A DNA stretch of 36,270 nucleotides from a virus. Lineage: Duplodnaviria; Caudoviricetes. Of this stretch, positions 1-36,270 are shown piece by piece. The notes below the pieces were generated by a model that had not been told where the DNA came from, did not search any database, and was given only the letters and a program-made list of their open reading frames with translations. The DNA lies in IMG/VR virus record IMGVR_UViG_3300030606_000028, positions 1 to 36,270 of that record; one strand, 5' to 3'. Position 1 is the stretch's first letter; each line of letters starts with the position of its first letter. The translations under genes were made by a program, and so were the position numbers.

Positions 1-272
1 GCGAGCTGAAAGCTCGCGGCAGAGAGGGCGCCCCTGGCTCTGGGGGATGGGGCCGGGGAGGTGGGCCAGCGCGAGCTGAAAGCTCGCGGCAGAGAGGGCG
101 CCCCTGGCTCTGGGGATGGAGCCGGGGGGTGGGCCAGCGCGAGCTGAAAGCTCGCGGCAGAGAGGGCGCCCCTGGCTCTGGGGATGGAGCCGGGGGGTGG
201 GCCAGCGCGAGCTGAAAGCTCGCGGCAGAGAGGGCGCCCCTGCGTCGGGGAATGGAGCCGGGGAGGTGGGCA
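1..272. repeat. Tandem array of 68-70 bp GC-rich units, each with a CGCGAGCT-GAA-AGCTCGCG hairpin; continues from the window end
   Basis: Units start at 1, 71, 139 and 207 (last one degenerate); the same units occur at 36080-36270. Confidence 0.95.
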
Positions 273-353
273 GGATGGCGGCAGGCGGCGGCGATGCCGC
301 CGCGTCTTCCCTGTCCCCGCCGTTGTTCAGGCGGGGCCGTCCGAGCCGCCGCC

Positions 354-388
354 AAAAAAAAGCCCCTGGGGGCCAAACCCCAGGGGAC
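354..388 (-). terminator. Intrinsic terminator of the adenine-free operon
   Basis: Minus strand CCCCTGGGG-tttggc-CCCCAGGGG followed by a run of 8 T, directly after the TAG at 391-389. Confidence 0.85.
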
Positions 389-907
389 CTAAAACAACGG
401 CGGCTGAGCGGCGACGGGGACCCAGCGCCACCCGGCCGCCCAGACCCCGCCGCCGGCCGCCACCCACGACCCGCCGGGCCAGGCCGGGAGGGCGGCGGGG
501 CCGCCGCACCAGAAAACCACGAGGGGATGACCCAAACCGGCGGCAAACGCCGACTCTGACCACGACCCTGACCCAAAGCCGCCCCAGCAACGGGACGACG
601 AGGCCGAGGGGACCAGCCCGGCCGGGCAGGGCCCCCCCACGAACGCGACGAACCCGCCAGGCGACGCCGCGACCAGGGCCGCCGCGCGGCGGGCAAAAGC
701 GGACCGACCCTGGCCCCACTGGCCAGAGGCGACGGCAAACACAGCCGCGCCAGGGGCGGCAGCGCGGACCAGGGCCGAAGCGCCGCGGCAGCAGGACACG
801 GCCAACGGCCGCCCGCCCAGGGCCGCGACCACCCGGCCGACCAGGCCCCCCCACGCGGGAGCCAGGGAGCGCGAGCCGCCCAGCCCGACCTGGGCCGGCC
901 CTAACAC
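389..907 (-). CDS. Adenine-poor gene C, ~172 aa, probable SLOG/DprA-like nucleotide-binding fold
   Basis: GTG start at 907 (or 910) overlaps the TAG of gene B in GTGTTAG; GGGGGT SD-like element upstream. Motifs VGLGGSRSL, VSCCRGASALVR, AFARRAAALV and GSGSWSESAFAAGLGHPLVVF resemble the SLOG pattern (GSR, GxAxGxD, RN, GSGT..A...G.PV.V). Confidence 0.7.
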   Translation of the reverse strand: MLGPAQVGLGGSRSLAPAWGGLVGRVVAALGGRPLAVSCCRGASALVRAAAPGAAVFAVASGQWGQGRSAFARRAAALVAASPGGFVAFVGGPCPAGLVPSASSSRCWGGFGSGSWSESAFAAGLGHPLVVFWCGGPAALPAWPGGSWVAAGGGVWAAGWRWVPVAAQPPLF

Positions 908-1200
908 CACACCCCCAGGGCGACCACGACCACCACCCGGCCGCGGCGGCGCACGGAGAAGCCCGGCGGCGGCGCACCCGACCGCGCCAACCGAGCCGCA
1001 GCGCCGGCCGAAGCCAAAACCACCCGCAACGAGACGGCCCCGCCGGGCCGGAGGCGCAACGACAGAGCGCGAACCCCCCAGGGCCGGGCCGCCAGAGCCA
1101 GAGCCCGCAGCCCGGCCAGGACCGCCGGCGACCCGACCCGGGCCAGGGCCGACCCCAGGGCCGGCGAACAACGACGAGGCAACCGGACGGCCCCTAACAC
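901..1200 (-). CDS. Adenine-free gene B, 99 aa hypothetical protein (Arg/Ala/Leu/Val-rich)
   Basis: GTG at 1200 overlaps the TAG of gene A (GTGTTAG); GGTGGT SD-like element upstream; no A on the coding strand between 1194 and 903. Confidence 0.6.
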   Translation of the reverse strand: MLGAVRLPRRCSPALGSALARVGSPAVLAGLRALALAARPWGVRALSLRLRPGGAVSLRVVLASAGAAARLARSGAPPPGFSVRRRGRVVVVVALGVWC

Positions 1201-1529
1201 AACGGACCACCACAGCCAAAAACCGGCCAGGGGGAACCAACCGGGGAGAGCACGGGAACGGACACAGCCCACAGCCCCGGCCCGGCCCGCCGCACGAACA
1301 CGGGAACCCCCAGGCGGGAGGCCCAGCCCGCCGCGCAAGACGCAGCGCGAGCAGGAGAGACAAACCGCAGCGAGCAAACCCACCCCGAAAAAGAACGAGA
1401 AGAACGGCGAACGACCCAACGGGAGAGCGCAGCCCGGGCCGGCCAAACAACGGCGGCGACCGACGGAGCCGCACCCGACCCCCCAGGGACCCACAAAAAC
1501 ACAGAAGACAAAGGAGACAAAGGAGACAC
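1194..1529 (-). CDS. Adenine-free gene A, 111 aa hypothetical protein
   Basis: GGGGTG-5 nt-GTG start at 1529, in frame with track ORF 1194..1643; its only A is in the TAG stop; protein-like segment WVVRRSSRSFSGWVCSLRF...VFVRR...WAVSVPV. Confidence 0.65.
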   Translation of the reverse strand: MSPLSPLSSVFLWVPGGSGAAPSVAAVVWPARAALSRWVVRRSSRSFSGWVCSLRFVSPARAASCAAGWASRLGVPVFVRRAGPGLWAVSVPVLSPVGSPWPVFGCGGPLC

Positions 1530-1590
1530 AGCAACACCCCACAAGCGCCCCACAGCGAGGGGGGAGGGCGCAACCCCCAGACACACACAC

Positions 1591-1600
1591 ATGATAACAC
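1591..1600 (-). promoter_or_regulatory. Extended -10 promoter (TGtTATCAT) of the adenine-free operon
   Basis: Minus strand GTGTTATCAT; its two A are the only minus-strand A between 1196 and 1646. Confidence 0.7.
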
Positions 1601-1620
1601 AAAGCGCACCAAAGAACCCA

Positions 1621-1658
1621 ACGGAAACCCCACGCAAACCCAACGCTTAGCCAACGAT
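1621..1658. promoter_or_regulatory. 11-bp-phased operator-like motif, copy 1
   Basis: ACG at 1621, 1632, 1643 and 1654; CCCAACGCTTAGCCAACGAT matches CCCTACGCTCAGCCTACGAT (2967) at 17/20. Confidence 0.5.
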
Positions 1659-2126
1659 GGAAACGCGAAACGGCCCGGCCCAGAGACAACCCACCTTTAG
1701 GAATTGAATCTACATCAACCCCCGGCGAACGCGACGACAACGACGGGGTAACGTTTCCGTTCCGTTAAAAAAAATAAAAAAAAAGGGGGGTGGAGGACCG
1801 GACCGGGCCAAGTCGTTAAGGTCGGACCGAGACGTTAAGGTGGGGCCGGGCGTTCGTTGTTTTTCGTTGTTTGTGGGTGGGGCCGGGCGTTAAGGTCGGG
1901 TTTTACCGATATGGTTGGGGCGTAGCAGAGCTAAGAGACCGGTCGGCGGGTTGAGCACCAAAAGAAAGGTTTGGGACCGCCGAGGCCCGCGCGGCGGTCG
2001 GGGGAGAATAAGTTACGAACGGCCGACCAGGGCCGGGGGACCGAGACGCTGGGGGCAATGGCTAATGTGGGCGCACGGCGCGGCTCGGAGCCGTGGCAGG
2101 CAAAGGGCGGTCGTCTCAACCCGGAG

Positions 2127-2157
2127 AATTAACAATTAAGAATTAAGAATTAAGAAT
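2127..2157. repeat. (AATTAAG)n heptamer repeat
   Basis: aattaac-aattaag-aattaag-aattaag; similar tracts at 7968-8003 and 30038-30081. Confidence 0.85.
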
Positions 2158-2262
2158 GGATTGATGGGTGGGGGGTGGCGGTTATATCATTAAGGTGGGG
2201 ATTTGTCAAGGGGGGCTTTGGTCCTACGAGGAGTGGAGCCGCAAGCGCCAGATGCGGAACGG

Positions 2263-2550
2263 CTAAACAATTTTTTTGGCTTCTTGTTCAAAATCTTGAA
2301 TCTGGCCGGTTTTTATATCCTCTATGAATTTTGTGTATCGTTCCCGGCGTAACCTGATGGCGCGCCGGAATTGGATTTCGGAGTGGAGCAGGGTCAGGAG
2401 CTTTTTGAGCGGGGTGAGGTATAGCTCGATTAGGGCCAGGTCTGAGAGGACCTTGAGCAGCCAGAAATATTTGGGTGGATAGGGGCTGAGGAGCATGACG
2501 ACCGAATCGAGCAGCAGCAGGGCCAGGCCGAGGTAGCCGTGGATTTTCAT
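2263..2550 (-). CDS. Small membrane protein with two hydrophobic segments
   Basis: 95 aa ORF coupled to the upstream gene; hydrophobic N-terminal half. Confidence 0.65.
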   Translation of the reverse strand: MKIHGYLGLALLLLDSVVMLLSPYPPKYFWLLKVLSDLALIELYLTPLKKLLTLLHSEIQFRRAIRLRRERYTKFIEDIKTGQIQDFEQEAKKIV

Positions 2551-2924
2551 TTGAGCAATTCCTCGACCTCTTCCTTATTAATACGCCACTCCTGGCCGAT
2601 CCCGACTTTGCGCCCCATCTTCCCGGCTCGGCACCAGCGCCGGATAGTTTCGCCGGTGACTCCCAGGATGGCGGCGGCCTGGATTGTGTCCATCTGGTCG
2701 GGCAGGTTGGTCGGGTCGATGCTGGGTGGGTCGGCTCGTTGGGCTTTGAGCACCTCTTTGGCCCAGGCTTGATCCGGGGCAGGGTGGCGGGTCCAGCCTG
2801 GCCCGCGCTGCCAGGTGGGTTTGCCGGTTAGTTCTTCCTGGCCAGGGGGGGGGTGGAGATGGACCAGGATACGGTGGCGGTGGGTGATTATGGTTTGTGG
2901 GCCTTTTTGGTAAATGTGTAGCAT
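2547..2924 (-). CDS. Excisionase/MerR-type HTH DNA-binding protein
   Basis: C-terminal MDTIQAAAILGVTGETIRRWCRAGKM...WRI; GGAGG SD; extended -10 TGtTATACT at 2949-2941. Confidence 0.8.
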   Translation of the reverse strand: MLHIYQKGPQTIITHRHRILVHLHPPPGQEELTGKPTWQRGPGWTRHPAPDQAWAKEVLKAQRADPPSIDPTNLPDQMDTIQAAAILGVTGETIRRWCRAGKMGRKVGIGQEWRINKEEVEELLK

Positions 2925-2940
2925 TTGTTCCTCCGGGGAT

Positions 2941-2986
2941 AGTATAACACAGGTCGTGTGATCGTACCCTACGCTCAGCCTACGAT
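2941..2986 (-). promoter_or_regulatory. Extended -10 promoter with upstream operator-like motif, copy 2
   Basis: GTGTTATACT on the minus strand; CCCTACGCTCAGCCTACG at 2967-2984 is identical to 35887-35904. Confidence 0.6.
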
Positions 2987-3206
2987 TTGGCCGGGGGTGG
3001 GGGTCGGGGGTGGGGAATTTTTGGGGGGTTCAATATTGGACCTGGTGGCGCCCGGCGCGGCGGCGTCAGCCGCCCGCGCCGGGCATCGGGGAGGGTTGGC
3101 CGGGCTACCCCCCCTATTCCCCCCGTTTACGGGGGGCTGGGGGGGTAGCCCGGCGTCGGGGAGGGTTGGCCTGGCGCGGCTGGCCGTCGCCCGGCGTCTA
3201 AGAGGG

Positions 3207-4919
3207 TTATTTCTTTTCCTGGGAAAACTCTTTCCAGCGCCGGCTAAGCTCCTGCAATTGGGCGGCCAGTTCGGGGTTGGGCTGTTCCTGCAGGATCTTG
3301 GCGGCCGCCTGCAGGCTCTCCTCGGCGCTGCGTTTCCAGATGGACGGCTCGAACTCCCGTTCCTCCAGGGTGTCCTGGATGATCCGGAGGTGGGCCTGGA
3401 GCTCCTCGTTGGGATCGTCGTCGCTGAGCCTGGCCAGGCGGCGGGTCTGGGCCAGGTCGAGTTTGACCTGGCCGACCCGGCTGCGGATATTGACCTGCCG
3501 CACGTTCATGCTGAGCGTGGCGAGCTCCCTGGCAATGGCCGGGTGGTCGGCCGGGGCCTCGCCTTGCGCGCCGCTGATGCGGTAGATGAGGGCGACGAAG
3601 GGAGCGATCTGCTTTGGTTCCAAATGAGATAAAGCTAAACGAAACTTGGTTTCGAGAGTGGTTCGGGTCTCTTCGAGGAACTGCCGGGCTTCGCGCTGCT
3701 GGCCGTCACGCCATTGGTGGTAGGCGGCGAGTTGTGGGTTAGCTTCGTAGTGGGTGGCCTGGTTTTGGTTGACGGCTGTGTGGTAACAGTCGCAATCTTT
3801 AGCCTGGCAACTGTAGTAGACGCCTGGAAATTGTTGGGGATCGGGTTGGGAGTTGTTGCCGCTGCGGTATGGGGAGTGTCTCAGGGCTAGATTAATGCAG
3901 CCTCCCTCGTAGCCCTGGGCAATTTCCAGGGCGCTGGGGCTAAGTTCGTATCCCCGGTGGATGGGGAGGTTGAACTTTTTGGAGGCGGCTTGTTCGACCG
4001 AGGTACGCCACGATTCGTATTTGGCTCTGCGCAGCGTGACGTCGGTGCAGTAATGCTGGCCGTTGTGCCGTACGTGGAGCGGGCACTGGTCGCACCTTGG
4101 GATGCACCCCTCCGGGAGGTCGATAAATTCCCGGTTCCAGACTTTGGACCAGTGAATGACCGGCTCCTCGATTTCGTGGAGAAAGTCCTGGAGTCTCCAT
4201 TTAACTCGGCTGGATAGGTTCCCGACTTGCCAGCCTTCTCTGGCGGCCTGCCGGGCCAGCTTGATAGCCTCGCCCGGCTGGTCCACGACCTGGACCAGGG
4301 GCAGTATCTCCCGGCCGTGTTTTTCGGTGAGAGCGCCGGTCCGGATTAGCTCCTGCACGGCTTCGGGGAGTTGGAGCAGTCGGCGCTTGTTGCTGACGGT
4401 GGACTCGGCCAGGCCCCACCCCTCCCCGACCTGTTTTGCGGTCCGATTGAATTTGTGTATGGCCATCTCAATGGCCCGCGCTTCCTCGATGGCGTTGAGG
4501 TTGGCCCGCCGGGCGTTCTCTGAAAAGGCGATATCGAAGATCGATTCGTCGTCGAGATAGACGAGGTCGATGGGTATCTCGGCCCAGTCCGGGTTGGTGT
4601 GGTCGAGGTTGTTGAGCCATTGGAAGGCTCTGAGCCGGCGGTGGCCGGCGGCTAACTGTACCCGGTGGTGGTGGAGTTCTTTGAGCAGGTTGGGCAGGCT
4701 GGTATGTTGGCAGTCGACGGTCGGGTTGATGATCTCCGGATTGGACTGAGATAGGATGACCCGGCCCAGGGGGATGTGGATCAGGCCGAGGGTGCTGGGA
4801 AGATCGGCCCGGCGCTGCTGGATATCGCGGGCTAACTCCTCGATGCCTTGGGGGTCGTAGGATAGCCGGGGTTGATATGGGTTGTCATCGATTTGGGTGA
4901 GGCTAACGTTTAGAATCAT
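3207..4919 (-). CDS. ParB/RepB/Spo0J-family protein with a long Cys-containing C-terminal extension
   Basis: IDDNPYQPR, AAGHRRLRAF, ENARRANLNAIEEARAI and a following HTH. Confidence 0.85.
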   Translation of the reverse strand: MILNVSLTQIDDNPYQPRLSYDPQGIEELARDIQQRRADLPSTLGLIHIPLGRVILSQSNPEIINPTVDCQHTSLPNLLKELHHHRVQLAAGHRRLRAFQWLNNLDHTNPDWAEIPIDLVYLDDESIFDIAFSENARRANLNAIEEARAIEMAIHKFNRTAKQVGEGWGLAESTVSNKRRLLQLPEAVQELIRTGALTEKHGREILPLVQVVDQPGEAIKLARQAAREGWQVGNLSSRVKWRLQDFLHEIEEPVIHWSKVWNREFIDLPEGCIPRCDQCPLHVRHNGQHYCTDVTLRRAKYESWRTSVEQAASKKFNLPIHRGYELSPSALEIAQGYEGGCINLALRHSPYRSGNNSQPDPQQFPGVYYSCQAKDCDCYHTAVNQNQATHYEANPQLAAYHQWRDGQQREARQFLEETRTTLETKFRLALSHLEPKQIAPFVALIYRISGAQGEAPADHPAIARELATLSMNVRQVNIRSRVGQVKLDLAQTRRLARLSDDDPNEELQAHLRIIQDTLEEREFEPSIWKRSAEESLQAAAKILQEQPNPELAAQLQELSRRWKEFSQEKK

Positions 4920-5115
4920 CGCTTTCTCCTTTTTGTATTTCTACTCTTTGTTTCCAGAAATGTGAGAACTCGTGTAACTCTTTTTCGAGGTGGAGTTGTG
5001 TTATGATTGAGGCGGTTACGACCATGGCGATTTCTTTCTCTGCCGGGCTTGGTGGTTTGTACTGAACGAGGGCGGCGATGAGAAGCTTTTTTTGGAGTGA
5101 GTTTAGTTCCTTCAT
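4903..5115 (-). CDS. Hypothetical protein (70 aa)
   Basis: ATG at 5115 with AAAGG SD; overlaps the start of the ParB-like gene. Confidence 0.55.
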   Translation of the reverse strand: MKELNSLQKKLLIAALVQYKPPSPAEKEIAMVVTASIITQLHLEKELHEFSHFWKQRVEIQKGESDDSKR

Positions 5116-5231
5116 CTGATTTGCCTTTCTAAGCCCCGTCCTGGGGCTTTTTAATTGAAATGTAATAGAACACAAATTCTTTTTTTTACGCTCGCTCAGC
5201 CGCACTGAGCGAGCGGTATGCTGGCCTCGAT

Positions 5232-5282
5232 GCCAGCCATAGGCCAGCGATAGGCCAGCATTAAAGCCAGCCATAGGCCAGC
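5232..5282. repeat. Five GCCAGC-core direct repeats at 11-12 bp spacing; candidate centromere (parS/parC)
   Basis: GCCAGC at 5232, 5243, 5254, 5266 and 5277, immediately downstream of the parA-RHH pair. Confidence 0.55.
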
Positions 5283-5294
5283 TTTGGGCCTGCG

Positions 5295-5690
5295 TTAAGG
5301 TTGGCTTTGAGACGAAAAAAAACTAAATTTGTCAGGTATCTCTAATTCCCATGTGACTCTGAGCGAGCGTGTGGGTCGCTTCATCTCTCCCAAGTCGATG
5401 TCTCCGCGCTGCCAGGCGGAGTGTAAAACGACAATAGCAAATTCGACCACGTTGGATAAAGAAATATCTTCGGCCTGGGCGATCTCTCGGATTAGCGATT
5501 GCCGGGCCAGGCTGACGTTGTAGGTGGCTCGCTCCCGGCCGGCCCGGTCGCGGCCTACGGTCCCGGCGTGGCCGGGTTTGCCGGCCCCGCGGCGTTTGCC
5601 CTCCTCGGCCTGGCGTTGGGCCCGGTCGAGTTGGTCTCGAACGAATGACGATTCGGGTTGGAGTCCTGAGCGTCGGGGTTTGTCGCTCAT
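5295..5690 (-). CDS. Ribbon-helix-helix partition adaptor (type Ib ParB/ParG-like)
   Basis: RERATYNVSLARQSLIREIAQAEDISLSNVVEFAI; translationally coupled to parA. Confidence 0.65.
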   Translation of the reverse strand: MSDKPRRSGLQPESSFVRDQLDRAQRQAEEGKRRGAGKPGHAGTVGRDRAGRERATYNVSLARQSLIREIAQAEDISLSNVVEFAIVVLHSAWQRGDIDLGEMKRPTRSLRVTWELEIPDKFSFFSSQSQP

Positions 5691-6439
5691 AGGCCGATCC
5701 GTTTCAGGACTGCGGCCAGGACCAGGGTATAGTCGTCGGTGGCCTGGGGGGCATAGCTCCAGATGGGTTTGCCGCTGCGTGGGGCCTCGGCAATAGCGAT
5801 GAGGCGGCGGATGGGGGGAAGAATAAAATTTCTAAAAATAGATGTTAGATCCTGGATGGTTTGGGCGTGCTCTTTGCTACGTGAGTCGATCAGAGTGGGC
5901 AGGATGCCAAGGAGCTTGAGATTGTATCCTTCTTTTTGGAGTTGGTCCAGGGTTGAGGTCAATCCTGATATGCCGGCCTCGCTGGCGTACTCGGGTGAGG
6001 CCGGAATAAGTAACCAGTCGGCGGCGCATAGCGCCGCCAACTGCAAGCTGGATAAGGTGGGTGCGGTGTCGATGATGATGATTCCGTTGGGGTTGTTTTT
6101 GGTGAAGGGGTAGAGGACTTCTCCTAAGATGATGGTTGGGTCGAGGAAGTTGCTGGTGCGTAGCATGGTCTCGACGTCGACGGTTCGTTGGTCGGAGCCG
6201 ATGACGCCGCATTTGTTGCCGGTTGGGAGTCTGATCACGTCGCTGAGTTTTGCGTCGGCGACGATTAGCTGATATAGGCCTGAGTAGGGTTCCATTCCTA
6301 GGAACTCTGTGACGTGTCCCTGGGGATCTGTGTCCACCAGGAGGGTTGGATATCCCAAGTCGGCGAAGCCCGTGGCCAGGGTGACCGCGGTCGTCGTCTT
6401 ACCTACTCCGCCTTTATGGTTGGCGATGGTTATTATCAT
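5687..6439 (-). CDS. parA: ParA/Soj-family partition ATPase
   Basis: Deviant Walker A KGGVGKTT, VDTDPQG and IIIDTAP. Confidence 0.93.
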   Translation of the reverse strand: MIITIANHKGGVGKTTTAVTLATGFADLGYPTLLVDTDPQGHVTEFLGMEPYSGLYQLIVADAKLSDVIRLPTGNKCGVIGSDQRTVDVETMLRTSNFLDPTIILGEVLYPFTKNNPNGIIIIDTAPTLSSLQLAALCAADWLLIPASPEYASEAGISGLTSTLDQLQKEGYNLKLLGILPTLIDSRSKEHAQTIQDLTSIFRNFILPPIRRLIAIAEAPRSGKPIWSYAPQATDDYTLVLAAVLKRIGL

Positions 6440-6472
6440 GTTGTTTTCTCCTTTGTTTGTTTTCTACTTCTT

Positions 6473-7057
6473 CTACTGTTCCCCCGTGTCCATCTGGGCC
6501 GCTGTCGCTGTGGGCGGCTGGTGTTTGGGAGGGGTAGAAGAAAAGATTGAATGATAATTATTAAAACAAATTTTACAGTAGTCTTCTGTCTTGATTTTGT
6601 GGGTAGCTTTGTTCCCACACTCGCACCATTTGTTTCCGCCGGTGAGTCGTTGCGGCCGGTCGTAGCCGCGCATGCGGCGGTACTGATAGCAGGCCTGGCA
6701 GTAGCCGCCTCGAGCGTTGGGTGCCCCCCGCCGGATGGGGTAGCGGCAGGAGGGGTTGCGGCAATGAGAGCGGGGGTTGTAGTTGTACTTGGGGCGCTCT
6801 TTCCCGTGCCGGTTGAGGTATTTGGCGCAGGCCAGGCAGCGGCCTCGGACCCGGGCGATTTTTCCGCCGCAATTTTTACATAGGGGCCGGGGGTCGTGGC
6901 ACACGTTGCAATGATTGGGCCGGGTGGTCCAGTGTCCCTCGGGGCAGCGCCGTAGGGGCCGATCCCGGCCGGTGCGGTATAGATACTGGAAGCATGCCTG
7001 ACAGCGGTCGCGGCCGTAGATCTCTCCGGAGTGACAATGTGTGCAGGTTTTTGTCAT
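6473..7057 (-). CDS. Repetitive Cys-rich zinc-finger protein
   Basis: Three repeats of CxxC...RGxCxACyqYxxxxGxxRP plus further CxxC pairs. Confidence 0.7.
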   Translation of the reverse strand: MTKTCTHCHSGEIYGRDRCQACFQYLYRTGRDRPLRRCPEGHWTTRPNHCNVCHDPRPLCKNCGGKIARVRGRCLACAKYLNRHGKERPKYNYNPRSHCRNPSCRYPIRRGAPNARGGYCQACYQYRRMRGYDRPQRLTGGNKWCECGNKATHKIKTEDYCKICFNNYHSIFSSTPPKHQPPTATAAQMDTGEQ

Positions 7058-7647
7058 GCGGCTAGCTCCTCCTTTTCTTCTGGCTTCTCGGTCAGCGCTT
7101 CCAGCACGGCCATGATCCGCTTGCGGTAGCTGGTCCCGGCGTTGCTGATGCCCAACGCCTCTGCGATCCGGCTTTGGATGCCTCGGATCGGGGAGCCGTC
7201 TGGATTAAAAAGATCCGAAAAAGAAAAAAAACTTTGAATTGTTTCCAGATCGGCTGTGAGTTGGGGGGCGGGGCCGGTCTGGCTCTCGCCCCCGGTGATG
7301 AGACCGCTTAGCACGGCTCGGACGTCGGGCGCTATCTCTTGGAGGATTGGAGACTGCTCGAAATATTGGATGACCATTTGCGGGGTTATCCAATCGAGGG
7401 TTTGGCTGTGCGGGGCCAGGCGCTGGTGGCCGGGGGGGATGAGCCCGAGGCTGGATTTTATGTCGGCGACTATGGGCTCCAGGATCTTGAGTAAGGTGGC
7501 TGGTTGGGCTTTGATGATCTGGTCAAGGCCGTCCGTGGTCCTGATTCGGATGTAGCAGAAAAATCCGTGCTGGCCGTGGCTGAGCTTGACGGGCACGCTC
7601 TGGCTGCCGCCGCGTTGGAGGCGCTGGAGCTTGACTTTACCGTCCAT
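7054..7647 (-). CDS. Hypothetical protein, possible C-terminal HTH
   Basis: 197 aa coupled ORF containing IQSRIAEALGIS. Confidence 0.65.
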   Translation of the reverse strand: MDGKVKLQRLQRGGSQSVPVKLSHGQHGFFCYIRIRTTDGLDQIIKAQPATLLKILEPIVADIKSSLGLIPPGHQRLAPHSQTLDWITPQMVIQYFEQSPILQEIAPDVRAVLSGLITGGESQTGPAPQLTADLETIQSFFSFSDLFNPDGSPIRGIQSRIAEALGISNAGTSYRKRIMAVLEALTEKPEEKEELAA

Positions 7648-7867
7648 CGCAGACGTACCCCCGCAGTAGGGTATTCTGGCAGGTTCGGACGCCGGCGCCG
7701 AGGCCGTGCTCGCTCGCGCCGTCGTCCATCATAACAATGATGGCCATGCCGATGATGGCTATCCAGATCAGGCAGCCGAGCGTGGACATGCCTGGCTCTT
7801 TGACCCCGACAATTTTTCCGTCCCGGATTTTGACATCCAGGTTGTTAGGGGTGGTATTGTCATCCAT
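7637..7867 (-). CDS. Small single-TM membrane protein
   Basis: LGCLIWIAIIGMAIIVMM; AAAGGA SD. Confidence 0.6.
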   Translation of the reverse strand: MDDNTTPNNLDVKIRDGKIVGVKEPGMSTLGCLIWIAIIGMAIIVMMDDGASEHGLGAGVRTCQNTLLRGYVCDGR

Positions 7868-8004
7868 AATGCGTTCCTTTCTATGGTATAATAGTGACGG
7901 CCCGGCGCGAGCGTTCCCGCCGGGCTGCCCCCGGTTGGCGATGCAGGGCCGGCCGGGGGCTTTTGATAGAATTAAAAATTAAGAATGAAAAATTAAGAAT
8001 TAGT

Positions 8005-8343
8005 TTAGCTTTCCTCCTGTTGATAATTGTTGGCCGGGTTTTCATCCTCGGCCATTTTTATTTGGGTGAGTGGGACCGGCTCGCTCCAGCGGTACCAAAT
8101 CCGGTACCAGTTGTTGCGCTCCTCACGGATTGTGCGGGCGGAGCTGGGGATTTTGAAGGCCCGGATGTGCTCGTGCTTACTTACGTCTCTGGGCCAGTTC
8201 CCGAAGCGAGCAATACACAGGTCGAACTGGTTGCCCCAGAACAGGGTTAGGTGAGTCTCGCCGATGCTGCGCCGGGCCTGGCCTCTCATCTTGGCTTCGG
8301 CTTTCATTATTTCGGCCAGCTTCTCTAACTGGGTGGGTCTCAT
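8005..8343 (-). CDS. Hypothetical protein
   Basis: 112 aa; GGAGG SD; coupled to the upstream gene. Confidence 0.65.
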   Translation of the reverse strand: MRPTQLEKLAEIMKAEAKMRGQARRSIGETHLTLFWGNQFDLCIARFGNWPRDVSKHEHIRAFKIPSSARTIREERNNWYRIWYRWSEPVPLTQIKMAEDENPANNYQQEES

Positions 8344-8777
8344 ACGTAGGGCCTCCCTTCACAGTGGGGGCTGAGATCGAGGGGTAATCTTATCCGGTAG
8401 AATGGGTGTTCCTCGATGACCCGGTTCTGAGCGTTGAGGAGTTTTATGCCGAAATAGGGCTGGATGAAGTCGCCCCAGTGCCACAGCACGCGCCGGGCTA
8501 GCAGGTAGCCGCCGATGATTCGCCCGGTGATGAGGGCGCGGGCGAATCGGGCTGCGGCCAGGTTGGTGACCTGGGGGGATAGGCCAAAATTGTGGCCTGT
8601 TAGGGCTAGGTAGAGCCAGGCGGCCGGCTCTCCTCGGATGACCAGTTTTCCCGAAGGCGGCGGCTCGTTCAGGTCATCGAGACCAACGGCCTCGATGGCG
8701 TACAGGTCGCCTGTGATCCGCACTGCGAATGAGACGGGTAACGGCCTTGGGTTGCTGAAGTTCAGTTTGTAGTACAT
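8340..8777 (-). CDS. Hypothetical protein
   Basis: ATG at 8777 with AGGAG SD. Confidence 0.6.
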   Translation of the reverse strand: MYYKLNFSNPRPLPVSFAVRITGDLYAIEAVGLDDLNEPPPSGKLVIRGEPAAWLYLALTGHNFGLSPQVTNLAAARFARALITGRIIGGYLLARRVLWHWGDFIQPYFGIKLLNAQNRVIEEHPFYRIRLPLDLSPHCEGRPYV

Positions 8778-9043
8778 AGGCCACTCCTGGCGAGAATTTT
8801 GGCGGCCAGCCAGATGTAGGCCAGATCGGCGCGCCACTCGATGAGCCACAGGTGGAGGTCGTGGGACGTGGAACGTAGGACGTGGGAGGTGTGGAACGTG
8901 AAACGTGAAATGTGAATATAAAAAAAATCAGGAAAAAAAATTACCAGGTAGATGATCCTCCCGATGTAGTTCTGCACGGCCTGGCCGTGATCGTCCCGAA
9001 TTTGGGCGTTGGCGCTGATGGCCAGGGTCAGGGTGTGTTGCAT
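8762..9043 (-). CDS. Hypothetical protein
   Basis: ATG at 9043 with AAGGAG SD. Confidence 0.5.
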   Translation of the reverse strand: MQHTLTLAISANAQIRDDHGQAVQNYIGRIIYLVIFFPDFFYIHISRFTFHTSHVLRSTSHDLHLWLIEWRADLAYIWLAAKILARSGLCTTN

Positions 9044-9258
9044 AGTTGGGTCTCCTTGAGTTGTTCCCGGCAGCGGCTTAGCTCCCCGGCGGCGACCATG
9101 CAGTCTTCGGCCCATTGGAAGGCGGTCCGGTTCCACTCGGCCGCCTCGATCTCTAGCTCTGCGATGCGCAGGTTTTGCAGCCGGATGATCTCGATTAGAT
9201 CGCTGGGGTTATTAGCCAGTTGGTTCAGGATTTCGGGAGGGAAGGGTTGCTTCTTCAT
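9028..9258 (-). CDS. Hypothetical coiled-coil protein
   Basis: 76 aa coupled ORF. Confidence 0.55.
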   Translation of the reverse strand: MKKQPFPPEILNQLANNPSDLIEIIRLQNLRIAELEIEAAEWNRTAFQWAEDCMVAAGELSRCREQLKETQLCNTP

Positions 9259-9917
9259 CGTCGCCTGCCTCTCCGGGGTTTCTGTTTGCGGTCGGGCCGG
9301 CTGTCGTGGGGGTGTGCGAGGGGTGCGCCCGGCCCCGGCCCGGTCCAGGCGGCCATGGCCTGGATGACCAATAGCGTCGTCTTGGCGTCGATCAGGGCGT
9401 TGTGAGCGCCCTCGGTTGGAATTTTGAACATTTTGGCTGCGACTTCGAGTTTCTTCCAGCGGTAGCTATCGCGTCGCCCCCGCTCTCCGTAGAACTCGGC
9501 GAAGGCCTCCATGGCACAATAAGCCTGGTGGATGTTTAAATCCAGCCCCAGGTTGTAGCGCCGGACGGTTTGCCCGATGAGTCTCAGGTCGAAGGCGCGG
9601 TTGTAGATTACGACCGACCGGCCGGTTGTGATCTGGACGATCCGGGGCCAAACTTCGGCGAACATTGGCGCGGTCCGGGTCTGGACGTAGCTCAGGCCGT
9701 GGGCGGCCTGAGCGCTGGGGTCGCTCTGTTTGGTGTGCTGTAGCAGGGTGTGGAGCAGGATGTTGAGATTCTGGTCGATTATGGCGATGGAGACCAGCTC
9801 GTCTTTGGCTCCAAATCCTGTGGTCTCGGTGTCGAGCACCACAAAATCGCGGCGCAGCATTTGCTGCGCCCACTGAACTGCGTTAGCTCGGCTCACTGGG
9901 TTCCTCCTTTGGATCAA
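9255..9917 (-). CDS. DEDDh 3'-5' exonuclease (DNA Pol III epsilon-like)
   Basis: VLDTETTG, YNRAFD and HNALID motifs; true start may be slightly downstream. Confidence 0.9.
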   Translation of the reverse strand: MIQRRNPVSRANAVQWAQQMLRRDFVVLDTETTGFGAKDELVSIAIIDQNLNILLHTLLQHTKQSDPSAQAAHGLSYVQTRTAPMFAEVWPRIVQITTGRSVVIYNRAFDLRLIGQTVRRYNLGLDLNIHQAYCAMEAFAEFYGERGRRDSYRWKKLEVAAKMFKIPTEGAHNALIDAKTTLLVIQAMAAWTGPGPGAPLAHPHDSRPDRKQKPRRGRRR

Positions 9918-10137
9918 CGAAGTCGTCTCTGGCTAGAACGCTGTCGCCTTTTTCTCTGAGCTTGGCTCGGATGAAGTCCCGGCCAGCTTTTGTTTTGAGG
10001 AAGCGGTCGATTCGTCCTTCGACCTCATAGCACCAGTTGCACATCTTGGTGACTATCGCCTCGGTGGGATCCCCGCAAAATTTGCAGGGTGTGGTTTCTA
10101 CTTGGTTATAGATTTGTTTATAGAGTTTCGTTGGCAT
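9883..10137 (-). CDS. Small CxxC-CxxC protein
   Basis: CKFC...CNWC; GGAGGA SD. Confidence 0.6.
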   Translation of the reverse strand: MPTKLYKQIYNQVETTPCKFCGDPTEAIVTKMCNWCYEVEGRIDRFLKTKAGRDFIRAKLREKGDSVLARDDFVDPKEEPSEPS

Positions 10138-10366
10138 TGGGTTCCTCCTCCGTGGTCACCCGGATGTGACCAATTTGAACTTGGTGGTCGGCGACGATAG
10201 TCAGGCCGTTGATGAAAATTTCGCCTGGCAGCTCGCACGGGTTGAATCGCGCTTCGCGGGGCGTTAGCCCGCTGGTGTGTTCACTGGTCTCGAACAGGGT
10301 GCGTGCTTTTTGGACTTCTACGCTTAGGCTTTGGCCGTTGCGTCGGTGTAGGACTCCGGTTCTCAT
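10118..10366 (-). CDS. Hypothetical protein
   Basis: ATG at 10366 with GAGGT SD, overlapping the upstream stop. Confidence 0.55.
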   Translation of the reverse strand: MRTGVLHRRNGQSLSVEVQKARTLFETSEHTSGLTPREARFNPCELPGEIFINGLTIVADHQVQIGHIRVTTEEEPNANETL

Positions 10367-10722
10367 AGGGTCACCTCGCCTTCTGTGATTATTTCGACTA
10401 AGCCACCGTCGAGCCTGATTAGGGCCTGGAAGGTGACGCAGGGGATGTCGGTTTCTGTCACTGAAAAAAAGCGATCGATTAGGATGGCTGCGGTGGGGTC
10501 CGGTGGGGGGATGATGGCGTCCGGCTGTCCATAATCGTCCAGAGCGGACCAGCATACCTCCTCGACTTGCCAGACGAGGGATTTTTCCGGGTCGAGGGGG
10601 AGGGGGAGGGGGATGGTTACGATGGCAACGGTGGTTTGGCCGAGTTTCTCCAGGATCTGCATTTCGGTGGGTCCGGTTGTGCTGCCTAGAGGATGTGAGA
10701 AATTAAAAATAAGCTTAATCAT
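10363..10722 (-). CDS. Csx15-like protein (divergent; candidate cyclic oligoadenylate-binding protein or ring nuclease)
   Basis: N-terminal IFNFSHPL, central LDPEKSLVWQV, IIPPP..AAIL and C-terminal VEII match my recollection of Csx15; 119 aa. Confidence 0.55.
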   Translation of the reverse strand: MIKLIFNFSHPLGSTTGPTEMQILEKLGQTTVAIVTIPLPLPLDPEKSLVWQVEEVCWSALDDYGQPDAIIPPPDPTAAILIDRFFSVTETDIPCVTFQALIRLDGGLVEIITEGEVTL

Positions 10723-10758
10723 TGGTCTTGTCCTTTCGGTTGTAGGTAATAAAAAAAA

Positions 10759-10998
10759 TTAAAAATTAAACGTAAGTAACTCATCGGCCAGGATAGCTCT
10801 GACCACCTCATCCAGGGTGGTCAGGAGTGTCCCGTCCCAGGCCCAGTAATGGCGGGTGCCCCGGGTTAGGTGAGTCTCGATTTCCTGGGTTAACTGGAAG
10901 ATGAGTTGATACTCGGTCACCTGGAATGTTATGGCTTTGGCGAACCGTGCCCGGTCCTCCAGCCAGGCTTTGTAGTCCGCTATGGCTTGGTGGATCAT
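10759..10998 (-). CDS. Hypothetical protein
   Basis: ATG at 10998 overlaps the stop of the rep gene. Confidence 0.6.
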   Translation of the reverse strand: MIHQAIADYKAWLEDRARFAKAITFQVTEYQLIFQLTQEIETHLTRGTRHYWAWDGTLLTTLDEVVRAILADELLTFNF

Positions 10999-11765
10999 CG
11001 GATGATCGCCTTGTCCCGCCACCATTCGGTTTCTTTCTCCGCAGCCGCCTCTGGTGGCTGCTGGCCCTCGACCACCTTGGCCCAGATCAAGGCCGGCCGG
11101 GCGGTGATCAGCGCCCCGTTGTCCCAGGCCTCGCGCCACCGGGCCAGGTTGGCCGCGATCGCGCCGTCTGCGTCGTGGAACATCAATATCTGGGCCGGGG
11201 TGTGCTCCCGAATTAAGTCTGGGGCGGTGTCGAAACGCTGGCACAAATTGGCGTTGATGCCGAGCCGGGCCAGATGTTGTTGCGCTTGGATGTCGAGCGC
11301 TCCCAGGTTTTGGTTGTGGTCCTCCTCGATCAAGGTCATCTGTTCGTCGGGTAATTTCTTGCGCTTCGAGGGCTCCCGTTTTGGGACTCCTATTTCGGGT
11401 ACCCTTACTACTGCTACCTCTTGATCAGGGGGGTTCTCTACATTTAAAGTAGTAGTAGTAGTAGTACTGCTCGAATTGGGAGTCCTGTTTTGGGAGTCCC
11501 AAAATGGGAGCCCCAACCCGCGCCGGCTGAGTTCGTAGGTGTGGGGCCGGTGTTGGAGAGTGGGCGTTAGGTTGGCGACTAAGCCGGTCCGGACCAACCG
11601 GTGTAGAGCGCGACGTAGGCGGTTGCGTCCGATGCTGGTCTGTCTGGCCAGGGTTGGGATCGACTCCTGAAGCCGGCCGGAACGCCGGATGAGACAGAGC
11701 AGATAGGCGTCGAGTAGGCCCAGCTCCTGCACGGCCTGGTCGGGAATACAAATCGTGTCGGTCAT
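10995..11765 (-). CDS. Replication initiator-like protein with N-terminal winged HTH
   Basis: SIPTLARQTSIGRNRLRRALHRLVRTGLV; low-complexity linker with internal direct repeats, as in lambda O-type genes. Confidence 0.65.
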   Translation of the reverse strand: MTDTICIPDQAVQELGLLDAYLLCLIRRSGRLQESIPTLARQTSIGRNRLRRALHRLVRTGLVANLTPTLQHRPHTYELSRRGLGLPFWDSQNRTPNSSSTTTTTTLNVENPPDQEVAVVRVPEIGVPKREPSKRKKLPDEQMTLIEEDHNQNLGALDIQAQQHLARLGINANLCQRFDTAPDLIREHTPAQILMFHDADGAIAANLARWREAWDNGALITARPALIWAKVVEGQQPPEAAAEKETEWWRDKAIIR

Positions 11766-11839
11766 GAGTTTGTCCTCACAATAAACTCCTTTGTTTTGAT
11801 TTTCCGGTACTATTGTGCTATCATCCCTCGTGGGGAAGT

Positions 11840-11877
11840 GAACAGGCGTTCTTAACTAGCTTGTAAAACGGCTGTTC
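11840..11877. promoter_or_regulatory. LexA/SOS boxes between rep and integrase
   Basis: GAAC-AGGC-GTTC at 11840-11851 and AAAC-GGCT-GTTC at 11866-11877, downstream of TGcTATCAT (11816-11824). Confidence 0.6.
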
Positions 11878-11938
11878 TAGTAGTCTGAGGTCCGAATTTC
11901 TGATATTCTGTTGTTAATTAAATGGAATAGAGGACCCC

Positions 11939-12937
11939 ATGAAGCCGCAATTACGCCTGATCCAAAAACCGTCTCAGCCGGCGCTGTTGGCTGTGACCAA
12001 TGAGCTTGAGCTAAGCCTGCGTGAGTATGACCGCTATCTCAAACTCCGGCAGCGTTCGCCCGGTACCCGGGAGAAATATGCCGCCTACCTGGCCAACCTG
12101 GTTGGCTGGCTGGCTGAGCGCCGGGTCGTCCGGCCCGCTCAGTTGACTCGCCTGTTGATCCGCGAATGGGCGGCCGATCTGCCTGAGGCGTGGAGTCCGG
12201 CTACGCTGCGCCTGGCTCTGGCTGTGGCCCGGGCCTGGCTGGGCTGGCTCTACCGGGAACGGCTCATTGAGGAGGCTCTGGCCGATGTGCTGGAGGCGGT
12301 CCCGGTTCGGAAACGTATCCAGCGCACGCTTAGCGCCGCTGAGGTGCAGGTGCTGCTCGACGCCTGTGTCCCTGGGACTCTCAGGGGACTCCGGGATGCG
12401 GCTATTGTGAGCCTGATGGTCGACTCTGGGCTGCGGGCGTCGGAGTTGTGCCGGCTGCGGGTGAATGATGTCCAGATGAATTTGAAATTTGGTGAAGTAA
12501 AAATAAACTTTGTAGTCGTGGTGGGTAAGGGGGGCGATGAGAACCCGGCTTATTTCGGGCAGGCAACCCTGGCCCGGCTGCAAGCCTGGCTGTCGGTGCG
12601 CTTCGCCCGGCGGGATGTCTCCGAGGTGTTTACTTCGCTCGGTGGGATTACCCCGGGCTGCGGACTGACCCGGTTCGGGTTGGGGGATCTGTTGCGAAAA
12701 CTTGGAGATCGGGCCGGTGTCCAGGGGGTAAGTCCGCATGCGCTGCGCCGGGCTTTTGCCTGCCTGGCCGATGAGGCGGGAGCCTCGTCGCTCAAGATCC
12801 AGCGATGGGGCCGGTGGTCGAGCCTGGCAATGGTCGAGCGTTACACCCAGGCCCTGGCCCCGGGCCGGGAGTATCCTGGGTACAGCCCGATGGATTACCT
12901 GGAGAAGAAACCAGAACAACCGCCCAGAAATATCTAG
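11939..12937 (+). CDS. Tyrosine recombinase / integrase
   Basis: SAM-like N-terminus; catalytic motifs SGLRASEL, VGKGG, PHALRRAFA and ERY. Confidence 0.93.
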   Translation: MKPQLRLIQKPSQPALLAVTNELELSLREYDRYLKLRQRSPGTREKYAAYLANLVGWLAERRVVRPAQLTRLLIREWAADLPEAWSPATLRLALAVARAWLGWLYRERLIEEALADVLEAVPVRKRIQRTLSAAEVQVLLDACVPGTLRGLRDAAIVSLMVDSGLRASELCRLRVNDVQMNLKFGEVKINFVVVVGKGGDENPAYFGQATLARLQAWLSVRFARRDVSEVFTSLGGITPGCGLTRFGLGDLLRKLGDRAGVQGVSPHALRRAFACLADEAGASSLKIQRWGRWSSLAMVERYTQALAPGREYPGYSPMDYLEKKPEQPPRNI

Positions 12938-13006
12938 TTTCGGGGCCGGTGTTCGAGTGATTTAGAACAGCGAAAAAGAAATTTTAGCAGGGTGGGGTTG
13001 GGGGGT

Positions 13007-13056
13007 CGAAACTCATAATTTCGGGGTCGCTGGTTCAAATCCAGCCATCAGCATCA
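13007..13056 (+). other. 3' half of a tRNA with CAT anticodon; probable attP core
   Basis: Anticodon arm CGAAA-CTCATAA-TTTCG, variable loop GGGTC, T arm GCTGG-TTCAAAT-CCAGC; no D arm or matching 5' acceptor strand; 70 bp from the integrase. Confidence 0.8.
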
Positions 13057-13172
13057 TTGGGTCTCTATTCGGTTGTTAAAATCTCGCTCGTAGCGACGGA
13101 GAGAGATTAGAGTTTTACACGGAGGCCTTTGATTGGCGTCGTCAGCCTGGCCGGGCTGGCGGCGTCTTTTTT

Positions 13173-13361
13173 CTACGCGGCGAGTAGGGCCGGCTCCTCT
13201 ATGTCTTCGTCCTGTCCGCGCTCGCGTAGCAGATTCTCCAGGGCTTCCTGGACTAAATCTTTCATGGTGGTTCCTTCCTCGATGGCGAGGATCTTGATCC
13301 GGCGGACAAGGTCGGCGGGTAGCCAGACGCCTATTCGTTCCTCTTTTCTTTCTTCTTCCAT
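13173..13361 (-). CDS. Ribbon-helix-helix repressor
   Basis: RIGVWLPADLVRRIKILAIEEGTTMKDLVQEAL; ATG at 13361 with GGAGG. Confidence 0.8.
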   Translation of the reverse strand: MEEERKEERIGVWLPADLVRRIKILAIEEGTTMKDLVQEALENLLRERGQDEDIEEPALLAA

Positions 13362-13385
13362 TGTTTGGCCTCCGTGGGTGTGAAT

Positions 13386-13433
13386 TTGCGTAAATGCGTA
13401 TGTGAGTGTATCATGTCTGAAAGGAAAAGTCAA
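13386..13433. promoter_or_regulatory. Overlapping divergent sigma70-type promoters (genetic switch)
   Basis: Plus: TTGCGT-17-TATCAT (13386-13414). Minus: TTGACT-17-TACACT (13433-13405). Confidence 0.7.
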
Positions 13434-13475
13434 TCCCCAAATGGGGAAAATAAATGGAATAAGGGGAGAAAAAAA

Positions 13476-13745
13476 ATGACTAAAAAAGTTCATAAAGGAT
13501 TGGTGGTTCGGTTTGGGCAGTGGCTGACCTATCAGCCGGGCAGCCATCTGACCAGTGCGCTAAAATTGGTTGAGTGCGCCCGGGCCGAATCGGGGATTAT
13601 TGGGGCCAGGATCGAGGCGGCTATCAACAATAGCGATCTGCTCCTGCGGCAGGGGTTGATTGAGAAGATGAAAGCGGAATTTAGCCAGGCTGAGGTTGAG
13701 CATTTGCTGACGATCGATCGGGAGGGACCCTATGAGTGGGACTAG
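13476..13745 (+). CDS. Hypothetical protein
   Basis: ATG at 13476 after GGGGAG. Confidence 0.6.
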   Translation: MTKKVHKGLVVRFGQWLTYQPGSHLTSALKLVECARAESGIIGARIEAAINNSDLLLRQGLIEKMKAEFSQAEVEHLLTIDREGPYEWD

Positions 13746-13977
13746 CCCGATTGATGAGTTTGTGGCCATATTCGATGATCTACCGCCTGAGGAGCGGCTC
13801 CGGGCGGCCTATGAGGCGATCATTGAGTTGGTCGCCCAGGGTCGTCTGGTGGTAGTGTACATCCAGGACGACGACGACTATGGCATCTATCATATCGAGC
13901 ATTCGACCGATGCTGAGTTGGAGCATGCGCTCAGCCCGGCCGAGCTGCGAGCGATGTGGTTTAAGGAGAAAAATTAA
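13732..13977 (+). CDS. Hypothetical acidic protein
   Basis: 81 aa; GGAGG SD. Confidence 0.65.
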   Translation: MSGTSPIDEFVAIFDDLPPEERLRAAYEAIIELVAQGRLVVVYIQDDDDYGIYHIEHSTDAELEHALSPAELRAMWFKEKN

Positions 13978-14214
13978 ATGAGAGAATTTCCTGATCGAGA
14001 GCTCTGCCCCTTTTGTGGGGATGATGATCCGCTGGTTCAGGCGGATTCGTCGGGGGGGCGGGTCGACTATTATGTGGAGTGTGGGAGTTGCCGGGCGCAG
14101 GGGCCGGTGGCCTCCTCGGATGAGGAGGCTATCCGGCTCTGGAACCGGAACGTCGATGATCAGATCGACCGAGATTGGCAGCGGCTACGGCGGGTTTTCG
14201 GGAATTGGGGGTAG
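13978..14214 (+). CDS. Lar-family restriction alleviation protein
   Basis: CPFCG...YYVECGSCRAQGP...AIRLWNR. Confidence 0.8.
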   Translation: MREFPDRELCPFCGDDDPLVQADSSGGRVDYYVECGSCRAQGPVASSDEEAIRLWNRNVDDQIDRDWQRLRRVFGNWG

Positions 14215-14219
14215 GTGTG

Positions 14220-14420
14220 ATGAGTGATTGGATCAAATCAGAGGATCGATTGCCGGAGCGGGGACAGGGCTGTTTCATCCGGCGGCTGTTCCGGGGAGTG
14301 GTGGAGTATGATACTGCTGTCTGGACCGGTGGGGATTGGGATAATGGATTTGATTATATCCTGCCTGAGGAGGTGACCCACTGGATGCCGGTGGTCGATC
14401 CGGAGGAAGAAAAAAAATGA
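14220..14420 (+). CDS. DUF551-like phage protein
   Basis: WIKSEDRLPE...VTHWMP. Confidence 0.75.
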   Translation: MSDWIKSEDRLPERGQGCFIRRLFRGVVEYDTAVWTGGDWDNGFDYILPEEVTHWMPVVDPEEEKK

Positions 14421-14707
14421 GATTAAAAATAGATAATCTGGCGCGCCGGGCGGTCTGGCTGCCTGGCGATTCGGTCGGGGATGGTCGGCGCTATTACGAA
14501 CTGCGGGGGGCGATCATCGTCTGTCGGGGCGGTCTGGCTTTGCCCGACCTGTTGGGGGCGGTGGTTGATTGCTCGGTGGGCTGGGATACGGTGATGGCTG
14601 GCTTTACCCTGGATGAGGCTCGAATTGGGCAGCGCCGGACCAAAGTCACGATTTACCGCCGTTTATTTGGGGTTGAGGCTGAGCGCCGGCTGTCGGATTT
14701 GCTCTAG
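14417..14707 (+). CDS. Hypothetical protein
   Basis: 96 aa coupled ORF. Confidence 0.55.
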   Translation: MRLKIDNLARRAVWLPGDSVGDGRRYYELRGAIIVCRGGLALPDLLGAVVDCSVGWDTVMAGFTLDEARIGQRRTKVTIYRRLFGVEAERRLSDLL

Positions 14708-14734
14708 CTCGGATGTTCGGGTATAATAGTTGGA

Positions 14735-15001
14735 CTACCTTATTCTCTCATTTTGACGGCTTTACCTCCGGGGCGCGAGCACCCTCCCGCGCCCCAACCT
14801 CCTTACTTCGATGCTAATTTTTTTCCATCGAGAGGTGGCCAGGCGCTGCGATGGGTTGATGAGGGGTGGGTAGCCTGGATATCCCACTCACACACACGAG
14901 CCGGGCGTAGCTTGGGGAGAGGTCCCCCGGTGATTGGGCCTCCCTCCGGAATTTGGTCCCCTATATATTGATCTAAGCCCCCGGCCAGACGGGGGCTTTT
15001 G
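14735..15001 (+). ncRNA. Candidate sRNA 1
   Basis: TATAAT at ~14723; ends at AAGCCCCCG-gccaga-CGGGGGCTTTT. Confidence 0.35.
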
Positions 15002-15003
15002 CT

Positions 15004-15032
15004 TTGACACAGAACTGCTGTTCTGGTACAAT
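15004..15032 (+). promoter_or_regulatory. Consensus promoter with a LexA box in the spacer
   Basis: TTGACA-17-TACAAT containing AGAAC-TGCT-GTTCT. Confidence 0.8.
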
Positions 15033-15038
15033 ACCTTT

Positions 15039-15152
15039 CGATAGACTTCTCCTCCTTTGAGCGACGGCCCCGGTTAGTGGGGAATGAGCCGGGGCCGTTG
15101 TATGGCGAATGGTTTGGGAGGGACCCGCTGCACTAGCAGCGGGTCTTTTTTA
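15039..15152 (+). ncRNA. Candidate SOS-regulated sRNA 2
   Basis: Lies between the promoter at 15004-15032 and terminator GACCCGCTGC-acta-GCAGCGGGTC-T6; internal hairpin; CTCCTCCT motif. Confidence 0.5.
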
Positions 15153-15195
15153 TTGCGAGTTTTCGCATCTGTGGGACTGAGCATTTGGGAGGGAT

Positions 15196-15224
15196 TTGAC
15201 ATAGAACCTGTGTTCTGGTAAGAT
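15196..15224 (+). promoter_or_regulatory. Consensus promoter with a LexA box in the spacer
   Basis: TTGACA-17-TAAGAT containing AGAAC-CTGT-GTTCT. Confidence 0.8.
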
Positions 15225-15230
15225 TGTTTT

Positions 15231-15341
15231 TGCCCGGCGGCGCGCATGTCGCGTTGCCGGGTGTTGTTTTCTTCTCCTTTTGAATAGACCCCGTTTTCGG
15301 CAGCGCGTCGCTGGTTGCCGAGGGCGGGGTCATTTTTATTT
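15231..15341 (+). ncRNA. Candidate sRNA 3 or attenuated leader of the late operon
   Basis: Hairpin, TTCTCCT, then GACCCCG...CGGGGTC followed by a T-rich tract. Confidence 0.4.
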
Positions 15342-15411
15342 GGCAGGTTGCAGGTAGAAATTCGGGGTTGCTATGCTGATTTATTTCTCCGGTGGGGTGA
15401 AAGGGGGCTAT

Positions 15412-15663
15412 ATGCCGACAACAGTTGATTGGAATGATATCGCGGCTGAGGCTTATGAGGCGTATGCTGAGGCGGTGGGGCACAAGGCGGTGAATGGAGA
15501 TGATCTGGGGCCGTGGAAGTTTTTGCGCCTGAATATACAGGCGGGTTGGATTGCGGCCAGCCGGCGAGCGGTAAAATCGGTTCAACGTGAACAACTGGCT
15601 AATCTGGACCGGATGTTTCCCGCCTCTGGGTCTCCTAATCCCCCAGGGGAGGGAATTGAATGA
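15412..15663 (+). CDS. Hypothetical protein
   Basis: ATG at 15412 after AAGGGGG. Confidence 0.6.
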   Translation: MPTTVDWNDIAAEAYEAYAEAVGHKAVNGDDLGPWKFLRLNIQAGWIAASRRAVKSVQREQLANLDRMFPASGSPNPPGEGIE

Positions 15664-15785
15664 CCGGCGATCTCAAGGCGATGCTGCTGGTTCTGGTGGC
15701 GTTGGTCTATGTGGTGGTGTTGGAGGCATACGGTCGTGTCGTTATCTCGCGGCGGTTCGCGCAAGTGCGGCCATCGGTACGATAG
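15660..15785 (+). CDS. 41-aa hydrophobic peptide
   Basis: Manual translation MTGDLKAMLLVLVALVYVVVLEAYGRVVISRRFAQVRPSVR; ATGA overlap with the upstream stop; GGAGGG SD. Confidence 0.4.
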   Translation: MTGDLKAMLLVLVALVYVVVLEAYGRVVISRRFAQVRPSVR

Positions 15786-16194
15786 CGGCGATCGCTGTCG
15801 AGCCTGGGCCATGCGCGGCTCTGATCCGCCCCGGTGCGCCGGGCACCGGTTGGATGGGGGGCCGAGAGTGGGCGCGCCGGTGGGGAATGAGAACCGGCTG
15901 ACGCACGGCTGGTACCAGAAGCCGGTTGGCCCGGTGGTGACCATCGAGGACGCGGTTCAAAACCTGGGGGAGCAGTTGGCTCGGTCTACCGAGATTTTGG
16001 GGCAGACTGAGGACCCGGAGTTATTTTTGAGGATATTTAACCTGCACGCCCAGGCGCTCAGTCGGCAGGGTAGATTGCTGCGGGATCAGCGGGCGCTCAG
16101 CGGCAAAACGGCCAATGGGCTGCTCGACGCGATCGCGGCGGCCATCGATGAAATTAGCACGGAGTTTAACATTCCGTTGTTGCAACAGGACTAG
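15709..16194 (+). CDS. Putative small terminase subunit
   Basis: Cys/His N-terminus and GAPVGNENRLTHG motif; lies upstream of the large terminase; start uncertain. Confidence 0.6.
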   Translation: MWWCWRHTVVSLSRGGSRKCGHRYDSGDRCRAWAMRGSDPPRCAGHRLDGGPRVGAPVGNENRLTHGWYQKPVGPVVTIEDAVQNLGEQLARSTEILGQTEDPELFLRIFNLHAQALSRQGRLLRDQRALSGKTANGLLDAIAAAIDEISTEFNIPLLQQD

Positions 16195-16198
16195 AACC

Positions 16199-16480
16199 GT
16201 GACCGAACTGGAAGACCGGAAAGAAAAAAATAAACCAAAAAATGGTATGGAGCGACTGAAGGCGGCGATTGACCGGCTGACGCCCCCGGTTAGTGTCTCC
16301 GGCCCGCACCCCAAGCGTGAGGATGGTCTGGATCCCTGGATTGACTATCGGCTGGCTCAGATCGAAAGCCGGTTGAATTGGTTGACCCGGGCGGTGTTGC
16401 TGATTGGGGTGGCGCTGGCGTTGCTGATCTTGGGGGTCGATAAAAGTCAGGTACTGGAGCTATTTTTGCTCGCGGGCTGA
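16199..16480 (+). CDS. Small membrane protein with coiled coil and C-terminal TM (possibly holin-like)
   Basis: RLAQIESRLNWLTRAVLLIGVALALLILG; start uncertain. Confidence 0.5.
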   Translation: MTELEDRKEKNKPKNGMERLKAAIDRLTPPVSVSGPHPKREDGLDPWIDYRLAQIESRLNWLTRAVLLIGVALALLILGVDKSQVLELFLLAG

Positions 16481-16491
16481 TCCGGCGCCTG

Positions 16492-18024
16492 GTGCAGGTG
16501 CTGCTCTCGATTCGGCTCTATTCGGTGATTGTGATCCAGAAGCCGCTTCGGGGCTACCAGGTTGGCCCGGCCGACGCGGTGATTCAGAGTTGTTTGTATC
16601 GGGAGGGGCGTGAGTTCCTGTGGATCTTTCCCCGGCAGTCGGGCAAGGATGAGTCGGTGGCCCAGATGTGTGTTTTTCTGCTGACCCTGTGTCAGCGGGT
16701 TGAGGCGGGCCTGGTTCACGTCTATCCGACCGGCACCCAGACCGCCACCGGCGTCTCCAGGCTGGAGAACCGGCTGGAGAATTTATGGCTGGGGGGGTCG
16801 TGGTGGAGCAAGAGCAAACCGGTACGGCGGGGCGTTGGCCAGGCGCAGGTAGCTTTTTTTTCGGGCCATCCCCAGGCGAAGGCGGAGGGCGCGACGGCCA
16901 ATGTGCTGCTGATCATCAATGAGGTACAGGATCAGGACGAGTCCGTTGTGGAGCGACGCTTTACCTTTATGCGAGCTTCCACGAATGCTACGGCGCTCTA
17001 CGTCGGGACGGTCCGGACCACATCGGACTACCTGTGGCGGGTTAAGCAGCGCCTGGAGAAGCTCGAAGCTGAGGATGGCCTGCAGCGGGTATTCATTGTA
17101 CAGGCTGACCGCGTTGGTCAGGAGAACCCGGCTTACCGGGAGTTCGTTGCCAACCAGATCCGGCAGAAGGGGCGAGAGCACCCGGTCGTAAAAACCGAGC
17201 TCTTTAACGAACCGGTTGACGTGGCGGCCGGCCTGTTTCCGAGACGCCGCCGGCAACTGATGCAAGGCCGGCACCCCCGGCTCGACGCACCCCGGCCGGG
17301 GGAGATCTACCTGGCCCTGGTTGACGTGGGTGGCCAGGATGAGGCGGCCGTGACCGCGTTCGCCGAACTCGACAGCCCCGGCCGCGACTACACGGTCGTC
17401 ACGATCTGCCGGGTGGTGCGTGACGAGAGCCTGATCGGGCCGCGCTATGAAGTGGTCGACGTGTGGGTTGACCATGGTAGTCGCCATTTTCAGGAATTTC
17501 AGGGCCGGCCCAGCCTGTTTAGCCGGGCGCTGGCTTACCTGGGGCACTGGGGTGTGACGGCGGTTGTGAGCGATATGACCGGCGTCGGCCAGGGGGTCAC
17601 GGATGCCCTCATCGAGAAGTACCACCGGCCGGTGTTTGGTTTCGACTTCGCCAAGACTCACAATAAGAGCCGCTTGGGGAATGACTTTCTGGCGACGGTT
17701 GAGACGGGGCGGTTCGTGTATTTCGCCGATGGGCGGGAGGATGAAGGCACTGATTGCTGGTGGTTTTTCCGCCAGGCTGAGCAGTGCGGGTATGAATTGT
17801 CGGAGGGTGTGCCCATCGAGCGGGGGATGAAGTGGGGGGTGAAGGCGACGGCTAAGATAATGGCCCTGGGGGAATTGGTCCCGGTTCACGATGACCGGCT
17901 GCTCTCGGCGGCGTTGACGGCTGAGGCGGATAGGTTGTATCGGGAAGGTGAATTGTTCCTGTCGACGGGCGAGTCGGCGGTGATCGAGAGGTATGAGCGG
18001 GATGATACCAACAAATGGAGCTGA
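16492..18024 (+). CDS. terL: Large terminase subunit
   Basis: Walker A RQSGKDE, Walker B LIINEVQD, and nuclease motifs VDVGG, SDMTGVG and HDD. Confidence 0.88.
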   Translation: MQVLLSIRLYSVIVIQKPLRGYQVGPADAVIQSCLYREGREFLWIFPRQSGKDESVAQMCVFLLTLCQRVEAGLVHVYPTGTQTATGVSRLENRLENLWLGGSWWSKSKPVRRGVGQAQVAFFSGHPQAKAEGATANVLLIINEVQDQDESVVERRFTFMRASTNATALYVGTVRTTSDYLWRVKQRLEKLEAEDGLQRVFIVQADRVGQENPAYREFVANQIRQKGREHPVVKTELFNEPVDVAAGLFPRRRRQLMQGRHPRLDAPRPGEIYLALVDVGGQDEAAVTAFAELDSPGRDYTVVTICRVVRDESLIGPRYEVVDVWVDHGSRHFQEFQGRPSLFSRALAYLGHWGVTAVVSDMTGVGQGVTDALIEKYHRPVFGFDFAKTHNKSRLGNDFLATVETGRFVYFADGREDEGTDCWWFFRQAEQCGYELSEGVPIERGMKWGVKATAKIMALGELVPVHDDRLLSAALTAEADRLYREGELFLSTGESAVIERYERDDTNKWS

Positions 18025-18235
18025 GCGGCGCCGCTCGCTGTTGGAGCGGATGGAGTGGTTCATCCGGGACTATGTGCGGCAGCGCGGCTATGCGCCGACC
18101 TACCGGGAGATCGGCCGGGAGGTGGGGGTTAACAGTACGTCATTGATCTCGACCTATCTGTCGATCCTGGAGAAGCGTGGGGTTATCCGGCGGCATAAGG
18201 GCGTGGCCCGGGGAATTGTGGTGATCGATGGCTGA
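17993..18235 (+). CDS. Stand-alone LexA DNA-binding domain without peptidase domain
   Basis: GYAPTYREIGREVGVNSTSLISTYLSILEKRGVIRR...ARGI. Confidence 0.85.
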   Translation: MSGMIPTNGAERRRSLLERMEWFIRDYVRQRGYAPTYREIGREVGVNSTSLISTYLSILEKRGVIRRHKGVARGIVVIDG

Positions 18236-18461
18236 GTGCACCCAGGCCGGGAAATGCCCGGAAGGGACCAACAAGGTCATTTTCGAGGAGTGGGTGGCTG
18301 ATCCGACGTCGCCTGAGCGAAACGATCCGGATGAAGTATGTACCAAACGAAATGAAAAAATTTACCGGCGTGGGCTGGGGCCTCAACCCCCGGCTCACTA
18401 TGGCTGCAAGTGTAAGCGGGTATTTCACCATTGTGAGTGTCGCAAGAGGGTTATTCGATGA
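18228..18461 (+). CDS. Small Cys-rich protein resembling the C-terminus of MuF/SPP1 gp7 head morphogenesis proteins
   Basis: C...PPAHYGCKC, similar to the P-x-H-x-x-C-R-C motif. Confidence 0.5.
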   Translation: MAECTQAGKCPEGTNKVIFEEWVADPTSPERNDPDEVCTKRNEKIYRRGLGPQPPAHYGCKCKRVFHHCECRKRVIR

Positions 18462-19921
18462 GTAGGCCCCAACCTCCTGGTTTGATGGACCGCGTCCGTA
18501 GTTTCATCTCGCGTGGCCTGGCCACCGTTTCGACCTGGTTGGCCGCCATCAGCGCCCGGGTCAAAGACGGCGATCCGGGTTGGACTCAACTCAGTGGCGG
18601 CGGCCCGGCCGACCGGCCCTGGTATGAGCGCTACGAGGACCTGCTCGATGCCTTGGAAGCCTGGAAGCGCAATTTCCTGATCCGGCAGATCGTGCGGCTC
18701 ACGACGGCCTATGTGGTTGGCGACGGGATTAAGGTTAGCAGCAAACGCCGGGGGGTGGACCGGTTTATTCAGGAGTTTTGTGGCCATCCGGAGAATCGCA
18801 TCGCCAAGCGTCTGGTCAAATGGAGTGATGAGTTGGTCCGAGCCGGGGAAATTTTTATTGCTCTGTCGGCCCCGAACCCGCTGAATGGTATGTCCTATGT
18901 GCGCGAGATCCCCGCGAGTTGTGTCCCCTTCATTTTGTGTGACGAAAACGACTATGAGCGGCCCCTCGAATTTCACGAGCAAAACCCACACACCTATAAC
19001 CTGGAGCCGAAGATCTGGAAGAGCAAGCACGTGGCTATGCCCGGTGAACCGTTGCTACTTCATTTCAAGATTAACGAGGTCGTGGGGGCAACCCGGGGCG
19101 AGTCGGACCTGGGGCCGGTGCTGCCGGTGGCCGAACGTTACACGGCCTGGCTGCGGGACCGGGTGGATTTCAACCGGGTTCGGACGGAAATGGCCGTGGT
19201 TGACATTGAGGTCGAGGATGACACCCAAGTGGCCGCCAAACAGAAACAGTACGAAACGACGTCTCCGGTCCGGGGATCGATCTATGTGCACGGTCGCGGG
19301 GAGAGGATTGAGTTTCCTTCGGCGAATCTTCAGGGTTGGGACGCCTCGCCCGATGGCCGGGCGCAGCGGCTGGCGGTGGCCACGGCGGCCAATATTCCGC
19401 TGCATTTTCTGGCTGAGGGCGACTCGGCCACCCGCAGCACGGCTGTGGAGATGGGCGACCCGACTCATCGGCATTACCGGATGAGGCAAGCGGACCTGGG
19501 CGATATGTTGATCGAACTCGTTACGGTGGCGTATGAGCGGGCCGTAGCGATTGGAAAAGCGAAAAGTTATAAAAATAACGACTTAAAAATTGAGGCTGAG
19601 GCGCCGGACATTTCGCGAGCGGACAATGAGGCCCTGGCCAAAGCGGCCTTAACGATCGTGACCGCCTTTGGCAAGATGCGAACCTTTGGCTGGATCACCG
19701 ATGAGATGGCGGTTCGGCTGAGTTTTAAATTTGCTGGTGAGATCCTGACCGAGGAACAAATTACCGATATTTTGGATTGGAGCGAAGAGCATGGACGAGA
19801 AGCAGCAGACGGAGACGGCTCCGAAACCGAAACCGATGAGGGAGGAGAAACCGGCGAGCTTCGACGCAACGGAGCGAATTTACATACCGCTGCGTTTGAC
19901 GCAGTTACAAGGGGCTGGTGA
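18458..19921 (+). CDS. Portal protein
   Basis: ~490 aa between terminase and capsid; GEIFI and RGESDL motifs. Confidence 0.8.
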   Translation: MSRPQPPGLMDRVRSFISRGLATVSTWLAAISARVKDGDPGWTQLSGGGPADRPWYERYEDLLDALEAWKRNFLIRQIVRLTTAYVVGDGIKVSSKRRGVDRFIQEFCGHPENRIAKRLVKWSDELVRAGEIFIALSAPNPLNGMSYVREIPASCVPFILCDENDYERPLEFHEQNPHTYNLEPKIWKSKHVAMPGEPLLLHFKINEVVGATRGESDLGPVLPVAERYTAWLRDRVDFNRVRTEMAVVDIEVEDDTQVAAKQKQYETTSPVRGSIYVHGRGERIEFPSANLQGWDASPDGRAQRLAVATAANIPLHFLAEGDSATRSTAVEMGDPTHRHYRMRQADLGDMLIELVTVAYERAVAIGKAKSYKNNDLKIEAEAPDISRADNEALAKAALTIVTAFGKMRTFGWITDEMAVRLSFKFAGEILTEEQITDILDWSEEHGREAADGDGSETETDEGGETGELRRNGANLHTAAFDAVTRGW

Positions 19922-21908
19922 GAGCCAGGGCCGGGTTGAGTATGGGGTGAGTTTTATCCGGGCGGGGTATGTGCGGCAGCGAAATGGTAGGTCTTCGAAC
20001 TGGCTGATTTTGCCCCAGGCGGTCCAACGAGCGGCGCCGCTCTTTAATAACCTGGCGGTGTTTATTGATCATGCCTCGCTGGCAACGTTATTCTATCCGC
20101 AGTTGAAGGATGCGGTGGGGGTGACTTTTGGACCGACCTGGAATGGAGAGAACCAGAGCATTGATGGTGGGGTGCGGCTGAGCAATCGGCCTGATTTGGA
20201 TTGGTTCCGCTTTTATCTCCAGGAGTTTTGGGAGGATCAGCAGGCCGGCCGAGAAATTCCGGACGTGGGAATGTCGGCGGTGTTGCCGGGTCTTGCGACT
20301 CGGCGGGTTGTGCTTAAGGAGGTGGATGGGAATGAGGTTGTTGAGCGACAAACGTATGAGATTAGCCATGCGGAGTCGGTCGATTTTGTGTTTGGTCCGG
20401 GCGCCGAAGGTCGGATACGCTCGGTTTTGGGTTTACTCAATCAATTTGGAGGTTTTACGATGGATGAAGATAAAAATCCGGCCCAAGAGACTACTACGGG
20501 CCAGAACTCCCCCCCGGCTACACCCCCCCCAACCCCCCCGACTTCGGGGGGGGGGGGGGCGGCCCCGGTTACGACGGTAGCCCTGGCGGCTCAAGCTGCT
20601 CCGACCAATGGTGATGGCGGCCAGGCTTTGGAAGCGCGCATTTTGGCGCTGACCAGCCAGGTCGATCAACTGACCAGTGGGATGGAGAAGCTCACCGAGG
20701 CCCTGGTTGGGCGGGAGGAGCGGCGGGTGATCAATGATATGGGCCTGGGCCATGCGCCGCGTGACCGTGGGGCGCAGTTGTATGGCATGACGGTGCCTGA
20801 GGATGACTTTCGCAATGCGGTTAACTGGATGTTTGGGGTAGCTGAGGCGAAGCTGCCTAACCCGCAGCTCCGTAGCCCGAAGTTTCTGTATGAGGCCCTG
20901 ACCGGCGACTTTGCCTGGCAGGATCAATTTGATCGTGGTCTGGTGGTGCTGGGTTCGGCCAATCCGACCACCCTGCCCGGCATGGCAGTCGATGCCATGA
21001 ACCGGGTGATCATTGGTTTGTGGGACGGGCTGATGACTTATCGTTGGTTTGAGGAGGTTGTGGCTGTGCAACCAAATAATGGCACGTTACATGATATGAA
21101 TTGGGTGCAGTTCGGTGGGATTTCCAACCTGCCGGTGGTTAGCGACGGTCAGCCCTACACGGAGCTGACGGTTGACGATAGCAAGGAAACCGATGCCTAT
21201 ATCAAGTATGGGGGCTATGTGGGCATCACCCGTAAAATGTTGCGGAACTCGGACATTGCCCGGATTCAGTCTGTGCCCAGGGCGCTGGCGGTGGCGGCGG
21301 TGCGCACTCGAAGCGCGGATATTGCGAGTATCTTCACCGATAATGCTGGGGTCGGTCCGACCCTGGATCAAGATTCGACCGCGCTGTTTCACTCCGACCA
21401 TGGCAATGTGGCCACGACTGCGTTCAGTTGGGCGGCCTGGGAAGCGGCCCGGCTAGAATGCTACAAGCAGACCGAATTAGGTAGCGCCAAGCGGCATGGG
21501 CTGTGGCCGCGCTACTGGTTGGGCCCGGCCGATCTGTATGGAAAGGCCTTGCAGTATTTTGGTTATGGTGCTGGCCCTGGCGGTGAGCCGGATACGGCGG
21601 AGAACAACGTGAACCCCTATGCTGAGTCTCGCCCTGGCGACCCGCGTCCGGTACCACTCGCGGTGCCGGAGTTCACTGACACGAACGACTGGGCTTATGT
21701 GGCCGCTCCGATGATGGCCAGTATCCTGCAAATGAGTTACTCCCAGAACCCTGGCGGCCGGTCTCATCCATTGCCGGAGCTGTTTAGTGTGGCCTCGGAG
21801 ACCGGGGGCCTGATGTTCACGGCTGATACTATGCCGATAAAAGTCAGGGATGAATATGCGTTTGGTGTGGCGACGTACCGGGGTATCGGCAAAAGAAACG
21901 TGACTTAA
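19791..21908 (+). CDS. Prohead protease/scaffold-major capsid fusion (Mu gpT-like capsid)
   Basis: N-terminal VFIDH...GMSA...SVDFVFGPGAEG; C-terminal KYGGYVGITRKMLRNSD and ALFHSDHGN; internal GGAGG-ATG at 20460. Confidence 0.82.
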   Translation: MDEKQQTETAPKPKPMREEKPASFDATERIYIPLRLTQLQGAGESQGRVEYGVSFIRAGYVRQRNGRSSNWLILPQAVQRAAPLFNNLAVFIDHASLATLFYPQLKDAVGVTFGPTWNGENQSIDGGVRLSNRPDLDWFRFYLQEFWEDQQAGREIPDVGMSAVLPGLATRRVVLKEVDGNEVVERQTYEISHAESVDFVFGPGAEGRIRSVLGLLNQFGGFTMDEDKNPAQETTTGQNSPPATPPPTPPTSGGGGAAPVTTVALAAQAAPTNGDGGQALEARILALTSQVDQLTSGMEKLTEALVGREERRVINDMGLGHAPRDRGAQLYGMTVPEDDFRNAVNWMFGVAEAKLPNPQLRSPKFLYEALTGDFAWQDQFDRGLVVLGSANPTTLPGMAVDAMNRVIIGLWDGLMTYRWFEEVVAVQPNNGTLHDMNWVQFGGISNLPVVSDGQPYTELTVDDSKETDAYIKYGGYVGITRKMLRNSDIARIQSVPRALAVAAVRTRSADIASIFTDNAGVGPTLDQDSTALFHSDHGNVATTAFSWAAWEAARLECYKQTELGSAKRHGLWPRYWLGPADLYGKALQYFGYGAGPGGEPDTAENNVNPYAESRPGDPRPVPLAVPEFTDTNDWAYVAAPMMASILQMSYSQNPGGRSHPLPELFSVASETGGLMFTADTMPIKVRDEYAFGVATYRGIGKRNVT

Positions 21909-21941
21909 AACTGAAAAACTAATTTAGAAAGGAGCTTTACT

Positions 21942-22301
21942 ATGCAAGGACATCATTTTCCGGTGGTGGTGTTCGTCCCTGGGACTCTTGGGGCAAACCA
22001 CCACTTTGAATTTATTGCGCCCTTCGATATGACTTTGGAGAAGGTGAGCGCCAATTGCGACGCCTCGACCTCGTTCATTTTGGATATTGGCACTACGGCC
22101 GACACCGACGCTTATCTGGATGCGGTCACTGTGACCGGGGATGGCACGACGAGTACTGAGTACGATCGGGATGATTTCGTGGGGGGCGAGCACATCCATG
22201 TTGTGAAGGGGACTCACGTGGTAGCTACGATTGACTATGACGGTGGGGGGGGGGCCGACTCGGCCGGCGTCTCGATCCTGATGACGTTCCTGGAAGGTTG
22301 A
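21942..22301 (+). CDS. Virion protein (possible decoration protein)
   Basis: Follows the capsid gene; AAAGGAG SD. Confidence 0.6.
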   Translation: MQGHHFPVVVFVPGTLGANHHFEFIAPFDMTLEKVSANCDASTSFILDIGTTADTDAYLDAVTVTGDGTTSTEYDRDDFVGGEHIHVVKGTHVVATIDYDGGGGADSAGVSILMTFLEG

Positions 22302-22306
22302 GGGAT

Positions 22307-23413
22307 ATGTTGAAAAATAAAAAATATCTAATTCTTTTTGTCCTGGCCCTGTTGCTCTTGGCGGCCATTCCGCTCTCCCGGCCGACCCGATTCAGCGCCC
22401 TGAGCGCGACTTGCACCGACTGCACCACGGCCACCCCGGTGGGTGAGTTTGACAACTCGGACGGTACGAACGATATCCTGGTGTTGCGGGATAACGGCAC
22501 GCCGGTCTGGACGCTCAACGATGGCGGGGATGTGGTCGCCTCGGGCGGCCAATCCGGTTTGGAAAACCTGGTGGTTTCGGCCCCGACCGCGATTGGCACG
22601 GCCACGCCGGCGGCGTTGATCAATTCGGCCGGTGGGGTCTCGAACTTGCTGGAGGTGCGCGACTCCAGTACGCCGGTGTTTACCATTAATGATGGTGGAG
22701 CCTGGCTGACGACCGGAGCCGGGACTCATAGTAGTGGTCAGACGGTCAATGATTGGATGAAGGTGGCTGTTCCGACTGATATCGCGACGGCGACGCCGGG
22801 CGTGGTGATCGACAGCGCCGGGGTGAGCAATATCTTGGAAGTGCGGGATGTGGCTACGCCGGTTTTTGCGATTCGTGATGGGGGCGTTCACGAATTTTTG
22901 AACGGGGAGCTAACCCTCAGCACGACCACGTTCGACATGAACGATACCCTGATCGACCAGGACCTGGGCGTTGAGAATTTAGGCCAGTTGCCGACCGTGT
23001 GCAGCCTGACGATTACCTATACCGTCGCGGCCGGCGGTACGGGGACGGTCTGCTCCATCGGGGCAGGCGAGATCTGGTATATTCACGCCGTGTTTGCCGA
23101 GGTGACCACGGACTTCGACGCGTCGGGCGACGATGCCCTGGTCGAGATTGGCGACGGGGGCGATACGGACGGCCTGCTCGATCTGGATGACGCCGAACTG
23201 CAAGCGGCCGATACCGAGGGTACCGGCGCGCCGGCCGGCTGGCAGGGGTTTATGAGCACGGACACTCGCGGGGCCTATCTGGCCAACGGGCACGGGTTCA
23301 TCTACAGCCCGGCCGGGGCTGAGACCATCGATTATATCATCGATGAGACTTCGGGCGAGACGCTGACGGCCGGGGAGTTGACGGTCTACGTAATTTACAC
23401 GAGGCTGCAATGA
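22307..23413 (+). CDS. Acidic virion-associated protein with N-terminal hydrophobic signal and internal repeats
   Basis: YLILFVLALLLLAAIPL; three repeats of (N/D)xLxxRDxxTPVxxxxDGG. Confidence 0.65.
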   Translation: MLKNKKYLILFVLALLLLAAIPLSRPTRFSALSATCTDCTTATPVGEFDNSDGTNDILVLRDNGTPVWTLNDGGDVVASGGQSGLENLVVSAPTAIGTATPAALINSAGGVSNLLEVRDSSTPVFTINDGGAWLTTGAGTHSSGQTVNDWMKVAVPTDIATATPGVVIDSAGVSNILEVRDVATPVFAIRDGGVHEFLNGELTLSTTTFDMNDTLIDQDLGVENLGQLPTVCSLTITYTVAAGGTGTVCSIGAGEIWYIHAVFAEVTTDFDASGDDALVEIGDGGDTDGLLDLDDAELQAADTEGTGAPAGWQGFMSTDTRGAYLANGHGFIYSPAGAETIDYIIDETSGETLTAGELTVYVIYTRLQ

Positions 23414-23796
23414 TTGACCGGATCGAGTTTAGCACCGGCGCGGCGGTGGGCGTGGCGGGCAGTGCTACGGCCACGGATCATAGCCCGCACGTACAGGGCA
23501 AGGTGCTGGCCGCCTACGTGAAATATGAAGGCAGCCCGCCGGTCGGCACCACGGATTTTACGCTGAGCGACGAGATGGACCCGGCCAGTGAGGCGATCAT
23601 TAGCTTGAGCAATAGCGCCACGGACCAGAAGATCTATCCCCGGCGAATCGTTGAAAAAAATGACGGCACCGATGTGCTCTATACCGCCGGTGAAGAAGTT
23701 CACGAGCCATATGTGGTTCACGGCCGGCTGGAGGCCACGATTGCCCAGGCTAATGAGGATGACTCGGTGACCGTAACGGTCTGGATCGAGACGTAG
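23410..23796 (+). CDS. Hypothetical virion protein
   Basis: 128 aa coupled ORF. Confidence 0.65.
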   Translation: MIDRIEFSTGAAVGVAGSATATDHSPHVQGKVLAAYVKYEGSPPVGTTDFTLSDEMDPASEAIISLSNSATDQKIYPRRIVEKNDGTDVLYTAGEEVHEPYVVHGRLEATIAQANEDDSVTVTVWIET

Positions 23797-23811
23797 AAAG
23801 GATAGTGAAAA

Positions 23812-24108
23812 ATGGAAAAAAAATTACCCCAGGAAGTGATCGCAGCCGTGCGCAAGCTCGAGGCTGACCCGAGCTGTGAGCACGACTCCATCGATGAGCA
23901 CGCCTTGATGGGCTTCACGGTCTACCCGGATGAGGTGGTGTTGGTGATCGCCACCGGCCAGAAATACCGGGTGCGGATGTCGGGCCTACTCGATTGGTTC
24001 CGGGCGCGCCTGGCGAAGCCCAAGACGATGGAAGCGCAACCCCCCCCCAACCCCCCCCGCTCGCAGGGGGGGAGTAGTTTGGAGGGTGGGAAGCCCAAAA
24101 AGAAATAA
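23812..24108 (+). CDS. Small hypothetical protein, paralog 1
   Basis: LMGFTVYPDEVVLVIATGQKYRV. Confidence 0.65.
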   Translation: MEKKLPQEVIAAVRKLEADPSCEHDSIDEHALMGFTVYPDEVVLVIATGQKYRVRMSGLLDWFRARLAKPKTMEAQPPPNPPRSQGGSSLEGGKPKKK

Positions 24109-24315
24109 ATGGAGCGGAAGCGCTTTGGCGATGCTACGCCGCAGCAGGTGATTATGGCGGCCCGGCTCAAGGGGGTCGAGCTGAACCTGATTATGGGCTG
24201 GACCGAACGGGCGGATGGGGCCGGGGTGATTTTGCGGCTGGTGTCGGGGCGGCTGGTCTATGCGCCTTTTCCTGGGAAAAGTGATCCCCCGCCGGGGGGA
24301 GAGGAGAATTTATGA
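24109..24315 (+). CDS. Small hypothetical protein, paralog 2
   Basis: IMGWTERADGAGVILRLVSGRLVY. Confidence 0.6.
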   Translation: MERKRFGDATPQQVIMAARLKGVELNLIMGWTERADGAGVILRLVSGRLVYAPFPGKSDPPPGGEENL

Positions 24316-24512
24316 CTCTGCAAAATGGCGAGACGCTGCCTCTGGTGGTGATTGGGGCGGCGGCGATTGAGGCGGTGGATCTGGATGATATTACTGCCTG
24401 GACGATTGGGCCGGGGATCGTGACATTGCTTCTGGCCGACGGCGACGAGCGGGAGGTCGAGATTTCGCCGGAGTTGCAAACCTGGCTGGAGCGAGACGAT
24501 GACCGCGAGTAG
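24312..24512 (+). CDS. Small hypothetical protein, paralog 3
   Basis: ITAWTIGPGIVTLLLADGDEREV. Confidence 0.6.
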   Translation: MTLQNGETLPLVVIGAAAIEAVDLDDITAWTIGPGIVTLLLADGDEREVEISPELQTWLERDDDRE

Positions 24513-25188
24513 TTTGACTTTGACCACCCTGCGGGCGCGGGTCCAGGGTGAGTTGGCCGATACCGGGGCCAACATCTGGAGCACGGATGACTTAGATATT
24601 GCCATCCGGCGCGCCTTGATTGAATACTCGCGCCAGGCCCGGGCGTTCCAGGCCATTACCACGGTCGAGTTTGGCAGCGCTACCCGGGAGCTGGATATTT
24701 CAGCGGTGACCGGCTTGATCGACATCGAGCGGGTGTGGCTGCCCTATACGGCGGCCGACCCGGAGGAGCCTCCGAACTGGCGGCTGTTTGAGTATTGGGA
24801 GGATTCCCAATTGCTCTACTTCCCGGACGGGGACCGGCCGGCCGATGGGGACATCGCCCGGTTATTTTATACGAAGATGCAGACCTTGAATGGTCTCGAT
24901 TCGGCTGCCAGCACCACTTTCTCGGTTGAGCATGAAGATTTGCTTATAGTCGGGGCGGCCGGCCACGCCGCGGTACAGCGGGGGATGGACGCGGCCGAAG
25001 AGGTGACCCTGGATCGCAATACCAGCGCGGTGGTGCAAGCCTGGGGGCAAGGGCGTCTGAGTGAGTTCCGGTATGGGATGTTTTTTATCAAGCGGTCTCG
25101 CGGGTTGGAGGGGCAAAGTCATATCGAGTTACCGGCGCTAGATCGGTGGGATGCACGGCTGGGGTATAGCCGGTCGCGCTGGAGTTGA
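24499..25188 (+). CDS. Head-tail adaptor protein
   Basis: TLRARVQGELAD...WSTDDLDIAI...EDLLIVGAA pattern and position. Confidence 0.7.
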   Translation: MTASSLTLTTLRARVQGELADTGANIWSTDDLDIAIRRALIEYSRQARAFQAITTVEFGSATRELDISAVTGLIDIERVWLPYTAADPEEPPNWRLFEYWEDSQLLYFPDGDRPADGDIARLFYTKMQTLNGLDSAASTTFSVEHEDLLIVGAAGHAAVQRGMDAAEEVTLDRNTSAVVQAWGQGRLSEFRYGMFFIKRSRGLEGQSHIELPALDRWDARLGYSRSRWS

Positions 25189-25234
25189 CCCCCCCCTAAC
25201 CCCCCCCGTACACGTGGGGGGAAGGTATGTAATT

Positions 25235-25627
25235 ATGAATATTGAAAAATTAAGAAATGAAATCGAAACCGATCCGCTGGAGCGGGGCTATGCCGGCAAG
25301 ACTGACCAGCAGGCGGCCGATGATCTGAATACTGCTTACCGGACCCGGATCAAAGCGACGATGCTGGCCACGGAAGTGATGAACGCGATCGATAAGGCTG
25401 AGTTTGATTTGTTGCTGCCGACGGCTCAGCAGCGGGTCTGGGATATCTTGCATATGGGGGTGATCAACCCGAACGGGGTTGAGAAAGATATGTTTGTCTC
25501 GGTTTTTGGGGCGCAGTCTGACACGATTGGCAACCTGGCGGCGGCTCGGACCGAGTCGATCAGCCGGGCTACGGAGTTGGGGCTGTCGAAGGTCAAGCCC
25601 GGCCACGTGGCAATGGCGAGGGCTTGA
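25235..25627 (+). CDS. Hypothetical virion-region protein
   Basis: ATG at 25235; SISRATELGL. Confidence 0.65.
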   Translation: MNIEKLRNEIETDPLERGYAGKTDQQAADDLNTAYRTRIKATMLATEVMNAIDKAEFDLLLPTAQQRVWDILHMGVINPNGVEKDMFVSVFGAQSDTIGNLAAARTESISRATELGLSKVKPGHVAMARA

Positions 25628-26208
25628 TGGCAAACAAGGCCTTGCTTCAAGAGATCGACGGCGCGCCTCCCCAGATCACGTTTGCAGACCATGCAATTGA
25701 TTACAACCCGACCGCGGCCAATGATCTGCGCCATGCCTCGGCGGTGGATACCGAGGTGCAGCTCGATCTGACCGGTCTGGCTGACGGCGCGGCTAGGCAG
25801 AGCGCCAAGGTGGACCTGGGGGAACACCGGGCGGCTTTGTATGCGGTGCGTGGGGCTTTTGAGATGGCGGCGACCCCGACCGCCGGGGAACTGATCGAAC
25901 TTTATTGGGCCCCGTCTCAGAGTGCCACGGCGGGGACCGGCAACCCGGGGGGGGTATCCGGCTCGGACGCGGCGTATGCTGGCTATTCGAGTAACTTGGC
26001 TGAGAGCGTGTTGCAGCTTATCTATATCGGCTCGTTTGTGTGTACCGTCCAGGTTGCGACCACGGTCCAGATCGGGGAGGTGGGGGTGTTCAGCCCGACC
26101 GAACGGTATGGATCGTTGATTGTGAAAAACGAGAGCGGCGCGGCTTTCCATTCGGACGCGGTTGAGTCGCATGTTGTGTTCGATCCGATTGTGGATGAGT
26201 TGCAGTGA
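25627..26208 (+). CDS. Hypothetical virion protein
   Basis: TGATG coupling; beta-rich sequence. Confidence 0.65.
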   Translation: MANKALLQEIDGAPPQITFADHAIDYNPTAANDLRHASAVDTEVQLDLTGLADGAARQSAKVDLGEHRAALYAVRGAFEMAATPTAGELIELYWAPSQSATAGTGNPGGVSGSDAAYAGYSSNLAESVLQLIYIGSFVCTVQVATTVQIGEVGVFSPTERYGSLIVKNESGAAFHSDAVESHVVFDPIVDELQ

Positions 26209-27056
26209 TCGCCCGGTTTAGCCAGCGCGGTGGTTGGCTGGGGCCTGGTCCCCCACCGGGCCTGCGGTTTGATCTCAATCGGAGGAGTCCCCAGGCGCGG
26301 GGGTTGCTGGCCTGGTGGTCGGCGCTGCCGGTCCGAGCCGGGGCGACGTTGTATGATTTGGGAGATTACCGGCTAGATGGTTCGTTTCCGGGCGGTGGGG
26401 CCGATCCGGTGTGGGTGGCCGATGGGCAGCGCGGCGCGGCGTTGCTGTTTGATGGCAGTGATGACAATATCAATGTGGGGGATCCGGCCCGGCTCGACTT
26501 TGGAGCCAACCAGGATTTTACGGTGACCGCCTGGCTCAAATCCAGCGACTTGAGTCATACCAATACGATTCTGCGGAAAGCGGGCAACGTTGATTTTGAT
26601 GGTTACTTTCTGCAATCGTTGGGAACTACCCCGAGTTTTGCGATTGTTCAGGCGCCTGCCCCTCCGGGGACGGTGACCGTCAATTCCGATGTTGTCATCA
26701 CGACCGGGACCTGGAATTTTTTGGCCGGGCAACGGAAAGGGTCGGACATCCATATTTTTGTGAATGGAGTCTTGACGGGTACGGCGGCGGCTTTTACCGA
26801 CTCGGTGGCCACAACGGCCTCGCTTTATATTGGCCGCTATATTGGCAACACGACCTCAACAACTGAAGGGCTGCTTGACGATGTGCGCATCTACGATTAT
26901 GCCCTGCCGGCCGGGCTGATTTGGGATATGTGGCAACCGGCCACTCGCTGGGAGCTATACCGGTCCCTGGCGCGCAACCTGGTGGTCTCGACTTATCTGA
27001 GTTATCGCTCGCGACTGGTGCGGAGTGATCGACCGGTGCGTGAGTTGAGAATTTGA
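26205..27056 (+). CDS. LamG / concanavalin A-like domain protein
   Basis: ALLFDGSDD, FTVTAW, IFVNG, LYIG and LDDVRIYDYAL. Confidence 0.85.
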   Translation: MIARFSQRGGWLGPGPPPGLRFDLNRRSPQARGLLAWWSALPVRAGATLYDLGDYRLDGSFPGGGADPVWVADGQRGAALLFDGSDDNINVGDPARLDFGANQDFTVTAWLKSSDLSHTNTILRKAGNVDFDGYFLQSLGTTPSFAIVQAPAPPGTVTVNSDVVITTGTWNFLAGQRKGSDIHIFVNGVLTGTAAAFTDSVATTASLYIGRYIGNTTSTTEGLLDDVRIYDYALPAGLIWDMWQPATRWELYRSLARNLVVSTYLSYRSRLVRSDRPVRELRI

Positions 27057-27072
27057 AAAAGGAACAAAAAAA

Positions 27073-27522
27073 ATGGCAGCATTTCAGGGAGTAATACAGT
27101 CGGCTGAGGTGGCGTTGACCGCGGCCACGGCTAAAACAGTGATTCAACTGGTGGCGGCGGCTAACCAGCGGGTCAAGATCTTGGGTTGGGGCGTTTTCTT
27201 CGATGGGACTTCTACCACGGCCGAGCCGGTGCAGGTGACCCTGGCCCGGCAGTCGACCGCCGGTACGACGTCGGCCCTGACGCCGGTCAAAGTGGACGAC
27301 TCGTTAGCCGAGACGCTTTTGACGACGGCCCGCCACACGGCCACGGCTGAGCCGACCACCGGCGACGTGGTGGATGTGATCGAGGTCCACCCGCAACAGG
27401 GGTACGAGAAGTTATATCCCCTGGGTCAGGAAATTATTGTGGGTGGGGGTGACCGCCTGGGGATCATCTGCACGGCCCCGGCCGCGGTCAACGTGCGGGC
27501 CAAGATGTTCTTCGAGGAGTAA
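27073..27522 (+). CDS. Hypothetical virion protein
   Basis: 149 aa; AAAGGA SD. Confidence 0.7.
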   Translation: MAAFQGVIQSAEVALTAATAKTVIQLVAAANQRVKILGWGVFFDGTSTTAEPVQVTLARQSTAGTTSALTPVKVDDSLAETLLTTARHTATAEPTTGDVVDVIEVHPQQGYEKLYPLGQEIIVGGGDRLGIICTAPAAVNVRAKMFFEE

Positions 27523-27525
27523 TTT

Positions 27526-29019
27526 ATGTTCGGCTTTCCGGCCGGCCGGCGGGGTATCTGGCTACGCGGGCCGGCGGTTGAATCGGATCCGCCGGGCAAC
27601 CGGGCGATTTTGTGCGTCTGGCTGCCAATTCACCAGCAACGCCCGCAGCCACGTGGAGCTATCTGGCTACGCGGGCCGGCGGTCGAATCGGATCCGCCGG
27701 GCAACCGGGCGATTTTGCGCGTCCGGCTGCCAATCCACCAGCAACGCCCGCATCCGCGCGGGCGTATTTATTTTTCGCCCCCGGTGCTGTTTGCGGCGGC
27801 AGATGAGCTGCTGCAGGAGCAGAAAGTTGTCTCGCTTACCCCTGTTTTTCTGCTCACGATCGGGGCGCACACCGGCCTCGAAACTTTTCTTATTGCTTAC
27901 CAGTACGAAGAGACGGCCGAGGCGCCCGGCGGTCTCTCGCTCTGGTTGGATAACCGGGAGGGGGAATTTGACGATCTGGCGACGGATTACCCCGACCTGG
28001 CCAGGGGGACAGAGATCCAGCTTGAGCGCGGCCTGGTCACAGCCGAGGGGAACACGCTGACGGCAAAGCTGCCGGCGACCTGGGTCGACTCGTTGCAGTA
28101 CACGGACCAGGGGCAGCTTGTCTTGACGTGCCTGGATTGGTGGGGCAAGTTGGAGAGGTATCGCTATGCGGTCGATACCGTCTTTATGGCCCAGACCCAT
28201 AGCGTGATCGCGGCCAGCATTCTGGGTGAGATCGGGCTGACCTTGAGCGGGTCGTTTGGCTACGCGACCGATTTTATCGTGTCGCGCTATGAATCGGGCC
28301 TGTTCGCCATGCGCCGGCTGATGGGCCAGGCGCACGAGGTGCTGTATGCCGGGTTGAGCGGGCAAATTCTCAGTAAGCAGCTCGGGGTTGAGACGGCTTA
28401 CGTCTATGACTTCGAGAATGGCGAGAGCGGCGATCACCCCTTGCTCGGCGGGACCGAGATTATGGAGACGAGCGCGCCGATCAATACGGTGGTGATCACC
28501 GGCGGGCTGGCTGAGGAGTTTAGCTATACCGCCGCTGACGCGGCCGAGGCGGCCCTGGTGGGAACTCGACGCTGGGTGGTCTACATTCCGAGTTTGACCA
28601 GCGATGCCGAGTGTCAGGAGGTGGCTGAGGGATATCTTAATAGCTTTTTGGCCTTCAACGTGTCGGGCACGATTGTGGCCCGGCCGCATTACACCCTGCG
28701 CCTGTACGACTCGCTCAGCGTGGCTGCGCCGCCCTGGGGCGGGCCGGCCACGTCGGGCCGGGTGCGTAGATATTTCGAGCGGTGGAATAGTTTCACCCGG
28801 AGGTATGAGCAAGAGATTGTGATTGGGAGTGTGCCGCTCATGGCCCTGGCGCACCGGGCTAGAGTCGGAGAAATGACCGGCATGAAACGAAATAAAATTC
28901 GGCGGGGAGCGGGGACGCATCGGAACACGGTTCGGCGTGGGCCGGGAGTGCATACCAACACGGTCCGGCGGGGGCCGGGCCAGAAGACTTCCAAACCGAG
29001 ACGGGGATCCCGGCGATGA
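27526..29019 (+). CDS. Tail/baseplate hub-like protein with duplicated N-terminus and Arg-rich C-terminus
   Basis: Position before the fibre; LTCLDWWGKL, NTVVITG and PHYTLRLYD. Confidence 0.6.
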   Translation: MFGFPAGRRGIWLRGPAVESDPPGNRAILCVWLPIHQQRPQPRGAIWLRGPAVESDPPGNRAILRVRLPIHQQRPHPRGRIYFSPPVLFAAADELLQEQKVVSLTPVFLLTIGAHTGLETFLIAYQYEETAEAPGGLSLWLDNREGEFDDLATDYPDLARGTEIQLERGLVTAEGNTLTAKLPATWVDSLQYTDQGQLVLTCLDWWGKLERYRYAVDTVFMAQTHSVIAASILGEIGLTLSGSFGYATDFIVSRYESGLFAMRRLMGQAHEVLYAGLSGQILSKQLGVETAYVYDFENGESGDHPLLGGTEIMETSAPINTVVITGGLAEEFSYTAADAAEAALVGTRRWVVYIPSLTSDAECQEVAEGYLNSFLAFNVSGTIVARPHYTLRLYDSLSVAAPPWGGPATSGRVRRYFERWNSFTRRYEQEIVIGSVPLMALAHRARVGEMTGMKRNKIRRGAGTHRNTVRRGPGVHTNTVRRGPGQKTSKPRRGSRR

Positions 29020-30038
29020 CGAATGTACTTCAGCAGAAGGGGTTTATCATCGACCAGATCGTCTCGGAGATGTTGGGCCCGCCGAGCCTGATCCAGATTT
29101 TTGATCTGCTGATTCGGGTCAGTCCCTATGGGGTGCCGATTGGGGGGATTATTGGCTGGTCGGGGGCGAGTGTGCCGGCCGGCTGGGCGCTGTGCAATGG
29201 GGGCAGCGGCACGCCGGACCTGCAGGGGAAGTTTATTATTGGGGCCGGCGGGGCCTACGCGATTGGGGATAGCGGCGGCTCTGAGACGGTGGAAATTAGC
29301 CACACTCACGCCGCCGGGACGCTGGCCACGTCGAGCGAGGGGCACAGCCACACGGTGGGGACATTGGCCACGTCGAGCGAGGGGCACAGCCACGCGGTTG
29401 GCACCCTGGCCACGAGTTCGGAGGGGCACACCCATGGCGACGGCACCCTGGCGGCCGACAGCGATGGGCACAGCCATGGCGGCGGCACCCTGGCCACGGC
29501 CAGCGACGGCCACAGCCATGGCGGCGGCACCCTGGCCACCGATAGCGACGCGCACAGCCACACCTCGGGCACGCTCAGCACGGCCAGCGACTCGCATACT
29601 CACACGCTCAATGCCTACACGGGGACGGATGGAACCGGGGTTTTTAACGTCTACAACACCCCGAGCAACTCCGATGCTCACAGCCACGATGTCAACACCG
29701 GCTCGACCGGTTCTGATAGCCACAGCCACAGCGTCAACTCCGGCTCGACGGCCAGCGATTCGCACTCGCATAGCGTGAGCAGCGGCTCCACGGCCAGCGA
29801 TTCGCACTCGCACACGGTCAGCGGGAGCACGGCCAGCGATTCGCACTCGCACACGGTCAGCGGGAGCACGGCCAGCAGTTCGCACTCGCATACGATGAGC
29901 GGCTCCACGGCCAGCAGTTCGCACTCGCACACAGTGAGCGGCTCCACGGCGGCCGCCACCTGGGGCGCGGGGGGAACGGGCACGTTTACGATTTTGCCGC
30001 CGTACTACGCGCTGGCGTTTATTATGCGGGTGGTGTAG
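29016..30038 (+). CDS. Tail fibre with collar domain and 15 HxH repeats
   Basis: PIGGIIGWSG...GWALCNG...TPDLQGKFIIGAG; C-terminal ILPPYYALAFIMRV. Confidence 0.85.
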   Translation: MTNVLQQKGFIIDQIVSEMLGPPSLIQIFDLLIRVSPYGVPIGGIIGWSGASVPAGWALCNGGSGTPDLQGKFIIGAGGAYAIGDSGGSETVEISHTHAAGTLATSSEGHSHTVGTLATSSEGHSHAVGTLATSSEGHTHGDGTLAADSDGHSHGGGTLATASDGHSHGGGTLATDSDAHSHTSGTLSTASDSHTHTLNAYTGTDGTGVFNVYNTPSNSDAHSHDVNTGSTGSDSHSHSVNSGSTASDSHSHSVSSGSTASDSHSHTVSGSTASDSHSHTVSGSTASSSHSHTMSGSTASSSHSHTVSGSTAAATWGAGGTGTFTILPPYYALAFIMRVV

Positions 30039-30097
30039 AATAGAATTAAGAATTAAGAATTAAGAATTAAAAATTAAGAATTTGGAAAGGGAATCTG

Positions 30098-30502
30098 ATG
30101 GATTTTATGATTTTGCAGAATGTAGAGATTTGGGGGCAGGCTCGGCTTTTCTCGATTGAGACCTGGCCCGGTACTATCAGGGTGGAGCGGGAGCTTCTGG
30201 CCGACCAGGTGGTTGATCTATTTCACGCCAAGGCGGTTGCGGCCGGGCTGCCGGTGCGGTGGCGGCCCAATGTGCCGGGCCTGGAGACGGCCGGAGAGCT
30301 TGAGGGTGGGCTAGAGGATCATTATCCGGCCTTGCTCAAGCTTTTGGGTGAAGCTTATACCGAGGTAAGGCAGGACCTCGAAACGGGTGAGGATGTAGGC
30401 GCCTCGGTGGCGGCCTCGAAGCGGCGGGTGGGGGCGGTGTATGCGGAGTTGCGGAAGGCCCTCCCCCTACCCCCCCCCGCTCGCAGGGGGGGAGGCGCTT
30501 AG
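30098..30502 (+). CDS. Hypothetical protein
   Basis: 134 aa; AAAGGG SD. Confidence 0.6.
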   Translation: MDFMILQNVEIWGQARLFSIETWPGTIRVERELLADQVVDLFHAKAVAAGLPVRWRPNVPGLETAGELEGGLEDHYPALLKLLGEAYTEVRQDLETGEDVGASVAASKRRVGAVYAELRKALPLPPPARRGGGA

Positions 30503-30503
30503 C

Positions 30504-30875
30504 GTGGCTATCGAGCACAAGGTCCTCAAACAGATCTATGATTCGGCCCCGCTGCTGGGGGGCCGGAAGTGGGCGCTGCATGGCACGAGTAGCGCCCGGT
30601 CGCCGGGCTGTTTGTGGTGGTCGACCTACCCTGGGGATGCTATGGCGCTGGACCAGCAGGGCCTGCAGTGTCCGCTGCCGCGCTGTCCGCATTGCGGCGG
30701 GCCGCTGGAGCAGGTGCTCCTCGATGAGTTTTTGCAAGCGGCCGAAGCCAACCCGGCCAGCTATGGCCCGGCCGGATTGGATACGCTGGTGGCGGCCCAT
30801 CACCGGGTGGCGACGACCTGCCGCACCCGGTGGGAGCGGTATGGGCCGAAAATAAAAAAAGCCCCCCCTGGGTAG
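30504..30875 (+). CDS. Hypothetical CxxC protein
   Basis: GTG at 30504 after GGAGG; contains CPHCGG. Confidence 0.55.
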   Translation: MAIEHKVLKQIYDSAPLLGGRKWALHGTSSARSPGCLWWSTYPGDAMALDQQGLQCPLPRCPHCGGPLEQVLLDEFLQAAEANPASYGPAGLDTLVAAHHRVATTCRTRWERYGPKIKKAPPG

Positions 30876-30906
30876 GGGGGCTGGTGGCTCTGGGCCGCAT
30901 TAGGAA

Positions 30907-31200
30907 CTATTCAATAACAAAATAGGTTGTTGTGCTTGAGCCAATGGATGTTTGAGTCCAGGACGCCATCGTCCTAGAGAAAATCGTACCATCCCCGACC
31001 TTGCCAACTTTCCCCTTGGGAGCAAGGGGGCGCCTATCGAGGTCGAATTTCTTCGTTTCAATTATGTTTCTCTCAATTACCTCATAGTGACCGAGGGATG
31101 TAGTCCCCTCGATCAACTCCCCTTCTTCCCATTCCTCAACTGTCCAATCCGAGCGATACGCCCGGCCAAAGGTGTATTTGCCAACTATTTTTTCTACCAT
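30907..31200 (-). CDS. Hypothetical protein
   Basis: 97 aa; AGGAG SD. Confidence 0.65.
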   Translation of the reverse strand: MVEKIVGKYTFGRAYRSDWTVEEWEEGELIEGTTSLGHYEVIERNIIETKKFDLDRRPLAPKGKVGKVGDGTIFSRTMASWTQTSIGSSTTTYFVIE

Positions 31201-31420
31201 CTCTCAATACTCCTGCCCTGTCTCAGCCGGGCTGCGCTGTGGCGGCACTGGGGCCGCATAATTTACTCGAATAGGTAGCCTGCAAGACCACTGCCGGCAA
31301 CGGCCCCGAGCGCGCCGAGGGAGAGGGTGCGCTCGGGGGCTGCGGCGCTGGCTGTCGCGCGGGCCTGGGGGAAGTGGCTCCGCGCGCGGTCTGGCCTACA
31401 TGGCCGGTGGGGGCGGTATT

Positions 31421-31786
31421 TTATGCCACACTGCCTTGAATTGCCCGCCGGGCTGACTCCAGGGCCTTGTTGTAGGAGGTCTCATCCATTACGTTGGTGT
31501 AATATGCTCCCTGGTCGCCGCCTTTGTTGGGAGCATCCTCGATGAAAATTTCTCGGCATTCTCCAAATATTCCGAGCAGGGCAAAACCACCGTCTGGATC
31601 CTTGCGGTATGCGGCCAGCCCGAATTCATAGCCGAATTGGTTTGGTCCGCTGGTATCTTTTCGCTGGACCTTGCCGATGATCGAATCGCGCTCATCGGTT
31701 ACGTACTCGATGACCTTGGCTGGCACAAAAACCAGGCCTGCGGCCGCCGCTTCTTCCTGGGATTTATAAGTTGGACTTAAACTCAT
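31421..31786 (-). CDS. Hypothetical protein
   Basis: 121 aa; AAGGAG SD. Confidence 0.7.
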   Translation of the reverse strand: MSLSPTYKSQEEAAAAGLVFVPAKVIEYVTDERDSIIGKVQRKDTSGPNQFGYEFGLAAYRKDPDGGFALLGIFGECREIFIEDAPNKGGDQGAYYTNVMDETSYNKALESARRAIQGSVA

Positions 31787-31840
31787 CGTTTTCTCCTTAA
31801 ATATTCGTGGCCCGGCTCTACGGCGCCGGGCCTTGCCGTG

Positions 31841-32083
31841 TTAGGTGAGCCACTTTGGGGTGTATTCGTATCCCTCTCCGTCGATGAGGTCGAACCCCAG
31901 GGCGACGCTGATCATTTCATAAACTTCCTTTTGTTGGTCTCGGTCGGCTCCACCGAGTCGTTGCATGATGTTGTTGAGATATCCCTCCTCGATTTCGGGG
32001 TAACCCTGTTCTACTAATATTTTGTTGGCGCGAGTGGCTGCACTTTTGTTGATGTAAGCGGTCTTGCCTAAGATTTTTGGCAT
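31841..32083 (-). CDS. Hypothetical protein
   Basis: 80 aa; AGGAG SD. Confidence 0.7.
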   Translation of the reverse strand: MPKILGKTAYINKSAATRANKILVEQGYPEIEEGYLNNIMQRLGGADRDQQKEVYEMISVALGFDLIDGEGYEYTPKWLT

Positions 32084-32136
32084 TTCTAAAATTCTCCTAT
32101 GTGGCCCGGCTCTGCGGCGCCGGGCCTTGGGCCGTG

Positions 32137-32463
32137 TTAGATTGCTCCGAAGGCTCTTTTGAGCCCCATTAAGACCTGATCTGGCTCGTTATCCAGGTCT
32201 CCACCCATCCAGTCCTGCGCTACCCGGTCAACCTCGTCCGGGTCGTGGGTCTCTTTGTAGGCGACTATTGCCGTCTCCATCTCCTGATGAGCGGCGATGA
32301 CCTTTTGCCACCAGTCATAGTCTTCCTGAGTGGCAATGTACCGGCCCTCGTCGTCGGAGGCCATTCCGTGACTGGTGTTGCCTATAAAATCGCCGCTGAT
32401 GTCGATACCGCTCACGTCGTAACGGAGCTCTCGCTCCTGCCCGTTGACCATAAATTTCGTCAT
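32137..32463 (-). CDS. Hypothetical acidic protein
   Basis: 108 aa; AAGGAG SD. Confidence 0.7.
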   Translation of the reverse strand: MTKFMVNGQERELRYDVSGIDISGDFIGNTSHGMASDDEGRYIATQEDYDWWQKVIAAHQEMETAIVAYKETHDPDEVDRVAQDWMGGDLDNEPDQVLMGLKRAFGAI

Positions 32464-32579
32464 TGTTTTTTCTCCTTAAAGTTTGCGGTCCGGCTCTGCG
32501 GCGCCGGGCCTGGGGCCGATGTGGATGAAAAAATCAAATTAAAATTAAAAACCTCCTTTCTTTTCCTGGGAAAACTAGG

Positions 32580-33206
32580 CTAGGCTTCTGCCATTGTCTC
32601 CATACACTCGCCACAGATGAGACTTAGCTCAGGCTTGCCCCAGGCGTTGATGCTGCAAGCCGGGCAAGTGTATTTCACTTTGCTTTTGACGGGTGGCTTG
32701 CCTCCTTTCTTCGGCTCAAGGCTCTGCCAGTTGACCTTAAAACCGGTGCAGAGCAGGGTCAGCGCCGATTTTTCAAAGGGGGCGCCGGGCACAACATAGT
32801 CGCTCATGCTCTGGCCGGTGGTTTTTCCCCCGGGCTGGCCGGTGGAGCTTGGCATCAGCCCGAGGGAGATCATTTTATTGGCCCATTCCTGGTTGTGATA
32901 CGCGCCCCGGCCTGGCTCACCGAAATGCTCCTGCCAGACGTGAGCCATTTCGTGGACCAGAGTCTGGAGTATCTCCAGATCGGTCTGGCCCACAAAGCCG
33001 GCCGGGTTGAGGGCCAGCTCATCGGCCCGGTGATCGTCGCTGCCGCCGTTGCGAGCGGCGAAGCGGCCGGGGGAGAAAAAGCCGGCTGAGTTGGCCTTGC
33101 GCTGGAACGTGATCAGCACGGCCGGCAGTCTCCCCTCAAAAAGATCTGCATTAAACCAGTCATAGGCTTGCTCTAGGGCGTTGTACTCTTGGCTGGTGAT
33201 GGTCAT
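32580..33206 (-). CDS. SprT-like zinc metalloprotease domain protein
   Basis: TLVHEMAH, YHNQEW and C-terminal CPAC...CGEC. Confidence 0.88.
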   Translation of the reverse strand: MTITSQEYNALEQAYDWFNADLFEGRLPAVLITFQRKANSAGFFSPGRFAARNGGSDDHRADELALNPAGFVGQTDLEILQTLVHEMAHVWQEHFGEPGRGAYHNQEWANKMISLGLMPSSTGQPGGKTTGQSMSDYVVPGAPFEKSALTLLCTGFKVNWQSLEPKKGGKPPVKSKVKYTCPACSINAWGKPELSLICGECMETMAEA

Positions 33207-33225
33207 TATTGTATCGTACCATACA

Positions 33226-33912
33226 CTAAGCCGTCTGGAGGTCGGCCTGGCTGATGCCGAGTTGCTGCGTCAGGGCCAGGGCTTTGTCGCGCCATTCGGC
33301 CTGAGATTTGAGAATCTCGTTGACCACCTGGTGGTTGAATTTGCCCACCGTGAGCGAGACCTCCACGATTTTGTTCCACAGGTCGCGGTCATCGAGGCCG
33401 GCGGGTAAGGCGCCCTCTTCATCCTCCCACCAGCCTTCGGGGGGAGGAGCTGCGGCCTTCGGGGGGGAAGCGGCGGCCTGGCGGGGCTGAGCGGCGGCCT
33501 GGGCCGGGGCGGGCTGCGCCTGGCGCTGGCCTCCCCGCGGCGGCTGGACCACCAACGGCTCGGCCTGATCCGCATCCTTGAATGTGATTAGCCGGGCAAA
33601 TAGATTTTTGTCCCCGTCGCGGCCGATGCCGCGCGAGAACCAGATCGCGTCCCCGAATTTGCCCGACCCGGAGCGTCGGGTGAAGCTCAGTCCGTTCCAA
33701 TCGACGGTGGCGGGGCCGCCGCGGTCGCTCTGGCTGACCGTCGCGCCGATTTCGGACCAGTCGAAATCGGTGAAGTCGGCCAGCTGCCGGCGGTAGTTGG
33801 GCGCAGACCCGGCGGCCTGGATCTGGATGAGCGCGGCCAATTGATTGCTGATGGTGGTCAGGGCCGCGTTTTGGGCCTTGAGCAGGCCGATGGTTTCTTT
33901 ATCGTCGTTCAT
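33226..33912 (-). CDS. DdrB-like ssDNA-binding/annealing protein
   Basis: FDWSEIGA...GLSFTRR...AIWFSRG...LITFK parallels Deinococcus DdrB FDWSLIGA...AIKYSRG...LAIFR as I recall it. Confidence 0.6.
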   Translation of the reverse strand: MNDDKETIGLLKAQNAALTTISNQLAALIQIQAAGSAPNYRRQLADFTDFDWSEIGATVSQSDRGGPATVDWNGLSFTRRSGSGKFGDAIWFSRGIGRDGDKNLFARLITFKDADQAEPLVVQPPRGGQRQAQPAPAQAAAQPRQAAASPPKAAAPPPEGWWEDEEGALPAGLDDRDLWNKIVEVSLTVGKFNHQVVNEILKSQAEWRDKALALTQQLGISQADLQTA

Positions 33913-33978
33913 CGTTTGGTTTCTCCCTTCGCCCCCCTGGCCGGGTGTGGCCAGGGGGGAATAAAACTTGAATTAAAA

Positions 33979-34626
33979 TTAAAATGGAATTTCGAGCACC
34001 CGATACGCGCCGGTCGCCTGGCACACTTCGCACGGCTGCGCTACGATGCGCCCGGTTGCCTCGACCACGAACCCGAGAAACGCCTTGCCCTCGCAAAGCG
34101 GGCATGGCTCATACGGGTCGAGCGCCTGGCTGCCGATGGCGGCAATGATGTGCTTGCAGCACGGGCCGCCGTGATCCTCGATCCAAGGCGCGTAGGATCG
34201 ACGGTCCAGATGCCAGCGGTAGTAAGCCTGGCCGTTGTGCCAATCCTGGCACATACAGACCCAGCCACTTGGATATTTGGCGACCGTGTAACTGCCGCCT
34301 GGCTCGGATTGGCTCTGAACCTCGAAATGCTCCAGGTGGAGCAGCTTGACGGCGCCCTCGCGCATCAGGTGGCCGGCTCTGATGGCCCGGTCCATGATCT
34401 TGGGATTGTCCTGGTGCTCAGCCAGAAAGCCGGTGAGCCACTGGAATATCTCCGGGCTCTGGGTCAGATCTGCCAGCAGCGCGGCGCGTTTGCCCTCGAT
34501 GCCGGGGGGGAACACTTCGATGTCCCCAATGATCATGGCCGTCTCGTAGGTTTCGGTCTCAGGCCAGGTTTCCCAAACCCGAGCGCTTTTGTTGTATTTT
34601 ACATTGGATTGTGATAAGATGCTCAT
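33979..34626 (-). CDS. SWIM zinc-finger protein
   Basis: VQSQSEPGGSYTV...CMCQD...CKHIIA plus a CxxCxG pair; ATG at 34626 with GGAGG. Confidence 0.75.
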   Translation of the reverse strand: MSILSQSNVKYNKSARVWETWPETETYETAMIIGDIEVFPPGIEGKRAALLADLTQSPEIFQWLTGFLAEHQDNPKIMDRAIRAGHLMREGAVKLLHLEHFEVQSQSEPGGSYTVAKYPSGWVCMCQDWHNGQAYYRWHLDRRSYAPWIEDHGGPCCKHIIAAIGSQALDPYEPCPLCEGKAFLGFVVEATGRIVAQPCEVCQATGAYRVLEIPF

Positions 34627-34691
34627 TGCTAAAATCCCTCCCAGGATTTGGCTGGCCAGCCCGGCGTTGTGGCGCCGGGGCTGGCCTTTTT

Positions 34692-34937
34692 TTATTTGCT
34701 CCAATTGATGATGGCCTGGCCTAATTTGATTCGGTTGGGGCTGTCCAGGGTCAGGTACAAGGAGAAGGGATTGCATTCCCTGGCGGCGAATTTGCCCCAG
34801 ACATGCATGCCCAGGGTCTCTCCAAAGATCCGCTGAAAATGCTCCGGCCGGGCTTCGGCCGCGAACGAGGCCATATTTTCCAAAAAGTCGGCCATAAAAA
34901 TCTCCTTCTCGTTTATCATTTCTTCCCATGTCCACAT
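34692..34937 (-). CDS. Hypothetical protein
   Basis: ATG at 34937 with AAGGAGG. Confidence 0.65.
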   Translation of the reverse strand: MWTWEEMINEKEIFMADFLENMASFAAEARPEHFQRIFGETLGMHVWGKFAARECNPFSLYLTLDSPNRIKLGQAIINWSK

Positions 34938-34999
34938 AATTTTCCTCCTTGTGACTCGCCCCTCCAACCCCCCAAAGTGGGGAGGGAGGGGCGAGATGA

Positions 35000-35221
35000 T
35001 TAGATCCCGCTGCCATCCTCATTCAACAGCGACCCGTCAATCTCTTGATAGATGCCGTCTGGATGGCAGATCATGATGCCGGTGATGCGGCGGGCCGGGC
35101 TGCCGGGCGCCGGCGGGCCAACAATGTGGTCCGTGATCTGGCATTTCTGCCATTCTACGAGTTGTGGATGTGGAGCCAGAATTTCGGCCCCGATGGGATA
35201 ATTTCTTTCGACCCAGTTCAT
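35000..35221 (-). CDS. Hypothetical protein
   Basis: 73 aa; AAGGAG SD. Confidence 0.6.
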   Translation of the reverse strand: MNWVERNYPIGAEILAPHPQLVEWQKCQITDHIVGPPAPGSPARRITGIMICHPDGIYQEIDGSLLNEDGSGI

Positions 35222-35430
35222 TTTGTCTCCTTTCCTGCGTCGTAGCCATTAGCATAGCTATCCGCGACCTGCCTGGCTCGGCTCTGGTACTCTGCCGTTT
35301 CCATGTCGTCGGTGGTGGCTTCCAGCACCAGATCGGCGATGTCCGCCATATCCGGTCCGTCGTAGCCATTCGTGGCGTCGTTGAAGCCGCGATCGTAAGC
35401 CTTCCTTAATATCTCCTTCAAATCCTTCAT
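35218..35430 (-). CDS. Hypothetical protein
   Basis: 70 aa; AAAGGA SD. Confidence 0.65.
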   Translation of the reverse strand: MKDLKEILRKAYDRGFNDATNGYDGPDMADIADLVLEATTDDMETAEYQSRARQVADSYANGYDAGKETK

Positions 35431-35849
35431 AATCCTGTTCCTTTCATTATAGATGATATTGATTTTTCCTTCCGGGTGACTGGCCTTCCCGCGAGGAGAA
35501 CAAGTCCATCCTCGCCCGAGTGCGTCCTACCCTCCCGATCTATTCTGTTTTTTTGTTACTCTGCCCATTACCCCCCTCCGTGGAGAGGAGCAACAGGCAG
35601 GGCCTAACCGGTTAGCGTCTACTGGCTGGTTTTTCTCAGTCTTTTTTGACGGGAAAGCTTCACAAAAACACAGCAAAAAAGATCATCGTAAACCCGGGGG
35701 TAGCGCGGCTCATCAGCGCCGCCAGGCTGCCCTCTCGGTTTTTTTATCCCTGGGCCGTGAGTGGGGTATCCAGGTCGCTCGACCTTGCTTCCCCCCAGGC
35801 TATCCGGATTCCCCTGGGGGTTGGCTTGGCTCTGCTTAGCTACGTCTCC

Positions 35850-35904
35850 ATTATAGTACAAATCGTACTACGTTGCTGTACGTTTGCCCTACGCTCAGCC
35901 TACG
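35850..35904 (-). promoter_or_regulatory. Promoter of the accessory operon with operator-like motif, copy 3
   Basis: TATAAT at 35855-35850; TACG at 35869, 35879, 35890 and 35901; the 18-mer is identical to 2967-2984. Confidence 0.6.
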
Positions 35905-36079
35905 CTCTACAGCGGATTTGGAATATAGCGGATGCCGGGCCTCCGGCCCGGCGAAAGTCCCCCTTGGGGGGGAAGGGGGGGAATCTCCCCCCTGGGGGGG
36001 TTGGGGGGGGAGCCCTTATCGATCGATTGAAAGGCGACGGGGCCGAGGGGGCAACAGTGGCCGGGCCGAAGGCCCGGAT

Positions 36080-36270
36080 CAGAGAGGGCGCCCCTGGCTC
36101 TGGGGGATGGAGCCGGGGAGGTGGGCCAGCGCGAGCTGAAAGCTCGCGGCAGGGAGGGCGCCCCTGGCTCTGGGGGATGGGGCCGGGGAGGTGGGCCAGC
36201 GCGAGCTGAAAGCTCGCGGCAGAGAGGGCGCCCCTGGCTCTGGGGATGGAGCCGGGGGGTGGGCCAGCGC
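36080..36270. repeat. Continuation of the terminal tandem array; 36131-36270 matches 1-140 with one mismatch
   Basis: Direct comparison of the two ends. Confidence 0.95.

Follow-up and report, generated by a model that had tools for sequence, protein, structure and literature searches.

The window analysed here, a soil-derived virus record of 36,270 bases taken in its entirety, carries a gene set that includes integrase, ParA, ParB-like, capsid, portal and tail-fibre genes and was therefore read as a temperate phage. Since a 68-70 bp tandem repeat spans both record ends, the phage genome is probably circular and broken within this repeat. The repeat sits between an operon of three translationally coupled genes and the minus-strand early genes (DdrB-like, SprT-like) toward which the operon is directed. 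The features of the region are:

1..271, resuming at 36080-36270, no strand: 68-70 bp tandem repeat at both record ends
354..386, minus strand: intrinsic-terminator-like hairpin (stem 386-363, one A in the stem) with U run
389..907, minus strand: gene C, 172 aa, predicted SLOG-superfamily (DprA/LOG-fold) protein; SD-like GGGGGT at 916-911; alternative start at 910
901..1200, minus strand: gene B, 99 aa, A-free ORF with 16 Arg, probable gene; SD-like GGTGGT at 1211-1206
1194..1529, minus strand: gene A, 111 aa, small alpha/beta protein rich in Arg, from a mobile-element family that has no name
1530..1591, minus strand: A-free leader, 0 A in 62 nt; SD variant GGGGTG at 1540-1535
1592..1600, minus strand: candidate extended -10, TG-N-TATCAT, a consensus match read from the sequence
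1601..1695, minus strand: 95 nt poor in A (3 A) above the proposed promoter

The sequence-only reading had listed 11 plus-strand T between 389 and 1591 (positions 390, 405, 528, 555, 557, 569, 711, 720, 891, 902 and 1195), and the recount was exact. On the minus strand, 389-1591 thus contains 11 A per 1,203 nt (G 502, C 397, T 293), a depletion with a binomial log10 P of approximately -115 relative to the 22.8% T in the remainder of the window. Both T-free plus-strand runs described earlier, 396 nt (1196-1591) and 292 nt (903-1194), were borne out, while the longest run without any other base in the whole window measured 71 nt. The 11 A occur in the contexts CA (7), TA (3) and GA (1). The A-free SD variants, GTG starts and TAG stops were also as claimed. 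Because all stop codons contain A, A-free DNA stays open automatically and the ORFs alone constitute no proof of genes. Contigs from two runs of a single sample, which may be the source itself and would then not be independent, each covered 213-3000 with zero letter differences, and an assembly artefact is excluded by these matching contigs as well as by the 142 homologous loci described below.

The proposed extended -10 promoter matches the consensus but was absent from the output of the promoter consensus scan; boxes similar to it precede gene C in two other loci (L002 and L008). The A-poor stretch begins approximately 95 nt upstream of this box, and 1601-1695 possibly belongs to a longer transcript from a further upstream promoter. 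Among 88 loci, 11 had a -10 box at the 5' edge of the tract, compared to 4.7 +/- 2.1 by chance. Both the small number of such loci and the start of the window tract above its proposed -10 speak against the RNA-level reading preferred below. At the other end, the hairpin and U run of the proposed intrinsic terminator are present, but their stability was no better than that of shuffled sequences (z -0.74). An ordinary A level is regained on average about 40-60 nt past the gene C stop, and no Rfam match was obtained within 1-2300.

Searches of Pfam, PHROGs, PADLOC and PDB sequences assigned none of the window genes A, B and C to a named family. No residue of genes A and B requires an A codon, and both use ten amino acids only, as had been stated earlier. 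Word-index searches returned no match for either of them; gene A was recovered later via a profile built from five sequences, which detected 393 proteins at E <= 0.001, and the window copy scored 86 bits against the family HMM. Among the best 150 relatives, 59 had at most 5% A-requiring residues and 33 had over 20%, so that relatives of ordinary composition exist. Of the 112 loci having 600 nt or more of upstream sequence, 42 carried an A-family gene within 1.5 kb upstream of gene C, and two proteins were in-frame A-C fusions. The AF2 model of gene A is a small basic alpha/beta domain (pLDDT 84) for which fold comparison gave no clear match, with a best Z of 5.7 and no Foldseek E below 0.03 (SPOR, RRM and LAGLIDADG-like folds were considered); a SPOR profile matched 1 of 106 homologs. 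Taken together, homology and synteny indicate that gene A is a real, conserved member of a small basic alpha/beta family. For gene B, no homolog was detected by word-index, profile, Pfam, PHROGs or ESM Atlas searches, the latter giving no usable match for gene B or an A homolog. Its GTG start precedes the TAG of gene A by 1 nt, the sole A in 903-1591 forms the gene A stop, and an identical GTG-T-TAG junction recurs between B and C. Of the three genes proposed earlier, A and C are thus backed by homologs and synteny, while B is a probable gene on the basis of this layout. A likeness of B to a diverged copy of A, noticed by eye, scored below shuffled sequences.

Adenine depletion across the gene families

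Scans of viral, genome and metagenome collections yielded at least 184 gene C loci, with two of the collections contributing 80 of 93 and 80 of 353 matches. After addition of the window and removal of one short match and near-duplicates, 142 non-redundant loci were retained. Carriers belong to Competibacteraceae, Cyanobacteria, Acidobacteriota, Ignavibacteria, Kapabacteria, Desulfobacterota, Rhodothermales and Anaerolineae, and the gene was rare in the Chloroflexota sample (2 of 301). The median A content of gene C over the 142 loci was 1.4%, with 83 loci at most at 2%, 123 at most at 5% and five above 10%. The expectation that homologous loci would also be A-free therefore held for the large majority, while the A-richer copies, which stand beside A-free relatives at several spots of a rough tree, suggest repeated relaxation. 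Further A-free ORFs within the tracts matched no convincing Pfam family.

Since the search patterns favoured A-poor amino acids, weight was put on sites that the queries leave free; the synonymous, SD and stop tests are unaffected by this bias. At fourfold third positions A was found in 433 of 18,114 gene C sites (2.4%) compared to 10,567 of 56,547 sites (18.7%) in neighbouring ORFs, and gene C was lower than its neighbours in 89 of 90 loci; the window itself had A at 2 of 318 such sites (versus 9.6%). When 31 disjoint pairs were formed from the 83 loci whose A content did not exceed 2%, the two members differed at 46% of fourfold sites, yet A occupied just 39 of 6,004. The lost A was replaced mainly by T (32% vs 21%), then by G (34% vs 28%), which excludes simple A-to-G editing. 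The loci are related by descent, and pooled p-values overstate their independence. Adenine has been removed from these widespread mobile-element gene families by selection, and GC skew as the cause was rejected on the base composition of the tract and on the homologous loci.

Distant homologs of the capsid gene (24-37% identity) were present in 60 of 301 genomes sampled within a single phylum, the one to which an Anaerolineae genome belongs; the tally counts two genomes flagged unpublished. This makes a Chloroflexota host plausible. No close phage relatives were retrieved via DdrB or capsid patterns. Ten prophage-like regions with distant capsid homologs lacked any tract free of A or of T (at the minimum 12 per 200 nt), which indicates that the trait tracks the gene families rather than the phage lineage.

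Translation signals, orientation and residual adenines

The depletion extends to the translation signals. Among 36 scorable gene C starts the SD core was GGGGG in 24 and GGAGG in one, compared to 4 and 27 among 62 controls. G still pairs with the U of the anti-SD through wobble. Start codons at gene C were GTG (21), ATG (9) and TTG (6), and stop codons were TAG (87), TAA (26) and TGA (25), with four genes truncated, compared to 91, 143 and 107 in comparison genes. In eight loci a second A- or C-family gene lies in the opposite orientation, and each of these has 0-3.8% A on its own coding strand. Because the purge changes strand whenever the gene does, it is ruled out that a fixed strand, replicated or transferred, is its cause, and together with the SD change this ties the selection to the transcript. 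The earlier claim of selection against A, and not GC skew, was supported in the form of selection tied to the coding strand, which reaches synonymous sites and the SD.

The A that remain are not placed at random. In codon shuffles that preserve protein, codon usage and A count, GA was observed 375 times compared to 453 +/- 9 expected and GGA 86 times compared to 147, while CA (808 vs 731) and AA (220 vs 204, z +3.5) exceeded expectation and AG was neutral. GA is thus avoided beyond the A count and CA is tolerated. Neither ACA, the MazF motif (25 vs 28.8), nor GANA, the complement of the DarT motif TNTC (22 vs 23.7 +/- 3.3), was subject to extra avoidance. The free third base before A-starting codons was G in 22 of 250 cases compared to 36% elsewhere, a difference that control genes did not show; these cases cover 97 alignment columns, 80 of which lack G. 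Per preceding base, GA occurred less often than CA in 55 of the 64 loci having at least 8 A, and the held-out locus L191 contained 2 GA and 44 CA. Base pairing of the residual A did not exceed that of controls (unpaired probability 0.47 vs 0.44, p 0.13). An attacker specific for single-stranded RNA might have left the residual A in paired positions, and with regard to the reading preferred below the lack of raised pairing is a contrary observation.

The SLOG-fold protein encoded by gene C

Gene C is, according to its AF2 model (pLDDT 94.5), a SLOG superfamily (DprA/LOG fold) protein. Fold comparison matched TM1055 (Z 11.9), a MoCo-binding protein (11.7), DprA (11.6; 3uqz, rmsd 3.1, 135 aligned), ShosA (10.3), LOG (10.1) and ThsA (9.3), and the first 26 structure matches listed consisted of DprA, ShosA, LOG, MoCo carrier, ThsA, PpnN and uncharacterised proteins (Z 8.7-11.9). 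Foldseek ranked H. pylori DprA at the top (E 5e-4). In contrast to the shared fold, LOG/PpnN, MoCo carrier and ThsA proteins have no sequence-level family match to gene C. PF02481 did not match the window copy and gave weak matches to 8 of 64 homologs at an E threshold of 0.05 (best E 0.0012), a ShosA profile weakly matched 2 of 64 homologs (E 0.004), and tblastn of gene C against curated plasmids and phages returned no match with the low-complexity filter on. Gene C resembles DprA/Smf (PF02481) in its fold, the GSR loop and, in most homologs, the Asp of GxAxGxD, but differs from DprA/Smf and ShosA in identity (13-19%), in being a stand-alone domain of about 170 aa and in the replacement of Asp by Ser in the window copy.

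Scoring of 7,996 candidates identified 106 homologs at E <= 0.001. Residues that need an A codon make up about 4% (median) of these proteins, which share clear invariant positions, the invariant or near-invariant ones being G11-S12-R13, G38, G42, D44, R74 and S113-G114. Judged from the 31 disjoint pairs, in which codon positions 1, 2 and 3 differ at 16, 13 and 46%, purifying selection acts on the gene C protein. The window copy contains 6 residues requiring A codons; the eight A attributed to this gene earlier were found as 8 internal A, in addition to two stop-codon A.

The 248 aligned gene C sequences carry their acid at either of two positions, Asp44 (222 sequences) or Glu118 (18), with neither in eight and both in none; five of the eight have a gap at position 44. 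Asp44 aligns with the Asp of the DprA GxD. The motif G-S-W-S-E is present in 18 of the 248, including the window copy, which is of the Glu118 type and has Ser at the Asp44 site. The GAG codon of its Glu118 is the sole GA in the 1,203-nt tract. Because this lone GA encodes the one acidic residue of the family, the acid may be catalytic or ligand-binding and worth one forbidden GA. The LOG motif is PGGxGTxxE, with a catalytic Arg-Glu pair, and Glu118 of gene C lies within a G-S/T-x-x-E that resembles the GTxxE of LOG. Glu118 proteins were placed at three spots in a rough FastTree that is too weak for counting Asp-to-Glu switches. With regard to ShosTA systems, in which a ShosT toxin gene adjoins ShosA, no PRTase-like neighbour of gene C was found among the 150 neighbouring ORFs sampled.

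Candidate explanations and known systems

Adenine-directed RNA attack, one of four benefits proposed earlier, fits the data best in a GA-preferring form, while its MazF-type variant is not reflected in extra ACA avoidance. We consider it an even bet that an A-purged mRNA confers immunity to an adenine-directed, GA-preferring attack on RNA of the CmdT kind. Under this proposal a host defence would modify or cut adenines in single-stranded RNA, the attacker being an mRNA ADP-ribosyltransferase or another A-reading enzyme, and the pressure would act on RNA. The coding strand would have been purged of A, with GA dinucleotides lost first, and the operon, presumably transcribed early from a promoter near 1595, would yield an mRNA that stays translatable during the attack. 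Most speculatively, gene C might bind or hydrolyse the ADP-ribose adduct or a related nucleotide signal, after which the ordinary early genes downstream would be translated again.

CmdT of the CmdTAC system is reported to ADP-ribosylate the N6 of adenine in GA of single-stranded RNA and mRNA, which blocks translation, and its authors point out the GA within SD sequences (PMC11618068). The adenine it targets thus lies in the motif most strongly avoided here, and the GA-over-CA hierarchy, the altered SD and the orientation rule all agree with such an attack. CmdT itself is a host attacker, not a relative of genes A-C, and it is described as GA-specific in vitro, where, of the dinucleotides tested, GA alone gave substantial product (PMC11618068), whereas the present genes are purged of A whatever its neighbours; a broader relative, or more than one A-directed pressure, is therefore to be assumed. 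In addition, the escape described in the available part of that account is Alt.-3 blocking activation, not a target-free mRNA (PMC11618068).

A constraint on the template DNA would leave the same signature, since GA on the coding strand is TC on the template. According to this alternative, which we regard as unlikely, a host enzyme modifies thymine (TC first) in invader DNA and blocks RNA polymerase on the template strand only, so that a T-free template stays transcribable, and the DprA-like protein binds ssDNA or removes the lesion. It predicts the same orientation rule, and both the DprA chains at the top of the Foldseek matches and the reach of the depleted tract upstream of the proposed promoter are in its favor. 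DarT is reported to ADP-ribosylate the second T of TNTC in ssDNA, with an effect on replication (PMC5179494), but GANA is not avoided beyond expectation, and a four-base motif would not demand the loss of every T. Of the earlier suggestion that a T-free template evades thymine damage, a broader template-strand T modifier is possible, while UV dimers were rejected on the enrichment of AA, the neutrality of AG and the continued purge of pyrimidine-flanked A. Distinctly unlikely in our view is that the message is made for transcription while a defence (Cad1/CAAD, RADAR, ATP nucleosidases) drains ATP, with the SLOG protein degrading the signal or salvaging nucleotides. Such a drain would explain why A is depleted whatever its context, why leader, SD and terminator are included and why stems give no shelter; the SLOG relatives LOG, PpnN and ShosA are compatible with it. 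It gives no reason, however, for GA being avoided and CA tolerated at equal A count, nor for TAG over TGA; for lack of a predicted dinucleotide preference the earlier suggestion of a benefit under ATP depletion is weakened. tRNA charging also still consumes ATP. On the supporting side, effectors that convert ATP to ITP are described in type III CRISPR systems (PMC12993439).

We see only a slim chance that the mRNA escapes adenosine-specific RNases (PfuCsx1-type Csx1/Csm6, MazF-type) instead of a base modifier. Cleavage after adenosines by PfuCsx1 would favour the purge of every A, but Csm6 is reported to cleave after purines (PMC9704534), and the family mRNAs are approximately 37-42% G. The bias moreover sits 5' of the A, ACA is not specially avoided, and the Pfam Csx1_HEPN profile was found in none of five carrier genomes, a small sample scanned with a narrow profile. 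Very little credence is given to independence from tRNAs with U in the anticodon, the targets of anticodon nucleases: the ten amino acids of proteins A and B and the avoidance of NNA codons agree with it, but the A-free leader and SD, the stop choice and the GA effect across codon boundaries, seen as avoided G before A-starting codons, are left unaccounted for, so that the tRNA benefit suggested earlier fits poorly on its own. Equally remote is a by-product of local mutation without adaptive value (A-to-G deamination or DGR-like A-specific mutagenesis). Such a process would affect one strand and include non-coding sites, but fourfold A is replaced mainly by T, no reverse transcriptase was present among the window ORFs scanned (part of all ORFs) or the 150 neighbour ORFs, relaxed copies regain A in several separate lineages and the ordinary A level returns shortly after the gene C stop.

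Returning to the CmdT-like attack on RNA, the SLOG-fold protein C is likely, as a prediction, to be a counter-defence factor. SLOG domains in viruses have been predicted to be counter-defence enzymes that target ADP-ribose derivatives as well as ribosyl N-glycosidic bonds, and they associate with DUF4326 (Iyer et al. 2022, PMC9503650). L184 and L074 each have a DUF4326 gene a short way downstream of gene C. Unlike in that account, Macro and NADAR partners were each absent from the 22 virus records examined here (many of them fragments) and DUF4326 occurred in one of the 22, which makes the ADP-ribose link thin; the available part of the account is silent on A-free coding. A more specific version, which we hold to be doubtful as a whole, is a self-immune antidote operon, in which mobile elements would encode a rescue enzyme by a three-letter mRNA that an A-directed ADP-ribosyltransferase cannot mark, and the SLOG protein built from ten amino acids, with its one catalytic acid retained for the price of a single GA, would strip N6-ADP-ribose from mRNA and restart translation. 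If true, this would point to broad A-targeting defences of a new and widespread kind, with Cyanobacteria, Chloroflexota, Acidobacteriota and Competibacteraceae among their hosts.

mRNAs without ACA escape MazF, and phages avoid restriction sites. In these cases, as here, a sequence-specific attack is escaped by removing its target, but MazF and restriction avoidance remove a 3-6 base motif synonymously, while here a whole nucleotide is lost, and with it ten amino acids, the start codon ATG and the consensus SD are given up. The trait is real and selected, with a proposed mechanism, and no description of an A-free operon was found in the openly accessible literature searched; the window adds a three-gene coupled version within a complete phage record, the orientation test and the Asp44/Glu118 rule. 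If the RNA-level reading is true, invaders beat RNA-directed defence by dropping a whole letter from the transcript, the residual-A pattern is a fingerprint of attacker specificity, and A-free genes are a search handle for new defences and for counter-defence proteins that work while defences are active. Whatever the mechanism, these are natural proteins of about 10 amino acids with a fold predicted at high confidence, encoded by natural three-letter mRNAs, with a bearing on reduced-alphabet protein evolution and on expression systems that resist RNA-targeting toxins.

The neighbourhood of gene C was surveyed in 150 ORFs from 38 loci, most of which had no family assignment. Neighbours on the downstream side include ArdA, ArdC, Gp157, ERF, Rad52, DdrB and PD-(D/E)XK proteins, which is what would be expected if the operon opens an early block of anti-defence and recombination genes.

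Adenine-free tracts and ORFs at gene-C homolog loci

At 11 loci a separate second A-free tract was found a few kb from the gene-C (SLOG-fold) homolog, on the opposite strand in L027, L030, L036, L037, L039, L069, L116 and L128 and on the same strand in L050, L052 and L067; most of the products encoded by these second tracts were proteins of the small basic gene-A family. Further A-free ORFs inside tracts, each with an A-free SD and a TAG stop, were located at the following positions, and no convincing Pfam family was found for any of them:

L017:5302-5649, A-free ORF
L012:5654-5941, A-free ORF
L024:840-1136, A-free ORF
L130:599-892, A-free ORF
L116:4753-4956, A-free ORF
L143:88-648, A-free ORF, N-terminal start Cys-rich and zinc-finger-like

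One of these A-free ORFs was common to L116 and L128.

Relaxed homologs and locus L184

Homologs with an A content of 14-23% (L009:4239-4751, L015:6001-6375, L122, L176 and L010:1291-1590) represent natural controls for the absence of anti-adenine pressure. In L184:1-1700, an A-free SLOG gene is flanked by two clear predicted sigma-70-like promoters and followed by a DUF4326 gene of ordinary composition.

Repeats and a non-coding region in the window

1790-1910, non-coding region, recurring CGTTAAGGT-like word and A-tract
2125-2157, intergenic heptamer array, AGAATTA or variant
7968-8000, intergenic heptamer array, AGAATTA or variant
30042-30082, intergenic heptamer array, AGAATTA or variant
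29300-29950, tail-fibre gene repeats of 39-42 bp, units encoding a SDSHSHTVSGSTA-like peptide

The non-coding region, which includes a 53-nt A-free stretch on the plus strand, is a candidate origin-like or regulatory region. The array at 2125-2157 also matched further contigs within the same two sequencing runs. Shortly beyond the operon's terminator-like hairpin lies a tandem repeat with a 68-70 bp unit that spans both contig ends (1-271 and 36080-36270), with about 6-7 copies at the two ends together.
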